Shown here: one piece after another, positions 1 to 64,000 of the stretch
How positions within the stretch are numbered: the first letter of the stretch is position 1
Layout of the letters: the number at the start of each line of letters is the position of its first letter
From: Candidatus Shapirobacteria bacterium
GTDB lineage: Bacteria; Patescibacteriota; Microgenomatia; UBA12405
Assembly: GCA_041661765.1 (NCBI GenBank)
Contig: JBAZTV010000001.1
Span: 300,791 to 364,790, forward strand
Direction: 5' to 3'
Length of the DNA stretch: 64,000 nt
The notes under the pieces: generated by a model
Database searches by the model: none
What the model was told of the DNA's origin: nothing
The model's input: only the letters and a program-made list of their open reading frames with translations
Translations under genes and position numbers: made by a program

Positions 1-2
1 TA

Positions 3-635
3 TTTATTGCTCTCCCTGTTAGTGCTTTGATTTTAGTGGAAAGAGTTTCGATTGTTAGAATTCTTTATGGATCTCAAGAATTTCCTTGGTCAGCTACTAT
101 TTTAACCTCCAGAATTTTAGCTTTTTTGATTCCAGGAATTGTCTGCCAAGCTGTAATCCAAATCTTAATTAGAGCATTTTATGCCCTTCATAATACTAAA
201 ATTCCTTTCAATGTTTCAGCTGTTTCTCTAATTATAAATATTACAACTAGTTTTTATTTTGTTAATTTTACCCAATTTGGCGTTATTGGTTTAGCTATAA
301 GTGCTTCTATCGGTAATTTGGTCCAACTTTTTGGTTTATTAATTATGTTTATTAAGGTTGTTGATGGTTTTAATTGGTCGAATACATTTAGTAAATTTTA
401 TAAAATATTAATCTCCTCTATTTTAATGGGAGTTGTTAGCTGGTTGTCAATAAAATTTTTAGATCTTTTCATTCTCGACACTACTCATTTCATTCCAGTC
501 TTAACTCTAATGGTAATCTCCTCAATTATTGGTTTAATTACGTACATATTTGCTGTTAATTTTCTAAGAATGGATGAGGTTAAAGATTACAAAAAATATT
601 ATTTCAAATTTAAGGATTTTATTTTCCACAAATAG
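3..635 (+). CDS. C-terminal portion of a polytopic membrane protein, MurJ/MviN-like flippase family (5' end outside window)
   Basis: Reading frame is open to the left window edge (track ORF 27..635 starts at an internal TTG); translation is TM-helix rich with MurJ-like C-terminal segment. Confidence 0.45.
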   Translation, partial: FIALPVSALILVERVSIVRILYGSQEFPWSATILTSRILAFLIPGIVCQAVIQILIRAFYALHNTKIPFNVSAVSLIINITTSFYFVNFTQFGVIGLAISASIGNLVQLFGLLIMFIKVVDGFNWSNTFSKFYKILISSILMGVVSWLSIKFLDLFILDTTHFIPVLTLMVISSIIGLITYIFAVNFLRMDEVKDYKKYYFKFKDFIFHK

Positions 636-652
636 TCATATATACTGAACGT

Positions 653-1231
653 ATGGCTATCAAGAAAGAACTGTCTCTTCTACCCGAATCTGAAAATCCA
701 AGGTCTTTTGGAGCCCGCTTTTTTAAATGGATTACTACTACCGGTAGGGTCACTATTATTTTAACTGAACTTATTGTTATTTCAGTCTTTATCTCTCGTT
801 TTTGGTTAGACCGTAAAAATTCAGATTTATCAGAAATCGTTCGTCAGAAGCAGGCAATTTTAGAAAGTGCAACTCCATTCGAAACAGAATTTACCAAGCT
901 ACAGGAAAGATTAGATTATATTAAAAGTTTTTATTCAAATCAGCCAGAATATGATAAGCAAATCAGCTCTTTGATTTCTAGTACACCCACTGACCTTTTT
1001 TACAACCAACTTTCTATTTCCATGGATGAGAAAACTACAACCACAGTCATCAATGCTTCTTTAACTGCTTACAAAGAAGAAAGTATTGTTTCTTTTATAA
1101 CCAATCTCACCCTAAATTCCGATATTAATCAAGTATATGTCACTAAAATTGAAAAAAAAGAAAAAGAAAATCAATATTTAATCTCAATCGTTTTATATTT
1201 TAATGCGAATAAAGCTAAAACTGAAATATGA
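653..1231 (+). CDS. hypothetical bitopic membrane protein, possibly PilN-like
   Basis: ATG start; short N-terminal cytoplasmic segment with LSLLPE motif resembling the PilN INLLP motif, single TM, then coiled-coil; tightly packed with next two genes. Confidence 0.4.
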   Translation: MAIKKELSLLPESENPRSFGARFFKWITTTGRVTIILTELIVISVFISRFWLDRKNSDLSEIVRQKQAILESATPFETEFTKLQERLDYIKSFYSNQPEYDKQISSLISSTPTDLFYNQLSISMDEKTTTTVINASLTAYKEESIVSFITNLTLNSDINQVYVTKIEKKEKENQYLISIVLYFNANKAKTEI

Positions 1232-1860
1232 TCTACACTAAAAACTGGTTTCAACTCCAACCTATGTATGATTTTATTAGGAAGCAAGCCGAAAATGAAA
1301 AAACTTTGAGATATTTAGAAATTGGAGGTACTTTTACCTTAATTACCATTTTTCTCTTTTTTGCCATCATGCCTACCATGACTACAATTTTTTCCCTCTT
1401 GGGTGAAATAAAATCAAAAGAAATTTTTATTGAAAAAGTTGATAATAAAATTAAGAATATTATTCAAGCTCAAAAAGTATATGCTCAAGTTCAGGAGAAA
1501 TACTCATTAGTGGAAGAAAGTTTTCCTTCTCAACCACATTATTATAATAGTGCTTCAAATTTAGCCACTATATTCAGAGACTCATCTTTAGATATAAGCA
1601 ACATAGGTTTTAATTTAACTGATAAAATTATTCAAGAGAAAAATAGTGATCAATTTTTCAAATCTTATCAAATCAATTTAATTGGTGAGGGGCAATATTC
1701 TGCCATCATTGAGATGATTAAAAAGATGTCCAATAATCGTCGCCTATCTAATACTTCAAATATTCAAATCAATCAAATAAAAACCGATATAAATAAAACA
1801 GGATCAAATAAAGTTGAGTTTATTCTTTCCAGTGATTTATTTTTTTTACCTGACAATTAA
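1228..1860 (+). CDS. hypothetical membrane protein (PilO-like architecture: TM + coiled coil)
   Basis: 4-nt start/stop overlap with upstream gene; single TM followed by coiled-coil rich domain. Confidence 0.4.
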   Translation: MIYTKNWFQLQPMYDFIRKQAENEKTLRYLEIGGTFTLITIFLFFAIMPTMTTIFSLLGEIKSKEIFIEKVDNKIKNIIQAQKVYAQVQEKYSLVEESFPSQPHYYNSASNLATIFRDSSLDISNIGFNLTDKIIQEKNSDQFFKSYQINLIGEGQYSAIIEMIKKMSNNRRLSNTSNIQINQIKTDINKTGSNKVEFILSSDLFFLPDN

Positions 1861-2186
1861 TGAAAAAAAATAAAATATCATTCTATTTTGTTTTCATCTC
1901 TTTTCTTACTCTTTTAACCATATTTTTTTCAATAGTTCAAAAAAGTTATTTTAGTTTTATAACGCCCCAAAAAACAATAGAGAATAATATTCTCTTGAAT
2001 AATTTTGACCCAAGTTTAGATTTAACTGTTATTTCTATAGTTGAATCTAAAAACAAAAATATTGACGAATCATTTGATTTCTCAATTATAAAATCAAATC
2101 AAAAATTAAATGATTTAGATTCAACACCAACAGCAACTTCAACACCAACAGCAACTTCAACATCCACAGTAAATTCAATACAATAA
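1860..2186 (+). CDS. small membrane-anchored hypothetical protein with Thr/Pro-rich tail
   Basis: ATGA overlap with upstream stop; N-terminal TM; C-terminal TPTATSTPTATS low-complexity. Confidence 0.35.
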   Translation: MKKNKISFYFVFISFLTLLTIFFSIVQKSYFSFITPQKTIENNILLNNFDPSLDLTVISIVESKNKNIDESFDFSIIKSNQKLNDLDSTPTATSTPTATSTSTVNSIQ

Positions 2187-3533
2187 ATGTTAAAAGAAAA
2201 AAAAATTCCAACAATTCTGGGTCTTATAATTCTAGTTAGCGGAGTTTTTGTCGGTGTCCTTTTAACCAATCAAAAAACCAGTTTTATCTCCAAGGCCAGT
2301 AGTAGTTGTAAGCCAAAAAACTCTCAAATAACCAATATCACTAATAGTGCTGTTTCTATTTCTTTTGTGACTGAATCTACATGCTTATCAACGCTTTCCA
2401 TAAACAATCAAATAATTGAGAATGCTGCTGTTGCTAGTGTTGATCCAAAAAGTAAAATTCATTATTTTGATGTTAATAATTTAAATGCTGCCACTGAATA
2501 TAATTTTTCTTTTATTGTCGATGGTACAACATACAAAGAGTCATTATATAAATTTGAAACAGCTCCAAATCCCAGTGGCTCAATTCCCTCTTCAAATTTA
2601 GCTTGGGGTCGTGTTTTTACACCAGAATTAAAAGCGGCCAATAAAGTCATTGTTTTTGTTAATATTCCTGGAGCTTCTCCTTTATCTGCACTAGTAACTT
2701 CATTAGGCAATTGGAATATTTCATTAGCCAATAGTTTCAATGAATCAAAAACAAATAGATTCACTCCCACAGCCAACACTCCAGAAGAAATTATTGTTAT
2801 TGACCAAAACAATCAAACCACTCAAATCACTGGTAACACTTCAAATAATGATCCAACTCCAGATATTATTTTAGGTCAAAATCAATTTTCATCATCCACT
2901 ATTGTCTACGACACTAAAACTGATACAGGTTCTTTGTCTTCAGTTGCACCAGTTTCAAATTCAAAAGAGTTAGATATTTTAAATCCAAAAAATAATGAAT
3001 CCATTTCTACAAAAAAACCAGATTTTTTTGGAACGGGCCCGATTGATTCCACTGTTAAAATAGAAGTTCACTCATCGACAGTTTATAATGGTGAGGTTAT
3101 AGTAAATAAAGACGGCTCCTGGAACTGGTCTCCTCCATCTGACTTAGAACCAGGAGAACACACGGTCACCGCCACAGTTATTATTAATGGCATTGAAAAA
3201 GTAATCACTAGAAATTTTACTGTCCTCGCCACCGACAGTAATCTTTCCTATTCGGCTTCACCGTCAGCTTCTACCTCTAATACTACCCAAACTTCTATTA
3301 CTCAAACACCAACATTAACCCCAACCCCAACCCCAACCCCAACTATTACACCCACTAAAACTCCAACTACTCCAATACCAACATTGAGTGTTATCCCGAT
3401 TGAAACTCAAATTACTGTGGTCAGTACCAGTTCTGGTATGCCCAAAACTGGTAATACGACTCCTACAATATTATTACTCTTAACAGCTTCTTCTTTTATT
3501 GCTTTCTCTTTTTTCTCATTCAAGAAAAAATAA
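2187..3533 (+). CDS. secreted surface protein with Ig/FN3-like domains and C-terminal sortase sorting signal (MPKTG + hydrophobic segment + KKK)
   Basis: N-terminal signal/TM; Thr/Pro-rich linker (TPTLTPTPTPTPTITPTKTPTTP); C-terminus MPKTGNTTPTILLLLTASSFIAFSFFSFKKK matches an LPXTG-type cell-wall sorting signal architecture. Confidence 0.55.
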   Translation: MLKEKKIPTILGLIILVSGVFVGVLLTNQKTSFISKASSSCKPKNSQITNITNSAVSISFVTESTCLSTLSINNQIIENAAVASVDPKSKIHYFDVNNLNAATEYNFSFIVDGTTYKESLYKFETAPNPSGSIPSSNLAWGRVFTPELKAANKVIVFVNIPGASPLSALVTSLGNWNISLANSFNESKTNRFTPTANTPEEIIVIDQNNQTTQITGNTSNNDPTPDIILGQNQFSSSTIVYDTKTDTGSLSSVAPVSNSKELDILNPKNNESISTKKPDFFGTGPIDSTVKIEVHSSTVYNGEVIVNKDGSWNWSPPSDLEPGEHTVTATVIINGIEKVITRNFTVLATDSNLSYSASPSASTSNTTQTSITQTPTLTPTPTPTPTITPTKTPTTPIPTLSVIPIETQITVVSTSSGMPKTGNTTPTILLLLTASSFIAFSFFSFKKK

Positions 3534-3554
3534 TAATGGTATCATATAATACTA

Positions 3555-4484
3555 ATGCTAGGAATAAAAAAAATAAATTCTATTTTTGAAGAACTTCGTC
3601 CTACTCAATGGATAAAAAATTTGGCTATTTTTTCAGCTATAATTTTAAATGGACAACTTTTTAATTCTCAGCTTTTTATTCCCAATTTTTTTGCTTTTAT
3701 AGCCTTTTGTTTTTTATCTTCATCCTCTTATATTATTAACGATCTTATTGATGTCAGTAAAGATCGGTTACATCCAGTCAAAAAAAATCGTCCAATTGCT
3801 CGTGGTGATGTTTCAGAATCAGCTGGCATTTTTATTGCGTTTTTTCTTCTTTTCTTTGGATTAGGGATAACGATTTTTATTAATTATGGTTTTTTCGTTT
3901 TTTCTCTCATCTTTATTTTACTTCAATATTCCTATTCTTTATTCCTAAAAAAGAAAGCCATTGTCGATATTATGGGAATAGCTTTATTTTTTATAATTCG
4001 TGCTTTTGCTGGTGAAATTGTTACAGGTTATCATCTTCCGATTTGGATTATGCTAACCGTTATTTTTTTATCCCTATTTATTGCCAGCGGAAAACGCCGT
4101 AGTGAATTAGTTAATAGTGGTACAAAAACCAGGTCGGCTCTTAGTGGTTATAGTAAAAATCTTCTAAATTTTTATACCACTATGTTTGCTGTCTGTACTT
4201 TAGTTTGTTATGCTTTATTTACTTTTTTTGAAGAATCAGTCAGTTTTTCTGGATCAGGGTTTTTACACCAGCTTCTCTTAGATTTTTTCCCCAACGCTTT
4301 AAATCGAAAATGGTATATGATCACTCTTTTACCCGTAATTTTTGGAATTATGCGTTATGGTCAAATAATTTTTGAGATGCAAGAAGGTGAGAGGCCTGAA
4401 AGAATAGTCGCCACAGATATACCTATTTTACTTTCAGTTCTAATTTGGGGGCTGATGATAATTGGTATCATCTATGCAATCTAA
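3555..4484 (+). CDS. UbiA-family prenyltransferase, decaprenyl-phosphate phosphoribosyltransferase (DPPR synthase)-like
   Basis: RPTQWIKN motif near N-terminus and NDLIDVSKDRLHPVKKNRPIARG (NDxxDxxxD) Asp-rich motif, multiple TM helices; typical of UbiA-superfamily DPPR synthases. Confidence 0.65.
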   Translation: MLGIKKINSIFEELRPTQWIKNLAIFSAIILNGQLFNSQLFIPNFFAFIAFCFLSSSSYIINDLIDVSKDRLHPVKKNRPIARGDVSESAGIFIAFFLLFFGLGITIFINYGFFVFSLIFILLQYSYSLFLKKKAIVDIMGIALFFIIRAFAGEIVTGYHLPIWIMLTVIFLSLFIASGKRRSELVNSGTKTRSALSGYSKNLLNFYTTMFAVCTLVCYALFTFFEESVSFSGSGFLHQLLLDFFPNALNRKWYMITLLPVIFGIMRYGQIIFEMQEGERPERIVATDIPILLSVLIWGLMIIGIIYAI

Positions 4485-6066
4485 CAAAATCAAAAGAATT
4501 TTAATTCCGTTTTTTTTAATATTTCTTACTATTTTTACTCGCTTCTATTCTCTTAACTGGGGCAACGGCTACTTTTTTAATCCGGATGAAAATAATATGG
4601 CTATTGCTGTTTCCAAAATGACTTTATCAGATCTTAATCCACATTTTTTTGCCTATGGACAATTTCCTCTTTTTTTGACCTTTTTTACTACTCCAAATCA
4701 TGATTTTTCTACCATTATTTTAACTTTACGTTTTTGGTCAGCTGTGTTTTCCTCCTTGTCAATTTTATTTTTTTATTTGATCGCCAAAAATATTTTTAAG
4801 TCCCAAAAAATAAGTTATATTTTTGCACTTCTCTTAATTTTTACCCCAGGTCTAATTCAGTCAGCTCATTTTGGAACTACCGAGTCTCTTCTTATTTTTA
4901 TTTTTTCTGCCAATATTTTTTTATCCTTAAAATATTATCAAACCGAAAAAAAACTATTTTTTTTATTTTCTATTTTAGTCAGTGCAGTCGGCCTTGCTTC
5001 TAAAATAACTGCTGTTTTTTTTATTCTGCCATTTTATCTTTGTCTCTTTTTAATTTTTCTAAAAAATAAGGGCCTCCCTGCTTGCCCGCCCACTGGCTGG
5101 GTCAAGGGAGGTGTCCGAAAGACGGAGGGTTTTAATCTCATTTTTACCGCCGTTATATTTACTCTCCTGACTTCATTTCTATCTCTTCTTTTTTCTCCTT
5201 TCAACATCATCAAATTTTCCGATTTTAAGTCAACTATGAATTATGAAACATCAGTAGCTATTGGCACAAATAAAGTTTTTTATACTCGTCAATTTGAAAA
5301 TTCTCTACCATATATTTTTCAATTAAAAAATATTTTTCCATATGCTAATGGAATTTTTATTTTTATTTTTTCTTTTTTCGGTTTTTTATTTTTTCTAAAA
5401 AATAAAATAAAAAAAGAATTTCTTTTAATTCTAATTCCGTCAATAATTTATTTTATTTACGCTGGCCAGCTTTTTGTTAAATGGTCTCGTTTTATGTCCC
5501 CTGTTTTTTTTATAGCTCCGTTTTTCTGTCTTTTTTTAATCGAAAAAATTAAAAACAAATTTTTAATTTTAATTTTATTAATAACAATGATTAGTCCTGG
5601 CTTTTATTTTTTTCAAAAATATTTCTCAATCGACACTCGAATTATTGCCTCAAATTGGATTGAATCAAATATACCTTCAGATTCATTCATCTTATCTGAA
5701 TCCGGTAATGTTGTTAATTTACCTTTATTTTACATTGATCTTAAAGTTAACAATTTTGATTTTTATAATCAGGATAATATAAAAAATTTATCAACAGAGA
5801 TAAATAAAAATGACTATATAATTATTCCTTCGCGCCGAGTTTTTAAAAATAATTTTCCCCAAACTGAAAAATATTATCAAAATTTATTTTCAGGTAATTT
5901 AGGTTTTAAAGAAATCAAAGTAATTAATAATCAAAGAGATTTGTTTTTAAATTCAGAAAATGCTGAAGAAACTTGGTCTGTTTTTGATTCTCCAACCATT
6001 AGAATATATAAAAAAGTTACCAATTTTAAATTAAATGACTATCAAAAAATACTTATCGATAATTAA
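4462..6066 (+). CDS. GT-C fold membrane glycosyltransferase (GT39/ArnT/PMT-like), paralog 1
   Basis: About 12 TM helices; first extracytoplasmic loop carries a DE motif (NPDENN) as in PMT/ArnT-type enzymes; paralogous to 6642..8402; contains an in-frame GC-rich insertion at 5071..5136. Confidence 0.55.
   Translation: MVSSMQSNKIKRILIPFFLIFLTIFTRFYSLNWGNGYFFNPDENNMAIAVSKMTLSDLNPHFFAYGQFPLFLTFFTTPNHDFSTIILTLRFWSAVFSSLSILFFYLIAKNIFKSQKISYIFALLLIFTPGLIQSAHFGTTESLLIFIFSANIFLSLKYYQTEKKLFFLFSILVSAVGLASKITAVFFILPFYLCLFLIFLKNKGLPACPPTGWVKGGVRKTEGFNLIFTAVIFTLLTSFLSLLFSPFNIIKFSDFKSTMNYETSVAIGTNKVFYTRQFENSLPYIFQLKNIFPYANGIFIFIFSFFGFLFFLKNKIKKEFLLILIPSIIYFIYAGQLFVKWSRFMSPVFFIAPFFCLFLIEKIKNKFLILILLITMISPGFYFFQKYFSIDTRIIASNWIESNIPSDSFILSESGNVVNLPLFYIDLKVNNFDFYNQDNIKNLSTEINKNDYIIIPSRRVFKNNFPQTEKYYQNLFSGNLGFKEIKVINNQRDLFLNSENAEETWSVFDSPTIRIYKKVTNFKLNDYQKILIDN
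5071..5136. repeat. GC-rich short element (family B), copy 1, in-frame within GT-C glycosyltransferase gene
   Basis: GGCCTCCCTGCTTGCCCGCCCACTGGCTGGGTCAAGGGAGGTGTCCGAAAGACGGAGGGTTTTAAT; internal inverted repeat CCTCCCT...AGGGAGG; shares TCAAGGGAGG-TG(T/C)CCGAA...GG(A/T)GGGTTT core with 61228..61270. Confidence 0.55.
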
Positions 6067-6664
6067 TCTTTATCCATTTTTTTGGCCAAGGTTATATGTA
6101 TTTTTAAGGTCAATTATTTTACCTGTTTCCAAAATAGAATCTCTTTTACCAAAAAAAGGTCTAATTCTAGACGTCGGTTGTGGTTATGGGTATACATCAA
6201 CTATTTTTGCTCTTAAAAATAAAAATAGAAAAATTATTGGATCAGAGATAAATAAAAAAAGAGTATTAATTGCACAAAAAGTTTCTACTTCAATTTCTAA
6301 TTTATCTTTTAAAACATCAGATTTAATCGATAAAGACAAAACGTTATTCGATGCTATTGTTGCTATTGACTTGCTTCACCACATTAATCTAAATCAAAAA
6401 GGAATTTTATTAAAAGATTCATATTCAAAATTAAAACCAGGTGGTTTTTTAATTATAAAAGATATTAATACTAAACCTTTATTAAAATATTTATGGAATT
6501 ATCTACATGATTTAATTATGACAAAATTTTCAAAACTTTATTTTTTATCGTCAGTTAAAACCAAAAATCTTTTAATCAAAAATAATTTTAAAATTATTAA
6601 ACAAGGAAAACTTTTTAGTTTTCTTTACCCTCATATTTATTATGTTTGCCAAAAAAAATCTTAA
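6035..6664 (+). CDS. class I SAM-dependent methyltransferase
   Basis: LDVGCGYGYTS glycine-rich SAM-binding motif I; Rossmann-like pattern. Confidence 0.6.
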   Translation: MTIKKYLSIINLYPFFWPRLYVFLRSIILPVSKIESLLPKKGLILDVGCGYGYTSTIFALKNKNRKIIGSEINKKRVLIAQKVSTSISNLSFKTSDLIDKDKTLFDAIVAIDLLHHINLNQKGILLKDSYSKLKPGGFLIIKDINTKPLLKYLWNYLHDLIMTKFSKLYFLSSVKTKNLLIKNNFKIIKQGKLFSFLYPHIYYVCQKKS

Positions 6665-8402
6665 CAATCAATTAATAATAGTTTTTTCAATTTTTTTTAT
6701 TTCCCTTAGTATTCGTTTTTTTGGTTTAAATTGGGATCAAAATCAACATCTTCATCCAGACGAAAGATTTCTAACAATGTTGGTTTCTACTATCCAATTT
6801 CCTTCCTCTGTCGGTCAATATTTCGACACCAAAAATTCTCCATTGAATCCATTTAATTATCAGGATTTTCATTTTTTTGTTTATGGCACCTTTCCTTTAT
6901 TTTTAGTCAAAAGCATGGGTTTTTTATTTAATGTCTCCAGTTATGAAAATATTCATTTTATTGGACGTATTTTATCTGCTATTTTTGATTCTTTAAATAT
7001 TTTTAGCCTTTATTTTTTAGCCAAATTAATTTTCCCAAAAAATAAAAAAAATCTCTTATTTTTACCTGGTCTTTTTTATTGTTTTACTGTCTTACCAATT
7101 CAACTATCCCATTTTTTTGCCGTTGATACTTTTCTGTCTTTTTTTATTTTATTAACTTTTGTATTAATGTCTTATTGGTTAAAAACCAATAATAATTTTT
7201 TATTATTATTTGCATCAATTACTTTTGGACTAAGTATGAGTTGTAAAATTTCTGCCATTCTTTTAGCTCCAATTATATTTCTATTTTTTCTTTATCATTT
7301 TCGACAAAAAAAGATTATTTTTTTGATTAAAGCTGTATTTTTTGTTTTATTTTCTTTAATTATTTTTCGTATTTTTCAACCATATAGCTTTATTGGAATT
7401 TTTAAAATAAATCCAGATTTTATAAATAGTCTTAATTATTTAAAATCAATTTTACTAAATAAAGATGTTTTTTATCCACCAGAGATTCAATGGTTAACTA
7501 AAACACCTGTTTTATTTCCACTTCAAAATATTATTTTATTTGGCTTAGGGTTGCCAATTAGTATTACTTTGTTGGTTTCTGTCAAAAATATTTTTTCAAT
7601 CAAATTTAAAAGATTTTTTTTATCACACGATAACTTTATAATTTTTTTAGCTTCTGTCTGGGTTATTTTTGTATTAATTCAACAAGGACTACAATTTACC
7701 AGTACTATGCGTTATTTTCTCCCTATTTATCCATTTATATGTTTATTAGCTGTTTTCTTTAATTTATTTTCTAAAAAACATCATCAACTTTTTATTTTAA
7801 CTTTTATTTTTCATTTAATTTATTGCATTTTATTTCTTTCGATTTATACTAAGCCCCACACCCGAGTTCAAGCTTCTGATTGGATTTATAAAAATATTCC
7901 CAAATCCTCAACTATTGCCAATGAATATTGGGATGATGCCCTGCCTTTATCTTTAGATTATTCATCTTTGAGCTTTTATATAAATAATAATTTACCTCTT
8001 TACGATCCAGATACCGAAATTAAATGGCAAAAAATTAATTCTATTTTAAATAACACAGACTACATTTTTTTAACCTCTAATCGACTTTGGTCGTCAATCA
8101 CTCAAATTCCAAGACGTTATCCAATAACCACTGAATATTATCAAGAACTCTTTGATGGAAATTCCCAGTTTAAGAAAATAATGGAATTTAATTCTTATCC
8201 AGGTATTTCATTGCCTATTTTAAATAAATGTATTTATTTTGGTCCAACAAACTTTCCTTATTTAAAAAATAAAAATCATTGGGTTGATATTGATTCTAGT
8301 TGTAAATATCCAGGTATTTACTTTCGAGACGATATATCTGAAGAGGCTTTTTCTGTCTATGACCACCCAAAAGTTATTTTATTTAAAAAAATGATAAACT
8401 AA
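6642..8402 (+). CDS. GT-C fold membrane glycosyltransferase (GT39/ArnT/PMT-like), paralog 2
   Basis: Polytopic; conserved N-terminal RFFGLNWD...HPDERF (DE motif) shared with 4462..6066. Confidence 0.55.
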   Translation: MFAKKNLNNQLIIVFSIFFISLSIRFFGLNWDQNQHLHPDERFLTMLVSTIQFPSSVGQYFDTKNSPLNPFNYQDFHFFVYGTFPLFLVKSMGFLFNVSSYENIHFIGRILSAIFDSLNIFSLYFLAKLIFPKNKKNLLFLPGLFYCFTVLPIQLSHFFAVDTFLSFFILLTFVLMSYWLKTNNNFLLLFASITFGLSMSCKISAILLAPIIFLFFLYHFRQKKIIFLIKAVFFVLFSLIIFRIFQPYSFIGIFKINPDFINSLNYLKSILLNKDVFYPPEIQWLTKTPVLFPLQNIILFGLGLPISITLLVSVKNIFSIKFKRFFLSHDNFIIFLASVWVIFVLIQQGLQFTSTMRYFLPIYPFICLLAVFFNLFSKKHHQLFILTFIFHLIYCILFLSIYTKPHTRVQASDWIYKNIPKSSTIANEYWDDALPLSLDYSSLSFYINNNLPLYDPDTEIKWQKINSILNNTDYIFLTSNRLWSSITQIPRRYPITTEYYQELFDGNSQFKKIMEFNSYPGISLPILNKCIYFGPTNFPYLKNKNHWVDIDSSCKYPGIYFRDDISEEAFSVYDHPKVILFKKMIN

Positions 8403-8405
8403 TAA

Positions 8406-8981
8406 GTGCCTTTAACCCTAAAAAAAATTCTTTTTTGGCAACCAAAAATAGACTTCCTCGCTTTTTTTGAACATGGTTTTTGGAGAGAAACCACTTTAGT
8501 TTTTTTAAACTATTTCATTTGGTTTTTTTTCTTTTTTATTTCTTTTAAATTAATTTGTTTTGATATTAATTTTTTTGGACGCCTTTTTATTGCCACTCTT
8601 TTTGCTGAAATTATTGAAAGATTTCTTAAACGAAAACGTATTTGGCTAAGACCAATGTTTAGTCGCCACCAGATTGCCCCTAAAGGTTTAGTTAATAATT
8701 GGTATTACAGTGGTTCTTTTCCTTCTGGTCATACAATGAAGGCCACTTTTTTTCTTCTCTTTATAATTTTCACCGGTGTTCTACATTTACCTATTTTTTT
8801 ATCAATCGTTATCCCACTACTAACATTTAGGGTTTTAGTTGGGTTTCATTATCCAATCGATATTATTGGGGGGTTGATTTTTGGAGTTATTCTTTGGTTT
8901 TTAACCAGAAATTTAGTCTTTCCCATTGATTTTAATAATTTTATTCAAACTATTTTTAATTTTGTCTTTTTTATTAAATAA
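8406..8981 (+). CDS. PAP2-family phosphatase (phosphatidic acid phosphatase type 2 / polyprenyl-phosphate phosphatase-like)
   Basis: SGSFPSGHT motif (PAP2 motif C2 PSGH) plus a later HYPxD-like segment; membrane protein; GTG start per ORF track. Confidence 0.55.
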   Translation: MPLTLKKILFWQPKIDFLAFFEHGFWRETTLVFLNYFIWFFFFFISFKLICFDINFFGRLFIATLFAEIIERFLKRKRIWLRPMFSRHQIAPKGLVNNWYYSGSFPSGHTMKATFFLLFIIFTGVLHLPIFLSIVIPLLTFRVLVGFHYPIDIIGGLIFGVILWFLTRNLVFPIDFNNFIQTIFNFVFFIK

Positions 8982-8987
8982 ATAATT

Positions 8988-11078
8988 ATGTTTTCAGATT
9001 TTACTTTTATTATTTCTTGGTGGTTTTTAATTTTTACATTAGGTCTAGCTTGTATACCTCTAACTTTTACTTTATTTAAAAATTTTTGGGATAAAGGTTA
9101 TATTTTTTCCAAAACTATTTGCATTATCGTTTTAACTTATTTAATTTTTATTGGTGGTGTTTTTAAAATTTTAACTTTCACCAGTTTAAATTTATTTTTA
9201 ATCATTCTTTTAATTTTATTTTTTAATTTCCTATTTCTTAAAAGAAAAAACAATTTTTCTGTTTTTTTAAAAACAATTAAGGAAAATTATAAAACTTTCA
9301 TTTTTGAAGAAATTATTTTTCTTTTAATTTTAGTTGTTTGGTCGTTTATTCGTGGTTTTATGCCAGATATTGAAGGTTTAGAAAAATATATGGATTGGGG
9401 TTTTATTAATTCTGCCTTAAGATCAGAGTTTTTACCGCCTCAAGATATGTGGTTTTCTGGTGAAATTATAAATTATTATTATTTTGGTCATCTTATTTTT
9501 GCTGTTTTAACTAAATTAAGCACTATTAGTTCGGCCATTACTTATAATTTATCTATTGCCACCGTCTGTGCCTTAACTTTTACATCTTCTTTTTCTATCG
9601 CTTCTAATTTAGTCTTCCTCACTCTCAAAAAAATCGATTTCAAAAAAATTATCATCGCTGGTCTAATTTCTGCTCTACTTTTAACTTTTGGTGGCAATCT
9701 TCATACCGTTTATAAAATTACCCAAATAAATATTACCGATAATGGCAAATTAACCCTAACAAAAGAAGCAATTACTAAAGCTGTCGACAAATACTGGTAT
9801 CCCGACGCCACTCGTTTTATTGGTTACGATCCAGATGTTAAAGACAAAACTATTCACGAGTTTCCGATTTATAGTTTTGTTGTGGCTGATCTTCACGGTC
9901 ATATGAACGACATTCCTGTTATTTTATTTTTTATGGCCTTTTTATTAGCCTCGAGTTTTTATTCATCCATACTAATTAACAATCTTTTAGTTATTATTTC
10001 TGGTTTTATTCTGTCGATTGCCTATATGACCAATGCTTGGGATTTCGCTATCTATGGTCTTCTTTTTGCTATTTTCACTTTCTTTTTAAATTTAAAAAAT
10101 GATTCAAAAACAGCCATTAAAAAAACTTTTATTAATGGAATTTTAACCATTATTTGTTGGTTTATTTTTTCCCTACCATTTTCTTTAAATTTTACCCCTA
10201 TGGGTAATGGTATTAAAATCTCGGATAACCACAGTCTTTTTTACCAACTATTTATCTTATATGGTGGCTTTTGGTTAATCATTTTACCTTTATTACTTTT
10301 ATTTTCAATAAAAAAAATTAAAAGAAAAAAAATCAATTTACAAACCTCTGATATTTTTGTTTTAGCTATTATTATCACTGCTACTCTTTTAATAATTATT
10401 CCCGAAATAATTTATTTAAAAGATATTTATATATATGAGCATCGACGTGCCAACACTATGTTCAAATTAACCTATCAGGCTTTTATTATGTATTCTTTAG
10501 TTTCTGGTTATGTTTTTTATAAAATTCGGATTCTATTAAAACCTAAATGGCTTAATTCTTTATACGGCCTACTATTTGCCATAATTTTTTCTATACAATT
10601 AATTTACCCCTATTTTACCATCAGATCATTTTACGGTTCTCTTAAAAATTATCAAGGATTATGGGGATTAAATTATTTAAAAAATGATTACCCTGATAAT
10701 TTTAATGCCATTAATTGGATTAATAAAAATATTTCTAATCAATCAGTAATGCTCGAAGCTGTTGGTGATAGCTATACTACTTTTAATCAAGTTTCATCCG
10801 CCACTGGGCTACCGACTGTTCAAGGTTGGATTGTGCATGAATGGCTTTGGCGCGGTGGCTACGATAAGCCTAAATTGCGTCAAGACAATGTCGAGGCTAT
10901 TTATGAAAGTGAAGATATTGGTCGATTGAAACAGTTAATTCAAAAATATAACATTAAATATATTTTTATTGGCGATAAGGAATATGAAAAATATCCAGGC
11001 CTAAATGAAGATAATTTCAAAGAAATTGGTGGGCAAGTTATTTTTCAGTCTGGTAAAACTAAAATTTACCAACTATAG
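8988..11078 (+). CDS. DUF2298 / chlor_Arch_YYY-domain large membrane protein (putative glycosyltransferase-like)
   Basis: 696 aa, many TM helices, diagnostic EIINYYYFGH (YYY motif) segment. Confidence 0.55.
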   Translation: MFSDFTFIISWWFLIFTLGLACIPLTFTLFKNFWDKGYIFSKTICIIVLTYLIFIGGVFKILTFTSLNLFLIILLILFFNFLFLKRKNNFSVFLKTIKENYKTFIFEEIIFLLILVVWSFIRGFMPDIEGLEKYMDWGFINSALRSEFLPPQDMWFSGEIINYYYFGHLIFAVLTKLSTISSAITYNLSIATVCALTFTSSFSIASNLVFLTLKKIDFKKIIIAGLISALLLTFGGNLHTVYKITQINITDNGKLTLTKEAITKAVDKYWYPDATRFIGYDPDVKDKTIHEFPIYSFVVADLHGHMNDIPVILFFMAFLLASSFYSSILINNLLVIISGFILSIAYMTNAWDFAIYGLLFAIFTFFLNLKNDSKTAIKKTFINGILTIICWFIFSLPFSLNFTPMGNGIKISDNHSLFYQLFILYGGFWLIILPLLLLFSIKKIKRKKINLQTSDIFVLAIIITATLLIIIPEIIYLKDIYIYEHRRANTMFKLTYQAFIMYSLVSGYVFYKIRILLKPKWLNSLYGLLFAIIFSIQLIYPYFTIRSFYGSLKNYQGLWGLNYLKNDYPDNFNAINWINKNISNQSVMLEAVGDSYTTFNQVSSATGLPTVQGWIVHEWLWRGGYDKPKLRQDNVEAIYESEDIGRLKQLIQKYNIKYIFIGDKEYEKYPGLNEDNFKEIGGQVIFQSGKTKIYQL

Positions 11079-11090
11079 TTAATCTTACCC

Positions 11091-13022
11091 ATGGAAGATA
11101 TTTTAGAAGGTTTAAACCCAAATCAAAAAGAAGCAGTTATCCATATTGGCTCTCCTTTGCTTTTATTAGCTGGAGCTGGTTCTGGTAAAACTCGAGTTTT
11201 AACTCACCGTGTAGCCTATTTTATTCAAAAAAAAATTGCCAAACCATCAGAAATTTTACTTCTCACTTTCACCAATAAGGCCGCCGAGGAGATGAGAAAC
11301 CGTACTAATAGATTAATTGTAGAGACGCCCCGACGGGGCGTCTCTACAACTGATAAAAATAATAAATCTTTATTAAAACAAAATATTTTTGCTGGAACTT
11401 TTCATTCTTTTTGCTGTCGAGTTTTACGTGCCGATGGCAATAATATTGGCATTCCCCCTAAATTTGTTATTTACGACTCAAATGATCAGGAAAATTTAAT
11501 CAAAAATATTCTTCACGAACTTGGCTTAACTACTAAAGAATTTAAACCTTCCAGCGTCTTATATTATATCGAAGCCGCAAAAAATTCTTTTCAAACTCCA
11601 AAAGACATGATTGCCCAAAGTCATGGTTTTTGGCAAGATTATGCCAGTAAAATTTATTCTCGTTACCAACAAAAACTATTTGAATTTCATGCTCTCGATT
11701 TTAACGATCTTTTATTTAAAACCGTTGAATTATTTTTACAATATCCAGATGTTTTGGCTAAATATCAAGATATTTATAAATTTATTATGGTTGATGAATA
11801 TCAAGACACTAATCAAATTCAATATCTTCTAACCAAACTTTTAGCCAAAAAATACAACCAAATTACTGTTGTTGGCGATGCTTCGCAGGCAATTTATGGT
11901 TGGCGCGGTGCCGATTATCGCAATCTTGTTAGTTTTACTACCGATTTCAAAAATACCAAAGTTATTAATCTTGAAGAAAACTATCGTTCCACTCAAATTA
12001 TTCTCGATGCTGCCAATACAGTCATTTCTAAAAATAATTCTCATCCAATTTTAAAATTATTCACTCAAAAAAAATCAGAAGATAAAATAAAAATTTTTGA
12101 AGCCGAATCAGAGGTTGCCGAGGCTGACTTTACTGCTTCCAAAATTAAATTTATTAATGATAATTTAAAAATTCCTTTGCGAAATATTGCCGTTCTTTAC
12201 CGGATGAATGCTCAATCGCGTGTTTTAGAAGAAGCCTTTTTGCGTCAGAGCATCCCTTATGTTTTATTAGGTGGGATTCGTTTTTATGAGCGTGCCGAAA
12301 TCAAAGATATTTTATCGATGCTTCGTTTTGCCAGTAATCCTGCAGATCATATTTCCGAAGAGAGAATCGAAAAAGCATTAGGCAAACGCAAAAAAGCAGT
12401 TCTAATTAATCATCTTGAAGATATGGATTTAGAAAACCTCACTTCACTTCAAATACTAGAATCATTGGTTGTAAATTCTGGCTATCTTAATAAATTTGAT
12501 GCTAAAGATGAGGAAGATCAGAAAAGAATTGAAAATATTAAAGAATTAAAATCAGTTGCTGCCGCACATCCTCAATTAAGTGCTTTTTTAGAAAATATCA
12601 CTTTAGTTCAACAAGAATATTCTCTTCAAGAAAAAAATAAGAAAAAAGAAAAACGCGACGGAGTTAAACTAATGACTCTTCACAGTGCCAAAGGTTTGGA
12701 GTTTGAAGTTGTTTTTATGGTTGGTTTTGAAGAGGGAATTTTACCTCACTCTCGCTGCCTAATTAACGAATCAGAAATCGAAGAAGAACGTCGTCTTTGT
12801 TATGTTGGTATTACTCGTGCGAAAGATTATCTTTATATTTCATATGCCAATAAACGTCTATTTTTCGGTAAAAGTAGCCTCAATGAACCGAGTCGATTTT
12901 TAGCCGATATTCCTCAAGAATTAGTTGAATTTGAGGAAAGTTTAGAAACCGTTCATGATTATCGCCATCCCAGAAAATCCAAAGACGATGATGACATCAT
13001 TTATGATCCCGATATATACTAA
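11091..13022 (+). CDS. UvrD/PcrA-family ATP-dependent DNA helicase
   Basis: Walker A AGAGSGKTRVL, DEYQDTN (motif II), later helicase motifs (GDASQAIYGWRGA, TLHSAKGLEF, GITRAKD); contains in-frame REP hairpin insertion at 11317..11349. Confidence 0.85.
   Translation: MEDILEGLNPNQKEAVIHIGSPLLLLAGAGSGKTRVLTHRVAYFIQKKIAKPSEILLLTFTNKAAEEMRNRTNRLIVETPRRGVSTTDKNNKSLLKQNIFAGTFHSFCCRVLRADGNNIGIPPKFVIYDSNDQENLIKNILHELGLTTKEFKPSSVLYYIEAAKNSFQTPKDMIAQSHGFWQDYASKIYSRYQQKLFEFHALDFNDLLFKTVELFLQYPDVLAKYQDIYKFIMVDEYQDTNQIQYLLTKLLAKKYNQITVVGDASQAIYGWRGADYRNLVSFTTDFKNTKVINLEENYRSTQIILDAANTVISKNNSHPILKLFTQKKSEDKIKIFEAESEVAEADFTASKIKFINDNLKIPLRNIAVLYRMNAQSRVLEEAFLRQSIPYVLLGGIRFYERAEIKDILSMLRFASNPADHISEERIEKALGKRKKAVLINHLEDMDLENLTSLQILESLVVNSGYLNKFDAKDEEDQKRIENIKELKSVAAAHPQLSAFLENITLVQQEYSLQEKNKKKEKRDGVKLMTLHSAKGLEFEVVFMVGFEEGILPHSRCLINESEIEEERRLCYVGITRAKDYLYISYANKRLFFGKSSLNEPSRFLADIPQELVEFEESLETVHDYRHPRKSKDDDDIIYDPDIY
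11317..11349. repeat. REP hairpin inserted in-frame in UvrD/PcrA helicase gene: TTGTAGAGACGCC-CCGACGG-GGCGTCTCTACAA
   Basis: 13-bp perfect stem, 7-nt loop; GC-rich island in AT-rich CDS; translated as ...VETPRRGVSTTDK... Confidence 0.7.
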
Positions 13023-13031
13023 ATTATCAAC

Positions 13032-14075
13032 ATGACTACTAAAATTCTTACCATTAAAGACAAAGAAAAATACGACTCTTTAATTATTCATCCAGTTCAA
13101 ACCTGGGAGTGGGGAGATTTTCAAATTTCCCAAGGACATACAGTTTATCGCCTCGGCGTTTTTGATGATAAAGAAAAAATAATTTCTGCCTATTCTGTCA
13201 GTTTTCATAAAATTCCTAAAACCAAATTTTCTATTGGTACGATTCTTCGTGGTCCAGAAATCGACGATGAAGCCATCAAAGAAATCACCGAAATTGCCAA
13301 AAAAGAAAACGCCATTTTTGTTAAGTTCGAACCAAATATTATTCATAAAAAATTTGATAATTTTAACAACAGCATTCCTATTTTCAAAAAACCAAATTTT
13401 CAAAATCTCAAAAAATCACCCAAAGTTGCTTTTTACCCCTTCACTTATTTAATCGACTTAACTAAAAGCGAAACTGAATTATTAGAATCAATGCATTCTA
13501 AGACTCGTTACAATATCAGAGTTGCTAATCGTTATAGTGTTGAAGTTGAAGAACGAACCGATGATAAAGGTTTTGAAATTTATTTAAAACTTCTCCTCGC
13601 TACCACCAAACGTCAGGGTTTTTATTTACACACCGAAAAATATCATCGCGATTTATGGAAAAAGTTAAAAGACACTGGTATGATTCACATCATATTGGCC
13701 TCTTATCAAAATGAAGTTCTTTCCGCCTTTATGATTTTCAAATTAAAAGACCAATTATTTTATCCATACGGTGCCTCTCTCCATACTAATCGTCAAGTCA
13801 TGGCTCAAAATCTTTTAATGTGGGAAGTAATTAAACTTGGTAAAAAATTAAAGTGTAAAACTTTTGATATGTGGGGTTGTCTTGGTCCACACGCCAAAGA
13901 AACTGAAAATGGTTTCGGTTTTCATCGTTTTAAGCAGGGCTATGGCGGTCAATTAGTCGAATATGTTGGAACTTATGATTTAATCATCAATCCAATTTTT
14001 TATAAAATTTACAATTCTGCTGATAAAATTCGCTGGAAAATTCTCCGTCTTAAGGCAAAAATTCTAAGAAAATAA
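13032..14075 (+). CDS. FemAB-family peptidoglycan interpeptide-bridge aminoacyltransferase-like
   Basis: Two-lobed GNAT-like FemX/FemAB pattern (SKTRYNIR, ...ASYQNEVLSAFMIF, YPYGAS). Confidence 0.55.
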   Translation: MTTKILTIKDKEKYDSLIIHPVQTWEWGDFQISQGHTVYRLGVFDDKEKIISAYSVSFHKIPKTKFSIGTILRGPEIDDEAIKEITEIAKKENAIFVKFEPNIIHKKFDNFNNSIPIFKKPNFQNLKKSPKVAFYPFTYLIDLTKSETELLESMHSKTRYNIRVANRYSVEVEERTDDKGFEIYLKLLLATTKRQGFYLHTEKYHRDLWKKLKDTGMIHIILASYQNEVLSAFMIFKLKDQLFYPYGASLHTNRQVMAQNLLMWEVIKLGKKLKCKTFDMWGCLGPHAKETENGFGFHRFKQGYGGQLVEYVGTYDLIINPIFYKIYNSADKIRWKILRLKAKILRK

Positions 14076-14082
14076 AAAAAAC

Positions 14083-14121
14083 GGGAAGCTTTTAAATCTT
14101 TTCAGATTCAAAAAACTTCCC
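14083..14121. terminator. long hairpin between convergent FemAB-like (+) and VanW-like (-) genes, A8 upstream / T8 on minus strand
   Basis: GGGAAGC-TTTTAAATCT-TTTC-AGATTCAAAA-AACTTCCC. Confidence 0.5.
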
Positions 14122-14141
14122 ATTAAGGAAAATCGGATTAA

Positions 14142-14828
14142 CTAATTATTGGGATATATCAGTTTATAAAAACTGACATGCAGGACACAATTTTTATCAA
14201 CATTACATTTGATGCGAATATCGTGGTCTTTATTATTTTTAAACTTATTATCGATGTTGCCATCCATATAAACTGTAGCATCAATAAGGTGTTGGTCCGG
14301 GTTCGTTGCAAAATAATAAGGCGTGTATTCATGTGGAGTTATTTCAATTTGTTTTAATCCAACTCTTTTAACTGCGGTGGCTAATCCAACTACAAGACGA
14401 CATACACCAGAAGAAACAACTTCAGTTATTTCTTCTTTACCATTTATTGTAATCGGCATACTACCATAAACAAAACCATTAGCCTCCGTTCTTGGTGCCA
14501 CTACTGTGTTGTAAGAAAAAGTTTCTCCTGATTTTAGTACATACTTATCAAGGATTTCCGCTGCTCGACGAGCATTAACTGTTCCTGGTTCATCTCTTAA
14601 TTTGATTTGAACTTCAGGGGCCATCAATACCTCTGTCGGGATTCCATTTCTATTTATTTGAGGTTCAATATTAACTTCTACTACTTTAGTCTCAGTCGTA
14701 ATCGGTACAGGTGTTACTGTTAATTTTATTGTTGTCGGTTCTTCTAATACTTTTAACACTACTATTATTGCAACAATAGTTACCACTATTACCATTACAG
14801 TCATTAAAAACCCCAATATTTTTTTCAT
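14142..14828 (-). CDS. VanW-like domain protein (membrane anchored)
   Basis: N-terminal TM; SSGVCRLVVGLATAVKRVGLKQIEITPHEYTPYY resembles VanW core GGG(V/I)CQVSTTLYNA... Confidence 0.4.
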   Translation of the reverse strand: MKKILGFLMTVMVIVVTIVAIIVVLKVLEEPTTIKLTVTPVPITTETKVVEVNIEPQINRNGIPTEVLMAPEVQIKLRDEPGTVNARRAAEILDKYVLKSGETFSYNTVVAPRTEANGFVYGSMPITINGKEEITEVVSSGVCRLVVGLATAVKRVGLKQIEITPHEYTPYYFATNPDQHLIDATVYMDGNIDNKFKNNKDHDIRIKCNVDKNCVLHVSFYKLIYPNN

Positions 14829-14849
14829 TTTACAAACCCCTTCTTTTTT

Positions 14850-16775
14850 TTAATCAGCACACAGTTCAACAAATGCATTAATTACTCTCTGAGGATTAGT
14901 TGATGGACTTGGTAGTTCTACTAAAGCTGTTCTTGGTGCATAATTCATTGCCCAAGCAGAGAAATAACCAGGAGCTCCAATCAGACCACCACTTCTTCCA
15001 ATTCCAATAGTGTTATTAAAATAACTACACAAATTAGAGGAGCCAAAAGTTGTTCCCAACCAACCATGAATATCAACAACATCTGTTGGTTTAATTTTTA
15101 ATACCAAATCTCGGAGAGCCCTTGATTCTGGTGCTGAGAATGGTGACAGTGTTTTATTCCTGGAATTGTAATTTTTTGACCAGTAATTACTAAAATCTCT
15201 ATTAAGGTCAATTCCTTCTGATACCTGGCATCTGCCTGGGCCATTATTAGTCCAACCATTCACTATTCCGTCAGGATTAGCACTACTAATAATAAACAAT
15301 GAGGTGTTTTCAAGTTCATTAGGATGAGCCGTAAAATAAGCAATTACCGAATTTCCGATATTAACTAATACTTGACCATCGTTCTGATAACCATCTTCCC
15401 AACCATGAAGTTCAAAAGTAGCTAGAACCACCTTTTTAGGATTTGATACCTCCATTGATGTCACATACAAAGGTCTTCCTTCTCCACTTTTTCCATATTC
15501 ATTAGTAGTGATTTTATAACCAACAATATTAATTATGAGCTTAATCTTTCCATTATAACCTTCGATACTTCCTTCAATATTTTTTTGGCCTGTCATACTT
15601 ATATCAACAGGTGAGCTCCAAACCACAGATTTAGATACCACCTCACTGTTGTAAAGTATTGCGGTCACTGTTGTTGGTAGTTGATAAGTTTGATTTTGAT
15701 AAACAGTTTCAATAATATCTGATATTGAGTAAACACTATTGTAATTTACCGAACCATTTAACAAACTTTTAACATTATTGAGCAATTTTTCAGAGACAAC
15801 GCCGCTCCCTCCCAAAATAATTAAATTCAGATTATTATCTGAATTTTCACTTAAATAAACAGCTGTTGTTGGCGGAAGTGTTTCTATTTTAGAATCAACC
15901 AACACTACTGGATCTCCTGTTTTTGCTGCCAAAACACTTCCTGTCAAGGCATCTGCAAAACTATTACCAGAGGAGATGTAGACATTTTTTGGTTTTTTGA
16001 TAAAAGTTTTTACAACTAATATATTAGTATCAAATCTGTCTTGTCCCGCTAAACGTATTACATTACTATCAGGAATAACCGTTTCTATTTCAGACTCCAA
16101 TTTTTCCGATATCACCGACGTTCCACCAATAATATAAACATTTGATGGTTTTTTTTCCGTCAAATAATTTATATTATTTATTGACAATTCATTCTTATTT
16201 GTCAGTAGGATAGGCCATCCATTACTTGCAGCAATACTTGAAATGCTCAAAGCATCAGGAAAATTAATTCCAGAAGCAATTACTACAGGAGTATTATTTA
16301 CGGCATTTAATTTTTGGATAATTAAAAAGTTTGTTTCATATCTATCAATCCCTCCAATCCTTTCAACAGAATAGCCTAAGTTTTTTAATTGAGTTTCAAA
16401 ACTAATATCAACTGCAACACTTCCCCCTATGATATAAATTGTTCCTTTTTTATTCATGTGATCACTAATATACTTAAAAGCCGTAATTGAATCTTGGATA
16501 TTACTTCCTATTAATAAAATTGGTGCTTGTATTTTTTTAGCAAAAACACTCACTGATAGTGAATCGGGAAAGTCATTGCCAGATGCAATAATTACATTTT
16601 GAACAATTTCAGAATTAAGTTGTTCTGAGATTAATACTGCAGTACTATACCTGTCTACCCCCGATATTATTTGTATTGATGATGCTTCAACAGTTGGTAT
16701 TGGTGGGAATGATGTCAAAAACATTACAACAAAAAAAACAACAGCCACATAGACCACTCTTTTAGTTTTAAACAT
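14850..16775 (-). CDS. secreted protein with three cell-wall-binding repeat 2 (CWB2-like) modules and a C-terminal M14 zinc-carboxypeptidase-like domain
   Basis: Signal peptide; repeated G(V/I/Q)DRY(S/E)T modules; C-terminal NPDG and IDLNRDF motifs characteristic of M14 peptidases. Confidence 0.55.
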   Translation of the reverse strand: MFKTKRVVYVAVVFFVVMFLTSFPPIPTVEASSIQIISGVDRYSTAVLISEQLNSEIVQNVIIASGNDFPDSLSVSVFAKKIQAPILLIGSNIQDSITAFKYISDHMNKKGTIYIIGGSVAVDISFETQLKNLGYSVERIGGIDRYETNFLIIQKLNAVNNTPVVIASGINFPDALSISSIAASNGWPILLTNKNELSINNINYLTEKKPSNVYIIGGTSVISEKLESEIETVIPDSNVIRLAGQDRFDTNILVVKTFIKKPKNVYISSGNSFADALTGSVLAAKTGDPVVLVDSKIETLPPTTAVYLSENSDNNLNLIILGGSGVVSEKLLNNVKSLLNGSVNYNSVYSISDIIETVYQNQTYQLPTTVTAILYNSEVVSKSVVWSSPVDISMTGQKNIEGSIEGYNGKIKLIINIVGYKITTNEYGKSGEGRPLYVTSMEVSNPKKVVLATFELHGWEDGYQNDGQVLVNIGNSVIAYFTAHPNELENTSLFIISSANPDGIVNGWTNNGPGRCQVSEGIDLNRDFSNYWSKNYNSRNKTLSPFSAPESRALRDLVLKIKPTDVVDIHGWLGTTFGSSNLCSYFNNTIGIGRSGGLIGAPGYFSAWAMNYAPRTALVELPSPSTNPQRVINAFVELCAD

Positions 16776-16883
16776 TTTGAACCCTCCCTTTCATTAATCC
16801 GATTTTTTAAAGTACAACCAAGCTAACCTATAAAACTTTTTACTAAAGCGCAAGGATTTAGTTTTTTGTTTTATAGAAAAGAA

Positions 16884-16908
16884 AATTAAAGCTTAATAAG
16901 CTTTAATT
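16884..16908. promoter_or_regulatory. 25-bp perfect palindrome AATTAAAGCTTA-A-TAAGCTTTAATT in divergent promoter region (candidate operator)
   Basis: Read directly; located in the 250-bp AT-rich intergenic region between the M14 peptidase (-) and gatC (+). Confidence 0.35.
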
Positions 16909-17025
16909 AATTTTATATCACAAATCATATTAAAATTGTTATAATTAAACCTATAAATAAATCTATTAGTAATAATATTTATGAATTAGTTCATTTTTTT
17001 TATTTTAAATGTTTTAAAATACATT

Positions 17026-17325
17026 ATGTCTTTACCAAAGATTTCTATGGTCGAATTAGAGCATATTGCTAAACTGGCCAGAATCAATTTATCAGAATCT
17101 GAAAAGAATACTTTCTTGCCACAGCTCGAATCTGTCTTAAATTCTTTTGATGTTTTAAATAAAATTAATACCGACAATGTTGAGCCAACTTTTAGAGTCA
17201 ATAAACAATCAAATGTTTTTCGTCAGGATGAGATAAAGGAATCATTACCACAATCTGTCGCACTTTCCACTGCCGCTGTCACTAAAGATGGTTATTTTGT
17301 TGTCACCAACACTATCAAAAAATAA
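17026..17325 (+). CDS. gatC: Asp-tRNA(Asn)/Glu-tRNA(Gln) amidotransferase subunit C
   Basis: 99 aa; ELEHIAKLARINLSE... GatC signature; followed immediately by gatA and gatB. Confidence 0.8.
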   Translation: MSLPKISMVELEHIAKLARINLSESEKNTFLPQLESVLNSFDVLNKINTDNVEPTFRVNKQSNVFRQDEIKESLPQSVALSTAAVTKDGYFVVTNTIKK

Positions 17326-17326
17326 T

Positions 17327-18790
17327 ATGGACTATTCAACTCTTTCTATTCAGCAAATTCGTCAACTGTTACTCGACAAAAAAGCCACAGCAACAGAAAT
17401 CACTAAATTTTTTATCGATCGTGTCAAAAATATTGACCCTAAAATTAATGCCTTTGTTACCATTACTGAAAAAGAAGCCCTAAGACAGGCAGAAATTTTA
17501 GATGCCAAAATAAGTAAAGGTGAGAAAATTGGTAAATTAGCCGGATCAATCATGGCTGTTAAAGATATTTATTTAACTAAAGACATTCAAACTACTTCCA
17601 GTTCTCAAGTTTTAAAAGGCTATATTCCTCAATATTCTTCCACTGTCTATCAAAAATTAATTGACGAAGATGCCATAATCATCGGCAAAACCAATACCGA
17701 TCCTTTTGCTTTTGGTGGTTCCACTGAAAATTCTGGTTTTTTTACCACTAAAAATCCTTGGAACCTAGATATGGTTCCTGGCGGTTCTTCTGGTGGTTCA
17801 GCTGCTGCCATCGCCGCTAATCTTTGTCATTTTGCCCTCGGTACCGACACTGGTGGTTCCATTCGTCAACCAGCTTCGCTTTGTGGCGTTTCTGGTCTTA
17901 AACCAACTTATGGATTAAATTCTCGTTACGGCATCACCAGTATGGCCTCATCGTTTGATTGTCCTGGTGTGTTTGCTAGAACCGTGACCGACATTGCCAC
18001 TGTCACTCAAATCACTGCTGGACACGACCCTTATGACGCCACTTCAATTAATCAATCAATACCTGACTACACTAAACTTTTAGACAGTGTCAATCTTTCT
18101 GGTTTAAAAATTGGTTTACCAAAAGAATATTTTTCCAGTGCCATCAATAGTGAAGTAAAAAATAAAATAATGGAGACTGCAAAATTATTTGAAAGTAAAG
18201 GATCCATTCTTAAAGAAGTTTCTTTACCAAGTACCGATTTAGGTCTGGCAGTTTATTACATTTTGGTTCCCTCAGAAATTTCTGCCAACATGGCTCGCTA
18301 TGACGGTATTCGTTGTGGTCAAACAATTTCTAATTCAGCTGACATAATTTCTTATTACATGAATACTCGTGGTCAATTTATGGAACCAGAAATAAAACGT
18401 CGAATTTTAATCGGCACTTATGCCCTATCTTCTGGTTATTATGATGCCTATTACACCAAAGCCGCCAAAGTTCGTACCTTAATCAAAAAAGAATTTACAG
18501 ATGTTTTATCCGAAGTTGATGTTATTTTGGCTCCCTGTTCTCCTACCACAGCTTGGAAAATTGGCGCCAAATGCGACAATCCTCTCGAAATGTATTTAGC
18601 CGATATTTACACTGTTTGTATTAATGTTGCCGGTGTCCCATCAATCGCCCTTCCCTGTGGTTTTGATTCCCAAAAATTACCCATCGGTTTTCAGTTAATC
18701 GGTAACTTTTTTGAAGAATCTAAAATTATGTCCGTTGGTCATCAATATCAACAATTCACCGATTATCATTTACAACAACCAAAAATATAA
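17327..18790 (+). CDS. gatA: Glu-tRNA(Gln) amidotransferase subunit A (amidase signature family)
   Basis: ATG at 17327 one nt after gatC stop (MDYSTLSIQQIR...); amidase GGSSGGSAAA motif and Ser-cisSer-Lys signature. Confidence 0.9.
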   Translation: MDYSTLSIQQIRQLLLDKKATATEITKFFIDRVKNIDPKINAFVTITEKEALRQAEILDAKISKGEKIGKLAGSIMAVKDIYLTKDIQTTSSSQVLKGYIPQYSSTVYQKLIDEDAIIIGKTNTDPFAFGGSTENSGFFTTKNPWNLDMVPGGSSGGSAAAIAANLCHFALGTDTGGSIRQPASLCGVSGLKPTYGLNSRYGITSMASSFDCPGVFARTVTDIATVTQITAGHDPYDATSINQSIPDYTKLLDSVNLSGLKIGLPKEYFSSAINSEVKNKIMETAKLFESKGSILKEVSLPSTDLGLAVYYILVPSEISANMARYDGIRCGQTISNSADIISYYMNTRGQFMEPEIKRRILIGTYALSSGYYDAYYTKAAKVRTLIKKEFTDVLSEVDVILAPCSPTTAWKIGAKCDNPLEMYLADIYTVCINVAGVPSIALPCGFDSQKLPIGFQLIGNFFEESKIMSVGHQYQQFTDYHLQQPKI

Positions 18791-18791
18791 A

Positions 18792-20240
18792 ATGAAAATC
18801 ACTCCCATCATTGGTCTTGAAGTCCATGTTGAATTAAAAACTAAATCAAAGATGTTTTGTAGTTGTAATGCTGAACATTTTCATGTCGAGCCCAACACTC
18901 ACACTTGCCCGGTTTGTCTTGGTCTCCCAGGCGCTCTTCCAATACCAAATAAAACTGCCTGTGAATGGTGCATCAAATTAGGCCTAGCACTCAATTGCAC
19001 CCCAAATAAAATCAGTTTTTTTGAGAGAAAAAATTATTTTTATCCCGATCTTCCCAAAGGTTATCAAATTACTCAATTAGAAAAACCATTTGTTGTTAAT
19101 GGTTTTTTGGAAATTGATGGCCATAAAATCAGAATTAATCGAGCGCACATGGAAGAAGATACTGGTAAATCCGTCCACACCACTGAAAATGGCGTCGATG
19201 TCACACTTATCGATTACAATCGTTCCAGTGTTCCTTTGGTTGAAATTGTTTCCGAGCCAGATATCACTTCAGCCCAAATGGCTAAAAGTTATCTTTTAAA
19301 AATACAACAAATTGTCAGATATTTAGATATTTCCGATGCCGACATTGAAAAGGGCAGTATGCGTTGCGAGCCAACCATCAATTTAAAAATCGAAGATAAT
19401 GAACAAACTTTTTACACTCCACTTGTCGAAGTAAAAAATGTCGCTTCTCTTACTGGCGTCCAAACCGCCATCGATTTTGAAATCAATCGCCAGACTCAAG
19501 AATTTGAAAAAAACAACGAAGTCAAAAGTCCTCTAAATAAAACCACTCGCGGTTGGGATGCCGATAAAAACCAAACTTTTTTACAGCGAGAGAAAGAGGG
19601 ATCTTCTGATTATCGTTATTTTCCCGAACCCGACATTCCTCATATTATTTTTACAGATGAACAGATCGAAGAAATTCGCAAGACTATCCCCAAATTACCT
19701 GATCAAAAAATCTCTCGATATAAATCAGAACTTAGTCTAAATGATTACGATGCCAACCAAATCGCTGAAAATAAAGAATTTGCTGACATTTATGAAAATG
19801 CCATCAGTCTTTCACCTTCACCAGATTTTGCTAAATTTACTGCCAATTTATTTTTAGGTTCCATAAAAACTTATCTCAATGAGAATAACGAAAATTTAAA
19901 TTCATCAAAAATAAATCCTCAATTTTTCTTTGACTTATTTACTGCCGTTTTTAAATCCGAAATTTCCGCCACCGTTGCCAAACAGGTAATTATTGACAGT
20001 TATCAAAGTGGTGAAAACCCAGTCGAAATTGCCAAATCTAAGGGATTAATTCAGGTTTCCGATTCCAATGAAATTGAAAAATTAGGAAAAGAGGTGATTG
20101 AACAAAACCCAAAAGCCGTCGATGATTACAAAAAAAATCCCGCCTCAATCGGTTTTCTAATCGGTCAATTAATGAAAGCCTCCCACGGTTCCGCCAATCC
20201 CTCCCTCGCCAAAGAAATTCTGGAAAAATTATTAAAATAA
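18792..20240 (+). CDS. gatB: Glu-tRNA(Gln) amidotransferase subunit B
   Basis: ATG 18792 (MKITPIIGLEVHVELKT...), GatB N-terminal cradle and C-terminal YqeY-like tail; track ORF start 18711 is an upstream in-frame extension. Confidence 0.9.
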   Translation: MKITPIIGLEVHVELKTKSKMFCSCNAEHFHVEPNTHTCPVCLGLPGALPIPNKTACEWCIKLGLALNCTPNKISFFERKNYFYPDLPKGYQITQLEKPFVVNGFLEIDGHKIRINRAHMEEDTGKSVHTTENGVDVTLIDYNRSSVPLVEIVSEPDITSAQMAKSYLLKIQQIVRYLDISDADIEKGSMRCEPTINLKIEDNEQTFYTPLVEVKNVASLTGVQTAIDFEINRQTQEFEKNNEVKSPLNKTTRGWDADKNQTFLQREKEGSSDYRYFPEPDIPHIIFTDEQIEEIRKTIPKLPDQKISRYKSELSLNDYDANQIAENKEFADIYENAISLSPSPDFAKFTANLFLGSIKTYLNENNENLNSSKINPQFFFDLFTAVFKSEISATVAKQVIIDSYQSGENPVEIAKSKGLIQVSDSNEIEKLGKEVIEQNPKAVDDYKKNPASIGFLIGQLMKASHGSANPSLAKEILEKLLK

Positions 20241-20373
20241 AAATATCCTGTAATTTTTATTATCGTTATTATGATAAACTCCAAGAGTAATATTCATACG
20301 CCATTGCGCGTAAACAATGTTGGAGGTCGCACGTTGAAAACCAAGTGTTATTAAAAAAAAGGGGGATTGTCAG

Positions 20374-20688
20374 ATGGCTAATCTTCAAGAAATCCAAAAC
20401 TTGCAAAAAGAGGCTTTGAAAACAATCAAAAAGGAAATCGATGGAATTGGCAAAAATGAAGAATTTTCAAAGGAAAAAAGAGGAATTATGGTAGAAACCA
20501 TGCTGTTTATCAATTTAGTTTTTAAAGCAATTCGTGAAAATTCACCTGAGGAAGCAAAAAATTTACTAGTAAAGTTTTCTTTATTATCAAAACCAGTCCT
20601 TCAAGAACTTGAAAAAAATTTAAACAAGCTCAGTATTAATATCTTTGTCGTTGATGAGACAACTTTAAAAATAACAACCACTTTGTAA
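20374..20688 (+). CDS. hypothetical small protein
   Basis: Strong SD (AAAAGGGGG) 8 nt upstream of ATG; followed by rho-independent terminator. Confidence 0.45.
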   Translation: MANLQEIQNLQKEALKTIKKEIDGIGKNEEFSKEKRGIMVETMLFINLVFKAIRENSPEEAKNLLVKFSLLSKPVLQELEKNLNKLSINIFVVDETTLKITTTL

Positions 20689-20702
20689 CACTTACAACGT
20701 CT

Positions 20703-20747
20703 ACCCGTTTGGGATTTTTTTAAAATCCACACGGGTATTTTTTTGTC
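20703..20747 (+). terminator. rho-independent terminator (compound hairpin + T8)
   Basis: ACCCGT...ACGGGT stem with nested GGATTTT/AAAATCC hairpin followed by ATTTTTTT. Confidence 0.5.
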
Positions 20748-20909
20748 TCCAAAACCTGCTATTATTAATTTAATAAAAATTAATAAAAAAAATGCCAAAG
20801 AAAAAAACTGCCCCTAAAAAAACCAGTACTAAAAAAGAAATCTTCTCTACCCAGACCAATTTCATCATACTTGCATTATTCTGTCTTTTTATCGCTATTC
20901 TTTTTCGTT

Positions 20910-21545
20910 CTATTTATGGACAAAGTTTTCAGGGTTAACTAAATCAATTAATTCCTCTAAATTCTTAATAGTGACCACTCCGTCTAATTGTTCATCATTT
21001 TTTCTATTAACCCACACAATACTAAAACGGTTCAAATTATTTAGTTTTTCTACCACTTCTTTCTTATCGTCGATAATAATCGCTCCATCTGGTAATTTTG
21101 CCAAAAAATCGGCATTTAATTTATCCCTATTTATATAAATAAAGTTTTTATTAAAAAACTCTCCAATTCCTGACGATTTAATTTTAATTATTTGTAAACT
21201 GCTAAATCCCTGAGAATAAATACCAATATCAAAATTATTCTTCAGACTTTTTAAAACAGAAATAGTCTCCGGAAATAAAGCTTTTGAATAAATACCCAAT
21301 TTATCGGAACTAAAATCTTCCAATTCTATTTTTTTATCGAATTTTTGTCCAAAACTTTCCACAAAATCATCTATTTTAAAGTCATCAGACTTATTTAAAT
21401 TTTCAAAATATTTCTCTTCAAAATCAAAAATTTCTTCTTTTGATACTTTACATATTCTGGCCAAGCTACTTCTTAAATTTTTTTTATATTCAACTTTACT
21501 AAACAATGTGTCATCCCAATCAAATAAAATTAATTCTTTCTTCAT
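20910..21545 (-). CDS. HAD-superfamily hydrolase
   Basis: N-terminal LFDWDDTL (DxDxT motif I) and later HAD motifs. Confidence 0.6.
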   Translation of the reverse strand: MKKELILFDWDDTLFSKVEYKKNLRSSLARICKVSKEEIFDFEEKYFENLNKSDDFKIDDFVESFGQKFDKKIELEDFSSDKLGIYSKALFPETISVLKSLKNNFDIGIYSQGFSSLQIIKIKSSGIGEFFNKNFIYINRDKLNADFLAKLPDGAIIIDDKKEVVEKLNNLNRFSIVWVNRKNDEQLDGVVTIKNLEELIDLVNPENFVHK

Positions 21546-21596
21546 TAACCATATTCTACAACCAATACCTACAAATTTATAGGTTAAAATATCTAA

Positions 21597-24500
21597 GTGG
21601 ATAAAAATCTTAAAAATAATTTTTTAATCGAATATCAAAAACTAAATCCCGAGCAAAAGCTTGCCGTTGATACTATCGAAGGTCCAGTTATGGTCATCGC
21701 TGGCGCCGGTACCGGCAAAACCCAAACCATTGCTTTAAGAATTGCCAATATATTAGACAAGACCGACACTAAACCCAGTTCAATTTTATGTTTAACTTAC
21801 ACCGACGTAGCCGCAAACAATATGAGAAGTCGTTTATTAAACATGATTGGTTCCGATGCTTATAAAGTCAAATTTTGTACTTTTCACGCTTTTTGTAACG
21901 ATATTATTTCTTCGAACTCTCAATATTTCCCTTTTGCTTCCTCTAATCTCAAAGCCATTGATGACCTAGAAACCATTGAAATAATCAAAAATATTATCGA
22001 CCATCTCGACAATTCTTCACCCCTAATTTCTTGGGGCGATCGTTATTGTTATCAAAAAAGCATTCTCGATTGTATTCATTTAACTAAACGAGAAAACATC
22101 AGTCAAAAAACTCTTTTAAATTTAATTAAAGACGAAGAAATTTTTTTCAAAAATTCCAGTGATTTTATTTCTCAACTTAGTAATATTAGAGCCACAAAAA
22201 ACAATTATCCCCAGATTAATCAAATTTTAGATAATCTGCAAAATTCCGAAGTTATTTCTCTCAATCTTAAAATTCATCTCCAAATAATTAGAAGTGGTAA
22301 CGAAAATCTTAGTCAGGTTAAAAATGAAATCAGAAAATTTTATCAAGATTTTGAAAAAGATATTCCCAAACAAAAAGAATTTGTTAAAATTTTTGATTTA
22401 TATCAAAAAGAACTTCAAAAGAAATCTCTTTATGATTATGAAGATATGATTTTATTTGTCATTAATGCTTTTAATGACAATCCTGATCTTTTACTCAATT
22501 TTCAGGAGAAATACCAATATATTCTCGTTGATGAATATCAAGACACCAACTCCAGCCAAAGTAAAATAGTCGATATGTTAGGCAATTATTATGATAATCC
22601 AAATATATTTGTGGTCGGGGACGACGATCAATCAATTTTTAGATTTCAGGGCGCCTCCATCGAAAATATCTACAATTTTTACCAAAAATACAATCCTCAA
22701 AAAGTTGTCCTAAAAAACAATTATCGTAGTCACAAACTTATTTTAGAATCATCATCAAGTGTCATTAGCCGCAATAAAAATCGTATTGCCAATTTAATCA
22801 CCGATATTGACAAAACTCTAATCTCCAATAAAGATTACGATCCCGATCCAATTAATTTAACCGTCTTAAATTCCAACATTGAAGAAGATTATTACGTCGC
22901 TCAAAAAATTTATAATTTAATTAAAGCTGGTGAAAAACCCAGTGAAATTACTATTTTACTTCGTAAAAATCGCGATGCTGATGAATTAACAAAAATGTTA
23001 TCTGCTTTTGGAGTTAAATTTTTTCTTCCCTCAAAATCCAATATTTTAGATAATAAAGTTATTACTCAATTAATCAAACTGCTCGAATTTATTGACAATC
23101 CCAATTATAATGAATCGGTTTATCATATCTTAGCTGCTCCATTTATTAATTTAAATTCTCTTGATTTAGTCAAAATTTTAAAATCAAAAATTGTTCTTTG
23201 TGATTTAGTTTTTGACCAATCAAAAATTAATAGTCTTGAAATTTCTGAAAAATCTAAAAAAATAATTTCCAAATTTGGTAAAAAAATTGCTAAAACCAAA
23301 ATTGATTTAGAAAATTATCCCTTAGAAAAAGTTTTAAATAAAATTCTAAAAAGATTTAAAATTTTAAAATATTTATTGTCCAAAAACGATATTGATTCTC
23401 TTAATCAGGTCTACACTTTCTATAAACTCCTTAAGGACACTGTCACTAAAAGAGATCTTTCTTTAAAAGAATTTATCGATAGAATTCATCTCTATATCGA
23501 AAATAATCTCTCCATTTCTTCTCCTTCAATTAACTACGATTCTTCTGATTCGATAAAAATATTAACGGTTCATGGCGCCAAAGGTTTGGAATTTGATCAT
23601 GTTTTTATTTATCGATTACTAGAAGATTCTTGGGAAAAACAGCGTGATTTTGGTAAATTAAAATTACCTTTTGGAATTCTTGCCAGTGAAATCACTAAAA
23701 GCATTGAAGACGATTATGAGGAAGATCGACGATTATTTTATGTGGCTTTAACCCGAGCCAAAAAACAAATTTATCTGTCTTATTCTCAATACAAAGAAAA
23801 CGGCAAAAGCCAGAATGCCTCCGTTTTTATTTCCGAAATTGACAATCACTTAATTGAAGACATAAAATTTAACGACAAAGCCGCCGCTCTTAAAACTTAT
23901 TATCAATACACCGACATTTCTCACGATCTAAAACCGAATTTATCAGCATATTTAAAAGACTATTTAAGCAATCATTATAAATTTAATGTCAGTCATCTTA
24001 ATTCTTATCTTCGTTGCCCGTTTTGTTTTTATTACAAAACCATTTTAAGAATTCCCCAAAATAAGGAAAAATTTAGCAGTTTTGGCACTGCCATTCACTC
24101 CGCTCTTTCTGATTTTTATCAGAAAAAATCAAAAGACGAAGTTATTAAAAGTTTTGAACAAAGTCTTAAAAATGAAAGATTGCCAAAAGCTGATTATAAA
24201 TGGTGCTTAGAAAATGGTCATAAAATTTTAACTGAGTATTATGATCAATATGTCGATTCCGTCAAAGATAATAATATTACTGAATATAACTTCGCCCCTG
24301 AAAATATTGTCTACAAAAATATTCCCTTAACCGGGAAAATTGATCTTATTCAAAAAGATGAAAATAATAAAATCAATGTTATTGATTTTAAAACCGGCAA
24401 CGCAGACAGTAAATATAAAGAACTTTCGCCCGACGGCGACTACTATCGTCAAATTGTTTTTTATAAATTATTACTCGATATTAAAAATGATTCCCGTTTC

Positions 24501-24707
24501 CAATTCAATCAAGGGATCATTGATTTTGTTGAAAAAAGTAAATTAAAAAAGAATTTCATCAGAAAAGAAATTAATGTTTCCGATGAAGATTTAGATAAAC
24601 TAAAAACTCAAATCGAAGAGGTCTATCAAAAAATTTTAAATTTAGAATTCTTTGAAATCGGCAAAGATTGTAAAGACAAAGATCATTTACATTATCTATT
24701 AAAATAA
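21597..24707 (+). CDS. UvrD-like helicase fused to C-terminal RecB/Cas4-type PD-(D/E)xK nuclease domain (AddA-like single-chain helicase-nuclease)
   Basis: Walker A AGAGTGKTQT, DEYQDTN, TVHGAKGLEF, ALTRAKK; C-terminal CPFCFYY..., GKIDLIQ, VIDFKTG, YRQIVFY (QxxxY) nuclease motifs; GTG start per track. Confidence 0.75.
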   Translation: MDKNLKNNFLIEYQKLNPEQKLAVDTIEGPVMVIAGAGTGKTQTIALRIANILDKTDTKPSSILCLTYTDVAANNMRSRLLNMIGSDAYKVKFCTFHAFCNDIISSNSQYFPFASSNLKAIDDLETIEIIKNIIDHLDNSSPLISWGDRYCYQKSILDCIHLTKRENISQKTLLNLIKDEEIFFKNSSDFISQLSNIRATKNNYPQINQILDNLQNSEVISLNLKIHLQIIRSGNENLSQVKNEIRKFYQDFEKDIPKQKEFVKIFDLYQKELQKKSLYDYEDMILFVINAFNDNPDLLLNFQEKYQYILVDEYQDTNSSQSKIVDMLGNYYDNPNIFVVGDDDQSIFRFQGASIENIYNFYQKYNPQKVVLKNNYRSHKLILESSSSVISRNKNRIANLITDIDKTLISNKDYDPDPINLTVLNSNIEEDYYVAQKIYNLIKAGEKPSEITILLRKNRDADELTKMLSAFGVKFFLPSKSNILDNKVITQLIKLLEFIDNPNYNESVYHILAAPFINLNSLDLVKILKSKIVLCDLVFDQSKINSLEISEKSKKIISKFGKKIAKTKIDLENYPLEKVLNKILKRFKILKYLLSKNDIDSLNQVYTFYKLLKDTVTKRDLSLKEFIDRIHLYIENNLSISSPSINYDSSDSIKILTVHGAKGLEFDHVFIYRLLEDSWEKQRDFGKLKLPFGILASEITKSIEDDYEEDRRLFYVALTRAKKQIYLSYSQYKENGKSQNASVFISEIDNHLIEDIKFNDKAAALKTYYQYTDISHDLKPNLSAYLKDYLSNHYKFNVSHLNSYLRCPFCFYYKTILRIPQNKEKFSSFGTAIHSALSDFYQKKSKDEVIKSFEQSLKNERLPKADYKWCLENGHKILTEYYDQYVDSVKDNNITEYNFAPENIVYKNIPLTGKIDLIQKDENNKINVIDFKTGNADSKYKELSPDGDYYRQIVFYKLLLDIKNDSRFQFNQGIIDFVEKSKLKKNFIRKEINVSDEDLDKLKTQIEEVYQKILNLEFFEIGKDCKDKDHLHYLLK

Positions 24708-24710
24708 ATC

Positions 24711-26639
24711 TCAGCCGGCTCCGCCACCTCCTCCACCGCCGCCGCCTCCGCCACCCCCAGAGGCTCCACCTGACGATCCGGATCCGGAAGCACCATAACT
24801 TGAACTGGCCGCTGTTGAAATACTACTAAGGGCAGAGGATAAAGAAGACAAACCGCTTGAAAAATCACCAAAATCACCCATATTGCCACACCAATACGTT
24901 GTCATTATAATTTGGTCATTACTGTTAGTAAAATTAACTGGCAGTGCACTTATTGCTTTTATCGAAATTCCCAAAGCTGTTCCATAAACCAAATATTTTT
25001 CCCACAAAATTATTGAATCAATTGGATAATCTTTAGTTATGCCATATTCTTTCATGTGTTTTTTAAAAGCCAACCATTTAGCCGTTTCTTCACTTCCAAT
25101 TTTTGTCCTCTTTTCTCCAAATATTTTCAGATTCATTGTTACAATCGCAAAAAACATTAAAACAAAACCGCCAAAAAATCCAAGAATTATTAGTTTTATT
25201 GAGTTCAAATATGAACCTATAACCGTGCCAGATATAAATTCGATAAACATTAAAAACAATAACAATGCTCCCACTCGTGTATAATTTTTTATTGAATGAG
25301 AAGTTTTATCAAAATAACCTTCTTTTAAATTTTCTTGAAAAACTGCATCAGAAAAATGTTTAAAAAAATCATAACTTTCAGTTCGGTGTGTAGAACACCA
25401 CACAGAAATATCTTTTAATTTAACCCCTTCAATTTCTTGTCCGCCCAAATTAACTTTGGTTCGCTTTACTGACCCTAAGAAATCAAAAACACGACCTTCA
25501 ATTTCAGATGTTTCACTTATTTTTTTATTTAGCGGTACCAAGTAATAGTTATAATCTTTTAAAATAAAACCTTCCTTTTGGTCACTTCTCATGATTTTAT
25601 AAAATCGATGTTGGACTAAAGATAAAATCGTCGCGGTAAATGAGGTAGGAGATAAATATTTATTAGTACTAATTAATTGTTCAATTTGGGCTGGATCAAT
25701 ATCGCTTGGTGGCTCCCACAATCTTCCCGACAAACTTACTTCCGGTAATTTTGAATCTTTTCCAAATTTTATAAATAGTTTTATTTGTTTAACAAATAAA
25801 ACTATTCCCAGTATTAATATTCCTGTCAAAATAATAAAAAAACCTGTTGTTAGATTATTATTTTTTTGTTTCTGTTTTTCGGTTTGATCAATAAAATTTT
25901 GTTCCTGGGTTTCAATTTCTGATTTATTTAAACTTCCAACAACCCCATTAGTAAAAATATTTTTTGGTAATAAAATTCTAGATTCAAAAAAAGTTCCCGG
26001 CCACAAATTACCGACCTCATATGTCACTTTACTGGAGTCAGGAATTGACACAATCCCATCCAATGGTCCATGCGCCCAAGCTTTTATTTCCGACCCCGGA
26101 ACATTTGCTGGCAAATTAATTTGGGCAAAAACATTATTTTGGTTTATTTCCCAATCATCACCAATCAATTTCCAATACAATTCTGCCGTATCGGTATTTA
26201 AGGTAACAGCGTTACTAACATCATATTTAATTTTAAAAGTTTTCTCTCCACTATTAGTTTGATAAAACCACTTAATATAATATTTATCCGCCTGTTCATC
26301 AACATAAAAACTGGAAATTGGTTTAGTTATATCGTATTGCCCTTTATTTTTAGTATTCAATTCCCTATAACATTCATTTTCATCACAAACTTCAAAGTTT
26401 TTTAAAATATAAGGTTCACTTCTGTCACCGGTTTTATTTATATATTCATAGGCAAAGGTATAACTTCCGTTAAAAGAAAAAACTCTTGTTTCTTCAATAT
26501 TCATCGAACCGTCAGTATTTAATTGACCTAGAATATTTACACTATCAATTGAGTAAGACTTATCCGCAGCATTAACCGGACTGAACGAAAATAATAATAG
26601 AAGTACTCCCAAAATTCTAAAATATTTTGTTAATCTCAT
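24711..26639 (-). CDS. DUF2207-family membrane protein with C-terminal poly-Gly/Ser tail
   Basis: Signal peptide, N-terminal beta-rich domain, central TM helices, tail SSYGASGSGSSGGASGGGGGGGGGGGGGAG (encoded by GC-rich run 24715..24800). Confidence 0.55.
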   Translation of the reverse strand: MRLTKYFRILGVLLLLFSFSPVNAADKSYSIDSVNILGQLNTDGSMNIEETRVFSFNGSYTFAYEYINKTGDRSEPYILKNFEVCDENECYRELNTKNKGQYDITKPISSFYVDEQADKYYIKWFYQTNSGEKTFKIKYDVSNAVTLNTDTAELYWKLIGDDWEINQNNVFAQINLPANVPGSEIKAWAHGPLDGIVSIPDSSKVTYEVGNLWPGTFFESRILLPKNIFTNGVVGSLNKSEIETQEQNFIDQTEKQKQKNNNLTTGFFIILTGILILGIVLFVKQIKLFIKFGKDSKLPEVSLSGRLWEPPSDIDPAQIEQLISTNKYLSPTSFTATILSLVQHRFYKIMRSDQKEGFILKDYNYYLVPLNKKISETSEIEGRVFDFLGSVKRTKVNLGGQEIEGVKLKDISVWCSTHRTESYDFFKHFSDAVFQENLKEGYFDKTSHSIKNYTRVGALLLFLMFIEFISGTVIGSYLNSIKLIILGFFGGFVLMFFAIVTMNLKIFGEKRTKIGSEETAKWLAFKKHMKEYGITKDYPIDSIILWEKYLVYGTALGISIKAISALPVNFTNSNDQIIMTTYWCGNMGDFGDFSSGLSSLSSALSSISTAASSSYGASGSGSSGGASGGGGGGGGGGGGGAG

Positions 26640-26665
26640 TAATTCATTATAGATTATAATGAACT

Positions 26666-27097
26666 ATGAAAATTAAAATCAAAAGATTTGATAAAACACT
26701 GCCGTTACCAGTTCATAAAACCACTGGTGCCGTCGCCGTCGATTTATATTCCCGTCTTGATGCTGAAATTCCACCCAAAGAAATTGGCAAAATTCCCATG
26801 AATGTTGCCATAGAAATTCCCGATGGTTATTTTATTATGATGGTTCCTCGCAGTTCTACCCATAAATTAGGCATAATGTCGGCCAATGGCGTTGGTGTCT
26901 TCGATCGTGATTACTGTGGCGACAACGACGAATATCATTTTCTTGTTTACAATTTTACCCACGCTCCCATCCATATCGAAAAAGGCACCCGTCTTTGTCA
27001 GTTATTATTAATCAAATGTGAAAATTTTGATTTCATCGAAGTCGACAAGATGGGCAATTCTGACCGCGGCGGGTTTGGGACAACAGGAGTGAAGTAA
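26666..27097 (+). CDS. dut: dUTP diphosphatase
   Basis: 143 aa; dUTPase motifs incl. C-terminal motif V RGGFGTTG. Confidence 0.8.
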   Translation: MKIKIKRFDKTLPLPVHKTTGAVAVDLYSRLDAEIPPKEIGKIPMNVAIEIPDGYFIMMVPRSSTHKLGIMSANGVGVFDRDYCGDNDEYHFLVYNFTHAPIHIEKGTRLCQLLLIKCENFDFIEVDKMGNSDRGGFGTTGVK

Positions 27098-27594
27098 TTT
27101 TTCAATCTCCCCTAGCCCCTCTTTGACAAGAGGGGAACTAAATCATCAATTTTCTTTTTTACGGAATCAATATTATCTATCACTTCTTCATTTGTAAATC
27201 TTATTGTTGTAACCCCAATTTGTTTCAAAAATTTATCCCTCAATTCATCCGTTCCTTTCTTTTTAATATGCGATTCACCATCAATCTCAATTGCCAATGA
27301 TAATTTTGAACAATAAAAATCAACAATAAATCGATCAATTGGTTTTTGTCTCAGAAATCTATAGCCGGTTTTATCTCTCGACAAAATTTTATCCCAAATT
27401 ATTTTTTCAGCATCAGTCGGTTTCGTTCTATTTTTCTGCGACATAAAAGTCAAACTATTTCGATATCGAACACAATTTCTTTTAGAATTTATCGCTTCAT
27501 AATCAACCGATTTTTTCATTAAAAAATTATATATTCCCCCGTCTTGTCAAAGAAGGGGGCAGGGGGAAGATTGAATAAAAAGGGGAGATTGAAA
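27098..27594. mobile_element. candidate miniature selfish element: DUF559 gene bounded by 14-bp perfect terminal inverted repeats (TTTCAATCTCCCCT / AGGGGAGATTGAAA) and sub-terminal GC-rich hairpins
   Basis: Left end 27100..27113 and right end 27581..27594 are exact reverse complements; hairpins CCCCTCTT-TGAC-AAGAGGGG (27116..27135) and CCCCCGTCTT-GTCA-AAGAAGGGGG (27536..27559) are near-copies of each other in inverted orientation. Confidence 0.4.
27112..27519 (-). CDS. DUF559 endonuclease-like protein (Vsr/restriction-endonuclease-like fold)
   Basis: IWDKILSRDKTGYRFLRQKPIDRFIVDFYCSKLSLAIEIDGESH...GVTTIRFTNEEV matches the DUF559 pattern; C-terminal 9 codons are encoded by the left terminal hairpin. 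Confidence 0.65.
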   Translation of the reverse strand: MKKSVDYEAINSKRNCVRYRNSLTFMSQKNRTKPTDAEKIIWDKILSRDKTGYRFLRQKPIDRFIVDFYCSKLSLAIEIDGESHIKKKGTDELRDKFLKQIGVTTIRFTNEEVIDNIDSVKKKIDDLVPLLSKRG

Positions 27595-27675
27595 TGATAA
27601 AAAATTTTATAATTTTTATCCGCTTTATTATTTTCTAGTGGAGCTTTGTAATTTTGCTGGAGTATAATAACCATT

Positions 27676-28014
27676 ATGAATACATTAGATTTAATAATAC
27701 AAGCTATTGAAACACAAAAACCAATCGTTTTTGAATATAATAAAGAAGGTAAGATACAAGGTGAACGAAAAGGGAATCCTCATGCGATTTTTATTTTTAC
27801 TAAAAAATCAGGAGAACAAAGTACGAAAATTCACATCGTCCAAACAGATGGCGTTTCCGATACAACACCTCCAAATTTTCCAGATTTTAGAACTTTTGAT
27901 ATTGAGGATCTTTCCTTGATAAAAATTTTAGAAGATGAAGAATCTTTTGTTCCTTTTTATGAAAAGTACAATCCAGAGTCGGAAATGTATAAAGATGTAA
28001 TTGCCAAGATTTAA
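27676..28014 (+). CDS. small WYL-like domain protein (putative ligand-sensing regulator), no HTH
   Basis: PIVFEYNKEGKIQGERKGNPHAIFIF...KIHIVQTDG...FRTFDIEDL resembles WYL-domain core (R.v.P..L......WYL...R.FRLDRI); 3-nt gap to next gene. Confidence 0.35.
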   Translation: MNTLDLIIQAIETQKPIVFEYNKEGKIQGERKGNPHAIFIFTKKSGEQSTKIHIVQTDGVSDTTPPNFPDFRTFDIEDLSLIKILEDEESFVPFYEKYNPESEMYKDVIAKI

Positions 28015-28016
28015 TT

Positions 28017-29033
28017 ATGAGTGTTCAATATCATCAGGAAATATTTTCAAATGGAAATATTGTTTTAAAGGTAAATTTTTCAGGAATTAAAGATAATATA
28101 ACAACAGCAACTGATTTAAGTATGTCTTTTTATGCCTATAATAAGAAGACGTGTCAACCAATATTTTCTGAGACATTAAACTTTGAACAGATAAAAAATT
28201 TATACGAATACTTAAATCGAATTTCAATTATCAAAGATTCATCAAAAACTATCACGGGCAAATTTGTTGAAGCCACAGGAGAAATTTTAGAATTATTAGA
28301 CGGTCTCAAAAATATTGATCCAAAAATTTTAAAAACTATTTTACTTAAACTAAATGAGGATGAAAAAATCAAAACTCTTTTAGAATCTCTATCTGAAATA
28401 GATTTAGAAAACCTCTCTGCGGCTTATAAACAAAAAAAATATCAAACGGAATTAGAAAATCTAAAAAAACTCCTAGAGTTAGAAGAAAAAAGCAATATTG
28501 TTGATGATATTAAAAAAGATGAAAGTTTAAAATCTTATGAGGCTGGACAGCCAGAAAAAATATTTCAAAAATGGATTGAACAGAATTTGTGGGTTTTTGG
28601 AGTTGAATATATTAAAAAACACAACGAAAGAAAGATTGCATTATTTAGTGAAGCTGACATTTTAATGGAATCAGCTGATGGGTTTTTGGATCTTATTGAG
28701 TTGAAAAGGCCAAAATATGAAATATTTCAATATGACACAAGTCATAATAGCTATTATCCATCATCTGATTTATCTAAAGTAATCGGTCAATGTTTATTTT
28801 ATTTACAGGAAATGGACGATCAAAAAGTAGTTTTAGAAAAAAAATACAAAGTAAAAATAATAAGACCTAGAATTAAAATAATTGCTGGAAGAACTTCGGA
28901 ATTTAAAAACGAACAATTTGAAGCGTTAAGGATGTTAAATTCAAATTTAAATTCCATTCAAATTATTTCATATGATAATTTGTTGGCATGCGGTCAAAAA
29001 ATAATATCTTTATATAAGGATGATGTAAAATAA
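28017..29033 (+). CDS. RecB-family PD-(D/E)xK nuclease-domain protein, Shedu (DUF4263)-like C-terminal domain with unknown N-terminal domain
   Basis: C-terminal half: ...NLWVFGVEY..., SEADILMESADGFLDLIELKRP (D...D..ELK), GQCLFY (QxxxY) ; N-terminal ~180 aa coiled-coil rich with no recognisable domain. Confidence 0.45.
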   Translation: MSVQYHQEIFSNGNIVLKVNFSGIKDNITTATDLSMSFYAYNKKTCQPIFSETLNFEQIKNLYEYLNRISIIKDSSKTITGKFVEATGEILELLDGLKNIDPKILKTILLKLNEDEKIKTLLESLSEIDLENLSAAYKQKKYQTELENLKKLLELEEKSNIVDDIKKDESLKSYEAGQPEKIFQKWIEQNLWVFGVEYIKKHNERKIALFSEADILMESADGFLDLIELKRPKYEIFQYDTSHNSYYPSSDLSKVIGQCLFYLQEMDDQKVVLEKKYKVKIIRPRIKIIAGRTSEFKNEQFEALRMLNSNLNSIQIISYDNLLACGQKIISLYKDDVK

Positions 29034-29036
29034 CCT

Positions 29037-30233
29037 ATGACCCTTATCTATATCCTCCTAATTCTAATTTTAATCGCCCAGGTTTATTTAATTCTTAAAT
29101 CAAAAAACACCGATAATACGGCGGAATTAATAAAAGAGCTCGATAAAATTCAAGTTAAATTAGAAAATTCCATCAAACAAGATTTTTCCCTAAATCGCCA
29201 AGAGTTAGGCACATCTTTTAATAATTTCTCCATTAAACTCGATAAACTTATCACTGGAATTAGTACCAATCTAAATCAAGTCCGCGAATCTATTGAAAAA
29301 CGACTTGAATTAATTCAAAAAGATAACTCTGTTCAACTTGAAAAAATGCGGGTTACTGTCGATGAAAAATTACAAAGCACTCTGGAAAAAAGACTAGGGG
29401 AGTCATTCAAACAAGTCAGCACTCAACTAGAATCAGTTTACAAAGGTTTAGGCGAAATGCAAACTTTAGCTGTTGGTGTCGGCGATCTCAAAAAAGTTTT
29501 ATCCAATGTCAAAATTCGCGGAACTTGGGGTGAAGTTCAACTCAACAGTTTATTGGAACAAATTTTAACTAACGACCAATATGATAAAAATGTGGCCGTC
29601 AAAAGTGGTAGTGCCGACCGGGTCGAATTTGCCATCCGTCTTCCCGGTAAAGACGATGAAAACAAGCAATGTTGGTTACCAATTGATTCTAAATTTCCAC
29701 TAGAGGATTATCAAAATTTAATTAAAGCCCAAGATGCCGTCGATTTGGTTCAAATCGAAATTTCTTCAAAAGCTTTGGAAAACAGAGTTAAAACCGAAGC
29801 CAAATATATTTTTGATAAATATATCGACCCACCCCATACCACCGATTTTGCCATCCTTTATCTTCCTATCGAAGGATTATATGCAGAAATTACCCAAAAA
29901 CAGGCATTAGTTGACACACTTCAACGACAATATCGGGTCACTATTGCTGGTCCAAACACCATTGCCGCCTTGCTCAACAGTTTGCAAATGGGTTTCCGCA
30001 CTCTTGTTATTGAAAAAAGATCTTCAGAAGTTTGGTCGGTTCTCGGAACCATTAAAAAAGAATTTGGCCTTTTTGGTGATCTTTTGGTTAAGACCAAAAA
30101 GAAACTTCAAGAAGCTACTAATACCATCGACGATGCCAGTTCAAAATCCAGAACTATCACCAGTAAATTAAATAAAGTCCAAAGTCTTACCGAAACTAAG
30201 GAAGAAAAAATAATTAGTTCTCTCCATGAATAA
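29037..30233 (+). CDS. rmuC: DNA recombination protein RmuC-family
   Basis: N-terminal TM, long coiled coil, then RmuC core (KIRGTWGEVQL, LPIDSKFPLEDY, DFAILYLPIEGLY, IAGPNT). Confidence 0.75.
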   Translation: MTLIYILLILILIAQVYLILKSKNTDNTAELIKELDKIQVKLENSIKQDFSLNRQELGTSFNNFSIKLDKLITGISTNLNQVRESIEKRLELIQKDNSVQLEKMRVTVDEKLQSTLEKRLGESFKQVSTQLESVYKGLGEMQTLAVGVGDLKKVLSNVKIRGTWGEVQLNSLLEQILTNDQYDKNVAVKSGSADRVEFAIRLPGKDDENKQCWLPIDSKFPLEDYQNLIKAQDAVDLVQIEISSKALENRVKTEAKYIFDKYIDPPHTTDFAILYLPIEGLYAEITQKQALVDTLQRQYRVTIAGPNTIAALLNSLQMGFRTLVIEKRSSEVWSVLGTIKKEFGLFGDLLVKTKKKLQEATNTIDDASSKSRTITSKLNKVQSLTETKEEKIISSLHE

Positions 30234-30528
30234 GAAGTTTTCCTATTATTCTCTTACTCTTGCGTCTATTTTCTTAATTTTCATCAATTTAGTTTCACCT
30301 GAACTTCTTTGGTCAAAAATAATTTTCTTTTTCATTATTTTTTGTTTCTTTTTTTCTACCATTTGCATTTTTTCTCAAAAATATTTAGCCAGTTTAATCA
30401 AAGCAATCTATTTAACTTCACTAGTTTTGCTTTTATTTTTCCAACAATTTAACACTATAAATATAATTCTTATTTCAATTATTTTGATTGTTTTTTTATT
30501 TCTAATATCTAAAAAAACAGTTTCATAA
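30226..30528 (+). CDS. small polytopic membrane protein, hypothetical
   Basis: 100 aa, three hydrophobic helices; overlaps rmuC stop by 8 nt. Confidence 0.35.
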   Translation: MNKKFSYYSLTLASIFLIFINLVSPELLWSKIIFFFIIFCFFFSTICIFSQKYLASLIKAIYLTSLVLLLFFQQFNTINIILISIILIVFLFLISKKTVS

Positions 30529-30643
30529 GTTTTTTGATAAAATACCCCACAACTAAATTTTCAGTAAAAACATTGAAAATATTGGTGTTCGCACCTTCAC
30601 ATAAATAAAATCTAAATTTAAAAAAAGAAAGGATGTTTTTGTA

Positions 30644-31366
30644 ATGGACTCAAAAGACAGAATCATTATCCCTATCGACAACAGTGGTCTCTACAAGGCT
30701 ATCAAAACAGTAGAGACACTAAAGCCCTATGTTGGAATGTTTAAATTTGGTTTAGAGATGATTACCTTTATAGTAACCAAAATAGCAACCACAGGGGATA
30801 TTACTTTGGCTAGAAAAGTCAAAGAATTATTTACTCTTGTCGAGGGTCAATTGTTTTGGGATGGCAAATGGGCAGATATTCCTAACACTGTCGGTCAGGC
30901 CGCTTTGGCTATTCAATCGTTGAATCCTAAATTAATCAATATTCATGCGTCATGCGGTGTGACGGCTATTAAGGAGGTGGTTAAAAACAAAGGGTTTAGT
31001 CAGGTTTTAGGAGTTACGGTTTTGACTAGTATTGACTCAGAAGAATGCGTTTCGATTTTTGGAAATAAACCAGGAATCAAAGTTGTTGAATTTGCCAAAT
31101 TTTTGATTGATTCTGGAGCTGATGGAATAATTTGTTCACCACAAGAATTAAGATTATTGGAAGGTTTTCCTTTAATAAAAGTTACTCCAGGGGTTAGACC
31201 AGTATGGGCATCAGTAAATGATCAAAAACGAGTTATGACCCCAAGTGAAGCAGTTAAAGCTGGTGCTGATTATCTTGTTATCGGCCGGCCTATTACTAGT
31301 CCACCAAATGGCATAACTCAGTTAGAGGCAGTTAAAAAAATAATTGAAGAATTGGAGGCAGTTTAA
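30644..31366 (+). CDS. pyrF: orotidine 5'-phosphate decarboxylase
   Basis: IIPIDNS..., KFGLE, ADIPNTV, GVRP...QKRVMTP...GADYLVIGRPI motifs. Confidence 0.75.
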   Translation: MDSKDRIIIPIDNSGLYKAIKTVETLKPYVGMFKFGLEMITFIVTKIATTGDITLARKVKELFTLVEGQLFWDGKWADIPNTVGQAALAIQSLNPKLINIHASCGVTAIKEVVKNKGFSQVLGVTVLTSIDSEECVSIFGNKPGIKVVEFAKFLIDSGADGIICSPQELRLLEGFPLIKVTPGVRPVWASVNDQKRVMTPSEAVKAGADYLVIGRPITSPPNGITQLEAVKKIIEELEAV

Positions 31367-32046
31367 TGAACAGAGTTATTCTTGATCCCTATAAAATATT
31401 AATCAGCCATGACGCTGTCTATCAATCACCAGTCAGTGCTAATGGAGAACTCCTCGGACCTTTAGTTGGTTATGCTGGCACTTATGTTAACGACAAAGGA
31501 GAAAAGGAAAACTATGTCGGTTCTGCCTATTTTAATATGGCTAAAGTAGAGGAAGATTCCTTTACTAGATGTTTTTTTGCGGATAATTTAGCTTGTCAAA
31601 TAAAGGAAAAGTTCTCCATATCATTAGTCCTCATTGGAGCGCCAATGGGTGGAATAATTTTTACTGTAACCATCGCCGACATCTTAAAAAGTCGGGCGAC
31701 TTTTTTTGAAAAAAAAGAATCAGAATTAGTTTTTAACCGCCACACCCTCAAAAAAGGTGACAAAGTAATATTGGTTGAAGACCTTGTAAATAATTTCTCT
31801 ACCACTAACAAAATGATTAAAATTGTCACAAATATGGGTGCTGAAGTTAAAGCCATTGCTTGTGTTTTTAATCGATCACCTTATGATAATTGGGAAGGAA
31901 TTCCGGTGATATCAGTCATTCATAAATCTGCCCCAGAGTTCAAGCAAAATGACCCGGTGGTTAAAAAATTAATTGAGGCCGGCAATATTGTCTGGAAACC
32001 AAAAGCCGAATGGCCTAGGCTCAAAGCAGCTATGCAAACTGTCTAA
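31366..32046 (+). CDS. phosphoribosyltransferase-domain protein, possibly orotate phosphoribosyltransferase-like (divergent PRPP motif)
   Basis: ATGA overlap with pyrF; type I PRTase-like segment VILVEDLVNNFSTT (PRPP loop not canonical). Confidence 0.45.
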   Translation: MNRVILDPYKILISHDAVYQSPVSANGELLGPLVGYAGTYVNDKGEKENYVGSAYFNMAKVEEDSFTRCFFADNLACQIKEKFSISLVLIGAPMGGIIFTVTIADILKSRATFFEKKESELVFNRHTLKKGDKVILVEDLVNNFSTTNKMIKIVTNMGAEVKAIACVFNRSPYDNWEGIPVISVIHKSAPEFKQNDPVVKKLIEAGNIVWKPKAEWPRLKAAMQTV

Positions 32047-32071
32047 TAAATTAGGTTTTATGTATGTGATT

Positions 32072-32111
32072 ACCGGTAGGTATTTTGTTTTCAAACAAAA
32101 CATCTACCGGT
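32072..32111. repeat. 40-nt imperfect palindrome ACCGGTAG...CTACCGGT (GTAG/CTAC-terminated, REP-like) between pyrE-like gene and hrcA; likely terminator hairpin
   Basis: Read directly: ACCGGTAGGTATTTTGTTT-TC-AAACAAAACATCTACCGGT. Confidence 0.45.
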
Positions 32112-32126
32112 TTTCTATTTCCCCTC

Positions 32127-32163
32127 TTGACACCAATTAGCACTCAGTCTATTATATTGCTAA
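32127..32163 (+). promoter_or_regulatory. hrcA promoter (TTGACA-17-TATTAT) overlapping a degenerate CIRCE operator (TTAGCACTC-N9-TATTGCTAA)
   Basis: -35 32127..32132, -10 32150..32155; CIRCE left arm perfect, right arm 6/9 vs GAGTGCTAA, 32137..32163. Confidence 0.5.
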
Positions 32164-32164
32164 T

Positions 32165-32902
32165 ATGTCAGATTTAACTCAAAGACAAATAAAAATACTC
32201 AAATGTGTAGTCGAGGAATTTATTGAAACTGCTGATCCAATTGGATCTGAAACTCTCGAAAAAAAATATGCTTTAGGTATTTCTTCTGCCACCATCAGAA
32301 ACGAAATGATAGCTCTTACCCAGCTTGGTTTTTTAAAAAAAGGACATCTTTCTTCTGGTCGCACACCAACTTCAATGGGTCTCAAATATTATGTCCGAAA
32401 TTTAATGACCCCAAAAAATTTGTCCGTCAGCGATGAAATTGGTGCCAAAGAAAAAATTTGGGAATACCGAAATGAATTTGATCGTTTACTTCGTGAAACA
32501 ATAAAAGAGTTGGCCCAACGCACTCGCTCTATGGCCATTGTCACCACCGATCAAGGTACTATTCATAGCTATGGTGCTTCAAATTTATTAGAAGAACCAG
32601 AATTTTTTAATATTGATGTTACTAAAACAGTCCTATCTCTAATCGACAATGCCACTTTTTGGTATCAAATTGTTGGTAAAGCTGGAAGTTTAAATCCAGA
32701 ATCTTCCGAAATAGTTCATCTTTTAATTGGTGAAGATCTCGGAATGGAACATCTCGAGCCGTGTGGTTTTATTTATCAAAATTATGAATCTGGTCCACAT
32801 AGAGGGATTGTTGGTATAGTCGGTCCAGCCCGCTTTAAATATTCATACGTTGTCCCAGTCGTCGATTATTTTGCTGAGTTACTTTCCACTGTTAGTCGTT
32901 AA
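32165..32902 (+). CDS. hrcA: heat-inducible transcription repressor HrcA (short form)
   Basis: N-terminal winged HTH LSDLTQRQIKILKCVVEEFIETADPIGSETL typical of HrcA; followed by grpE-dnaK-dnaJ. Confidence 0.75.
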   Translation: MSDLTQRQIKILKCVVEEFIETADPIGSETLEKKYALGISSATIRNEMIALTQLGFLKKGHLSSGRTPTSMGLKYYVRNLMTPKNLSVSDEIGAKEKIWEYRNEFDRLLRETIKELAQRTRSMAIVTTDQGTIHSYGASNLLEEPEFFNIDVTKTVLSLIDNATFWYQIVGKAGSLNPESSEIVHLLIGEDLGMEHLEPCGFIYQNYESGPHRGIVGIVGPARFKYSYVVPVVDYFAELLSTVSR

Positions 32903-32909
32903 TAAAAAT

Positions 32910-33368
32910 ATGCCAAAAAATCAAAAGGTAAAACATATCAGTTCTAATAACACCGAATTATTAGAAAAAATCACTTCATTAGAAGAAAGATTAGCCCGAT
33001 CTTTAGCTGATTATTCTAATTTAGAAAAAAGAATTGATTCTCAGCGTCAATTATTTATTACTTTAGCCACCACCTCCATTTTAAGCAAAATGGTTGAAGT
33101 TTTAGATAATTTTTATTTAGCACAAAACCATCTCAATGACCCAGGACTTAAAATGGCTATTGATAAATTTGATTCAGTTTTAAAAACTGAGGGTTTAGAA
33201 GAAATTAATCCTTTGGGCTTAGAATTTGATCCACATTCAATGGAATGCATTGAAACTGTCGAAGGCAAAGAAAATTTTGTCATCGAAGTTAAAAAATTAG
33301 GTTATAAATTAAACGGTCATGTTGTCCGACCAGCCCAAGTCTCAGTTGGTAAAAATTTGCCAAATTAA
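32910..33368 (+). CDS. grpE: nucleotide exchange factor GrpE
   Basis: ATG at 32910 (MPKNQKV...); coiled-coil then GrpE C-terminal beta domain; track ORF start 32850 overlaps hrcA in-frame extension. Confidence 0.8.
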   Translation: MPKNQKVKHISSNNTELLEKITSLEERLARSLADYSNLEKRIDSQRQLFITLATTSILSKMVEVLDNFYLAQNHLNDPGLKMAIDKFDSVLKTEGLEEINPLGLEFDPHSMECIETVEGKENFVIEVKKLGYKLNGHVVRPAQVSVGKNLPN

Positions 33369-33379
33369 ATAATTAAACC

Positions 33380-33406
33380 GTAGAGACGACCAATATGGGC
33401 GTCTCA
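33380..33406. repeat. degenerate REP hairpin (GTAGAGACG-ACCAATATGGG-CGTCTC)
   Basis: Between grpE stop and dnaK start. Confidence 0.45.
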
Positions 33407-33464
33407 AATAAAAAATTTAAAAATAATTTTATAAATTAAAAGTTAAAGATTAAATAAAAAACAT

Positions 33465-35372
33465 ATGTCAAATAAAATCATCGGAATCGATCTTGGCACC
33501 ACCAATTCCTGCGTAGCAGTTATGGAAGGTGGTTCTCCAAAAGTTATTATCAGTTCAGAAGGCCGCAATACCATTCCTTCTATTGTCGAGCCAGTTAAAA
33601 AACTAGTTGGCGATTTAGCTAAACGACAAATGGTTCTTAACTCTAAAAACACTATTTATAGTGTTAAAAGATTAATGGGCCGCCGAATGGACGACCCAGA
33701 GGTTAAAAAAAGTCAAGCAGCTTCTCCTTATAAGATAGTTGCCGGTAAAGACAATACCGCCTGTGTTGAAATTGATGGTAAAGTTTATACCCCTCAAGAA
33801 ATTTCGGCCATGATTTTACAAAAATGCAAAGCCGACGCTGAAAAATATCTCGGCGAAAAAGTTACAGATGCTGTCATTACTGTCCCAGCCTATTTTGATG
33901 ACTCCCAACGACAAGCCACTAAACAAGCCGGAGAAATTGCCGGTCTTAATGTTCAACGAATTGTTAACGAACCAACCGCTGCTGCTTTAGCTTATGGTTT
34001 AGATAAAAAAGGTAATGAATTGGTTGCAGTTTATGATTTAGGTGGAGGTACTTTTGATATTTCCATCCTAGAAATTGGTGGTGGAATTTTCGAAGTCAAA
34101 TCCACTAATGGTGATACTTTCCTCGGCGGTGATGATTTTGATCAAAAAATTATCACTTGGATTAGTGACGATTTTCAAAAACAAAATGGCGTCGATTTAA
34201 GTAAAGATCCTCAAGCTCTTCAACGTGTTCGAGAAGCTGCTGAAAAAGCCAAAATCGAGCTCAGCTCTGCCGCTGAAACAGAAATTAATTTACCTTTCAT
34301 CACTCAAAAAGACGGTCAACCACTTCATTTGACTAAAAAACTGACTCGATCCGAATTGGAAAAATTAGTCGATGATTTGATCCAAAAAACCATTGGTCCA
34401 GTTGAAAAATCTCTCAAGGACGCTGGTGTGTCTAAAAACGATATTAAAGAGATAATTATGGTTGGTGGTATGACTCGTATGCCTAAAATTCAAGAAGTTG
34501 TTAAAAATTTCTTTGGTAAAGATTTAAATAATACTGTTAATCCAGATGAAGTCGTTGCCATCGGTGCTGCTGTTCAAGGTGCTGTTTTAACTGGTGAAGT
34601 TAAAGATGTAGTTCTATTAGATGTCACTCCTTTAACTCTCGGCATTGAGACTGCTGGCGGTGTTCGTACCCCTCTGATCGATAGAAATACCACTGTTCCT
34701 ACTAAAAAATCTCAAGTCTTTACCACTTATGCTGACAGTCAACCCCAGGTGGAAATCAATGTTCTTCAAGGTGAACGACCAATGGCCACTGATAATAAAA
34801 CTCTAGGCCGCTTTGTTTTAGACGGTATTGCCCCAGCTCCTCGTGGCATGCCTCAAATTGAAGTCACTTTTGATATCGACAGTAACGGTATTCTCTCTGT
34901 TTCTGCCAAAGATAAGGGCACAAATAAAGAACAAAAAATTACCATTCAAAACGCCACTAATCTTAAAGAAGAAGAAATTGAGCAGATGAAAAAAGAAGCT
35001 GAAGCTCACGCTCAAGAAGATGAAGATCGAAAAGGTCTAGCTGAAGCTAAAAATAAATTAGACGGTACCATTTTTTCTGGTGAAAAAACTTTAAAGGATT
35101 TTGCCGATAAAGTTAAACCAGAAGATAAGGAAAAAATCGAAGCTCAACTTAAGACTGCTCGAGAGATTTTAGCTAAAACTGATACTAATAAAGATGAATT
35201 AGATAAAGCTTCAGAAGAATTAAACCAAATTTTACAAACAATTGGTGCTGCTATTTATCAACAACAGGCTCCGCCAACCGGTGGTCCGGAAGCCGAAGCT
35301 CAACCAAAAGCCGAAGAATCAAAATCAGACAATTCTAAAAAAGAAGCTGAAGAAGGCGAAGTCGTTCAATAA
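33465..35372 (+). CDS. dnaK: molecular chaperone DnaK (Hsp70)
   Basis: [22 protein letters not shown], full Hsp70 NBD+SBD; 635 aa. Confidence 0.95.
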
Positions 35373-35384
35373 TAATATTATTCC

Positions 35385-35412
35385 GTAGAGACGCCATGCA
35401 TGGCGTCTCTAC
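35385..35412. repeat. REP hairpin, 28-nt perfect palindrome GTAGAGACGCCATG|CATGGCGTCTCTAC
   Basis: Between dnaK stop and dnaJ start. Confidence 0.6.
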
Positions 35413-35442
35413 TTGATGGTTGATGATGTTAAAATAGACCTT

Positions 35443-36297
35443 ATGAAAAAAGATTTTTATGAATTATTAGGTGTTCCTAAAACTGCCACCAAAGAAGAAA
35501 TTAAAAGCGCTTACCGTAAGTCAGCTCTTAAATTTCACCCCGACAAAAACAAAGCTCCCGATGCTGAAGATAAATTTAAAGAAATAAATGAAGCCTACGA
35601 AGTTTTAAGTAATAATCAAAAAAAATCGGCTTATGATAAATTTGGACATGCTGCTTTTGATCCATCTTCAGGTGGCTTTGGTGGTCATACCTACACTCAG
35701 CAAAATGGTCCTAATTTTACCTACACCCAAGGCGGTAACCCATTTAGTGGTGCCGATTTTGATTTTGGTGGGTTCAGTAACCCTTTTGATATTTTTGAAC
35801 AATTTTTCGGTGGTTCTTTTGGTGGACAACAAAGCCGAGGTAAAAGAATTGAAACTTACAAAATCTCTCTTTCCTTTTTAGAAGCCGCCAATGGTTGTCA
35901 AAAAGAAGTTTCCATTGACGGTCATAATAAAACTATTAAAATTCCAGCCGGTGTTGATGATGGTCAAAAAATTCGTTTCTCAGAATTTGTACTTTATATT
36001 GATGTTCAGCCAGATAAAGTTTTTAAACGTGACGGTAATGATGTTTTTATAAATATAAACATAAAACTAAATCAAGCCATTTTTGGTGAAACTATTGAAG
36101 TTTCTACTCTCAAAGATCCACTCAAAGTGCGTATAAAACCAGGCACTCAACCAAATACCTTAATTCGTCTTAAAGGACAAGGGGTTAAAGATGTAAATGG
36201 CTACGGACAGGGTGATTTTTATATCCGTCTTTTTATTGAAATTCCTACCAAACTAACTTCCCGCCAAAAAGACCTATTAAAACAGCTCGATTTGTAA
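35443..36297 (+). CDS. dnaJ: DnaJ-family co-chaperone (J domain + G/F region + C-terminal substrate-binding domains, no zinc finger)
   Basis: ATG 35443 (MKKDFYELLGV...), HPD motif (KFHPDKN), G/F-rich linker; no CxxCxGxG repeats. Confidence 0.75.
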   Translation: MKKDFYELLGVPKTATKEEIKSAYRKSALKFHPDKNKAPDAEDKFKEINEAYEVLSNNQKKSAYDKFGHAAFDPSSGGFGGHTYTQQNGPNFTYTQGGNPFSGADFDFGGFSNPFDIFEQFFGGSFGGQQSRGKRIETYKISLSFLEAANGCQKEVSIDGHNKTIKIPAGVDDGQKIRFSEFVLYIDVQPDKVFKRDGNDVFININIKLNQAIFGETIEVSTLKDPLKVRIKPGTQPNTLIRLKGQGVKDVNGYGQGDFYIRLFIEIPTKLTSRQKDLLKQLDL

Positions 36298-36303
36298 TTT
36301 TTC

Positions 36304-36312
36304 TGGTATAAT
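36304..36312 (+). promoter_or_regulatory. extended -10 promoter (TG-G-TATAAT) for nusA-infB operon
   Basis: ttcTGgTATAATc read directly about 80 nt upstream of nusA. Confidence 0.4.
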
Positions 36313-36345
36313 CTAACCATAATTATTTTGCAGTGTTTTAAACCC

Positions 36346-36369
36346 GGGGCTGAGAAAAGCCCCTTTTTT
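36346..36369 (+). terminator. intrinsic-terminator-like hairpin + T6 in nusA leader (candidate attenuator)
   Basis: GGGGCT-GAGAAA-AGCCCC followed by TTTTTT, located between the promoter and the nusA RBS (AAAGGAGA). Confidence 0.45.
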
Positions 36370-36391
36370 GATACTGCTAAAAGGAGATAAT

Positions 36392-37384
36392 ATGGATTTA
36401 AAAAAACTACCTAAAACAGAATTTGCCGCAGCTGTGGCTCAAATTGCTGGCGAAAGAAATATTGATGTTCAATCTATTTTAGATTCAATTGAATTTGGAC
36501 TTATCTCAGCGTATAAACGTGACCAAAAAGAACATGGCACCATTGTCCCAGACGAAGATATTTTTACCGCCGAATTAGCTCCAGAAACCGGATCATTCAA
36601 GGTCTACAAAATTGATGGTGATAAAAAAACAGATGTTACTCCTCCTGGTTTTGGTAGAATTGCTGCTCAAACTGCTAAACAAGTTATCGACCAAAGAATC
36701 CATGAGGTTGAAAAAGAATCAATTGTTTCTGAGTTTGAAAAGAAAATGGGAACCCTTATCTCTTGTATTGTCTTAAAAAACGATCCTTACAAAATGGTTG
36801 TTGGTGTTGGTAAGACCGAAGGAATTTGTCCAAAAGATGAGCAAATTAGAGACGAAATTATTCCTCTTGGAGCTAAAAAATTATTTTTATTAAAAGAAAT
36901 CATTCGTGACGAAACTGGTCGCAGTGAAATCATTTTATCTCGAAGAGATAATGCTTTCGTTAAAGAATTATTTTCTCGCGAAGTTCCAGAAGTTGCTAAT
37001 GGTTCGGTTGTAATCGAAAAGATAGCGAGAACCGCTGGCGAAAGAACTAAAGTTGCCGTTTCTTCAAACCAAGCTGGAATCGATCCAGTTGGTTCTTGTA
37101 TTGGCCAAAAAGGTTCTCGTATTCAAGCAATTTTAAGTGAATTACCAATGGAAGAAAAGGTTGATGTAGTCGCTTTTTCTCAAAATATAACTCAATTTAT
37201 TACTCAAGCTCTTTCTCCAGCTCAAAATGTCAAAGTTGTTGAAATCAAAAACAACTGTGCTTTTGTCACTGTTCCAGAATCGCAATTAGCTCTGGCAATT
37301 GGCGGTGGCGGTGAAAATGTTCGCTTGGCTGGTCAATTAGTTGGCCTTGAAATAAAACTTACCGACGATAAATCTTCTAAGTAA
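36392..37384 (+). CDS. nusA: transcription termination/antitermination factor NusA
   Basis: ATG 36392 after AAAGGAGA RBS; S1 and two KH domains (GKTEG...; IGQKGSRIQ). Confidence 0.85.
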   Translation: MDLKKLPKTEFAAAVAQIAGERNIDVQSILDSIEFGLISAYKRDQKEHGTIVPDEDIFTAELAPETGSFKVYKIDGDKKTDVTPPGFGRIAAQTAKQVIDQRIHEVEKESIVSEFEKKMGTLISCIVLKNDPYKMVVGVGKTEGICPKDEQIRDEIIPLGAKKLFLLKEIIRDETGRSEIILSRRDNAFVKELFSREVPEVANGSVVIEKIARTAGERTKVAVSSNQAGIDPVGSCIGQKGSRIQAILSELPMEEKVDVVAFSQNITQFITQALSPAQNVKVVEIKNNCAFVTVPESQLALAIGGGGENVRLAGQLVGLEIKLTDDKSSK

Positions 37385-37416
37385 TTTTGTTTCAGTTATT
37401 CCTTTAAATTCAAAAT

Positions 37417-38850
37417 ATGACTAATGATAATAAATTAACTCGTCCACCAATTGTTGCTTTTATGGGTCATATTGATCATGGTAAAACCACCCTTTTAGAT
37501 AAAATTCGTTCCACTAATGTTTGGAAAAAAGAGGCTGGTGGAATCACTCAACACATTGGTGCTTATCAAGCTAAAGTTACTGAAAAAGACGGCCAAATTA
37601 AATTAATTACCTTTATTGACACTCCTGGACATGCTGCTTTTATTAACATGCGCGCATGTGGTGCTAAAGCTACCGATATGGTTGTTTTGGTAATTTCTGC
37701 TGTTGAAGGTATCATGCCTCAAACCAAAGAATGTCTTGATCATATCAAAAAATGTGAATTACCCTTTATTGTTGCCATGAACAAAGTTGATCTCGAAAAT
37801 GCTGCTCCCGACAAAGTAAAAGGCCAATTAGTTGAATTAGGATTTACTCCTGAAGAATATGGTGGTCAAACTGCTGTTATCCCTGTCTCTGCTAAAACCG
37901 GCGAAGGTATTGATAAATTGTTGGAAATGATTCTTGTGAACGCTGAAGTATTAGAACTAACTGCCGATCCTAAGGGAGATTTTGAAGCCGCCATCATTGA
38001 ATCGCGCCTGGATAAAAATCGCGGTCCAGTCGCTTCTTTAATTATTAATAATGGCACTCTAAAAATTGGTAACATTATTTTTTCAGAAGACATCCTTTGT
38101 AAAGTTAAGGCAATGATTGATTGTAATGGTCAACAATTAAAAGAAGCTGGTCCTAGCACTCCAGTTGAGGTTTTAGGTTTTGAAAAAGTTCCCACTGTTA
38201 GCAGTTTAGTCACATCAAATAAAACTAAATCAACTAGTGATAAACAAACCAAAGTTTTATTGGAATCAACTGAAGAAAATCCAAAATTAAAAGTAATTTT
38301 AAAAGCTGATGTTAAAGGTACTTTAGAGGCTTTAGAAAACAGTTTTAATGAGGATGTTATAGTTATCTCTTCTGGAATTGGAGCTGTCACTGACAATGAT
38401 GTTTTTTTAGCAGAAGCTGCTAAGGCTCAAATTTTTGCTTTCAATGTTTCCACTCCAAAACACATTTCTCAAATTGCCGAAAGTTCCAAAGTTAGAATTT
38501 TTGAATCCCGAATTATTTACGAAATTATTGAAGATATTCAAAACCAAGTATTACATCTTCTCGAGCCAACCATCGACGAAACAGTTTTGGGTGAAGGATT
38601 AATTAAGGCCGAATTCAAAATAGATAAAGTTCGTATTTCTGGCGTTCAGTGTACTAAAGGTGAGATTTCAAAAGGGGATTTAATTCACCTCAAACGAGAC
38701 GGAAAAATTATTAAAGACACTAAGGTCGAAGGTATTCATCAGGGTAAAAATATTATTGAAAAGTTAAAATCAGGCAACGATTGTGGTATGACTTTTAAAC
38801 CTTATATTGACTTTAAAGTAGGGGATGCTATAATAGCCTATAAGAATTAA
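37417..38850 (+). CDS. infB: translation initiation factor IF-2 (compact form lacking long N-terminal region)
   Basis: G domain motifs AFMGHIDHGKTTLLD, DTPGHAAF, NKVD, SAK; downstream IF2 beta-barrel domains. Confidence 0.85.
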   Translation: MTNDNKLTRPPIVAFMGHIDHGKTTLLDKIRSTNVWKKEAGGITQHIGAYQAKVTEKDGQIKLITFIDTPGHAAFINMRACGAKATDMVVLVISAVEGIMPQTKECLDHIKKCELPFIVAMNKVDLENAAPDKVKGQLVELGFTPEEYGGQTAVIPVSAKTGEGIDKLLEMILVNAEVLELTADPKGDFEAAIIESRLDKNRGPVASLIINNGTLKIGNIIFSEDILCKVKAMIDCNGQQLKEAGPSTPVEVLGFEKVPTVSSLVTSNKTKSTSDKQTKVLLESTEENPKLKVILKADVKGTLEALENSFNEDVIVISSGIGAVTDNDVFLAEAAKAQIFAFNVSTPKHISQIAESSKVRIFESRIIYEIIEDIQNQVLHLLEPTIDETVLGEGLIKAEFKIDKVRISGVQCTKGEISKGDLIHLKRDGKIIKDTKVEGIHQGKNIIEKLKSGNDCGMTFKPYIDFKVGDAIIAYKN

Positions 38851-38868
38851 AAATTAGCAGGTCTTCTT

Positions 38869-39564
38869 ATGAAAAACTATCAAGTTCAAGAAATTAAAAA
38901 CTTACTAGGAACCGCCAAAACGGCTCTCATTGCTGTTCCTCAATTAAACATCGACAGTGTTGGTTCAGCGCTTGCATTTGCTCTACTTTTAAAAAAATCT
39001 AATATTACCACTAAAGTTTTTTGTCCACACAAAACCGATGCTAATTATACTAAACTAAATGGCCTCGACCTTTTAACTGATATTTACAATCAAAATGATT
39101 TAATTGTCACTCTTGATTATCCTTTAGATCAAATCGAAAAAGTTACCTACAATCAAGATAATGGCAAGTTAAATTTAGTTGTCCAAACTAAAGACGGTTC
39201 TCCAAAAGTTGCCGAAAATCAAATTTTAATCAGTAACCAGGCCAGTGCCGCTGATATTAACTTTATTTTAGGTGACGAAACACTCTTAGGCACTAATGCT
39301 AATATGATTAATAAAGGTAATTGGATTAATATTTCTCCTGCTAATATCGAAAAAACTTGGGCTAAGGTCAATATTATAGACCAAGACGCTCCTTTTTCTG
39401 AAATTTTAACCTTCTTATTACCAATGCTCGATTTACAGTTAACTCCAGAGTCAGCTAAAAATCTTTTGATTGCTCTTAGAATCGCTACTCAATCTTTTTC
39501 AGTCAATGTTTCTCCAGAAACTTTTGAAGCTGGTGCTAATTGTCTCCGTGCCACCCAAGTCTAA
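38869..39564 (+). CDS. DHH-family (NrnA-like) protein with degenerate metal-binding motifs
   Basis: Position and fold-like pattern of NrnA N-terminal domain but first motif is NIDSVGS rather than DGDxxGS. Confidence 0.35.
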   Translation: MKNYQVQEIKNLLGTAKTALIAVPQLNIDSVGSALAFALLLKKSNITTKVFCPHKTDANYTKLNGLDLLTDIYNQNDLIVTLDYPLDQIEKVTYNQDNGKLNLVVQTKDGSPKVAENQILISNQASAADINFILGDETLLGTNANMINKGNWINISPANIEKTWAKVNIIDQDAPFSEILTFLLPMLDLQLTPESAKNLLIALRIATQSFSVNVSPETFEAGANCLRATQV

Positions 39565-39585
39565 TTTATAAATAATTAAATAACC

Positions 39586-39612
39586 AAAAGCCCCGTTCCT
39601 CGGGGCTTTTTT
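39586..39612. terminator. bidirectional rho-independent terminator
   Basis: AAAAGCCCCG-TTCCT-CGGGGCTTTTTT (A-tract before, T-tract after). Confidence 0.7.
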
Positions 39613-39653
39613 GTTATTATTTAATTTTTTTTAAAAAAATATATAATAATTGT

Positions 39654-40589
39654 ATGTCTGAACAAAAAAACAACCCACCACCACAAGAATTAGTTATCTC
39701 TGAACCAAAAACAATAGAATATGACTTGCCTTATATTCATATTCCCAACGGATATCCAGAAAATGACCAAATACACACAGTTATTAATCAAAAAAATGAA
39801 CCAATAAAAGAAGAATTAAAAGAATTTTTTACCCCCGAAATGGTATCACGCTTAATTAAATGTCCAAAAATAAACATAGACGAAACAGATGATTGGGGGA
39901 TGTTTGGTTATGAACCAGGTTATTTTTTTATTTGTGGAATTAAATATAAAGGCGACAAGACTCTTAATGATATGGCTTTATTAAATGGTATGACTCTTAA
40001 AAACTCCACAACTAAAACAGGTTATGAAATAACCGAAATTAGTCATGCAGACTCTTTTCCAAGAAATAAATACATTTATCAAACTATAACTGTTGAGAAA
40101 ACTCCAAAAACGTTTACTTTTTTAAGGAATTTATTAGAAGGTGTTGATGGTGATGATTTATCAACTTATCCAACAGAAGATTTGCTTTTTAATTTAAAAA
40201 AAATAAGAGATCAAAGGGAAATACCAGATGTTCTTTTAGAATCAGCAGAACGTTTTAGATCGTCTATTAAGGAATCAAGAGACCCAGATTATTCTGCCCA
40301 AATGGCTGACAAATATGAACAAGAAGCAGAAAAAAAGAAACAGGAAACACCTATAAACACATTAAAATCATTAGAAATAATCAATATTCTTCAAGAAAGA
40401 AAAATAGTTGACTCAACAATTTTAAATATTATTAATAGCTCATATAAATACGAAGAGAAAAGAATCAAACAAGACATAAACCAAGCCAAATTAAATGGTA
40501 ATAATCAATTAGCCGAAGAAATTACTACTTTTTTCAAAAGAATTGAGCCACTTTTAGAAAATAATCAGAAACAATTAACAAGTAATTAA
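39654..40589 (+). CDS. hypothetical protein (acidic/lysine-rich, no recognisable domain)
   Basis: 311-aa ORF isolated between a strong terminator and the rpsO promoter. Confidence 0.4.
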   Translation: MSEQKNNPPPQELVISEPKTIEYDLPYIHIPNGYPENDQIHTVINQKNEPIKEELKEFFTPEMVSRLIKCPKINIDETDDWGMFGYEPGYFFICGIKYKGDKTLNDMALLNGMTLKNSTTKTGYEITEISHADSFPRNKYIYQTITVEKTPKTFTFLRNLLEGVDGDDLSTYPTEDLLFNLKKIRDQREIPDVLLESAERFRSSIKESRDPDYSAQMADKYEQEAEKKKQETPINTLKSLEIINILQERKIVDSTILNIINSSYKYEEKRIKQDINQAKLNGNNQLAEEITTFFKRIEPLLENNQKQLTSN

Positions 40590-40680
40590 TTTCTATGTTA
40601 TAATCTCATCTGACTAAGAACGGTTTTTGGGTAGCCATTCCCAAATATTATAAATTTACCGATTTTAGCCGCATAATCCT

Positions 40681-40950
40681 ATGGCATTAACCACAGAAGA
40701 AAAAAAAGTTATTATTGAAAAGTTTGCCCAAGATAAGGGTGACACTGGTTCTCCAGAAGTTCAAATTGCCATTTTAAGCAAAGAAATCGAAAAACTCCAA
40801 GGTCATCTAACTGAAAACAAGCACGATTCTCCAGCTAAGCGCGGAATTTTAAGCAAAATCTCCAAAAGACGACGTTTACTCCGCTACATCTCAACACATA
40901 ATCCTGAAAGATACGCAGCTATAATCAAATCTCTTGGTCTTAAGAAATAA
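40681..40950 (+). CDS. rpsO: 30S ribosomal protein S15
   Basis: 89 aa, S15 signature (GDTGSPEVQIAILS...HLTENKHDSPAKRGIL). Confidence 0.9.
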   Translation: MALTTEEKKVIIEKFAQDKGDTGSPEVQIAILSKEIEKLQGHLTENKHDSPAKRGILSKISKRRRLLRYISTHNPERYAAIIKSLGLKK

Positions 40951-40976
40951 TTTTAAATTTTAGTTATAATTAATTT

Positions 40977-43184
40977 ATGGAAATGAATACAAAAGATATT
41001 TTAGTTGGCGATAAAAAAATTACCCTTTCAACTGGTAAATTAGCTCCTCAAACCAATGCCTCTGTCGTGGCTCAATACGGCAATACTACTGTTTTAGCCA
41101 CTGTTGTCATGGGTAAAATTGATGATTCTAAGGACTATTTTCCTTTATCAATCGAATTTGTTGACAAACTTTATGCTGGAGGCATCGTAAAAGGTAGTAA
41201 ATGGATGAAACGCGATGGTGGTCCATCCGACTCAGCTGTTCTTTTTGGCCGAATTATTGATCGATCTCTTCGTCCACTTTTTCCATTCGATTTTTTAAAT
41301 GAAGTTCAAATTATTGTTACTGTTTTAAGTAATGATAAAAATAATGATGTTATCATTCCTGCCTTTACTGCAGCTTCTGCTGCTTTGGCTATTTCCGACA
41401 TTCCTTTTAACGGTCCAGTTTCTGCCGTTCGTGTTGGTTTAATTGATGAAAAATTAGTCTTAAACCCTTCCAATGAAAAATTAAAAAATTCCGACCTAGA
41501 TCTTTTAGTTTGCACTGGCAATGTTGGTATCAATATGATTGAGGCTGAAGCCAACATCATTAATAATGATATTGCTCTAAAAGCCATTGAATTGGCCAAA
41601 ACTACCGGCGACGAAATCAATAAAGAAATTGTTGCTTGGGCAAAAACTTGTGGAAAAGAAAAAATTAAATATCAACCATCTGGTCCGTCTAGTGATTTAA
41701 TCAACGAAGTCGATTCCAAAATTAAAACAGAAGTCGAAGCCTTTTTAGAAGCTGGTGTTGACGGTGGTCACATGATTGGTCAAGACAAAATTGTCGATCA
41801 AATTCTTGAAGATTATAAATCTAAAATTGAATCCAATGAAATTTCTAAAAATCATTTAGTTGCTGCTGTTGATTTTATTATTAGAAAATATCTTCGAGAA
41901 AGAACCCTAAAAGGTATTCGTTACGATCACCGAAAAATGGATGAAGTTCGTTCTTTAACTATTGAAGCTAGTGTTTTGCCTTGTGTTCATGGTTCTGCTT
42001 TTTTTCAAAGAGGATTAACTCAAGCCATCACTATCACTACACTTGCTCCTTTATCAGAAAAACAATATTTAGAAGACTCTAGTGGTGAAAAAACCAAAAG
42101 ATATATTCATTATTATTCCGCCGCTCCTTTCTCTACTGGTCAAACTGGTCGAGTCGGTCGCCCGGGTCGAAGAGAAATTGGTCATGGTGCTTTAGCTGAA
42201 AAAGCCTTAGCCCCAGTCATTCCCACTGAAGAGGAATTTCCATATACAATTCTTTTAACTTCTGAAGTTTTATCTCAAAATGGTTCGTCTTCAATGGCTT
42301 CCACTTGTGGATCCACCATGTCTTTAATGGACGCTGGCGTTCCAATTAAAGATAAAGTCGCTGGAATTTCTATCGGCTTAATTGCCGAAACTGATGATAA
42401 TTTTGTTTTATTAACCGATATTGCTGGTGTTGAAGACCACAACGGTGACATGGATTTCAAAATCACTGGCACCAGAACTGGTATCACTGCCATTCAATTA
42501 GACATCAAAAGAGCCGGTCTCACTTTAAAAATGATCACCGAAACTTTTGCCGCCAGTACTAAAGCCAGACTCCAAATTCTAGACAAAATGGAAGCTGTTT
42601 TATCAACTCCTCGAACTGAACTTTCAGAATTTGCTCCAAAAATTAAAATGGTTACCCTTCCAGAAGATAAAATTGGTGAAGTCATTGGTAGTGGTGGTAA
42701 AACCATCAAAGCATTAATGGCAAAATACGAAGTCCAAATTGATATTGATGACTTTGGAAAAGCCTCAATTTCTGCCCAAAATCAGGAAAATATTGATAAG
42801 GCTGCTTATGAAATTGAATCGATGATTAAAGAAGTTCAAATCGGTGAAGACTATGAAGGTGTTGTTACCCGAGTTGAAAACTTCGGTGCTTTCATTGAAT
42901 TTTTACCAGGTCGAGAAGCCTTGCTCCATGTTTCTGAAATGACCGGTGGGTTCTTATCTGATCCATCTTCAATTATCAAAGTTGGCGATCATCTTAATGT
43001 CAAAATTGCTGGATTCAACGATAATCATCAAATTAAATTATCATCTCCTGAATTTAAAGCAGCTCATCCAGGTCAACCTCGTGAAGAAGGTTTTGATAAT
43101 CGACAAGATAATCGAACCGGTGGTTTTAGAAACTTCACTCCACCAAGTGGTGATAATCGTCGCGAATTCCGTCCCCGCCGATAA
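40977..43184 (+). CDS. pnp: polyribonucleotide nucleotidyltransferase (PNPase)
   Basis: Two RNase PH domains, KH (GSGGKTIKAL) and S1 domain, Arg-rich tail. Confidence 0.9.
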   Translation: MEMNTKDILVGDKKITLSTGKLAPQTNASVVAQYGNTTVLATVVMGKIDDSKDYFPLSIEFVDKLYAGGIVKGSKWMKRDGGPSDSAVLFGRIIDRSLRPLFPFDFLNEVQIIVTVLSNDKNNDVIIPAFTAASAALAISDIPFNGPVSAVRVGLIDEKLVLNPSNEKLKNSDLDLLVCTGNVGINMIEAEANIINNDIALKAIELAKTTGDEINKEIVAWAKTCGKEKIKYQPSGPSSDLINEVDSKIKTEVEAFLEAGVDGGHMIGQDKIVDQILEDYKSKIESNEISKNHLVAAVDFIIRKYLRERTLKGIRYDHRKMDEVRSLTIEASVLPCVHGSAFFQRGLTQAITITTLAPLSEKQYLEDSSGEKTKRYIHYYSAAPFSTGQTGRVGRPGRREIGHGALAEKALAPVIPTEEEFPYTILLTSEVLSQNGSSSMASTCGSTMSLMDAGVPIKDKVAGISIGLIAETDDNFVLLTDIAGVEDHNGDMDFKITGTRTGITAIQLDIKRAGLTLKMITETFAASTKARLQILDKMEAVLSTPRTELSEFAPKIKMVTLPEDKIGEVIGSGGKTIKALMAKYEVQIDIDDFGKASISAQNQENIDKAAYEIESMIKEVQIGEDYEGVVTRVENFGAFIEFLPGREALLHVSEMTGGFLSDPSSIIKVGDHLNVKIAGFNDNHQIKLSSPEFKAAHPGQPREEGFDNRQDNRTGGFRNFTPPSGDNRREFRPRR

Positions 43185-43207
43185 TTCAAGCAACCAGTTC
43201 TAAATTC

Positions 43208-44284
43208 TTGTATAATTTTATAATGACTGATAATTTGTTGACCACCAAGGAGGCGATTAAGCGGCTGACTGATAAAGTTACGGCGGTTAAACTTCCTGAA
43301 AATTTAAATTCAAAATTACAGGAACTTTTTGTCCAATTGGAAATTAATTCTCGAAATGAAGAAACTTTTTGGTCAATTTATCAAAACATTTCTAAATACA
43401 TCGATTGGATTATTGCCGTTCCCTGGTTTAACCAAACTAAAGATATTTTAGATCTAAACTACGCCAAAGAAAAACTAAACGAGGAGCATTATGGTTTGGA
43501 AATAATTAAAGAAAGAATTTTGGAATATATTTCTGTCATTGCCCTTCAAAAAAGTCGTCATCCAAACGAAACTGTTCATGCTCCAGTTCTTTTATTTGTT
43601 GGTTTAGTTGGCACCGGCAAAACCACCATGGCCAAATCAATTGCTCAAGTTTTAGGCAGAGAGCTTATTAGAATTCCATTTGGCGGTTTAGGCGATGCTA
43701 ACTATCTTCGTGGTCACTCTCACACTAATCCAGATAATGAACCAGGACAAATTATTAAAGGTTTAGTTAACTGCAAAAGCAACAATCCAGTAATTTTATT
43801 AGATGAAATTGATCGTGTTGCCGATGACGCCTTAAATACTATTATGGGTGTTCTAGTTGAAATACTCGATCCAGAACAAAATAGTCACTTTATTGATCAT
43901 TATTTAGATTATCCAGTAGACCTTTCACAAGCAATTTTTTGTGCCACTTGCAATAACACTTCCCGAATTGCCACCGCCGTCATGGATCGTCTGGAAGTTA
44001 TCCAAATGCCTTCATATACTGACGAGGAGAAAACCGCCATTGCTAAAGATTATCTTTTACCCAGAGCTCTCAAAGCCACTGGTTTAACTCCAGAGGATTT
44101 AAAAATTTCTACTGATATGTGGCCTCAAATTGTTAGACCTCTTGGATTTGATGCTGGTGTTAGAACTCTTCAACGCAATATTGAAGCTATGTGTCGCAAA
44201 GTAGCCAAAATTATTTTAGAAGGCAAAACTAAACAAATTACCGTTGATGATTCCAATATCAAAACTTTTTTACCACAATGGTAA
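43208..44284 (+). CDS. Lon-type AAA+ ATPase module lacking both the long N-terminal LON domain and the C-terminal protease domain
   Basis: Collinear with LonA residues ~300-600: AVPWFNQ..., EEHYGLEIIKERILEYISV, Walker A GLVGTGKTT, NPVILLDEIDRV (Walker B), VEILDPEQNSHFIDHYLDYPVDLS, sensor-2 region; ORF ends exactly at the AAA+/protease boundary. Confidence 0.7.
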   Translation: MYNFIMTDNLLTTKEAIKRLTDKVTAVKLPENLNSKLQELFVQLEINSRNEETFWSIYQNISKYIDWIIAVPWFNQTKDILDLNYAKEKLNEEHYGLEIIKERILEYISVIALQKSRHPNETVHAPVLLFVGLVGTGKTTMAKSIAQVLGRELIRIPFGGLGDANYLRGHSHTNPDNEPGQIIKGLVNCKSNNPVILLDEIDRVADDALNTIMGVLVEILDPEQNSHFIDHYLDYPVDLSQAIFCATCNNTSRIATAVMDRLEVIQMPSYTDEEKTAIAKDYLLPRALKATGLTPEDLKISTDMWPQIVRPLGFDAGVRTLQRNIEAMCRKVAKIILEGKTKQITVDDSNIKTFLPQW

Positions 44285-44409
44285 ACAAAATAACACTTAA
44301 AACGATTTTTTAGATAAAATTAATTAAGATTTATTATTATTTCTGAACATTTTGTGGTTGCCGTTCAGATATTTATTATTATTTATATTTACAATCACAA
44401 CAAATTTTT

Positions 44410-46152
44410 ATGTTAAAACAAAAAACAAATTTTACAAATGCACCCAATCAAGTCAGAGAATATAAATCTGGAACTGATTCGGTCCGAATCAGTTCACTTG
44501 GTGGTTTCGGTGACGTTACTCAGAATATGTTCGTTTACGAATTTATTCCTAGTGGCGACGCATCCAAAAGCCAAATTATTATTGTCGACTGTGGTGTCGG
44601 TTTTCCTGAAGAAGATGCTTTTGGCGTCGATCTTCAAATACCAGACACTCACTATCTTCAAGACAAAAAAGACCGAATTTTAGGTATTTTTATAACCCAT
44701 GGTCATGAAGATCATATCGGTGCTGTCCGTTTTATTCTACCTATTCTTGGGCAGAATATTCCCATATATTCTCCCAAATTAGCCGCTGCTTTTATCGAAG
44801 CCAGACTTGGTGAAGTTCAAATTCGTGCCAATCTTCAGACTTATGACGAGTCGACTTTACCAATTGTTAAAGGTGTTTTTACTGTCGATCCAATTAGGGT
44901 TACTCATTCGATTCCTGACACTTATCATTTCGCCATCACCACCCCCATGGGTATTTTTTACCATGGTTCCGATTTTAAATTAGACCTTTTTCCTCTCGAT
45001 GGCAAAGGTGCTGATTATCAACACATTGCCCGTATTGGTGAAGGTAAAGTTATTGCTCTAATGTCTGATAGTTTAGGTTCTGATCATGAAGGTTGGTCAC
45101 CATCAGAAGGTTCTATTGCTGAAAATTTTAAAAGAGAAATAGTCTCTGCAAAAGGTCGTGTTTTTGTCACTTCAATTTCCAGTAATATCGTTCGTTGGGC
45201 TCAAGCCATTGAATATGGTAAAAGTGTTGGCCGAAAAATAGTTATTGTTGGTTTCTCTGTCGACAGAGCTATTAATATTGCTAAAGATTTAGGTTATGTA
45301 ACCCTTGCCGAGACTGATCTTATTCCTCTTGAAAGAGTTAAAAATTTTGCCGAAAATAAACTTTTATTTCTAGTTGCCGGTTTTGCCGGTCAACCAGATT
45401 CAGCTTTAAGTAAAATGATTATGGGTAAACACAGGGTAAAAGTTAAATCTGGAGATAAAGTCATTTTTTCTTCTCCAGATTACATTCCTGGTACTACTTC
45501 TAATATTTATAATATGATTGACCTTCTTTCTAAAATGGGCGCTGAAGTCATTTATGGTGAAAAAGAAGAATTACATGTTTCCGGTCATGGTTATCAAAAA
45601 GAACATGCTCTTTTAATCAGTTTATTAAAACCAAAATATTTATTACCAATTGGTGGTAATTATCGTCATCTCAAATGCTATCAACAAATGGCTAAAAAAT
45701 TAGGCTATAACGATGATCAAGTTATTTTACCCGATTTCGATGCTTCAGCCACTTTTCACAACAATGGTACAGTTGACACTAATTATCACATCTCCATCAG
45801 AAAAATTTTAATCGATGGTTTTGGAGTTGGTGATGTCGGCACTACTGTCTTACGTGATCGTAAATTATTGGCCGAAGATGGAATGTTCTCTGTTGTCCTT
45901 TTAATGGACAAAGAATCTGGCCAATTAAGTAAACCACCCGTAATTCTTAGCCGTGGTTTCGTTTTCATGAAAGAAAATACCGAACTTATGGACTTTTTAA
46001 AATTAGAGGTTAGTAACAAATTTAAACAATCCACCAGCACTCCGGCCAATATGGATTTCATTCGTGAAGAAGTTCAGGCTTATCTCGAAGAAATTATTTA
46101 CAAAAAAACCGGCCGCCAACCTATGGTCTTACCGCTGGTTATTGAGGTCTAA
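44410..46152 (+). CDS. rnj: ribonuclease J (beta-CASP metallo-beta-lactamase RNase)
   Basis: HGHEDHIGA motif, beta-CASP and C-terminal domain; 580 aa. Confidence 0.85.
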   Translation: MLKQKTNFTNAPNQVREYKSGTDSVRISSLGGFGDVTQNMFVYEFIPSGDASKSQIIIVDCGVGFPEEDAFGVDLQIPDTHYLQDKKDRILGIFITHGHEDHIGAVRFILPILGQNIPIYSPKLAAAFIEARLGEVQIRANLQTYDESTLPIVKGVFTVDPIRVTHSIPDTYHFAITTPMGIFYHGSDFKLDLFPLDGKGADYQHIARIGEGKVIALMSDSLGSDHEGWSPSEGSIAENFKREIVSAKGRVFVTSISSNIVRWAQAIEYGKSVGRKIVIVGFSVDRAINIAKDLGYVTLAETDLIPLERVKNFAENKLLFLVAGFAGQPDSALSKMIMGKHRVKVKSGDKVIFSSPDYIPGTTSNIYNMIDLLSKMGAEVIYGEKEELHVSGHGYQKEHALLISLLKPKYLLPIGGNYRHLKCYQQMAKKLGYNDDQVILPDFDASATFHNNGTVDTNYHISIRKILIDGFGVGDVGTTVLRDRKLLAEDGMFSVVLLMDKESGQLSKPPVILSRGFVFMKENTELMDFLKLEVSNKFKQSTSTPANMDFIREEVQAYLEEIIYKKTGRQPMVLPLVIEV

Positions 46153-46193
46153 AAAATTTATTTTCTTTTCATAAATTATTGTCATAATTTTCC

Positions 46194-46793
46194 GTGCCAT
46201 TAATCAATATTCAAACCAAATTTGCTGACAAATTTAAATTAAAATCATCTCGTCTTCAAAACTGGAATTATTCAACTCCAGGATATTACTTCATCACCAT
46301 CTGTACCCACAACCACAATAATTTTTTTGGAAAAATTATTAACAACAAGATGGAATTGTCAAAACGTGGTGAAATTACTAAATCTGAATTATTAAAAACA
46401 TTTGAAATCAGAAAAAATATTAAATTACATGAATGGGTAATTATGCCAAATCATGTGCATGTTTTAATGGAAATTGAAAAACAAAATTATCAACACAATA
46501 AATGTAGAGACGTAGCGCGCTACGTCTCTACAAAACTAAACAACATCTCTACAGAAGAAAATAATAAAAATTTTTCAAAAATTTCACCCAAACCAAATTC
46601 AATTTCATCAATAATACGTTCATTCAAATCAGCCGTTACCCATCAAATAAATCCCAAAACAATATTTTTTGCTTAGCAACCCCGTTTCCACGATCAGATC
46701 ATTAAAGATGAAAAAGAATATTTTTTAATCAAAAAATACATTCAAAATAATATAAAAAATTGGGATAAAGATAATTTTTTTAGTTTAAAGTAA
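46194..46793 (+). pseudogene. REP-associated tyrosine transposase (RAYT / IS200-like TnpA_REP), disrupted by in-frame REP insertion and an internal TAG
   Basis: HUH motif MPNHVHVLM; ORF stops at TAG 46674..46676 exactly where RAYTs have the conserved Trp of (I/L)WQxRF(H/Y)D; downstream frame continues QPRFHDQIIKDEKEYFLIKKYIQNNIKNW... to TAA at 46791..46793; REP hairpin 46503..46532 sits in-frame inside the gene. Confidence 0.6.
46503..46532. repeat. REP hairpin inside RAYT gene: TGTAGAGACGTAGCG|CGCTACGTCTCTACA
   Basis: Perfect 30-nt palindrome; translated in-frame as ...KCRDVARYVSTK... Confidence 0.7.
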
Positions 46794-47027
46794 ATTTCTT
46801 CCTGGGTAGTCCGGATTCATTTTTTCATCGTCGTTTACTGGTGAACAGAGTTTTATTCTGGCTGTTATTCGATTTTCGGCAATTTTTTTATGGGTTTCAA
46901 AAGCATTCATTAATTGTTTTTTTGGATCATCACTTATTTTAGTTGCCTGAGCAATTCTTTTAGCTTCTTTCGAGAAACATATTTCAGTTCCCGTTATACA
47001 TCTTTCGCATGATCTTGGTTCTGCCAT
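46785..47027 (-). CDS. hypothetical small Cys-containing protein (possible zinc-ribbon)
   Basis: 80 aa ORF with N-terminal CERC; weak. Confidence 0.3.
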   Translation of the reverse strand: MAEPRSCERCITGTEICFSKEAKRIAQATKISDDPKKQLMNAFETHKKIAENRITARIKLCSPVNDDEKMNPDYPGRNLL

Positions 47028-47073
47028 AAATATATTTTACCCTAAAAAATAAATTATTAGTTATAATAAAACC

Positions 47074-48312
47074 ATGAGATATTCACAACTTTTCGGTAAA
47101 ACCAGTAAAACCGTCGCATCCGATGCTGACAGTATTAATGCCAAATTATTAACCCAGGGCGGTTTCATTCAAAAAGAAATTTCTGGTGTTTATAATTATT
47201 TACCCTTAGGTCTGCGTGTTTTAACCAAAATCCAAAATATCGTTCGTGAAGAAATGGATAAAATTGGCGGTCAAGAAATTTTAATGCCCACTATGACTCA
47301 AGAAGAAAGTTGGGTCACCACTGGTCGTAATAATATGGATGTTCTTTTTCATCTCAAAGGTCAAGGCGACACCAATTTAGTTTTAAATCCAACTCACGAG
47401 GAAGTAGTCACTCCTTTGGCTCAAAAATACATCTTTTCTTATCGCGATTTACCAGTTGCTGTTTACCAAATTCAAAACAAATTTAGAAATGAAGCTAGGG
47501 CTAAATCGGGATTACTTCGTGGTCGTGAATTTAATATGAAAGATCTTTACTCTTTTCATGTCGATGAAGACGATTTAAATCGTTATTACGAAATTGTTAA
47601 AAAAGCTTATTTTGAAATTTACAAACGACTTGAACTTGATAATATCACTGTTTTAACTTTTGCTTCCGGTGGTGCTTTCAGTCAATTTTCCCACGAATTT
47701 CAAACTATAAATGAAAGTGGAGAAGATACTATTTATCTTTGTGAAAAATGTAAAATTGCCATAAATAAAGAAATAATTGACACTCAAAAAACTTGTCCTG
47801 AATGTGGTAGTGATAAATTAAAAACTGTTAAAGCCATCGAAGTCGGCAACATCTTCAAATTAAGAACCAAATTTTCAAAAGCCTTTAATTTTTATTATTC
47901 CGATTCTAAAGGTCAAGAAAAAATTATTGAAATGGGTTGTTATGGTATTGGACCGTCAAGAGCCATGGCTACCATTGTTGAAACTCATAACGACTCTAAA
48001 GGCATAATCTGGCCAAAATCAATCGCTCCATACCAAGTTCATTTGATCGGGCTTGATCTTTTTGATGAAAATATTAAAATTCAAACCGAAAAAATTTATC
48101 AGGATTTATTAGATAAAAATATCGAAGTTTTATTTGATGATCGTGTCGATGTCACCGCCGGTATTAAATTTGCCGATGCTGATTTAATTGGAAATCCAAT
48201 TAGACTAGTAATTAGTAAACGAAGTATTGAAAATGGTGGCATTGAATTTAAGAATAGAAACGAAGAAAAAAGCGAAATTATTCCTTTCGATAAAATTTTT
48301 TCAAGAATCTGA
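47074..48312 (+). CDS. proS: prolyl-tRNA synthetase (short bacterial-type without INS editing domain)
   Basis: Class II motifs, Pro-specific N-terminal pattern (RYSQLF...), zinc-binding insertion CEKC...CPEC, C-terminal anticodon-binding domain. Confidence 0.85.
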   Translation: MRYSQLFGKTSKTVASDADSINAKLLTQGGFIQKEISGVYNYLPLGLRVLTKIQNIVREEMDKIGGQEILMPTMTQEESWVTTGRNNMDVLFHLKGQGDTNLVLNPTHEEVVTPLAQKYIFSYRDLPVAVYQIQNKFRNEARAKSGLLRGREFNMKDLYSFHVDEDDLNRYYEIVKKAYFEIYKRLELDNITVLTFASGGAFSQFSHEFQTINESGEDTIYLCEKCKIAINKEIIDTQKTCPECGSDKLKTVKAIEVGNIFKLRTKFSKAFNFYYSDSKGQEKIIEMGCYGIGPSRAMATIVETHNDSKGIIWPKSIAPYQVHLIGLDLFDENIKIQTEKIYQDLLDKNIEVLFDDRVDVTAGIKFADADLIGNPIRLVISKRSIENGGIEFKNRNEEKSEIIPFDKIFSRI

Positions 48313-48355
48313 ATTTTAAATTAAAAATTAATTTTAAATAAGTTATACTGTATTC

Positions 48356-50482
48356 ATGGCTAAACGAGGTCGCAAGAAAAAACATGCTTTTCCAGTTTTA
48401 AAATTAAAACAAGAAACAGTAAAAACTATTTTTTTTATTTTTTTCTTAGTTCTGTCAATTATCTCTCTTTTTTCCTTTCTTCAAACCGGTCCGTATTCAA
48501 TTGCATTAAATCTTAAATTAGTAGAATGGTTTGGTTTAATCTCCGTTTTTATTCCATTTTTACTACTACTCACCTCGTTTCTATTCACCAAAATGAAAGT
48601 TCCGTTAAAGGAAGCGAATGTCTTTTTCGGCACTTTAATTATGTTTATTTCTCTGCTTGGTCTTTTAAAACAGGGTAGTGTCGGACTTTTCTTTGGTGAT
48701 CAAATTGCCAATCTTTGGGGTGAATTACCTCGATTTTTTATTTTCTTTTTTTCTGGAATTGCTGGTTTTGTCATTCTTTTCGATACTAATGTCAGCCAAA
48801 TCATCAAATTTTTCGCCAAATTTTTTAATGCTATTAAAAAATACACAGTTGGTAACGGAAAAGAAAGAGAGAGTAAGTCTGAGAAAAAATCCGGTCTATT
48901 TTTATCAGAACTTTCGCCTTTTAAATCCAACAATAAAAACGAAGATAATAAAGATGATCCAAATGTCGTTAATATTCCTCCTGTTATTAAATCTCCAGAT
49001 CAACAATTATTACTTCCAAATTCACCTCTCCAATCTTTATCAAATAATCAAATTTGGGAATATCCATCAATTTCCATTTTTGATGGCACTCCTGGTGCCA
49101 AAGCTGATCGCGGTGATGTTCGTAAAAACGCCAACATTATTGAGGAAACTCTAGAATCTTTTGGTATTCGTGCCAAAGTCGTCGAATACAACAATAGTCC
49201 TTCTGTTACTCAATATGCTCTTGAAGTGGCTCTCGGCACCAAGTTAGCCAAAATTATTAGCCTAAGCAATGATTTAGCCATGGCCCTTTCTGCTCCTGGT
49301 GGTCAAATTCGTATTGAAGCCCCAATTCCTGGTCGAGCACTAGTTGGAATTGAAGTTCCTAATAAAACTCTTGAAGTTGTCCCAATTCGAAAAGTTATCG
49401 AATCCGACGCTATGAAAAATGCCAAAAATAAAATTACTGTTCCATTAGGTCTCGACGTTGCAGGTAATCCAAAAGTGGCTGACATCGCTAAAATGCCACA
49501 CGTTTTAATCGCTGGTCAAACCAATTCTGGTAAGTCTGTTTGTGTTAATTCTTGGATTAGTAATATTCTTTTCCGATCCTCTCCTCAAGAAGTTCGTATG
49601 ATTATGGTTGATCCAAAACGTGTCGAACTAACTCCATACAATGGTATTCCCCATCTTTTAACTCCAGTCATTGTCGAACCAGAAAAAGTAATTTCTGCCT
49701 TAAAATGGGCTGTCGATGAAATGCAACGACGTTATAAAACCTTTACTGAGGTTGGTGCCAAAAATATTGAAAGTTACAATAACCTTTCCGGTTTTCAATC
49801 TATGCCTTTCATTTTAATTTTTATCGATGAATTGGCTGACATTATGTTATTTTCTCCATCCGAAGTCGAAGATAATATTTGTCGTTTGGCTCAAATGTCT
49901 CGTGCTGTAGGCATTCATTTAATCCTCGCCACTCAACGCCCATCAGTAAATGTTATAACCGGTCTTATTAAAGCCAATATTCCTACTCGTATTTCCTTTG
50001 CTGTCACGTCGGTTACTGATTCTAGAGTTGTTCTAGATACTCCCGGAGCTGAAAAATTATTGGGTCGCGGTGATATGCTCTATGGTCCTCAAGATCTAGC
50101 CAAACCAGTCAGAATTCAAGGTTGTTTTATCTCAGACAAAGAAATAAATATTTTGGTCGACTTTTTAAAATCCCAAAAAACTGCCGAATACGACGATCAA
50201 GTCGTTAGTCAGCCGGTTTCTGCTGGAAATGGCAAATCAGTTATAACAGCATCTTCTAATGGTGCTCCTCACGACCCTCTCTATGACAGTGCTGTTAAAT
50301 TAATTCAAGACACTGGTAAAGCCTCAACCACTTTCCTTCAAAGAAAGTTAAGTGTCGGTTATGCTAGAGCTGCTAAAATTTTAGATGAAATTGAGAGTGC
50401 TGGTTTAATCGGTCCGTCAAATGGTGCCAAGCCTCGCGATATTTTAATGCCTCACACTCAAGGTGACAGTTCGGCCGAATAA
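48356..50482 (+). CDS. ftsK: DNA translocase FtsK/SpoIIIE
   Basis: N-terminal TM helices, linker, motor domain with Walker A AGQTNSGKSV, C-terminal gamma (winged-helix) domain. Confidence 0.85.
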   Translation: MAKRGRKKKHAFPVLKLKQETVKTIFFIFFLVLSIISLFSFLQTGPYSIALNLKLVEWFGLISVFIPFLLLLTSFLFTKMKVPLKEANVFFGTLIMFISLLGLLKQGSVGLFFGDQIANLWGELPRFFIFFFSGIAGFVILFDTNVSQIIKFFAKFFNAIKKYTVGNGKERESKSEKKSGLFLSELSPFKSNNKNEDNKDDPNVVNIPPVIKSPDQQLLLPNSPLQSLSNNQIWEYPSISIFDGTPGAKADRGDVRKNANIIEETLESFGIRAKVVEYNNSPSVTQYALEVALGTKLAKIISLSNDLAMALSAPGGQIRIEAPIPGRALVGIEVPNKTLEVVPIRKVIESDAMKNAKNKITVPLGLDVAGNPKVADIAKMPHVLIAGQTNSGKSVCVNSWISNILFRSSPQEVRMIMVDPKRVELTPYNGIPHLLTPVIVEPEKVISALKWAVDEMQRRYKTFTEVGAKNIESYNNLSGFQSMPFILIFIDELADIMLFSPSEVEDNICRLAQMSRAVGIHLILATQRPSVNVITGLIKANIPTRISFAVTSVTDSRVVLDTPGAEKLLGRGDMLYGPQDLAKPVRIQGCFISDKEINILVDFLKSQKTAEYDDQVVSQPVSAGNGKSVITASSNGAPHDPLYDSAVKLIQDTGKASTTFLQRKLSVGYARAAKILDEIESAGLIGPSNGAKPRDILMPHTQGDSSAE

Positions 50483-50490
50483 ATTTAATT

Positions 50491-51096
50491 ATGCTCCGCA
50501 CATCATCTCTTCTCAAAAATACTCGTCTCGACAAGGAATATGAATTAACCGATATTTCTAAAAAATTAAAAATATCCGTCAAATATTTAACTGCTATTGA
50601 AAATGAAGAAGTTAAAAATTTTCCCCAAGAACCATACTGTTCTTTAATTATTAAAGATTATGCCGATTACCTAGGTCTTAATGGTCAAGAAATTTTATCC
50701 TTCTTTCGACGCGATTTCGAACAAAAAAAACGAATCAAATCTGTCAAAAAATCAGGTTTTTCCTTTACTCCACAATTCACATTTAGTGTTTTAATTGGAG
50801 TTATTATTATTGGTTTTATTTTCTATCTCACTTCCGAATATATTAAATTCAACCGTCCACCTAAATTAAAAATAAATTGGCCGGAAACTATTAATAATGA
50901 AAGTTTTGATTTAACTGGTATTACAGATCCAGATTCTACTATTCGAATTAATAAGGACTTAATAATTATTGGTTCTAATGGTAGTTTTCAAAAGAAAATT
51001 CAAACAGGTTCCGATGGTGAAATTAAAATAATCGTCGAATCAAAATCACCCAGCGGTAAAACTACTGTCGAGGAAAAAACTCTCAAAATTAATTAA
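50491..51096 (+). CDS. RodZ-like protein (XRE-type HTH + TM + extracytoplasmic domain)
   Basis: HTH segment LTDISKKLKISVKYLTAIE, single TM, C-terminal beta-rich domain. Confidence 0.4.
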   Translation: MLRTSSLLKNTRLDKEYELTDISKKLKISVKYLTAIENEEVKNFPQEPYCSLIIKDYADYLGLNGQEILSFFRRDFEQKKRIKSVKKSGFSFTPQFTFSVLIGVIIIGFIFYLTSEYIKFNRPPKLKINWPETINNESFDLTGITDPDSTIRINKDLIIIGSNGSFQKKIQTGSDGEIKIIVESKSPSGKTTVEEKTLKIN

Positions 51097-51125
51097 TTTT
51101 TTAAAAAATAGTTTATACTGATTAC

Positions 51126-51386
51126 ATGGATATAACTCAAATCGTCATTATCATTAGTCTTTTAGCTATTACGATCATTATCGTCATTTGTGGAATTTAC
51201 TTTATCAAACTTCTAAAAGATTTAAATATCACTCTCAAAAAAACCAATCTAATTCTCGACGATGCCCATTTGATTACCGATTCAGTTGCCCAGCCAGTTT
51301 CTTCTCTTTCCGATTTTCTCATGGGTCTTAAAAATGGAGTTTCTTTTTTTAGTAATTTAACTAGAGATAAAAACAAAGATGACTAA
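51126..51386 (+). CDS. small membrane protein, hypothetical
   Basis: 86 aa, one N-terminal TM. Confidence 0.3.
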   Translation: MDITQIVIIISLLAITIIIVICGIYFIKLLKDLNITLKKTNLILDDAHLITDSVAQPVSSLSDFLMGLKNGVSFFSNLTRDKNKDD

Positions 51387-51696
51387 ATCAGAAAATAAGA
51401 CCGATCCAAAATCAAATCCTGGTTTTATGTTTGGTTTAACCTTAGGTGCTGCTGTCGGTGCTCTTTCCGCAATTTTAATCAACAAAAGCAATGAAACAGA
51501 AGTTGTCCAAAATTTTGAATCCAAAGTAAAAGAATTTTTTCAGGATTTGGTTAGTGAAGCCAAATCAAAAAAAACAGAAGTAGTCAAAAAAATCGAATTC
51601 ATCGATGCTGAAGAGGAAAAAGAAAAGCCAGAAAAACCACATGTTGTCATCAAAAGGAAATCCACTCCCAAGATGTTTGTCAAACCAAAGAGATAA
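51379..51696 (+). CDS. YtxH-like small protein (membrane anchor + charged helix)
   Basis: GFMFGLTLGAAVGALSAIL segment then K/E-rich helix. Confidence 0.35.
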   Translation: MTKSENKTDPKSNPGFMFGLTLGAAVGALSAILINKSNETEVVQNFESKVKEFFQDLVSEAKSKKTEVVKKIEFIDAEEEKEKPEKPHVVIKRKSTPKMFVKPKR

Positions 51697-51705
51697 ATTA
51701 TTTTT

Positions 51706-51894
51706 GTAGAGACGCATTGTATGCGTCTCTTGGTAATAAATTCAAAATAAAACATAATTAATTTAGAGACGCACGCAGTGCGTCTCTACTGACGATAAAT
51801 AAAATTTTATAGAGACGTTCTACAGAACGTCTCTATTGATATAAAAATTGAATAATTTGTTTAGTAGTAGGAACACGCCATGGCGTGTTCCTAC
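51706..51894. repeat. tandem cluster of four REP hairpins (GTAGAGACG-type x3 plus GTAGGAACACGCC variant)
   Basis: 51706..51732 GTAGAGACGCAT-TGT-ATGCGTCTCT; 51764..51788 TAGAGACGCAC-GCA-GTGCGTCTCTA; 51810..51835 TAGAGACGTTC-TACA-GAACGTCTCTA; 51867..51894 GTAGGAACACGCCA|TGGCGTGTTCCTAC. Confidence 0.7.
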
Positions 51895-51926
51895 ATGAAT
51901 AAAAAAATATTGATATAATCATTCGT

Positions 51927-53741
51927 ATGAAAGCCCGTGATTTAAAGGAAAAATTCATTAATTTTTTTGTTTCTCAAAAACACATCGAAATTCCCTCCAG
52001 TAATTTAACTCCCGAAAATGATCCGACCACTTTGTTTATTTCCGCCGGCATGCAACAATTAGTTCCATATTTCACCGGAAAACCACATCCATTAGGTAAG
52101 AGACTAACAGATGTTCAAAAATGCGTTAGGACCGGCGATATTGATGAAGTTGGAGATTCATTTCATCATACTTTTTTTGAAATGCTTGGCAACTGGTCTC
52201 TTGGTGATTACTTTAAAAACGAAATGCTTCCTTGGAGTTATCAATTTTTAACCAAAGAATTAAATATTGATCCAAAAAATCTTTTTGTCACTTGTTTTAC
52301 TGGTAACAAAAACGCTCCCAAAGATGAATTTAGTGCTTCTGTTTGGAAATCTTTAGGCATGAATCAAGACAATATTATTTTTTTGGAAGATAATTGGTGG
52401 GGTCCAGCCGGTCTAACAGGTCCATGTGGTCCAGATAGTGAAATGTTTATCGATACTCATCCAGAATTACCAAAAGTCGATTTTAAAACAGGGGATAAAC
52501 AAGGCCGTTATTTGGAAATTTGGAACGATGTTTTTTTGGAATATAACAAAAATGCCGATGATACTTTTTCAAAATTAACTCAGCAAAATGTCGATACCGG
52601 TATGGGTGTTGAAAGAACAATTACAATTTTATCCGGTTTTTCGGACAATTATTTAACCGACATCTGGCAACCAATCATTAAAAAAATAGAAGAATTATCG
52701 GAAAAAAATTATAATGAAAGCCGTCCTGTCAAGGGAGGTGGTTCCGATGAAATCGGAGACGGAGGGTTTAAAAAATCCATTCGTATTATTGCCGACCACA
52801 TCAAGGCTTCTGTTTTTATTATTGCCGACGGCGTTGAACCCACTAATAAAGAAACCGGTTATGTTCTCCGCCGTCTAATTCGTCGTGCTATTCGTCAAGG
52901 GAAATTATTAGGCATTGAAACCAATTTTATTTCTCAAATTGCCGATGCAGTTTTAGATAATCAAGACAATTACGCCGGTGTTTACCCCGAATTAGATGCC
53001 AATCGCGATAAAATTATTTCAATCTTAGATGCTGAAGAAAATAAATTCAGAAAAACTTTAAACAATGGCCTTCGTGAAATCAATAAATTAATCGAAAGAA
53101 ATAAAAGTGTTTCTGGTAAAGAAGCTTTTACCCTTTATGAAAGTTTCGGTTTTCCAATCGAAATGATTGAAGAGGAACTTCAAAAAAACAATTTAACCTT
53201 AAATAAGGAAGAATTTGAAGAAGCAAAATTAGCTCATCAAAAGCAGTCACAAACTTTGTCTGCTGGCAAATTCAAATCCGGTCTAGCAGATAATTCTGAA
53301 ATCATTACCAAATATCACACCGCCACTCATTTATTACATTCCGCTTTAAGAAAAATTTTAGGCGACAATGTTCAACAATCTGGTTCCAATATCACTTCTG
53401 AAAGATTACGTTTTGATTTCTCTTATTTCGAAAAATTAACCGACGACCAATTAAAACAAATCCAAGATTTAATTAATCAACAAATTAAATTAGATTTACT
53501 AGTCGTCGTTGAAACAATGCCTTTTGTCGAAGCTCAGTCACAAAATGCTTTAGCTTTTTTTGGCAATAAATACCCTGAAATTGTCACGGTTTATACCATT
53601 GGTTCGGCAGAAAATTATTTTTCCAAAGAAGTTTGCACTGGCCCTCATGTAAGCCATTTATCGGAACTTGGTAATTTTGAAATCCAAAAAGAAGAATCAG
53701 CGGGGAGTGGTAAACGTCGTATCTACGCCATCTTAAATTAG
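51927..53741 (+). CDS. alaS: alanyl-tRNA synthetase, compact form (catalytic + tRNA-recognition + editing domains, no C-Ala domain)
   Basis: N-terminal AlaRS class II core (FHHTFFEMLGNWS, WGPAG), editing-domain HxxxH (HTATHLLH) and CxxxH (CTGPHVSH) motifs; 604 aa. Confidence 0.85.
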   Translation: MKARDLKEKFINFFVSQKHIEIPSSNLTPENDPTTLFISAGMQQLVPYFTGKPHPLGKRLTDVQKCVRTGDIDEVGDSFHHTFFEMLGNWSLGDYFKNEMLPWSYQFLTKELNIDPKNLFVTCFTGNKNAPKDEFSASVWKSLGMNQDNIIFLEDNWWGPAGLTGPCGPDSEMFIDTHPELPKVDFKTGDKQGRYLEIWNDVFLEYNKNADDTFSKLTQQNVDTGMGVERTITILSGFSDNYLTDIWQPIIKKIEELSEKNYNESRPVKGGGSDEIGDGGFKKSIRIIADHIKASVFIIADGVEPTNKETGYVLRRLIRRAIRQGKLLGIETNFISQIADAVLDNQDNYAGVYPELDANRDKIISILDAEENKFRKTLNNGLREINKLIERNKSVSGKEAFTLYESFGFPIEMIEEELQKNNLTLNKEEFEEAKLAHQKQSQTLSAGKFKSGLADNSEIITKYHTATHLLHSALRKILGDNVQQSGSNITSERLRFDFSYFEKLTDDQLKQIQDLINQQIKLDLLVVVETMPFVEAQSQNALAFFGNKYPEIVTVYTIGSAENYFSKEVCTGPHVSHLSELGNFEIQKEESAGSGKRRIYAILN

Positions 53742-53759
53742 GCTAAATCATCAAAAATA

Positions 53760-55946
53760 TTGTATCCTTACATAATGGGTATTAATAGTTTTTGGTTATT
53801 TTACATCGAGGCCGACAGTATTTTAGTCGCCCTAATTAATTGGGGAAATGGTCGTTTTTATGTTGCCTCAATTGGTCCGCGTGTCGCTTTCAATATAAAC
53901 GATCCTAGATCGATCGCTAAAGCTACTGACGAATCACTTTCAAGTGCTGCAGTCAGCGCCGATATCTCCCCCGAGCAAGAACCTCTTTTTGTTGGTTTAG
54001 TCATTCCGTCTTCTTGGGTTAGTGAAGATGGAAAAATTGTCAAAGAAAAATCAGAAATAATTTTACCTCTTTTAAAAGAATTAGATCTAAAACCATCTGG
54101 TTTTATGTCCAGCGATGAAGCCATAATTGAAGAGTCAAGCAAACCCGATGACTTTCCTGCCAGTTTCATTAATATTTATTTAGAATCAAATTCTTTCGAA
54201 CTATCACTCATCTATCTTGGAAAAATCAAAAAAAGAATTAGAAAATTTTTTGATGGTGAATTTAAAGCTCAATTAATCGAAGATGTTTTACTAGAATTCA
54301 ACTCCGAATCCACTCTTCCTCCTCAAATTTATATCTATGGAAATGCCGATGAATCAATTGTTGAAGAATTAAAAAATTTTCCCTGGGTTGGTAAAAAAAA
54401 TGTCGAGACTTTTCTTCATTTTCCTGATATTAAACTTTATCACGACGAAGATTTGGTCAATATTTTTTTCAAGGCTATCACTTCTCAAATGGTTGGCGGA
54501 GGTAATTCTTCTCATCAACCAGTTCCGCCAATTCCTCCTAAAGAACCACAAGAAATAAAAGAAGAGTTAGTAGAAGAATCCGAAACTCCAGATGAAATCA
54601 TTAATAATGATTCCGATATTTATGATTCGGAAATAATAGAAACCATAGAAGAAGTTTCTCCTGAAAATTTAGGTTTTACCCAAGAACAATCAAAAGAAGA
54701 ATTTATTGAAATACCAACCGCAGTTGAAACACCAATTTTCGAAACCCATATTCCTTCTAAAAAATTACCAATTAAATTTACTCTTCCAAAATTAAATTTC
54801 AAATTACCCAAGTTAAAAACAAATTTTTTATTTTTTATTTTTCCAGTTGCACTAATTCTCATTTTTCTTCTTATCTTTTTTTCCAAAGCTAAAATTACTC
54901 TTTTTTTAACTCCCTATGAATTTGAAAAAACCATCAACGTAACTTTAGATTCAGATGCTATTGAAATTTCCTCATCAATTATTCCAGTTGAAAAAAAGAA
55001 CACCAATATTAATTCTTCGGTTACAATAGAAACCACTGGTCAAAAAACTGTTGGTACAAAAGCCACCGGCGAGGTAACTATTTTCAATAAATTAGAAAAA
55101 GTTCAAAATATTCCCAAAGGTTCAATTTTAGTTAATTCAAATGGTCAAAAATTTGAACTAATTAATAGCGTTCAAGTCGCTGCCGCCGTTATAAATTATA
55201 GTACTGGCACTATGAATTTCGGTCAAGTCAAAACTTCCTTGTCCGCCTCAGATATCGGCCCTGAATATAATATCAGCAAAGATGCCGCTTTAACATTTAA
55301 AGATTTTTCCGAAACTTCAATCGTAGTTAAAAGCAACACCACTTTTGCTGGTGGCACCAAAGAACAAGTCAAAGCTGTTAGTAAACAAGACAAAACCAAT
55401 GCTGAAAATCAATTAAATCAAAAACTAACCGACGAAGCCGACAAAAAAATAAGTGAAGAACTCAACGATTCCAGTGATATTTTAAAGGAAACCATCCAAG
55501 TTAAAAAAAATAAAACCGAGTTTAATCGCGAAGTCGATGAACAGACCGATGAATTAACTGCCACCGCTCAATCAATCGTTAGTGTTTTTATTATTAATTC
55601 AGAAACAAAAAATAAAATCATCGAGCAATTTTTGTCCCAAGAAAATGGTTATTCTGATTCTGATAAAAATAAAAACTCCTTTGTTTTTACATTTAAAATT
55701 AATAAATTAGATACAGATCAAGCCACTGGTAGTTTAACCATTAAAGGTTCTTCTTTGCCTAAAGTTGATACTGCAACCCTTAAAAAGAATATTGCTGGAA
55801 AGACAGTTAAAAATGCCCAAAAAATTATTAAAAAAACCATCATCCGTGTTTACGATTTTAATATTCAAACCAATTCAAAATTATTAAATATTCTGCCTTT
55901 CAATAAAAACAATATTTCTATTGATGTAAAAATCAAATCAAAGTGA
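53760..55946 (+). CDS. hypothetical bitopic membrane protein: ~350-aa cytoplasmic N-terminal domain, acidic linker, one TM, ~350-aa extracytoplasmic domain; translationally coupled to sortase
   Basis: Stop TGA overlaps sortase GTG start (GTGA); TM at about residues 350-372; N-terminal domain loosely reminiscent of actin-like ATPase segments. Confidence 0.45.
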   Translation: MYPYIMGINSFWLFYIEADSILVALINWGNGRFYVASIGPRVAFNINDPRSIAKATDESLSSAAVSADISPEQEPLFVGLVIPSSWVSEDGKIVKEKSEIILPLLKELDLKPSGFMSSDEAIIEESSKPDDFPASFINIYLESNSFELSLIYLGKIKKRIRKFFDGEFKAQLIEDVLLEFNSESTLPPQIYIYGNADESIVEELKNFPWVGKKNVETFLHFPDIKLYHDEDLVNIFFKAITSQMVGGGNSSHQPVPPIPPKEPQEIKEELVEESETPDEIINNDSDIYDSEIIETIEEVSPENLGFTQEQSKEEFIEIPTAVETPIFETHIPSKKLPIKFTLPKLNFKLPKLKTNFLFFIFPVALILIFLLIFFSKAKITLFLTPYEFEKTINVTLDSDAIEISSSIIPVEKKNTNINSSVTIETTGQKTVGTKATGEVTIFNKLEKVQNIPKGSILVNSNGQKFELINSVQVAAAVINYSTGTMNFGQVKTSLSASDIGPEYNISKDAALTFKDFSETSIVVKSNTTFAGGTKEQVKAVSKQDKTNAENQLNQKLTDEADKKISEELNDSSDILKETIQVKKNKTEFNREVDEQTDELTATAQSIVSVFIINSETKNKIIEQFLSQENGYSDSDKNKNSFVFTFKINKLDTDQATGSLTIKGSSLPKVDTATLKKNIAGKTVKNAQKIIKKTIIRVYDFNIQTNSKLLNILPFNKNNISIDVKIKSK

Positions 55947-56662
55947 GCTATATTTATATTAAAAAAACACCACCCACTTCAAAATCTAAATCAATAGCTA
56001 AAAAAAAAGCGTTAGCTGTTTCGCTTTTATGTCTTGGATTATTTTTTTTCGCTTCAGCTATTTTTCCCATCATTAAATTCCAATTACAATATTCAATTAA
56101 TTTTAATCAGTTAATAAATCCACTATCACTCCAAAATTATAATACCTCTCAAAATATTTTAGGAGCAGCCGCCACCGATTACACTCAAATTTCTAGCTGG
56201 TTTGACTCTGATTCTTCAAACTCTAGCCAAATTTTTTCAAATGACAAAACTTTTACTTATCTTTTATCTATTCCAAAATTAAAAGTCAGTAATGCAGTCG
56301 TTACTGTTGGTAGCATGGATCTTAAGAAAAGCTTAGTCCAATATCCTCAAACTGCTCTTCCAGGCCAACTCGGCAATACTGTTATATTTGGCCACTCCGT
56401 TTTGCCTCAATTTTTCAACCCCAAATCATACCTTACAATTTTTTCTACACTTTACAAACTTGAACAAGGTGATGAGATTTTAATTGATTATGACAATGTT
56501 CAATATGAATATATTGTTGATGAAATGTATGAAGTTAAACCAACCGATCTTTCGGTTTTAGAACAGCGTTTCGATCAAAAAAATTTAACACTCATCACCT
56601 GTAGTCCACCAGGAACTTATCTTCGTCGTCTCATCATTAAGACCAGCCTTTCAGCAAAGTAA
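55943..56662 (+). CDS. sortase (transpeptidase)
   Basis: N-terminal TM anchor; catalytic His (TVIFGHSV), Cys (LTLITCSPPGT) and Arg (YLRRLII) signature. Confidence 0.75.
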   Translation: MSYIYIKKTPPTSKSKSIAKKKALAVSLLCLGLFFFASAIFPIIKFQLQYSINFNQLINPLSLQNYNTSQNILGAAATDYTQISSWFDSDSSNSSQIFSNDKTFTYLLSIPKLKVSNAVVTVGSMDLKKSLVQYPQTALPGQLGNTVIFGHSVLPQFFNPKSYLTIFSTLYKLEQGDEILIDYDNVQYEYIVDEMYEVKPTDLSVLEQRFDQKNLTLITCSPPGTYLRRLIIKTSLSAK

Positions 56663-56680
56663 TTTTTGTTATAATTCCCT

Positions 56681-57055
56681 ATGAATTATTTAGCCATCGA
56701 TTATGGAACTAAAAATATTGGTCTTGCCATATCGACTCTTGGAATAATTTCTACCATTCCTGCCATTAAAAATGACAACAATATTATTGATAATTTAAAA
56801 AAAATTATTACTGATTACGAAATTGATGGTATTTATGTTGGCGTTTCAGAAGGGGAGGTAGCTAAGCTTACCAAAGCCTTTGTCAATAAACTTCGCGACA
56901 TGCTACAATTAGATATTGAGACAGTTGAAGAAGCTGTTAGCACTATCGAAGCTCAGCAAATTTACATTCAAAATAAAAACAAAAAGAAAGATTATAAAAA
57001 ATTAATCGATTCAGTTGCTGCCGCTGTTATTTTAAGGAGAGTTACAGGTTACTAA
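56681..57055 (+). CDS. ruvX: Holliday-junction-resolvase-like RNase H-fold protein YqgF/RuvX
   Basis: LAIDYGTKNIGLAIS N-terminal motif, 124 aa. Confidence 0.75.
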   Translation: MNYLAIDYGTKNIGLAISTLGIISTIPAIKNDNNIIDNLKKIITDYEIDGIYVGVSEGEVAKLTKAFVNKLRDMLQLDIETVEEAVSTIEAQQIYIQNKNKKKDYKKLIDSVAAAVILRRVTGY

Positions 57056-57068
57056 TTAAAAATAAACT

Positions 57069-57266
57069 ATGATTAAAAATCTAATTTCCCCCATCCAAGC
57101 TTGGTTGTTATCTCAAGGTCGTTGCGTCGGTTGCGGTGCCACTCTTTCTCATGGTGTCAAAAAAGATGTCCGAGGAAAAACCACTGTCACCTGTAAATGC
57201 GGTCGTATTTTTATCTACGATAAATCTAAAAAAACATATCGTCGTGCATTATTTGATGAGGTCTAA
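57069..57266 (+). CDS. small zinc-ribbon protein, hypothetical
   Basis: 65 aa with CVGCG ... CKCG Cys pairs. Confidence 0.35.
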   Translation: MIKNLISPIQAWLLSQGRCVGCGATLSHGVKKDVRGKTTVTCKCGRIFIYDKSKKTYRRALFDEV

Positions 57267-57271
57267 TTAAA

Positions 57272-58207
57272 ATGAAACGGGTTTTAACTGCCATTGCCCT
57301 TTCTGTTGTTCTGATAATTGCCGGAGTTTTTTCTTATATAAAAATTAATACCAATGCCGTTTCAGTCGATACTACTAACGTTATGTTTGCAATTAATAGC
57401 GGTGATGGTTTAGTTAATATTTCTCAAAAATTAAAATCCAAATCTTTAATTCGCGATCAAAATACTTTTTTGTTTTATGCTTATTATTTGGGATTAAATA
57501 AAAAAATCCAAGCCGGAACTTTCAGACTGTCTCCCTCTCTTTCCACTCCAGAAATTGTTGGCAAACTTTCCAAAGGCGGAGTTACTGATTATTGGTTAAA
57601 AATAATTGAGGGCACTCGTGTTGAAGAAAATATTTCCTCTTTTCCAAAAGGTACTTCATTTCTAGGTAAAGAAGGTTATCTTTTTCCAGATAGTTATTTA
57701 ATTCCTCAAAATTATACTGCCGACCAAATTTTTGAAATTATTCAATTAAATTTTGATAAAAAATTTGCCCAAGCCAAAGAGAATACCACTAATACCAAGC
57801 TGACCGACAAACAAATCTTGGTTTTAGCTTCCATTATCGAACATGAAGCCCGAACTTTAAAAGTAAAACAAGGAGTGTCGGGTGTTTTACTAAATAGAAT
57901 TAATTTAGGCATTCCTCTTCAATCCGATGTCACAGTTCAATATGCTCGCGATTCTAAAAATAAACCAGCTAAATATTGGCTAGACTTAGACGCCTCAGAC
58001 ATTTCCATTGTTTCTCCTTATAATACTTACAAAAATAATGGTCTTCCTCCAGCTCCAATTTGCAACCCAGGTTACGATTCCATTTACGCCGCTTTTCATC
58101 CAACTGAATCCAGCTATCTCTTTTACCTCACCGGCAACGATAATCAAATGCATTATGCCATCACCCTTGATGAGCACGACACCAACATTGAAAAATATTT
58201 GAAATAA
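57272..58207 (+). CDS. mltG: endolytic murein transglycosylase MltG (YceG family)
   Basis: N-terminal TM, YceG-like domain (ASIIEHEA, NTYKNNGLPPAPICNPG). Confidence 0.75.
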   Translation: MKRVLTAIALSVVLIIAGVFSYIKINTNAVSVDTTNVMFAINSGDGLVNISQKLKSKSLIRDQNTFLFYAYYLGLNKKIQAGTFRLSPSLSTPEIVGKLSKGGVTDYWLKIIEGTRVEENISSFPKGTSFLGKEGYLFPDSYLIPQNYTADQIFEIIQLNFDKKFAQAKENTTNTKLTDKQILVLASIIEHEARTLKVKQGVSGVLLNRINLGIPLQSDVTVQYARDSKNKPAKYWLDLDASDISIVSPYNTYKNNGLPPAPICNPGYDSIYAAFHPTESSYLFYLTGNDNQMHYAITLDEHDTNIEKYLK

Positions 58208-58258
58208 CCTATTTTAATTTAGTAACAATAAATAAAATAGATTTAGAATTTTAAGCAA

Positions 58259-60268
58259 TTAGATTAATTTAACATTTGGATAATTAATTCTAACTATTTT
58301 TCTCTCTTCTTCATTCATATTTACAAGATTAATAAAACCACTGATATTTTTTGGTAATGCCAATCCTTTTGCAGATTTGAGATTAAAAAGAATAAGATTA
58401 CCATTAATACTTTTCGGTAAAACCAATCCTTCAGCCGATTTAAGACCAGAAAGATCTAGACCACCATTAATAGTTTCTGATAAAACCAATCCTTTAATAG
58501 ATTTAAGACCGGAGAGCTTAAGATTACCATTAATACTTTTCGGTAAAACCAATCCTTCAGCCGATTTAAGACCAGAAAGATCTAGACCACCATTAATAGT
58601 TTCTGATAAAACCAATCCTTTAATAGATTTAAGACCGGAGAGCTTAAGATTACCATTAATACTTTTCGGTAAAACCAATCCTTCAGCCGATTTAAGACCA
58701 GAAAGATCTAGACTACCATTAATACTTTTTGGTAATATCAATCCTTTTGCGGATTCGAGATTAAAAAGATCTAGATCACCATTAATAGTTTCTGGTAAAA
58801 CCAATCCTTTAATAGATTCAAGACCAGAGAGAGTAATGCCACCATTAATACTTTTTGGTAATATCAACCCTTCAGCCGATTTAAGACCAGATAAAACAAA
58901 ATCACCATTAATATTTTCTGGTAAAACTAATCCTTTTATAGATGAAAGATTATAAAGTTTGAGATTACCATAATGAAATTTAATACCCCCTTTTAGAGCC
59001 TCTTCTTTTGTGACACTAATCTGATCTTTAAAGTAACCAGTAATAAAAGAAATATCGGATTTAATATCTCTTTTGTCTATAATTTCTTTAATTCTAGGAT
59101 CCTTTTTATATCCAAAACCTTCAATTCCACTATTTATTTCATAAATAAACAGTAATTCTTCTTTAGAAAGTTCTTCTTGATCATCTTTAACTTTTTTATC
59201 AATTAAAGTCAGAAATTTCATATCAGAATCTTTTTTATCAAACTTTTCCCCACCAGGAAGTTGACGATATTTTTCTTTAGCAATATCAGTCATATTACCT
59301 TCAAGATTTTGATCAGCATTAATACCCCTAACTTCAGCAACTTGACCATTTTCCATCCGAATAGCAATCCTAGGAATAGTGTTCTTATTATCTTGGTCTT
59401 TTGAATAATAAACATAAAAGTCACCTTTTATTAATTGTATTCTGGACGTTTCTTCCCCAGCTGTACACCAACCAGTTCCATGTCCTTGTAGTGATTCATA
59501 AAGTGGAATATGGTCATCACCTTGATTAAATTTAGTCCATTCACCTTCTATTTTTTCCTTGTTTTCTTTAGAGGCTGGTGTCACTTTATCAATAGCATAA
59601 GCATAAATTTTAGAAAAATTAGCTGAATCTAGAATCCTATTTAATTCTTCGTTATCATGTTTTTCGTGTTTAAGATAATGTTTTTCCAATACATCATAAG
59701 TAAAAGATAAGGCTTCTCTATTTAAGTCTGGAAAAATATTTGTAGTTTTTTTACTCCTTTTACCAAATTCTTTTTTATCTTTATCATAAGCTCCCATTTT
59801 GACTACATTCCTCATAGTATAGTATTTAAACCAAGAGGGATAAATAGAATCATTATCAGTTAAATAGTCTATCCAAGTATCTAATGATTGTTTTTGATCA
59901 TTATAAATGGTTTCACCAGCTTCTTTTTTATCAATATGCCCTAAATCACCTGCTTGACCTCTTTCTCTGGCTACCTTAAGTTGTAATTCAAAATAAGAAT
60001 CTGGAATATTATTTTTATCTATTAGAGCATCTGGATAAATAAACATCCTTTTAAATAAGTTTAATTTTCTTTCTTTAATATCTTCATTTGAATCATTAAA
60101 AAAAACATCCAATCTATCTAGGTAAACTTCATTTCTATCTGCGGGATTATTAGGAGTTTTAATACCTTCTTTTCTTTGTTTACTTTCTACCAACCTTTTA
60201 ACTTGAGCTGATTTTTGTAATTCAGGATATTTAAAATTTAAAAATTCTCCTCCACCTCTTTCACTCAT
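58259..60268 (-). CDS. protein with unknown ~400-aa N-terminal domain and C-terminal array of 21-residue leucine-rich repeats (G-L-x-L-P-x-x-I-N-G-x-L-x-L-S-G-L-K-S-A-E), no signal peptide
   Basis: Repeat array encoded by 63/126-bp tandem DNA repeats 58330..58960; N-terminal domain contains HGTGWCTAGEET segment. Confidence 0.6.
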   Translation of the reverse strand: MSERGGGEFLNFKYPELQKSAQVKRLVESKQRKEGIKTPNNPADRNEVYLDRLDVFFNDSNEDIKERKLNLFKRMFIYPDALIDKNNIPDSYFELQLKVARERGQAGDLGHIDKKEAGETIYNDQKQSLDTWIDYLTDNDSIYPSWFKYYTMRNVVKMGAYDKDKKEFGKRSKKTTNIFPDLNREALSFTYDVLEKHYLKHEKHDNEELNRILDSANFSKIYAYAIDKVTPASKENKEKIEGEWTKFNQGDDHIPLYESLQGHGTGWCTAGEETSRIQLIKGDFYVYYSKDQDNKNTIPRIAIRMENGQVAEVRGINADQNLEGNMTDIAKEKYRQLPGGEKFDKKDSDMKFLTLIDKKVKDDQEELSKEELLFIYEINSGIEGFGYKKDPRIKEIIDKRDIKSDISFITGYFKDQISVTKEEALKGGIKFHYGNLKLYNLSSIKGLVLPENINGDFVLSGLKSAEGLILPKSINGGITLSGLESIKGLVLPETINGDLDLFNLESAKGLILPKSINGSLDLSGLKSAEGLVLPKSINGNLKLSGLKSIKGLVLSETINGGLDLSGLKSAEGLVLPKSINGNLKLSGLKSIKGLVLSETINGGLDLSGLKSAEGLVLPKSINGNLILFNLKSAKGLALPKNISGFINLVNMNEEERKIVRINYPNVKLI
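58393..58770. repeat. three near-identical 126-bp tandem direct repeats (period confirmed at 58393/58519/58645), coding for LRR units on the minus strand
   Basis: Read directly; third copy diverges after ~70 nt; flanked by more diverged 63-bp units. Confidence 0.8.
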
Positions 60269-60341
60269 AAATTAATAATACATTACATCTATATTAAATA
60301 GATATACTACTACAATATGTAAAAAATTTATCTATTTAGCT

Positions 60342-61487
60342 TTAGGTATTGTTAATTTTTTTATTCACCAAATCATTTAAAATAACCCATCGCCTTTTCT
60401 TTTCCTTCATAGGAATTTCGTCTTTATAAATTTTTGCCGACACAGTCCCTTTTCTTGGAGAATATTTATTTATATAAGCAATTTCAAAACCAACCTTTTT
60501 ACAAAGATCAACCGTATTTTGAAAAGCTTTTTCATCTTCTCCCGGAAAACCAATAATTATATCAGTACTAAATCTGACATCTGAAATCTGAGATCTGATT
60601 TTCTTGACCAAGTCTAAATATTCTTTACTAGTGTAACCGCGATTCATATTTTTCAATACTTCATCATCACCAGCCTGAAACGGCAAATGGAGTAATCGGT
60701 CAATGTTTGGATATTTAGCAATGGTCTCAATTAATTCATCAGAAAAATCCCATGGATTACTGCTCACAAAAGAAATTTTTTTCAAATCTCTCTTGACCAC
60801 TTCTTCTAAAAGTTTTGGAAATAAACTCTTAAATCTTTTTTTACCCATCGATACCAATGTCGCTTCCGTAAAATCGTTTCCATACGAATTAACATTCTGT
60901 CCAATTAACATCACCTGCTTAAAACCATCTTTAACGGCTTTATCGATATCTTTTAAAATATCTTCCATTTTTCTCGATATTTCCGGACCTTTAGCAAAGG
61001 GGACAATGCAATAACTACAGAAATTACTACAACCAAAACTAATTGGAATCAAAGCCACCTCACTTTTTCCTCTCAATGGTTCAATTTCAAAACTAATTTT
61101 TTCAATTGGTAAAAATTCCGAAACTGTGGGAAAATCTCTTTTCAATTGACTTAATTTTTTACCCGTCTTATCTTTATGTGCCAATCCCGCCAAACACCCC
61201 GTCACAATAATTTTAATCTTTTTAAGTCCTCCTTTTTCAAGGGAGGATGCCCGAAGGGTAGGTGGGTTTCGATTTAATTTATCAATCTCATTTATCAAAC
61301 CATAAACTCTATTTTCCGCTGACTCTCGAATAATACAGGTATTAATAATCACCAAATCAGCCTTTTTCCAATTATCAGTTTCAATAAAACCTTTATTCCA
61401 ATAAAAAGCCTTAATTCTTTCCGAATCAGCCGTATTTTGAATACACCCAAAAGTTTTAATGAAAAATTTCATTGCCAATTCTATCAA
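60342..61487 (-). CDS. radical SAM methylthiotransferase, MiaB/RimO-like (short, no obvious TRAM domain)
   Basis: N-terminal MTTase domain (IKTFGCIQNTADSE), radical SAM CxxxCxxC (FGCSNFCSYC); contains in-frame GC-rich insertion encoded by 61228..61270. Confidence 0.7.
   Translation of the reverse strand: MIELAMKFFIKTFGCIQNTADSERIKAFYWNKGFIETDNWKKADLVIINTCIIRESAENRVYGLINEIDKLNRNPPTLRASSLEKGGLKKIKIIVTGCLAGLAHKDKTGKKLSQLKRDFPTVSEFLPIEKISFEIEPLRGKSEVALIPISFGCSNFCSYCIVPFAKGPEISRKMEDILKDIDKAVKDGFKQVMLIGQNVNSYGNDFTEATLVSMGKKRFKSLFPKLLEEVVKRDLKKISFVSSNPWDFSDELIETIAKYPNIDRLLHLPFQAGDDEVLKNMNRGYTSKEYLDLVKKIRSQISDVRFSTDIIIGFPGEDEKAFQNTVDLCKKVGFEIAYINKYSPRKGTVSAKIYKDEIPMKEKKRRWVILNDLVNKKINNT
61228..61270. 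repeat. GC-rich short element (family B), copy 2, in-frame within radical-SAM gene (minus-strand CDS)
   Basis: TCCTCCTTTTTCAAGGGAGGATGCCCGAAGGGTAGGTGGGTTTCG; contains TCCTCC/GGGAGGA inverted repeat. Confidence 0.55.
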
Positions 61488-61506
61488 AAAGTGAGAAAAT
61501 TTATTT

Positions 61507-62595
61507 ATGGATAACCAAACTAACGATCAAAAGTCTATCAAACAAACCTCAACACCTCCGAATTCTATTAATCCCGAGACCTCAACTTTAATCACCACCG
61601 AAAATCCAATATCAACCATTACTGAAATTCCAGTTCCTGAAACTGAATTACCCCCACTTCAACCCCAATCAGAAATCGAAGAAGCCATACCTTCAGATGA
61701 ATATAAAAATGAATATCAAGATGTTTTAGATCAATACGCCGCCACTCAAGAAACACCACCACCTATTATTCCGCCACCCACACTTACTGATTTAGGTATC
61801 ACCTCAACCCCTCCCCAAAATAATATTTTTAAAATCGTCTTTATTATTTCATTAATTGTTTTTGTTTTAACAGCTACTGTTTTAGCTTTTACTTACTTCA
61901 AAAGTCAAAATAATCAAGAAAGTTCCACTCCCAGCACTATTATTGAAGTTGCTCCCACCCAAACCGTCTCTGACACCTGTTTTTTAAATGATAAAACTTA
62001 TCAAGCAGGGGAATCATTCACCGCTACCGATGGTTGTAACACTTGTACCTGTGTATCTCAAAACAATATAAACTGCACTGACAAAGAATGTTCATCGTCA
62101 AAATCCGCCACTGAATCAGCTGCAAATTCAACCAAAACCGCCACATCTTCAAGTATTCCTAAAGATTGGAAAACTTATACTGATAGTCAGTACAACTTTT
62201 CAATTAATTATCCTTCAACTTGGACCAAAGAAACAAAATTAACAAACGATGAAGTATTTGCAATTTCCAGCCCCGAAAAAATAAAATCTCTTCAAGATCC
62301 AAATAATCATGAGGGTTATTCTGGCGATGATATAAATATTCAAGTCTATAAAGATTACAAAAATTCCTTAACTAAAAATCAATCACTCGAAGAATATTTA
62401 AAAAACAATGAATTATTTTCTAATGTTAAAAAAACAAAAATAGGAAATATAGATAGCTATGTTGTAGACGAGGGTGGTATGGCTATTACCCCTGCTTATT
62501 TCATTATTAACTCTAATAATGTCTTCAAGATAACTTCATTTTTAATATTCTCTCAGACAGAATTAAAAATTCTAGATTCTTTTAAACTCAATTAA
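61507..62595 (+). CDS. hypothetical membrane-anchored secreted protein (Pro-rich N-terminus, one TM, Cys-rich module, C-terminal globular domain)
   Basis: TM IFKIVFIISLIVFVLTATVLAF; Cys cluster DTCFLND...DGCNTCTCVSQNNINCTDKEC. Confidence 0.4.
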   Translation: MDNQTNDQKSIKQTSTPPNSINPETSTLITTENPISTITEIPVPETELPPLQPQSEIEEAIPSDEYKNEYQDVLDQYAATQETPPPIIPPPTLTDLGITSTPPQNNIFKIVFIISLIVFVLTATVLAFTYFKSQNNQESSTPSTIIEVAPTQTVSDTCFLNDKTYQAGESFTATDGCNTCTCVSQNNINCTDKECSSSKSATESAANSTKTATSSSIPKDWKTYTDSQYNFSINYPSTWTKETKLTNDEVFAISSPEKIKSLQDPNNHEGYSGDDINIQVYKDYKNSLTKNQSLEEYLKNNELFSNVKKTKIGNIDSYVVDEGGMAITPAYFIINSNNVFKITSFLIFSQTELKILDSFKLN

Positions 62596-62637
62596 AAAAT
62601 TTTTTTCAACGCAAATCATACTTGTTATTTTACAAAA

Positions 62638-62877
62638 ATGGAACAATCAACCAATTTCGAAACTCAAAATCCAATCCCTGACATCGAAATCCCAGTTTTA
62701 CCTTCCACTCCCACTCCAAATAAAAATATTTTTAAAATATTATTATTCATTTTTCTTGGATTATTTTTAATAATTTCATCAGTTTATCTCTATCTTTGGA
62801 TAAAAAGTGATCAACAATCCCAAAATTCTCAAACGGAAAGTCAAAATCAAATCACATTTTCTGCTAAAACTAATTAA
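62638..62877 (+). CDS. small membrane protein, N-terminal paralog fragment of upstream gene
   Basis: Shares Pro-rich lead + NIFKI(L/V) + TM arrangement with 61507..62595. Confidence 0.3.
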   Translation: MEQSTNFETQNPIPDIEIPVLPSTPTPNKNIFKILLFIFLGLFLIISSVYLYLWIKSDQQSQNSQTESQNQITFSAKTN

Positions 62878-62901
62878 ATTTCTTAACCCAAATTCTGCCT
62901 G

Positions 62902-62930
62902 TTGCCAACTCTTGACAAAGTGGATATAAT
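62902..62930 (+). promoter_or_regulatory. sigma70-like promoter for rpoB (TTGCCA-17-TATAAT)
   Basis: -35 62902..62907, spacer 17, -10 62925..62930, about 60 nt upstream of rpoB ATG. Confidence 0.45.
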
Positions 62931-62992
62931 ACCCCTATTCGGCCGAGCGGTTGGAACATAACTCGTCCTTTTCTTAATAATTAAATTTGTTG

Positions 62993-64000
62993 ATGCCTTC
63001 CGTTAAAAGAACTCAATGGGGTAAAAAATACCCAAACCTTCCAAAGTTAGATTTAATTCAAATTCAAAAAGAATCCTGGAAAGAATTCTTAGAAAAGGAA
63101 TTTATAGAAACTGTTAAATCAATTTCACCAATCAGCGACTATACCAGTAATAACTGGGAACTAGAGCTCGGTGAGTTGACTTACGACACCATCACTGTTT
63201 CCCCTGATCTTGCCAAAAGAAAAGGATTAAATTACACAGTTCCTGTTCGTGTCAAAGCCAAATTAAGTAACAAAAGAACCGGTAATGTTCGCGAAGAAGA
63301 TGTTTTCTTTTTAAACCTCCCCACCATGACTGATGAAGGTACCTTTATCGTTAATGGTATTGAGAGAGGTGTTATTAATCAATTAGTCCGATCCCCAGGT
63401 GTTTATTTTACTGGTGAAACCGATGCTGCCACTGGTAAAACTCTTTACAGTGCTGAAATTAGACCATCTCGTGGCTCTTGGCTCGAATTTTTTGTTGGTA
63501 AAAAAGATGTAGTTTTTGCCAGGATCGATCGAAAAAAGAAATTTCCAGCTACTATTTTCTTGCGAGCCGCTTGTCAAATGGGTGACAAACAATTAATTGC
63601 CGAATTTGGTGATTATATTTCCAGCACCATCAAGGCCGATATTTCCAAAACTCCTGACGAAGCCATTTTAGAATTTTATCGAAAACTCCGACCAGGCGAA
63701 CCAGTTGTTCTTGAAAATGCTCAAAAATTTTTCCATGAAAGATTTTTTGATCTTAGAACTTATGAATTAGGTAATGTTGGTCGTTATAAAATAAATAAAA
63801 AATTTGGTTTTAAATTCAATGACAACGACAAAGAAAATTGGGTTTTAAGAAAAGAAGACTTAGTTGCCACCGTCAAATATTTAGTCCAACTTCAAAAAGG
63901 TGAAGTTATTCGTCTTGACGACATCGACAGTCTTGCCAATCGTCGTCTCCGACGTTGTGGTGAAATAGTTTCTCAGATTGCTATTCGTCCAGCTTTAGCT
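62993..64000 (+). CDS. rpoB: DNA-directed RNA polymerase beta subunit, N-terminal part (continues beyond window)
   Basis: Translation MPSVKRTQWGKKYPNLPKLDLIQIQKESWKEF...GTFIVNGIERGVINQLVRSPGVYF... is open to the window end and matches RpoB N-terminal conserved regions; not in ORF track because it has no stop in window. Confidence 0.9.
   Translation, partial: MPSVKRTQWGKKYPNLPKLDLIQIQKESWKEFLEKEFIETVKSISPISDYTSNNWELELGELTYDTITVSPDLAKRKGLNYTVPVRVKAKLSNKRTGNVREEDVFFLNLPTMTDEGTFIVNGIERGVINQLVRSPGVYFTGETDAATGKTLYSAEIRPSRGSWLEFFVGKKDVVFARIDRKKKFPATIFLRAACQMGDKQLIAEFGDYISSTIKADISKTPDEAILEFYRKLRPGEPVVLENAQKFFHERFFDLRTYELGNVGRYKINKKFGFKFNDNDKENWVLRKEDLVATVKYLVQLQKGEVIRLDDIDSLANRRLRRCGEIVSQIAIRPALA

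What the first reader, a model, noticed from the sequence alone, without database searches (positions are those of the whole stretch)
27676..30233. Three-gene cassette (WYL-like small protein -> Shedu/DUF4263-like RecB-family nuclease with novel N-terminal domain -> RmuC) inserted between dut and pyrF next to a TIR element: candidate novel defense/DNA-surveillance system
The three ORFs are separated by 3-nt gaps, so they form one operon. Gene 1 (112 aa) matches the WYL-domain core (ERKGNPHAIFIF ... KIHIVQ ... FRTFDIEDL) but lacks the usual HTH. WYL domains are ligand sensors recurrent in defense islands. Gene 2 has a C-terminal PD-(D/E)xK domain with D...D..ELK and the RecB-family QxxxY motif (GQCLFY), preceded by an NLWVFGVEY segment, in the arrangement typical of Shedu SduA (DUF4263). 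Its ~180-aa coiled-coil N-terminal region matches nothing I recognise. Gene 3 is a full RmuC (TM + coiled coil + RmuC nuclease-like core). The cassette sits immediately beside the DUF559 TIR element and interrupts otherwise housekeeping nucleotide-metabolism genes, the context typical of defense islets. The combination WYL + Shedu-like + RmuC is not a described system as far as I know.
Basis: partly seen in the sequence, partly recalled or inferred. Interest (0 to 1): 0.75.

Follow-up and report, generated by a model that had tools for sequence, protein, structure and literature searches.

The report
Two-gene Shedu defence cassette beside rmuC
The first two genes are a known two-part anti-phage nuclease system (a KELShedu-type Shedu) inserted as a 1.45-kb block into a variable slot of a Candidatus Shapirobacteria genome. 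The third gene, rmuC, is a resident backbone gene and not part of the system.

Summary
The three ORFs exist as described: g1 27676-28014, g2 28017-29033, g3 29037-30233. They are not one novel three-gene system.

The pair is collinear with the enterobacterial pair that matches the published two-component KELShedu system (KELA + KELB, Zhang et al., Sci Adv 2025). The hhalign probability is 99.5% over residues 1-331.

RmuC is absent from all 112 related Shedu/g1 loci surveyed. In sister Shapirobacteria genomes rmuC sits in the same dut-[slot]-rmuC-hrcA backbone without Shedu. Synteny breakpoints define a 1,450-bp insertion (27576-29025) that holds only g1 and g2. The 3-nt gap between g2 and rmuC is a by-product of the insertion site.

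Verdict: a new, divergent, unstudied Patescibacterial member of a known system. Interest is modest.

The parts
27576..29025 (+). The inserted block: about 1,450 bp that is absent from the closest comparable sister locus. It holds a 100-nt leader, g1 and g2.
   Evidence: Blastn synteny: window 26654-27575 matches L121 5075-5984, and window 29026-30181 matches L121 5989-7145. The two blocks are only 4 nt apart in L121. Three other sister contigs also resume homology at window 29024. GC is 26-30% inside the block and 32-39% in the flanks.
27576..27675 (+). Upstream leader carried with the cassette. A promoter here is presumed, not shown.
   Evidence: It lies inside the insertion. It contains TATAAT at about 27663-27668, read directly from the sequence. 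The consensus scan found no full sigma-70-type site on the + strand here.
27676..28014 (+). g1: the KELA-like small subunit. It is a stand-alone WYL-fold (Sm/SH3 beta-barrel) protein of 112 aa, with no HTH and no Trp.
28017..28241 (+). g2 N-terminal domain (residues 1-75): a four-strand beta-sheet plus a helix. It is the presumed docking site for g1.
   Evidence: AF2 model strands 6-11, 15-22, 35-42 and 48-54, helix 56-66. It aligns with high confidence to the KELB-like N-terminal domain. g1 is present only where this domain is present: 23 of 23 loci against 0 of 10. The paper reports that KELB residues 1-55 bind KELA.
28242..28550 (+). g2 helical linker or hinge (residues 76-178).
   Evidence: AF2 gives low pLDDT for residues 72-98 and helices up to about 194. 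It is the least conserved segment against KELB-like proteins, at 19% identity.
28551..29033 (+). g2 Shedu nuclease domain (SduA_C/DUF4263, residues 179-338). The PD-(D/E)xK residues are D214 (28656-28658), E228 (28698-28700) and K230 (28704-28706), plus Q258 (28788-28790).
   Evidence: Pfam SduA_C 1.1e-21 over residues 179-323. The only significant Foldseek matches are B. cereus Shedu 8ti8/8ti9 (1.4e-6) and E. coli SduA 8ps5 (2.7e-4). D214, E228, K230 and Q258 are invariant in the clade and align with conserved D, E-x-K and Q in the KELB-like clade.
29037..30233 (+). rmuC, the flanking backbone gene. It is NOT part of the system and is listed only as the right-hand anchor of the slot.
   Evidence: Pfam RmuC 3.9e-73. 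It is 80-98% identical in sister Shapirobacteria, in the same dut-slot-rmuC-(pyrF)-hrcA-grpE-dnaK context without Shedu. It is absent from all 112 related Shedu/g1 loci.
27112..27519 (-). DUF559 gene flanked by inverted repeats. It is separate cargo in the same slot and NOT part of the Shedu cassette.
   Evidence: Pfam DUF559 5.1e-28. Inverted repeats lie at 27100-27135 and 27538-27594. It is present with its repeat in L121/L122 without Shedu, at 79% aa identity. It is absent from L119, L120 and L123, and occurs near only 1 of 112 related Shedu loci.

Best explanation
g1 and g2 form a two-component Shedu anti-phage system of the KELShedu type (called Type IV Shedu in the paper). It was acquired horizontally as a 1.45-kb block in a variable slot between dut and rmuC of a Candidatus Shapirobacteria genome.

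Proposed mechanism:
1. The WYL-fold protein g1 docks on the beta-sheet N-terminal domain of the nuclease g2. The nuclease oligomerises through its DUF4263 core. This step is inferred from strict co-occurrence here and was shown biochemically for the E. coli homologue.
2. The complex is held inactive in healthy cells. In E. coli KELAB, physiological NTP levels inhibit cleavage, and KELA lowers the ATP level needed for inhibition from 12 mM to 2.5 mM.
3. During phage replication the PD-(D/E)xK site (D214, E228, K230) is released and degrades DNA non-specifically, giving abortive infection. This step is inferred by homology only.

rmuC and DUF559 are bystanders.
For: Family identity:
- PADLOC SduA PDLC00402 3.5e-44 over g2 residues 30-336, and Pfam SduA_C 1.1e-21.
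- The g2 model matches only solved Shedu structures.

The pair is a unit:
- In SduA-anchored genome loci, 23 of 23 that keep the g2 N-terminus have g1 immediately upstream.
- 60 of 75 evaluable g1-anchored metagenome loci have g2 directly downstream. Most gaps are -4 to +5 nt.
- Relatives that are 74% identical in the nuclease but carry a different N-terminal domain lack g1 and sit inside Type I R-M operons.

Link to KELAB:
- The Pantoea pair matches the paper's figures: 110 aa / 12.6 kDa / no Trp; 337 aa / 38.7 kDa against 38.6 kDa; SduA_C at 145-313 against 146-313; KELA R41 and KELB G46 and T51 all present; 2-nt spacer against the paper's 3 bp.
- g1 is 59% identical to that small subunit.
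- The g2 clade against the KELB-like clade gives hhalign probability 99.5%, E 2.3e-23, collinear over residues 1-331.

Insertion:
- Synteny breakpoints lie at 27575/27576 and 29025/29026.
- GC is lower inside the block.
- Sister genomes carry other cargo in the same slot, including the PADLOC candidate PDC-S13.
Against: - I could not obtain the KEL80640.1 and KEL80639.1 sequences, so the link to the tested system rests on proxy proteins that match the paper's numerical descriptors.
- g2 is only about 26% identical to the KELB-like nuclease. The residues mutated in the paper are not conserved: g1 has F at position 41, and g2 has C46 and S51. Interface details and regulation may therefore differ.
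- The NTP-depletion model comes from a single study on one homologue.
- Every characterised WYL domain that g1 resembles binds ssDNA or RNA, whereas the paper reports non-specific dsDNA binding.
- No expression or phenotype data exist for this organism. No clear promoter was found.
- The g2 model is only moderate in quality (pLDDT 72).
Confidence: 0.82

Rival explanations
1. One reading: g1, g2 and RmuC form one novel three-gene defence or DNA-surveillance operon, with RmuC as a second nuclease effector as in Shield.
For: There is a 3-nt gap and no + strand terminator between g2 and g3, so read-through transcription is likely. RmuC domains can act in defence (Shield ShdA, PMC10270631). g3 has the TM + coiled-coil + RmuC layout.
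Against: No RmuC lies within +/-6 kb in any of 112 related g1/Shedu loci. rmuC is 80-98% conserved in the same backbone position in sister genomes that lack Shedu. The insertion boundary at 29025/29026 leaves rmuC and its conserved leader outside the block. An unrelated cargo gene in L120 shows the same 3-nt spacing at the same TAA. PADLOC gives g3 only a weak RTasRmuC hit at 1.2e-6. Shield has been found only in Pseudomonas, and its authors excluded housekeeping RmuC.
Confidence: 0.03
2. g1 is a transcriptional or post-transcriptional regulator of the nuclease gene, like the WYL regulators BrxR and CapW, and not a stoichiometric subunit of the nuclease.
For: All top structural neighbours are WYL transcription factors. 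g1-like genes also sit directly upstream of other defence modules: Gabija-like, Type III R-M and PDC-S06. That pattern resembles BrxR and CapW.
Against: g1 has only 112 aa with no HTH or other DNA-reading domain. For the E. coli homologue the paper reports no repression of KELB, co-purification and pull-down of the two proteins, and a requirement for both in defence. g1 tracks the N-terminal domain of the protein and not the nuclease gene as such: 23 of 23 loci against 0 of 10.
Confidence: 0.08
3. g1 acts as an antitoxin-like inhibitor or chaperone of a toxic nuclease. Phage infection would release g2 by displacing, titrating or degrading g1, and not through NTP sensing.
For: KELB expressed alone is largely insoluble, and KELA sensitises the nuclease to ATP inhibition (12 mM down to 2.5 mM). 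Interface mutations that weaken binding increased defence. The genes are tightly coupled in translation, with gaps of -4 to +5 nt, and the small gene comes first. This layout resembles toxin-antitoxin pairs.
Against: KELB alone was not toxic in E. coli, and KELB alone gave much weaker defence. A pure inhibitor model predicts the opposite. The small subunit is far more conserved than the nuclease (59% against 26%), which is unusual for antitoxins.
Confidence: 0.12

Closest known systems
KELShedu (KELA + KELB), the two-component Shedu of E. coli; Zhang et al., Sci Adv 2025 (PMC12577705)
   Same: The small gene comes first, with 2-3 nt before the nuclease gene. The small subunit is about 110 aa, has a WYL-like Sm/SH3 barrel, lacks Trp and lacks an HTH. 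The nuclease is about 337 aa, with a beta-sheet N-terminal domain, a hinge and a C-terminal DUF4263 domain. Homology is collinear and full-length to the matching enterobacterial pair.
   Different: The nuclease is only about 26% identical, while the small subunit is 51-59% identical. The interface residues mutated in the paper are not conserved (F41; C46 and S51). The host is a Patescibacterium (Ca. Shapirobacteria), and the site is a chromosomal dut|rmuC slot and not a P4-like satellite or integrative element. There are no functional data here.
Canonical single-gene Shedu (B. cereus SduA, PDB 8ti8/8ti9; E. coli SduA, PDB 8ps5)
   Same: The same DUF4263 PD-(D/E)xK core with a modular N-terminal regulatory domain. 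Shedu is known for diverse N-terminal sensor domains (Gu et al.).
   Different: Those systems act as single proteins whose own N-terminal domains gate the nuclease. Here a small N-terminal domain recruits a separate WYL-fold protein. PDB sequence search finds no match, so the similarity is at fold level only (18-19% identity).
WYL-domain regulators BrxR, CapW, PafBC and DriD
   Different: g1 has no wHTH and no WCX dimerisation domain. It lacks the eponymous Trp. It falls below the Pfam WYL threshold. In the homologous system it acts as a nuclease partner and not as a repressor.
Shield (ShdA), the RmuC-domain defence system, and housekeeping E. coli RmuC
   Same: g3 has the N-terminal TM helix, a coiled coil and an RmuC PD-(D/E)xK domain.
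   Different: g3 behaves as housekeeping RmuC. It keeps a conserved syntenic position across sister genomes and has thousands of Patescibacterial orthologues. Shield was found only in Pseudomonas defence islands.

Membership tests
KELShedu-type two-component Shedu | A bicistronic pair: the small gene lies immediately upstream of the DUF4263 nuclease gene on the same strand, a few nt apart. | tested here: met
   The gap is 2 nt. The same arrangement occurs in 23 of 23 genome loci and 60 of 75 metagenome loci.
KELShedu-type two-component Shedu | The small subunit has a WYL-like Sm/SH3 beta-barrel, lacks the canonical Trp and has no HTH. | tested here: met
KELShedu-type two-component Shedu | The nuclease has a short beta-sheet N-terminal domain (about residues 1-55), a hinge and a C-terminal DUF4263 domain. 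| tested here: met
   AF2 gives strands within residues 6-54, a helix at 56-66 and low confidence at 72-98. SduA_C covers residues 179-323.
KELShedu-type two-component Shedu | Sequence homology of both proteins to KELA and KELB. | tested here: inconclusive
Proxy enterobacterial pairs match the paper's sizes, masses, domain limits and named residues. Against those proxies, g1 is 51-59% identical and the g2 clade gives hhalign probability 99.5%.
KELShedu-type two-component Shedu | A physical A-B complex; both genes needed for defence; NTP-inhibited metal-dependent DNase; abortive infection. | not testable with these tools
   Only indirect support is available: g1 is present exactly where the g2-type N-terminal domain is present.
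Shedu (SduA / DUF4263) | A match to the DUF4263/SduA_C profile above the curated threshold. | tested here: met
   78.1 bits against a cutoff of 27. Twelve PADLOC SduA models match, the best at 3.5e-44.
Shedu (SduA / DUF4263) | PD-(D/E)xK catalytic residues are intact. | tested here: met
   D214, E228, K230 and Q258 are invariant in 23 clade members. They align with conserved residues in the KELB-like clade.
Shedu (SduA / DUF4263) | The fold matches solved Shedu nucleases. | tested here: met
   Foldseek: 8ti8 at 1.4e-6, 8ti9 at 2.4e-5, 8ps5 at 2.7e-4. No other hit has E below 0.08.
WYL domain (PF13280) | A Pfam profile match above the gathering score. | tested here: not met
   17.6 bits against a cutoff of 21.8, covering only residues 3-40. 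The fold-level match is nevertheless strong.
wHTH-WYL-WCX regulators (BrxR / CapW) | An N-terminal winged HTH and a C-terminal WCX domain flanking the WYL domain. | tested here: not met
   The protein has 112 aa, with one helix followed by the barrel. No HTH profile hit was found.
Shield (ShdA) - considered for g3 | An RmuC-domain protein encoded as variable cargo in defence islands, not in a conserved housekeeping position. Known only from Pseudomonas. | tested here: not met
   g3 keeps a fixed syntenic position in six sister contigs at 80-98% identity. PADLOC gives only a weak RTasRmuC hit.
Proposed three-gene WYL-Shedu-RmuC system | The three genes co-occur in other genomes. | tested here: not met
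   0 of 112 related g1/Shedu loci contain an RmuC homologue (tblastn at 1e-4, flanks up to 6 kb).

The most novel reading that the evidence does not exclude
KELA-like stand-alone WYL proteins may be a portable sensor or adaptor module used by several unrelated defence effectors, not only by Shedu.

Relatives of g1 lie directly upstream, on the same strand, of:
- a Gabija-like OLD-ATPase + UvrD-helicase pair (L100/L101; 46% identical to g1);
- a Type III R-M system, whose Mod gene overlaps the g1-like gene by 34 nt (L102/L103; 46%);
- the candidate system PDC-S06 (L002/L003, Pedobacter; 65%).

Every characterised WYL domain that g1 resembles senses ssDNA or RNA. The physiological trigger of two-component Shedu could therefore be phage-derived ssDNA and not NTP depletion.

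The small subunit is also much more conserved than its nuclease (59% against 26%). That would fit a sensor constrained by a universal ligand.
Probability: 0.2. Interest if true: 0.55.

Novelty: new member of a known kind. Interest (0 to 1): 0.27.

Why it matters
The finding removes a false lead: there is no WYL-Shedu-RmuC system. It places the locus in the recently described two-component Shedu family.

It also adds comparative evidence that the original single-organism study lacked:
- The pair is widespread. It occurs in Patescibacteria, Bacteroidota, Cloacimonadota, Margulisbacteria, Ignavibacteria and Proteobacteria.
- The WYL subunit is strictly tied to one type of nuclease N-terminal domain, which supports the proposed docking model.
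- Standard tools (PADLOC, NCBI annotation) call only the nuclease and miss the partner gene.

For CPR biology, it documents a precise defence-cargo hotspot between dut and rmuC in Shapirobacteria.

Tried and rejected
1. **RmuC as part of the system.** Rejected on co-occurrence (0 of 112 loci) and synteny.
2. **DUF559 as part of the cassette.** Rejected. It is present with its inverted repeats in L121/L122 without Shedu. It is absent from other sister loci. It lies near only 1 of 112 related Shedu loci.
3. **The 431-433 aa g2 relatives as g1-SduA fusions (Rosetta stone).** Rejected. Their extra 175 aa are unrelated to g1, and they sit in Type I R-M operons.
4. **Finding KELAB directly.** Megablast of the Pantoea pair against E. 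coli complete genomes found nothing. Distant blastn found a 70%-identical pair in 3 genomes. The paper's supplements are not held. Cluster accessions did not include the KEL numbers.
5. **g1 in phages or plasmids.** tblastn found nothing.
6. **PDB sequence searches with the g1 and g2 profiles.** No significant hits. Only fold comparison worked.
7. **NCBIfam.** It gave nothing useful for any of the three proteins.
8. **A g2-type N-terminal domain in the alternative partners of g1-like genes.** None was detected by tblastn at 1e-3.
9. **Promoter and terminator scan.** It was not informative in this AT-rich CPR sequence: 29 promoter-like sites against 19.6 expected.
Full report
**Observation**

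They lie between dut (26666-27097), a - strand DUF559 gene (27112-27519) and pyrF (30644-31366). The g1-g2 spacer is 2 nt and the g2-g3 spacer is 3 nt. All the quoted peptide motifs are present. The window is 100% identical at protein level to a Candidatus Shapirobacteria MAG, where NCBI already names g2 a [quoted passage not shown] and g3 "DNA recombination protein RmuC".

**What each protein is**

- **g2** matches Pfam SduA_C (1.1e-21, residues 179-323) and twelve PADLOC SduA models. The best model, PDLC00402, covers residues 30-336 at 3.5e-44, and PDLC00382 covers residues 1-123. The N-terminal region is therefore not novel. Its AF2 model (pLDDT 72) has a four-strand sheet at residues 6-54, a helix at 56-66, a poorly ordered hinge, a helical linker and the nuclease core. 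The only significant matches in the PDB are the solved Shedu nucleases 8ti8/8ti9 and 8ps5. D214, E228, K230 and Q258 are invariant in the clade.
- **g3** is a full-length RmuC (3.9e-73).

**Which genes travel together**

I fetched 30 genome loci anchored on g2-like SduA and 80 metagenome loci anchored on g1. I then searched all of them with the six window proteins.

| Test | Result |
|---|---|
| SduA-anchored loci that keep the g2 N-terminus and have g1 immediately upstream | 23 of 23 |
| Evaluable SduA-anchored loci where the match starts at residue 53 or later and g1 is present | 0 of 5 |
| Evaluable g1-anchored loci with g2 directly downstream (gaps mostly -4 to +5 nt) | 60 of 75 |
| Related loci (outside the Shapirobacteria sister contigs) with any RmuC, dut or pyrF homologue | 0 of 112 |
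| Related loci with a DUF559 homologue | 1 |

A natural experiment sharpens this. Proteins of 431-433 aa share g2's linker and nuclease at about 74% identity but carry an unrelated N-terminal domain of about 175 aa. They are embedded in hsdM-SduA-hsdS-hsdR operons and have no g1. So g1 tracks the N-terminal domain of g2 and not the nuclease.

**RmuC is backbone, and g1-g2 is an insertion**

RmuC orthologues that are 80-98% identical occur in sister Shapirobacteria contigs. Their backbone is uvrD-like - DUF2207 - dut - [slot] - rmuC - (pyrF, PRTase) - hrcA - grpE - dnaK - dnaJ. The slot holds different cargo in each genome:

- a 670-aa unknown protein (L119);
- a 267-aa protein that matches the PADLOC candidate PDC-S13 at 4.8e-131 (L120);
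- DUF559 alone (L121/L122);
- a 115-118-aa ORF (L123/L124).

Blastn against L121 shows window 26654-27575 and 29026-30181 matching segments that are only 4 nt apart in L121. The other sister contigs also resume homology at 29024. This defines a 1,450-bp insertion, 27576-29025, that holds only a 100-nt leader, g1 and g2. GC is 26-30% inside the insertion and 32-39% outside it.

At the right junction, g2's last codons and its stop (GTA AAA TAA) lie in the conserved rmuC leader, GTGTAAAATAACCTATG. The unrelated L120 cargo gene ends at the same TAA. The 3-nt spacing is therefore a by-product of the insertion site. It does not indicate functional coupling.

**Comparison with what is known**

A full-text search found Zhang et al., Sci Adv 2025 (PMC12577705), which describes the two-component KELShedu system. 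The paper reports the following:

- KELB is 38.6 kDa with DUF4263 at residues 146-313. The two genes are separated by 3 bp.
- Both genes are needed against phages T1, T7 and JNUWH1.
- KELA binds the KELB N-terminal domain (residues 1-55) and binds dsDNA non-specifically.
- The nuclease is inhibited by physiological NTP levels.
- Defence works by abortive infection.

I could not obtain the KEL sequences. A Pantoea pair found among the g1 homologues matches every numerical descriptor in the paper. Its small subunit is 110 aa, 12.6 kDa and has no Trp. Its nuclease is 337 aa and 38.7 kDa with SduA_C at 145-313. KELA R41 and KELB G46 and T51 are all present. An E. coli pair in a P4-like satellite is 62-64% identical to the Pantoea pair.

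g1 is 59% identical to the Pantoea small subunit and 51% to the E. coli one. g2 is about 26% identical to the nucleases but collinear over its whole length (BLASTP 7e-14). A profile-profile comparison of the two clades gives probability 99.5% and E 2.3e-23 over residues 1-331, with the N-terminal domain aligned confidently. Gu et al. treat Shedu as a single-gene system and do not mention this partner.

**Mechanism**

- **Shown here:** the domain identities, the intact catalytic residues, the strict linkage between g1 and the N-terminal domain, and the insertion boundaries.
- **Shown by others for a homologue:** the A-B complex, the requirement for both genes, the NTP-inhibited DNase activity and abortive infection.
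- **Inferred for this locus:** g1 docks on g2 residues 1-55, keeps the nuclease soluble and restrained, and the nuclease is released during phage replication.

Several caveats apply. The published interface residues are not conserved here (F41; C46 and S51). The NTP model rests on one study. WYL domains otherwise sense ssDNA or RNA.

**Verdict**

WYL-like and Shedu were correct. A three-gene operon, a novel N-terminal domain and an undescribed system were not. This is a new, divergent Patescibacterial member of a known two-component Shedu family, sitting in a defence-cargo hotspot next to a housekeeping rmuC.

The residual novelty lies in the comparative results and in the lead that KELA-like WYL proteins also precede Gabija-like, Type III R-M and PDC-S06 modules.

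Noticed in passing
window 27098-29025; sister loci L119 3953-5965, L120 2248-3051, L121 5525-5932, L123 5528-5884: The dut|rmuC interval is a precise variable slot in Shapirobacteria. Its right boundary is the same in every genome compared, about 11-13 nt upstream of the rmuC ATG. The cargo differs per genome: a 670-aa protein with no Pfam or PADLOC hit, PDC-S13 (PADLOC 4.8e-131), DUF559 alone, or a 115-118-aa ORF.
   Followed up: partly
window 27100-27135 and 27538-27594, flanking DUF559 (27112-27519, - strand): DUF559 is bracketed by inverted repeats: a 20-nt pair at 90% complementarity plus a 14-nt perfect pair. The same gene and repeat occur in L121/L122 but not in L119, L120 or L123, so it behaves as independent mobile cargo.
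   Followed up: partly
L100 5989-10846 (also L101); L102 4299-8947 (also L103); L002 6001-8509 (also L003); L114-L117: g1-like WYL-only proteins (44-65% identical to g1) lie directly upstream of other defence modules instead of SduA. These are a Gabija-like OLD/GajA ATPase + GajB helicase pair, a Type III R-M Mod (overlapping by 34 nt) + Res, the PADLOC candidate PDC-S06 (1.7e-271), and a 135-aa multi-TM protein.
   Followed up: partly
L125-L129 (for example L125 400-6182): SduA proteins about 74% identical to g2 from residue 79 onward carry a different N-terminal domain of about 175 aa. They are inserted between hsdM and hsdS of Type I R-M operons, without a g1. This shows N-terminal domain swapping within one nuclease lineage.
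   Followed up: yes
g1 against g2, compared with L005 6001-7349 and L118 5965-7308: The small WYL subunit is much more conserved across phyla (51-59% identity) than its partner nuclease (about 26%: N-terminal domain 31%, linker 19%, nuclease 28%).
   Followed up: partly
L118 (E. coli BR1220 chromosome, 3924895-3926238 in the record): The E. coli KELAB-like pair lies in a P4-like satellite context (Icd-like gene, DUF927 primase, an ogr/Delta gene disrupted by IS3). In Pantoea the pair lies in an element with a relaxase and two integrases. RefSeq annotates the small gene only as hypothetical.
   Followed up: partly
L001 6338-7342 (same region as L033), Ca. Peregrinibacteria CP064978.1: In this complete genome the SduA downstream of the g1 homologue is called as two ORFs (144 aa + 143 aa). 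tblastn nevertheless aligns residues 1-333 continuously, so the gene may be interrupted or decaying. The locus also carries Abi_C and DUF4917 genes.
   Followed up: no
L099 (3,856-bp contig Ga0208901_1002245), g1 homologue at 2047-2385: The whole contig has no ORF of 90 aa or more under code 11. The g1 homologue has three in-frame stops, one of them at the invariant G59. This suggests an organism with a reassigned stop codon (possibly UGA = Gly) and not a pseudogene.
   Followed up: no
window about 30450-32108 (pyrF 30644-31366 and PRTase-like 31366-32046): The pyrF + phosphoribosyltransferase pair is itself variably present. L119 and L123/L124 go from rmuC almost straight to hrcA, and homology resumes only at about 32108-32118. 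L120 and L121 keep pyrF.
   Followed up: no
window 29019-29033 (g2 C-terminus): g2's C-terminal tail (…KDDVK) extends beyond the family consensus end (…ISxYxx). Its last codons are encoded partly by backbone rmuC leader sequence, so the junction created the present stop codon.
   Followed up: partly

What the first reader, a model, noticed from the sequence alone, without database searches (positions are those of the whole stretch)
46194..46793. REP-associated tyrosine transposase (RAYT) gene present but apparently inactivated, next to its own REP family
The ORF encodes an IS200-like HUH enzyme (MPNHVHVLM). It carries an in-frame perfect REP palindrome (46503..46532). It stops at a TAG positioned exactly at the conserved Trp codon of the RAYT C-terminal (I/L)W-Q-x-R-F-(H/Y)-D motif, after which the same frame continues QPRFHDQIIKDEKEYFLIKKYIQNN... 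TAG is used as a genuine stop elsewhere in this window (e.g. the DUF2298 gene), so this is most simply a TGG->TAG nonsense mutation. The genome therefore holds a REP family whose cognate transposase looks recently disabled, possibly by its own elements. Readthrough or programmed recoding is a less likely alternative.
Basis: partly seen in the sequence, partly recalled or inferred. Interest (0 to 1): 0.65.

Follow-up and report, generated by a model that had tools for sequence, protein, structure and literature searches.

The report
Broken duplicate of a REP transposase
One of at least two copies of a small hairpin-handling transposase gene in a Candidatus Shapirobacteria genome carries a single G-to-A change that turns a conserved tryptophan codon into a stop. 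The hairpin inside the gene is a normal, already published trait of this transposase family, so this is an ordinary recent pseudogene.

Summary
ORF 46194..46676 encodes an HUH/Y1 enzyme. It ends at TAG exactly on the invariant Trp of the WQxRF motif, and the same frame runs on for 38 codons through the catalytic Tyr. A perfect 30-nt GTAG-footed palindrome sits in frame at 46503..46532.

1. The in-frame REP is not damage. It is the published hallmark of subclass 2.4 TnpA_REP (Quentin et al. 2018). I found it in 60 of 105 full-length homologues from many phyla, and it is present in the intact paralogue.
2. The genome has not lost its enzyme.
3. Over the 162 nt of the paralogue's DNA that I could compare, the two copies differ only by that G/A and one synonymous change. 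Identity then drops abruptly to 71%. This pattern fits a gene-conversion tract followed by one very recent G>A transition, or a base-calling or assembly error.

TAG is a true stop elsewhere in the window, and no suppressor tRNA is present. Verdict: a routine, recently broken spare copy of a known RAYT subclass, newly seen in CPR bacteria.

The parts
46194..46676 (+). 5' part of the RAYT (TnpA_REP, HUH/Y1) gene: GTG start, 160 codons, premature TAG
   Evidence: ORF list and translation. Pfam PF01797 Y1_Tnp E=6e-6; NCBIfam REP_Tyr_transpos is the best hit at 59 bits. The annotated protein MFA6184859.1 / P0121 is identical.
46452..46460 (+). HUH motif codons His87-Val88-His89 (within MPNHVHVLM, 46443-46469)
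   Evidence: P85, H87 and H89 are invariant in alignment A1. The motif aligns to the HMH motif of E. coli TnpA_REP 4ER8, whose HUH residues are H59/M60/H61.
46503..46532 (.). Intragenic 'double-foot' REP: perfect palindrome TGTAGAGACGTAGCG|CGCTACGTCTCTACA, read in frame as CRDVARYVST in the linker after the HUH strand
   Evidence: The same 30-mer occurs inside homologous genes in L004, L005 and L006. The AF2 model of homologue P0007 puts this peptide in a low-confidence loop, residues 98-119.
46674..46676 (+). Premature stop TAG at the invariant Trp161 codon of the WQxRF motif. The A at 46675 is G in the paralogue.
46677..46793 (+). Untranslated remainder of the gene in the same frame: the rest of the beta4 strand and the helix carrying catalytic Tyr182 (TAC, 46737-46739), with TAA at 46791-46793
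   Evidence: Tyr182 is invariant and aligns to catalytic Y115 of 4ER8. In the AF2 model the equivalent Trp150 lies in strand 150-158 and Tyr171 in helix 162-173.
46215..46715 (+). Tract identical to the intact paralogue P0122 (codons 8-174, apart from the stop). Inferred gene-conversion tract with abrupt boundaries on both sides.
   Evidence: Protein comparison. DNA was checked for 46554-46715 against L103: 2 differences, followed by 23 differences in 78 nt.
11317..11349 (.). REP unit of the same family, in frame inside the UvrD-like helicase gene (VETPRRGVST)
33380..33407 (.). Degenerate REP unit, intergenic, upstream of ORF 33465..35372
35385..35412 (.). Perfect REP unit GTAGAGACGCCATG|CATGGCGTCTCTAC, intergenic
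51706..51894 (.). Cluster of four REP units (51706-51731, 51764-51789, 51809-51836, and the variant GTAGGAAC... at 51867-51894) in one intergenic region

Best explanation
The locus is a subclass 2.4 (Bertels group 4) REP-associated tyrosine transposase gene of a Candidatus Shapirobacteria genome. It sits in a slot between rnj and proS that is conserved in relatives. Like most members of its subclass, it carries a GTAG-footed 'double-foot' REP hairpin in frame, in the surface linker between the HUH strand and the next helix. This is normal for the family and does not inactivate the protein.

The central 501 bp of the gene (codons 8-174) are shared with a second, intact RAYT gene of the same genome. 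The most likely cause is gene conversion between the paralogues. After that event, a single G>A transition at 46675 changed the invariant Trp161 codon TGG to TAG.

The predicted 160-aa product keeps the HUH metal site but lacks the last core strand and the helix with the nucleophile Tyr182. It therefore cannot cleave or join DNA. The intact paralogue remains available to act on the genome's GTAGAGACG REPs.

What is shown and what is inferred:
- Shown: the sequence anatomy, family membership, existence of the paralogue, and the identity profile.
- Inferred: gene conversion, the order of events, loss of activity, and that the base call is correct.
For: Family and fold:
- Pfam Y1_Tnp hit and NCBIfam REP_Tyr_transpos as best hit.
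- E. coli TnpA_REP 4ER8 is the only PDB sequence hit and the top Foldseek hit.

Subclass 2.4 criteria from Quentin 2018 are all met: NH[IFV]H, WQ, YIxNNP, about 194 aa, double-foot REP, and REP inside the gene between HuH and Y.

The stop and what it removes:
- Trp is invariant at the stop column.
- Tyr182 aligns to catalytic Y115 of 4ER8.

The intact paralogue:
- Its DNA (L103) differs from the window at only 2 of 162 positions, one of them TGG/TAG. Identity then falls to 71%.
- The ends of the window copy are somewhat closer to the positional orthologue L096 (78% against 71% over the last 77 nt).
- Mosaic paralogues also occur in a relative's contig, L085.

TAG as a real stop: TAG terminates six other ORFs, and the window holds no tRNA genes.

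Nonsense changes at Trp or Gln codons recur in other homologues: L001/L002, L021, L055, and L057, which has TAG at the same Trp plus a second stop.
Against: - I had no read-level data, so the single A at 46675 could be a consensus error or a minority allele. Two copies sharing a roughly 500-bp identical segment invite mis-assignment of reads.
- The paralogue's DNA was available only for its 3' 240 nt, and from another sample's contig (L103). The 5' boundary of the tract therefore rests on protein identity alone.
- The 445-kb contig itself could not be fetched.
- Nothing tests whether the truncated product is made or is inert.
Confidence: 0.7

Rival explanations
1. The TAG is an artefact or a minority allele. 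The real gene would be intact, and the A at 46675 would come from a sequencing or consensus error, a population polymorphism, or mis-assigned reads between the two near-identical paralogues in a metagenome assembly.
For: The genome is a MAG. The stop is the only non-synonymous difference from the paralogue across 167 codons. The downstream 38 codons are undamaged. The roughly 500-bp near-identical repeat is a classic source of consensus errors.
Against: The same TAG appears in the JGI and NCBI gene calls, though both probably derive from the same assembly. G>A at a TGG codon is among the most likely real nonsense mutations, accounting for 7-20% of nonsense paths in this gene. Comparable single stops are seen in independent homologues from other samples. 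L001 and L002 share a TGA in two different runs.
Confidence: 0.15
2. The truncated 160-aa protein is retained and functional. It has the HUH motif but no Tyr, and it would bind REP hairpins and modulate or inhibit the intact paralogue, in the way truncated transposase derivatives regulate some insertion sequences (analogy from memory).
For: The N-terminal part keeps the HUH beta-sheet core modelled with high confidence in the homologue P0007. Premature in-frame stops with an otherwise intact frame recur in about 7 of roughly 105 homologous loci.
Against: The stops in other homologues fall at different positions, and one locus (L057) has two, which looks like decay. The missing beta4 strand belongs to the core sheet, so the fragment may not fold. 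No lineage shows conservation of the truncated form beyond near-identical sequences.
Confidence: 0.06
3. Programmed stop-codon readthrough or TAG recoding yields a full-length, low-abundance transposase.
For: The frame is open and conserved after the TAG, including the catalytic Tyr. Low-level expression is a common theme for transposases (general knowledge).
Against: TAG ends six other ORFs that are followed by unrelated genes. The window has no tRNA genes and no Rfam element. Near-cognate decoding of UAG would not restore Trp (general knowledge). The paralogue encodes the same residues with a plain TGG.
Confidence: 0.03
4. One reading: the RAYT was inactivated by insertion of its own REP element into the coding sequence.
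For: A REP of the genome's own family lies inside the ORF.
Against: The REP is in frame and is present unchanged in the intact paralogue. 60 of 105 full-length homologues carry one at the same relative position, 0.50 +/- 0.07 of the gene length. It is read in two frames and never in the third, which would contain TAG. The literature already describes this as a tolerated feature of subclass 2.4. The modelled linker is a disordered surface loop.
Confidence: 0.02

Closest known systems
Subclass 2.4 TnpA_REP / TnpA_Y1 (Quentin et al. 2018, BMC Genomics 19:475, PMC6006769); corresponds to RAYT group 4 of Bertels et al. 2017 (PMC5581495)
   Same: Motifs NHVH, WQ (in the paralogue; TAG-Q here) and YIxNN. 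Length 197-199 aa against a mean of 194. 'Double-foot' REPs with 5' GTAG and 3' CTAC. [quoted passage not shown] More than one copy per genome is not unusual (mean 1.5 in their Table 1)..
   Different: The host is a CPR/Patescibacteria lineage (Ca. Shapirobacteria). The paper lists the subclass as 'Cyanobacteria Bacteroidetes and various phyla' and I did not check whether CPR was sampled. This copy carries a nonsense codon. No REPs flank the gene within about 5 kb.
E. coli TnpA_REP (RayT/YafM), PDB 4ER8 (Messing et al. 2012, PMC3479197)
   Same: HUH/Y1 fold: top Foldseek hit, TM 0.57/0.64. Aligned HUH, WQPRF and catalytic Tyr. Substrates are hairpins with a 5' GTAG foot.
   Different: Only about 18% identity. 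E. coli belongs to subclass 2.2, whose REPs are bulged, imperfect and extragenic. It has no intragenic REP linker. The C-terminal extension that contacts GTAG differs.
IS200/IS605 TnpA (IS608, ISDra2)
   Same: Same HUH/Y1 catalytic core and use of ssDNA hairpins.
   Different: Those enzymes sit inside a defined IS with subterminal hairpins and copy themselves. Here NCBIfam transpos_IS200 scores only 15 bits against 59 for the REP type, and there are no IS ends around the gene.
Intragenic REPs/RPEs in protein-coding genes (Di Nocera et al. 2013, PMC3733652; Rickettsia RPEs as cited there)
   Same: Short GTAG palindromes inserted in frame in functional genes, notably DNA repair genes. The window shows this in its UvrD-like helicase gene.
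   Different: Here the host gene is the transposase itself. That paper does not appear to report this case; it was reported later by Quentin et al. 2018.

Membership tests
HUH / Y1 transposase superfamily (Pfam PF01797) | Significant match to the Y1_Tnp profile | tested here: met
   The repaired 199-aa protein scores 26.8 bits, above the cut-off of 23, E=6e-6. The 160-aa fragment alone scores 21 bits, below the cut-off.
HUH / Y1 transposase superfamily (Pfam PF01797) | His-hydrophobic-His motif and a single catalytic Tyr on a C-terminal helix | tested here: met
   H87-V88-H89 and Y182 are invariant in homologues and align to the HMH motif and Y115 of 4ER8. In this copy the Tyr lies after the premature stop.
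HUH / Y1 transposase superfamily (Pfam PF01797) | Fold of the catalytic domain | tested here: met
   AF2 model of homologue P0007 (79% identical; pLDDT 76.6, core above 90). The top PDB hits are 4er8_A, then the ISDra2, IS608 and IS200 transposases.
RAYT / TnpA_REP | NCBIfam NF047646 REP_Tyr_transpos at or above its curated cut-off | tested here: not met
   59 bits against a cut-off of 80. It is still by far the best NCBIfam hit. The model probably under-represents subclass 2.4 and the REP linker splits the match; that is my inference.
RAYT / TnpA_REP | Genome carries a family of GT[AG]G-footed palindromes (REPs) | tested here: met
   8 units in 64 kb. GTAGAGACG occurs 9 times against 0.05 expected.
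RAYT / TnpA_REP | REPs immediately flank the gene | tested here: not met
   No GC-rich hairpin lies between 44495 and 51708 except the internal one. The internal REP takes that role in subclass 2.4.
RAYT / TnpA_REP | Enzyme binds and cleaves its cognate REP ssDNA | not testable with these tools
   Needs purified P0122 protein and GTAGAGACG hairpin oligonucleotides.
Subclass 2.4 TnpA_REP (Quentin 2018) | Motifs NH[IFV]H, WQ and YIxNNP; mean length 194 aa | tested here: met
   NHVH is present. WQ is present in the paralogue and in all homologues, with TAG-Q here. The Y motif is YIQNNI here and YIINNP in the paralogue. Lengths are 199 and 197 aa.
Subclass 2.4 TnpA_REP (Quentin 2018) | 'Double-foot' REP: 5' GT[AG]G and 3' C[TC]AC | tested here: met
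   GTAGAGACG...CGTCTCTAC in all perfect units.
Subclass 2.4 TnpA_REP (Quentin 2018) | [quoted passage not shown] | tested here: met
   The REP at 46503-46532 starts 14 codons after the HUH motif. 60 of 105 full-length homologues have one at the same place.

The most novel reading that the evidence does not exclude
The intragenic REP may be the enzyme's own substrate. Nicking there during replication would seed gene conversion between paralogous RAYT genes, a homing-like cassette exchange. This would explain three things:
- the 501-bp tract identical to the paralogue, which has the REP inside it and abrupt edges;
- the occurrence of all four combinations of the sequence modules on either side of the REP linker among homologues;
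- the very divergent, sometimes inverted, RAYT alleles in the conserved rnj-proS slot.
On this reading the TAG copy would be a silent cassette in such a system rather than simple debris.
Probability: 0.08. Interest if true: 0.6.

Novelty: new member of a known kind. Interest (0 to 1): 0.2.

Why it matters
It matters little for biology at large. The case documents that subclass 2.4 RAYTs, with their self-contained in-frame REP, occur in multiple mosaic copies in CPR/Patescibacteria genomes, and that individual copies decay by simple nonsense mutations.

For annotation there are two practical points. Peptides such as CRDVARYVST or VETxxxASL inside these genes, and inside other genes such as the UvrD-like helicase here, mark REP hairpins rather than damage. 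A truncated RAYT does not by itself mean that the genome's REP family has been orphaned.

The mosaic, gene-conversion-like structure of the paralogues is the only aspect that might repay further work.

Tried and rejected
- A second RAYT copy in the window: tblastn found none.
- Fetching the source contig or the paralogue locus by exact protein look-up: neither P0001 nor P0122 is on record. The metagenome scan returned only a 2.4-kb contig (L103) covering the paralogue's 3' end, so the 5' boundary of the shared tract could not be checked at the DNA level.
- TAG recoding: rejected. TAG ends six other ORFs, and the two cases where the next ORF is in the same frame are unrelated genes (DUF2298 then UvrD-like; AlaRS then an unknown protein). 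The window has no tRNA genes and no Rfam match.
- Stops enriched at Trp codons as a sign of programming: 4 of 9 stops in homologues lie at Trp codons, against 7-20% expected from mutation paths. This is a mild excess with small numbers. All are GC>AT transitions and one locus has two stops, so I read it as mutation bias.
- The intragenic REP as a new discovery: rejected after finding it described in PMC6006769.
- Promoter and terminator scan around the gene: nothing above the shuffled background except the REP itself, scored on the minus strand.
- Pfam scan of the small antisense ORF 46785..47027: no hit.

Full report
**1. What is in the sequence**

The ORF at 46194..46676 on the + strand starts with GTG and has 160 codons. 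It ends at TAG (46674-46676). The same frame continues QPRFHDQIIKDEKEYFLIKKYIQNNIKNWDKDNFFSLK to a TAA at 46791-46793.

- The HUH motif MPNHVHVLM lies at 46443-46469.
- The 30-nt sequence at 46503-46532, TGTAGAGACGTAGCG|CGCTACGTCTCTACA, is a perfect palindrome read in frame as CRDVARYVST. As single-stranded DNA it folds at -12.9 kcal/mol, z = -7.1 against shuffles.
- The 9-mer GTAGAGACG occurs 9 times in the 64-kb window against 0.05 expected.
- A relaxed search gives seven TAGAGACG-core hairpins plus one GTAGGAAC variant. Their positions are 11317-11349, 33380-33407, 35385-35412, 46503-46532, a cluster of three at 51706-51836, and the variant at 51867-51894.
- Apart from the internal copy, none lies within about 5 kb of the gene.

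**2. What the gene is**

- With the stop read as Trp, the 199-aa protein matches Pfam Y1_Tnp (PF01797) at 26.8 bits, above the cut-off of 23.
- The best NCBIfam model is REP_Tyr_transpos at 59 bits, below its cut-off of 80. The IS200 model scores 15 bits.
- A search of 5.8 billion proteins gave 260 relatives, typically 185-230 aa. The named ones are mostly from Candidatus Shapirobacteria.
- In alignments of 32 and 67 sequences, the column of the TAG is Trp in every homologue. The HUH histidines and Tyr182 are invariant.
- A profile of the family hits one solved structure, E. coli TnpA_REP (4ER8). The HUH motif, the WQPRF motif and the Tyr all align. That Tyr is the catalytic Y115 (PMC3479197).
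- An AlphaFold model of the 79%-identical homologue P0007 has a confident core. Its best PDB match is 4er8_A, followed by IS200/IS605 transposases.
- In the model the Trp lies in the last core strand and the Tyr in the following helix.

The TAG therefore removes a core strand and the nucleophile.

**3. The in-frame REP is a family trait, not damage**

Almost every aligned homologue carries hairpin-encoded peptides in the same linker after the HUH strand. Examples are CRDVARYVST, CRDVLQNVST and VETPxxASL.

At the DNA level, 60 of 105 full-length genes contain a GT[AG]G...C[TC]AC palindrome with arms of at least 9 nt. The genes were fetched from GTDB genomes and JGI metagenomes. They come from records labelled Patescibacteria, Bacteroidota, Chloroflexota, Cyanobacteria, Ignavibacteriota and others.

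- The palindrome lies at relative position 0.50 +/- 0.07 of the gene.
- It is read in two frames (36 and 28 cases).
- It is never read in the third frame, which would contain TAG.

This has been published. Quentin et al. 2018 (PMC6006769) define subclass 2.4 of TnpA_Y1 by:
- the motifs NH[IFV]H, WQ and YIxNNP;
- a mean length of 194 aa;
- 'double foot' REPs.

[quoted passage not shown] The window gene meets each of these criteria.

Di Nocera et al. 2013 (PMC3733652) had already reported in-frame GTAG REPs in other genes, particularly repair genes. The window's UvrD-like helicase (11091..13022) carries one, encoding VETPRRGVST, and still matches the full Pfam UvrD domains.

**4. The genome has an intact second copy**

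The 90%-identity cluster of the truncated protein contains three entries, all listed with a contig of 445,083 bp:
- the JGI call of the truncated protein;
- NCBI MFA6184859.1 (160 aa);
- a 197-aa protein, MFA6184796.1.

The 197-aa protein (P0122) is identical to the window translation over residues 8-174, including the REP peptide, except Trp versus stop at residue 161. It differs at all five aligned positions among the first seven residues and at 12 of the last 25.

It is not in the window. The accession numbers are 63 apart, which is more genes than the window holds on either side of the RAYT.

A 2.4-kb metagenome contig (L103) encodes the last 79 residues of P0122 exactly, followed by a different downstream gene. 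Its DNA compares with the window as follows:

| Window interval | Differences from L103 |
|---|---|
| 46554-46715 | 2: G/A at 46675 (TGG/TAG) and a synonymous change at 46697 |
| 46716 onward | 23 differences in 78 nt (71% identity) |

**5. The genomic slot and mosaic copies**

The gene lies between rnj and proS, and this arrangement recurs in relatives. In those relatives RNase J is 80-98% identical, but the RAYT in the slot is only 48-72% identical. In three loci the RAYT is inverted.

The 3' end of the window copy is somewhat closer to the positional orthologue L096 than to the paralogue, 78% against 71% over the last 77 nt. Its centre is closer to the paralogue, 97% against 68%. L096 also shares the reading frame entering the GTG start (FSV...).

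A relative's contig (L085) holds two copies with the reverse mosaic. They are about 90% identical at both ends and 40-70% identical in the middle.

Across 67 homologues, the sequence modules before and after the REP linker occur in all four combinations.

The simplest reading is recurrent gene conversion among paralogues. In the window, a single G>A change followed such an event.

**6. Alternatives**

- *Recoding or readthrough.* TAG ends six other ORFs. Where the next ORF is in the same frame, the two genes are unrelated. The window has no tRNA gene and no Rfam match. The paralogue uses a plain TGG.
- *Mutation bias.* Premature stops in an otherwise open frame occur in about seven of roughly 105 homologous loci:
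  - TGA at another Trp, shared by two samples (L001/L002);
  - TAA at the Gln next to the Trp (L021);
  - TGA at a C-terminal Trp (L055);
  - TAG at the very same Trp plus a second stop (L057);
  - single stops at other positions in L050 and L067.
  
  In this AT-rich gene, Trp codons account for 7-20% of single-step nonsense paths. Recurrence at Trp codons is therefore what GC>AT mutation pressure predicts.
- *Error or polymorphism.* I cannot exclude this without reads. The shared 500-bp tract makes it plausible, and I give it 0.15.
- *A functional truncated regulator.* This is possible but has no support.

**7. Verdict**

This is a recently broken, or mis-called, spare copy of a subclass 2.4 RAYT in a CPR genome. 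Its in-frame REP is the known hallmark of the subclass, and an intact paralogue remains.

Novelty: a new member of a known kind. Interest is low (0.2).

The only thread with some novelty is the mosaic, conversion-like exchange among paralogues around the REP linker. It might be initiated by the enzyme at its own intragenic hairpin. I rate that at about 0.08.

Noticed in passing
window 11317-11349 (inside ORF 11091..13022): A REP palindrome of the same family lies in frame inside the UvrD-like helicase gene (peptide VETPRRGVST), between the TFTNKAA and GTFHSFC motifs. The Pfam UvrD domains are still matched end to end.
   Followed up: partly
window 33380-33407 and 35385-35412: REP units bracket ORF 33465..35372 (DnaK-like by its N-terminal sequence; not tested). 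A degenerate unit lies upstream and a perfect unit starts 13 nt after the stop, directly before the next ORF. This may act as a terminator or mRNA-stabilising element.
   Followed up: no
window 51706-51894: Four REP units sit in one 230-nt intergenic region upstream of alaS, one of them a GTAGGAAC variant. The first two can pair with each other into a longer REPIN/BIME-like structure.
   Followed up: partly
window 44471-44495: A perfect 12-bp-stem hairpin, GAACTGATTCGG-T-CCGAATCAGTTC, lies inside the 5' end of the rnj coding sequence. It is unrelated to the REP family and is partly retained in relatives L003, L008, L016 and L101.
   Followed up: partly
L016, L101, L102, L003, L008, L086, L004, L096, L090 (rnj-RAYT-proS loci): The slot between rnj and proS holds a RAYT gene in many Shapirobacteria. 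The allele is only 48-72% identical where RNase J is 80-98% identical. It is inverted in L016, L101 and L102.
   Followed up: partly
L001:156-770, L002:155-769; L021, L055, L057, L050, L067: Other homologues carry single in-frame stops with an otherwise open frame. L001 and L002, from two sequencing runs, share a TGA at a Trp codon. L057 has TAG at the same conserved Trp as the window plus a second stop. L021 has TAA at the Gln after that Trp.
   Followed up: partly
alignment A3 (67 homologues); L085:9991-10594 and 17097-17667: The family is modular. Two alternative sequence modules before the REP linker and two after it occur in all four combinations. The REP reading frame (RDV..VST or VET..ASL) is completely linked to the downstream module. 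Two paralogues 7 kb apart in L085 are about 90% identical at both ends and 40-70% identical in the middle.
   Followed up: partly
window 46785-47027 (- strand): An 80-aa ORF on the opposite strand overlaps the RAYT 3' end by 9 nt. It has a 43%-identical counterpart at the same place in L096 and no Pfam match.
   Followed up: partly
L004, L005, L006 and window 46503-46532; L007, L026, L028, L048: Identical 28-30-nt intragenic palindromes recur in genes that are only 55-67% identical at the protein level, and in MAGs labelled as different phyla. Examples are GTAGAGACGTAGCGCGCTACGTCTCTAC and GTAGAGACGTTGCATGCAACGTCTCTAC. This implies DNA-level constraint, repeated conversion or horizontal transfer.
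   Followed up: no

Follow-up and report, generated by a model that had tools for sequence, protein, structure and literature searches.

GC-rich palindromes in a Candidatus Shapirobacteria genome as probable double-foot REP elements of a REP/RAYT system

Introduction

Most work on REP/RAYT systems concerns Proteobacteria, and the prevailing view is of genomic passengers that are long-lived and inherited vertically. Table S1 of Quentin et al. (2018, BMC Genomics 19:475) assigns to TnpAREP subclass 2.4, as its cognate REP, a 28-nt double-foot element with GTAG at one end and CTAC at the other. The same work describes the in-frame insertion of double-foot REPs in tnpAREP and the taxonomic spread of the subclass; the element given for Chloroflexus aggregans, next to ACL24330.1, is GTAGAGACGCACGGCCGTGCGTCTCTAC. 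Low 16-mer counts have been reported for Group 4 RAYTs, and genic REPs have been recorded in replication and repair genes (Di Nocera 2013). The cited RAYT literature reports no biochemical activity for any subclass 2.4 enzyme. Literature searches combining RAYT or REP with Patescibacteria or CPR returned nothing relevant, and a search by sequence string returned primer lists only.

Here we describe eight palindromes in a 64-kb stretch of DNA (the window) belonging to a 445,083-bp contig annotated as Candidatus Shapirobacteria (Patescibacteria). We conclude with high confidence that they are double-foot REPs and belong to a REP/RAYT system like those of TnpAREP subclass 2.4 (Bertels Group 4), and we refer to them as REPs throughout.

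Results

Invariant feet and variable centres

The eight GC-rich palindromes, 26-29 nt in length, occupy five places between 11.3 and 51.9 kb of the window. The unit combines a 9-nt foot that is invariant, GTAGAGACG, with a palindromic centre of 9-11 nt that varies and with the complementary foot, CGTCTCTAC. Palindromy carries on through the dyad, and the centres of all eight copies differ from one another. The GTAG...CTAC double foot is found at 11319, 35385, 46504 and 51867, a single foot only at 33380, 51706 and 51763, and a pair of mutated feet (ATAG...CTAT) at 51809; no strand is assigned to the five copies with matching ends. Six copies are intergenic and two lie in frame within genes (pcrA/uvrD and a RAYT gene).

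A search of the window for TAGAGACG-N{3,12}-CGTCTCTA, the arms pattern proposed as a check in the initial annotation, gave five exact matches, all with spacers of 9-11 nt, as compared to none in 100 dinucleotide-preserving shuffles. When one mismatch or fewer was allowed, the foot GTAGAGACG was matched 20 times against 3.2 expected. All eight copies fold into hairpins (-12 to -28 kcal/mol, z-scores -3.6 to -9.5) and the DNA around them has about 32% G+C, in keeping with their earlier description as GC islands that begin with GTAG in AT-rich DNA. That annotation had also counted at least nine copies. Eight are members of the family, their sites being real and the start coordinates shifted by 0-2 nt; the ninth, a "variant" at 32072, is AT-rich, carries its GTAG away from the foot and is probably a terminator.

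Other candidates were discarded. At 36846 and 50524 the foot is matched with one mismatch, and a partner arm is lacking. The pair GGTCTCTAC...GTAGAGACA at 30686-30718, which resembles inside-out REP halves, is a chance occurrence in pyrF coding sequence (OMPdecase domain, residues 6-228). Neither Rfam (at gathering thresholds) nor a tRNA scan matched anything in the entire window; the palindromes are not remnants of tRNAs or known RNAs. A search for a separate meaning of the CGTCTC hexamer embedded in the REPs found none.

Copies in the dnaK operon and at gene ends

Two REPs lie in the hrcA-grpE-dnaK-dnaJ operon. The first (33380-33405, + strand; GTAGAGACG-ACCAATATGGG-CGTCTC) is located 11 nt past the grpE stop codon, upstream of dnaK, and has its 5' foot only, the 3' foot being lost. 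The second (35385-35412; GTAGAGACG-CCATGCATGG-CGTCTCTAC) is a perfect 28-nt palindrome 12 nt past the dnaK stop codon, upstream of dnaJ. A relative that is 82% identical at the nucleotide level (L124) carries in the orthologous dnaK-dnaJ spacer a REP with the same feet and the centre TCCCGCTGGGG. Feet stay the same while centres differ, even at orthologous sites.

The doubtful palindrome noted above (32072-32111, + strand) is a 40-nt, AT-rich sequence with an internal GTAG...CTAC and a T-rich tail, TTTTCTATTT. It precedes the hrcA promoter and CIRCE operator, and a role in terminating the upstream gene is more likely than membership in the REP family. None of the eight REPs has a T tail (the sequences that follow them are AACTGATAAA, AAATAAAAAA, TTGATGGTTG, TAATAAATTC and similar), and a role as intrinsic (Rho-independent) terminators was rejected because such tails are missing. 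Furthermore, a terminator scan of the 31-40 kb interval, in which canonical terminators were found at 36346-36363 and 39586-39610, lists neither of the two REPs that it covers. The REPs would not act as classical terminators.

Every intergenic REP sits 3' of a + strand gene, and the first REP after each gene begins 9-12 nt past the stop codon (grpE, dnaK and a 105-aa ORF). This regularity, seen at three independent sites, is what would be expected if the hairpins were gene-end RNA elements, either terminators or 3' stabilisers, that evolved in place and whose common foot reflects a host RNA-binding or processing factor, with no mobility and no RAYT involved. The great stability of the RNA hairpins and the presence of PNPase and RNase J genes nearby would also fit. 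However, gene-end elements would have to be reconciled with the missing T tails and the result of the terminator scan in a region where canonical terminators exist, with the in-frame copies within pcrA and the RAYT gene, with the occurrence of the same foot beside RAYT genes in several phyla, and with sites that are empty or filled otherwise in close relatives (see below). Stabilisation of RNA after insertion would, moreover, be compatible with a REP/RAYT origin rather than a replacement for it. We consider an origin as gene-end RNA elements improbable.

The location of two copies in a heat-shock operon raised the question of CIRCE. The sole CIRCE-like site lies at 32137-32163, upstream of hrcA, with two mismatches to TTAGCACTC-N9-GAGTGCTAA. 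The operon REPs have different feet and lie after genes, and were discarded as HrcA operators. In a broader version of this reading, the palindromes would be duplex-DNA sites of some dimeric protein (an operator, a nucleoid site or a restriction-type site with CGTCTC), conserved for that protein and not mobile. Two invariant, inverted 9-nt half-sites are what a dimer might contact, palindromy through the dyad is unneeded by a hairpin, and the presence of two copies in a single operon could be taken in the same sense. Yet the true CIRCE of this operon is a different sequence, a dimer could do without a spacer that is palindromic and variable in sequence, and the sites are found after genes or within ORFs instead of at promoters. 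No restriction-modification gene was found beside the sites among the ORFs examined. The RAYT association and the published REP classification fit better, and we hold the dimer-site reading to be very improbable.

A REP within pcrA/uvrD

The copy at 11319-11347 (29 nt; GTAGAGACG-CCCCGACGGGG-CGTCTCTAC) lies in frame within pcrA/uvrD (ORF 11091-13022), where it makes up codons 77-86 and encodes the peptide VETPRRGVST. The insertion falls in the loop between helicase motif Ia (TFTNKAA) and TFHS. In the homologue of one close relative (P0122, locus L248) the site is empty; in that of another (P0121, L249) it holds a different REP with a GGGGCG foot, and in a third homologue (P0124) it reads VETSRRGVST.

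A RAYT gene invaded by its own repeat

A RAYT (TnpAREP) gene is located at 46194-46793 on the + strand. In tblastn comparisons it matches RAYT ORFs that have the same REP beside them, in Bacteroidota and at other loci, with E values of 1e-28 to 1e-37 and 33-38% identity. The match to the Pfam Y1_Tnp model (PF01797) reaches 26.8 bits, where the gathering score is 23; the NCBIfam model REP_Tyr_transpos is matched at E 4.6e-16, with a score of 59 that is below the equivalog cut-off of 80. The JGI product name is "REP element-mobilizing transposase RayT", and many of 260 homologues are named RayT or Candidatus Shapirobacteria transposase. Among PDB entries, the family profile matches E. coli TnpAREP best (4ER8, E 3e-4), with WQPRF and YI..NP aligned.

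The HuH motif, NH[IFV]H, is present as NHVH (in MPNHVHVL); in an alignment of 31 RAYT sequences, P85, H87 and H89 are invariant and N86 nearly so. The Tyr motif, YIxNNP, reads YIQNNI, with the Tyr present and the P changed to I; Y182, I183, N185 and N186 are invariant in the alignment. At the WQ motif the gene reads FFA*QPRF, an in-frame TAG (46674-46676) standing where the conserved W belongs. All 30 aligned homologues have this W, as does a paralogue (P0242). Judging from the alignment, the ancestor of the gene would have had the WQ motif, disrupted in the window copy, and this copy looks freshly inactivated by a TGG-to-TAG change. An ENA contig (L001) is identical to the window apart from a collapsed repeat, and so gives no independent check of the TAG codon. 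Due to the internal stop and the P-to-I change, the regular expression NHxH...YIxNNP misses this ORF, whereas tblastn picks up the gene.

Between the HuH and Tyr motifs, the gene contains in frame a perfect 28-nt REP (46504-46531; GTAGAGACG-TAGCGCGCTA-CGTCTCTAC) that encodes CRDVARYVST. A degenerate 3' half-REP, CATCTCTAC, follows 12 nt further on (46544-46552, + strand). The same "REP plus half-REP" layout is seen in relatives, and most RAYT homologues carry REP peptides (CRDVARYVST, CRDVLQNVST, VETPRGASL and others) between the two motifs. No REP is found in the flanks of the window copy, which lacks the REPtron arrangement of a gene flanked by its REPs. In three relatives (L122, L123 and L126) the RAYT gene contains REPs and is also bordered by them on either side; in L124 a single REP lies upstream of the gene and another within it. 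Tandem arrays of half-REPs also border RAYT genes in relatives. The gene order rnj-RAYT-proS-ftsK is kept in four genomes. The REP family is dispersed over five places in the window and linked to a RAYT gene both here and in relatives.

The contig also carries an intact RAYT paralogue of 197 aa (P0242), with the Tyr motif YIINNP and the WQ tryptophan kept. It lies some 63 protein accessions away, in an NCBI record that includes MFA6184796.1 and MFA6184859.1. RAYT activity is probably supplied by this paralogue.

A cluster of four REPs upstream of alaS

Four REPs fill the 189 nt from 51706 to 51894, between the stop of the 105-aa ORF (51696) and the start of alaS (51927); the initial annotation had rightly placed four copies in about 190 nt between a small gene and alaS. 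The first (51706-51733, + strand; GTAGAGACG-CATTGTATG-CGTCTCTtg) begins 9 nt past the ORF stop and has an intact 5' foot and a decayed 3' foot (CTTG). The second (51763-51789, - strand; tTAGAGACG-CACGCAGTG-CGTCTCTAC) has its intact GTAG foot on the minus strand (TTAG...CTAC). In the third (51809-51836; aTAGAGACG-TTCTACAGAA-CGTCTCTAt) both feet have undergone a G-to-A change, and the centre, TTCTACAGAA, is similar to the TTCTGCAGAA subfamily. The fourth (51867-51894; GTAGGAACA-CGCCATGGCG-TGTTCCTAC) is a perfect 28-nt palindrome ending 32 nt before the alaS start; its variant foot, GTAGGAACA, occurs nowhere else in the window or in the related loci that were compared.

Repeats of about 28 nt separated by gaps of 19-30 nt might suggest a small CRISPR-like or other tandem repeat array instead of a REP cluster. 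In a CRISPR array, identical direct repeats are regularly spaced by unique spacers and cas genes usually accompany them; here the centres differ among the repeats, one foot differs, the gaps are irregular and no cas gene lies in the neighbourhood. Nor does Rfam return a match, and identical feet are found singly elsewhere in the window. The spacer upstream of alaS measures 21 nt in one relative (L122) versus 230 nt with the four REPs here, and its content is unrelated in relatives. A CRISPR-like array is scarcely credible at this site. Taken with the pcrA and dnaK-dnaJ sites, these comparisons show that REP copies have been gained, lost or replaced between related genomes.

The same pattern in other genomes

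Under a uniform model (596e9 x 10 / 4^18), chance alone would match the 18 specified bases about 90 times in 596 Gb, so that the raw number of genome matches proves nothing. The signal lies in palindromic centres, length preference and multi-copy loci: 89 of 130 centres are perfectly palindromic (chance 0.001 each), centres of 10-11 nt are preferred, and some loci have multiple copies. Many of the matches are from cyanobacteria. At 7 of 120 unrelated genome loci found by the REP pattern alone, an NHxH...YIxNNP ORF lies beside or around the REP. The same REP foot adjoins RAYT genes in several phyla.

Discussion

The initial annotation had proposed a REP/RAYT system from the GTAG foot alone, without having seen the RAYT gene at 46194-46793. 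That gene, the REP lying in frame within it, the REP-flanked RAYT genes of relatives and an element type listed for subclass 2.4 all support the proposal. So do the insertions in PcrA/UvrD (VETPRRGVST) and in the RAYT protein itself (CRDVARYVST), as far as in-frame invasion of protein-coding genes had been claimed, and the PcrA site, which proves polymorphic when close relatives are compared for presence or absence. The guess of a small-genome bacterium agrees with the NCBI label, Candidatus Shapirobacteria.

From its motifs, the window gene is predicted to encode the cognate HuH/Tyr single-strand DNA endonuclease; the gene has itself been invaded in frame by a REP. Membership in subclass 2.4 is supported by motifs and REP type rather than by phylogeny. 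Evidence against the REP/RAYT explanation comes from the window copy, which has a premature stop and is not flanked by REPs. If it works as TnpAREP of E. coli does in biochemical assays, and along the lines of the IS200/IS605 paradigm, the RAYT would bind the hairpin extruded on single-stranded DNA, use the GTAG guide tetranucleotide at the REP foot, and cleave and rejoin at this foot, thereby spreading or replacing copies. REPs that persist 9-12 nt past stop codons (grpE, dnaK and the 105-aa ORF) would be transcribed into very stable RNA hairpins and, if they behave as E. coli REPs do, may shield the upstream mRNA from 3' exonucleases.

The lack of any shared centre among the eight copies is unexpected for simple copy-and-paste of one master element. 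One could envisage that double-foot REPs are modular cassettes, in which the RAYT recognises the two invariant feet and the centre is regenerated or exchanged, through arm-to-arm templating (fold-back copying) or foot-to-foot replacement. Such a mode would account for palindromy through the dyad and for a different centre in every copy of one genome, for unrelated centres between identical feet at orthologous sites of genomes that are 82% identical, and for the tandem half-REP arrays next to RAYT genes. We think the cassette model rather unlikely; if true, a minimal Patescibacteria genome would be displaying a way of propagating REPs that has not been described before.

Altogether, these data show a complete REP/RAYT system in a Candidatus Shapirobacteria genome, consisting of repeats, an intact RAYT and a broken one. 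They extend the known range of REP elements to an ultra-small candidate-phyla bacterium and do not define a new kind of system, the basic biology of double-foot REPs being already published. As this host lineage has very small, streamlined genomes, REP elements persist even in genomes that keep little non-essential DNA. They are tolerated in frame in an essential-type helicase and in the gene of their own enzyme. For annotation, peptides such as VETPRRGVST or the CRDVARYVST-like ones in Patescibacteria proteins are to be read as inserted repeats rather than as native sequence. With its invariant feet and free centres, the family offers a clean natural experiment on recognition by a subclass 2.4 RAYT.

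Among known systems, the small dispersed repeats (SDR) of Nostoc, reportedly cyanobacterial hairpins of 21-27 nt that invade genes as well as one another, resemble the window REPs, by description only, as very small gene-inserting hairpin repeats. The IS200/IS605 TnpA proteins (IS608, ISDra2), which act on subterminal hairpins, belong to the same fold family (Pfam Y1_Tnp) and follow the same logic of a hairpin and a guide tetranucleotide on single-stranded DNA. Unlike them, the window RAYT has no IS ends and no tnpB, its repeats are dispersed on their own, and the gene is not multi-copy and keeps a syntenic position across genomes.

In the Pseudomonas REPIN/RAYT systems (Bertels and Rainey 2011; Groups 2 and 3), short palindromes are likewise tied to a vertically inherited RAYT, mostly single-copy and at a conserved position. 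REPINs, however, are pairs of inverted REPs with highly repeated 16-mers, whereas the element described here is a single symmetric palindrome with variable centres, which fits the low 16-mer counts of Group 4; two RAYT paralogues, furthermore, occur on one contig. With the REP/BIME elements of E. coli and their TnpAREP (YafM; 4ER8; Ton-Hoang 2012, Messing 2012), the window REPs have in common the GTAG guide at the hairpin foot, the HuH/Tyr enzyme and an extragenic, clustered arrangement downstream of genes. E. coli REPs are imperfect palindromes with one foot, bulges and few conserved types (Y, Z1, Z2); in those of the window the palindromes are symmetric and perfect, both ends bear a foot and the centres are free, and the similarity between the proteins is weak (E 3e-4).

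The closest likeness is to the double-foot REPs of subclass 2.4 (Quentin et al. 2018), exemplified by GTAGAGACGCACGGCCGTGCGTCTCTAC of Chloroflexus aggregans. The host differs, since it belongs to Patescibacteria (Shapirobacteria), with about 32% G+C, a group unmentioned in the cited REP/RAYT literature. The window RAYT also differs in having a stop codon and no flanking REPs, all the window centres are different, and membership is assigned by motifs and REP type. In common are the feet, GTAGAGACG and CGTCTCTAC, the 28-nt palindrome, the RAYT motifs NH[IFV]H, WQ and YIxNNP, the in-frame REP that separates HuH from Tyr within the RAYT gene and, in relatives, the REPs that flank this gene.

A family of REP palindromes with conserved feet and variable centres

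Four G+C-rich palindromes, each 27-28 nt long (51706-51894), share the 230-nt spacer that separates the stop codon of a 105-aa ORF (51696) from the alaS start (51927), a packing between a small gene and alaS that the initial annotation had correctly described. Three of the four have (G)TAGAGACG / CGTCTCTA(C) as their arms: the copy at 51706 retains the GTAG of the plus strand alone, the one at 51763 that of the minus strand alone, and in the one at 51809 both feet show G-to-A changes. The fourth, a perfect palindrome of 28 nt, differs in its foot (GTAGGAACA-CGCCATGGCG-TGTTCCTAC). Other copies are found at 11319-11347 (29 nt, in frame within a PcrA/UvrD gene), 33380-33405 (lacking the 3' foot), 35385-35412 (dnaK-dnaJ spacer) and 46504-46531 (in frame within a RAYT gene). 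The common plan is a GTAG-initiated 9-nt foot, a 9-11-nt centre and a complementary foot with a terminal CTAC. Only the feet are conserved; the centres differ in every copy (CCCCGaCGGGG, ACCaatatGGG, CCATGCATGG, TAGCGCGCTA, CATtgtATG, CACgcaGTG and TTCTACAGAA). Since every centre is palindromic, the stem carries on inward.

The pattern TAGAGACG-N{3,12}-CGTCTCTA has five matches in the window and none in 100 dinucleotide-preserving shuffles, and the 9-mer foot, allowing up to one mismatch, has 20 matches versus 3.2 expected. Hairpin energies of all copies range between -12 and -28 kcal/mol, far below shuffled controls. The palindromes are thus real and, as proposed, form GC islands, the surrounding DNA being about 32% G+C. 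Eight of the nine copies originally listed belong to the family. The ninth (32072-32111) is AT-rich, has an internal GTAG and a T-rich tail, and lies just upstream of the hrcA promoter and a CIRCE-like operator; it is probably a terminator, outside the REP family.

The CIRCE-like inverted repeat itself (32137-32163; TTAGCACTCAGTCTATTATATTGCTAA) deviates from the consensus at two positions. It overlaps the -10 element of the TTGACA-17-TATTAT promoter that directly precedes hrcA, and is the operator expected for HrcA control of the hrcA-grpE-dnaK-dnaJ operon. An AT-rich, perfect palindrome of 33 nt (AATAGTTTTATTTGTT-A-AACAAATAAAACTATT) inside a minus-strand DUF2207 membrane-protein gene (25774-25806) is unrelated to the GAGACG family.

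The REP pattern in other genomes and in viral contigs

Scanning one genome per species with GTAGAGACG-N3-12-CGTCTCTAC returned at least 120 loci, a raw count that is uninformative because, by our own arithmetic, about 90 chance matches are expected in 596 Gb. Among the matches listed, whose hosts include Bacteroidota, Cyanobacteria, Chloroflexota, Spirochaetota, Geobacter relatives, Acidobacteriota and others, 124 of 130 have a 10- or 11-nt centre and 89 of 130 a perfectly palindromic one (chance 0.001 each). Also among these matches, two to four copies occur at six loci, and an ORF with the motifs NHxH...YIxNNP adjoins or surrounds the element at seven.

More than 120 IMG/VR viral contigs carry a GTAGAGACG-N9-11-CGTCTCTAC element; of the 150 copies, 53 have a perfect palindrome as their centre. 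A motif regex found no RAYT-like ORF in these viral loci. The viral copies may represent host-derived DNA, prophage flanks or real phage carriage.

The RAYT gene and its intact paralogue

Searching the window by tblastn with the ORFs from the seven loci gave a single strong match (46200-46784; E between 1e-28 and 1e-37). The corresponding reading frame (46194-46793) contains the HuH motif MPNHVHVL and the Tyr motif KKYIQNNI, exceeds the gathering score of Pfam Y1_Tnp, and matches NCBIfam REP_Tyr_transpos with an E value of 4.6e-16, its score falling short of that model's strict cut-off. Many of its 260 homologues are named "REP element-mobilizing transposase RayT" by JGI or "transposase [Candidatus Shapirobacteria bacterium]" by NCBI, and among solved structures the family profile matches E. 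coli TnpAREP (4ER8) best, the alignment covering WQPRF and YI..NP. No REPs are present in the flanks of this gene. The REP at 46504-46531 is translated in frame between the HuH and Tyr motifs, giving the peptide CRDVARYVST. Most homologues have REP-derived peptides at the equivalent place (examples are CRDVARYVST, CRDVLQNVST, VETPRGASL and VETHCVRL), two of the three possible frames being used. The initial annotation was therefore right in its interpretation of a REP/RAYT system with in-frame invasion of genes.

The window gene (truncated product, MFA6184859.1) has a TAG codon at 46674-46676, where the WQ tryptophan is present in 30 of 30 aligned homologues. In this genome TAG serves as a normal stop (ORFs of at least 200 aa end with TAA in 34 cases, TAG in 5 and TGA in 4), and both the reading frame and its conservation continue past the codon. 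It appears to be a recent inactivating change from TGG to TAG, or perhaps an error; the one other assembly available, an ENA contig, is identical over the shared stretch and so provides no independent check. That contig departs from the window at a tandem repeat of about 126 nt (58337-58943), internal to a minus-strand ORF (58259-60268; 669 aa, no Pfam match), whose copy number may thus be misassembled.

A second RAYT, P0242 (MFA6184796.1; 197 aa), is encoded outside the window on the same 445,083-bp contig. It is intact, with W and YIINNP, and a working enzyme is therefore most likely still encoded in the genome. The two proteins share 91% identity overall and 100% over residues 6-158, REP peptide included, with both ends differing, a pattern that suggests recent gene conversion.

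REP turnover between related genomes

The REP family is tied to RAYT and turns over between related genomes. In the PcrA/UvrD gene (11091-13022), the 29-nt REP occupies a loop that follows motif Ia and precedes TFHS; the equivalent site in Geobacillus PcrA is a short linker. The presence/absence polymorphism that the initial annotation proposed to look for was found here: the closest homologue (P0122; 86% identity) lacks the insertion and the next (P0121; 84%) has a different palindrome, GTACGGGCG-CATCATGATG-CGCCCCTC. Another homologue, P0124, has VETSRRGVST and its close relative P0125 has none. The spacer upstream of alaS, with four REPs in the window, is 21 nt long in the related locus L122; in L124 it is occupied by an unrelated ORF of 153 aa and in L123 by a DUF559 gene. 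L124 and the window share 82% DNA identity; in L124 the feet of the dnaK-dnaJ and intra-RAYT REPs are identical to those of the window and the centres unrelated (CCATGCATGG vs TCCCGCTGGGG and TAGCGCGCTA vs TTCCGCAGAA, respectively); the flanks of these two sites show about 90% identity.

AlaRS (51927-53741) is only 604 aa long, compared with 626 aa in L124 and 592 aa in both L122 and L123; domains tRNA-synt_2c and tRNA_SAD are present, the canonical bacterial C-terminal part being apparently absent.

The gene order rnj-RAYT-proS-ftsK-HTH-x-x-alaS-723aa-sortase is kept in L122, L123 and L124. RAYTs have been described as behaving in this vertical, housekeeping-like way. L122 and L123 have REPs on either side of RAYT and one within; L124 has one upstream and one within. 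In L126 the context is queA-RAYT-mscL, with one REP within RAYT and another overlapping its stop codon, which is the TAG of the REP foot. At 9986-10010 of L122, a truncated upstream REP (GTAGAGACGCCATATATGGCAC) has the RAYT ATG (MALVDNP) within its centre. RAYT is directly followed by tandem arrays of 3' half-REPs (unit CTACGTCTCTAC plus 9-12 nt; period 21-24 nt) in the Shapirobacteria-like genomes of L123 (10650-10833; 8.7 copies, 21-nt period) and L126 (10627-10700). The window RAYT has one degenerate half-REP inside.

Palindromy of the centres

With the feet fixed by the search, only the centre is informative for pairing. Across 65 distinct 28-nt elements, changes on both sides occur in 24-39 sequences at five centre pairs, and 96.7% of centre-pair cells pair, versus 83% in shuffles (observed value reached in 0 of 500). 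Even the two innermost pairs, which a hairpin would place in its loop, are complementary in 57 and 52 of the 65 elements. Palindromy through the dyad is not demanded by hairpin stability alone. Together with centre replacement and the half-REP arrays, it hints at arm-to-arm templating or foot-to-foot cassette exchange, a reading that we consider improbable.

Possible mechanism and effect on the host

By analogy with E. coli TnpAREP and IS200/IS605 TnpA, the substrate of RAYT would be the hairpin that forms when the DNA is single-stranded, and the GTAG of the foot would guide cleavage and rejoining. The 9-nt foot is invariant across phyla and the centres are free, suggesting that RAYT may read the foot and stem geometry, not the centre.

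Intergenic REPs start 9-12 nt past the stop codons of co-directional genes, and two are inside the hrcA-grpE-dnaK-dnaJ operon; they are therefore presumably transcribed. None of the intergenic REPs has a T tail, while canonical terminators are found after dnaJ and elsewhere. Thus, any effect on the host would more likely be 3' mRNA protection than termination. Protection of mRNA 3' ends is an established role of E. coli REPs.

Relation to known REP/RAYT systems

In TnpAREP subclass 2.4, equivalent to Bertels Group 4, REPs have a "double foot" (5' GT[AG]G, 3' C[TC]AC); Table S1 of the same study includes GTAGAGACGCACGGCCGTGCGTCTCTAC for Chloroflexus aggregans and sister 28-mers with GGGGCG or AGACA feet (Quentin et al. 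2018). Intragenic REPs, in many cases in genes of replication and repair, were reported by Di Nocera et al. (2013). Element type, enzyme family, in-frame insertions and the exact foot were thus already known. Group 4 RAYTs are flanked by only modestly repeated 16-mers (Bertels et al. 2017), as variable REP centres would explain. Our literature search found no report linking REP or RAYT to Patescibacteria, which is weak negative evidence. The genome, labelled at NCBI as Candidatus Shapirobacteria (Microgenomates group, Patescibacteria), carries a REP/RAYT system, probably of the subclass 2.4 type. The novelty lies in the host lineage, the turnover of REPs between relatives, the palindromy and replacement of centres, and the half-REP arrays.
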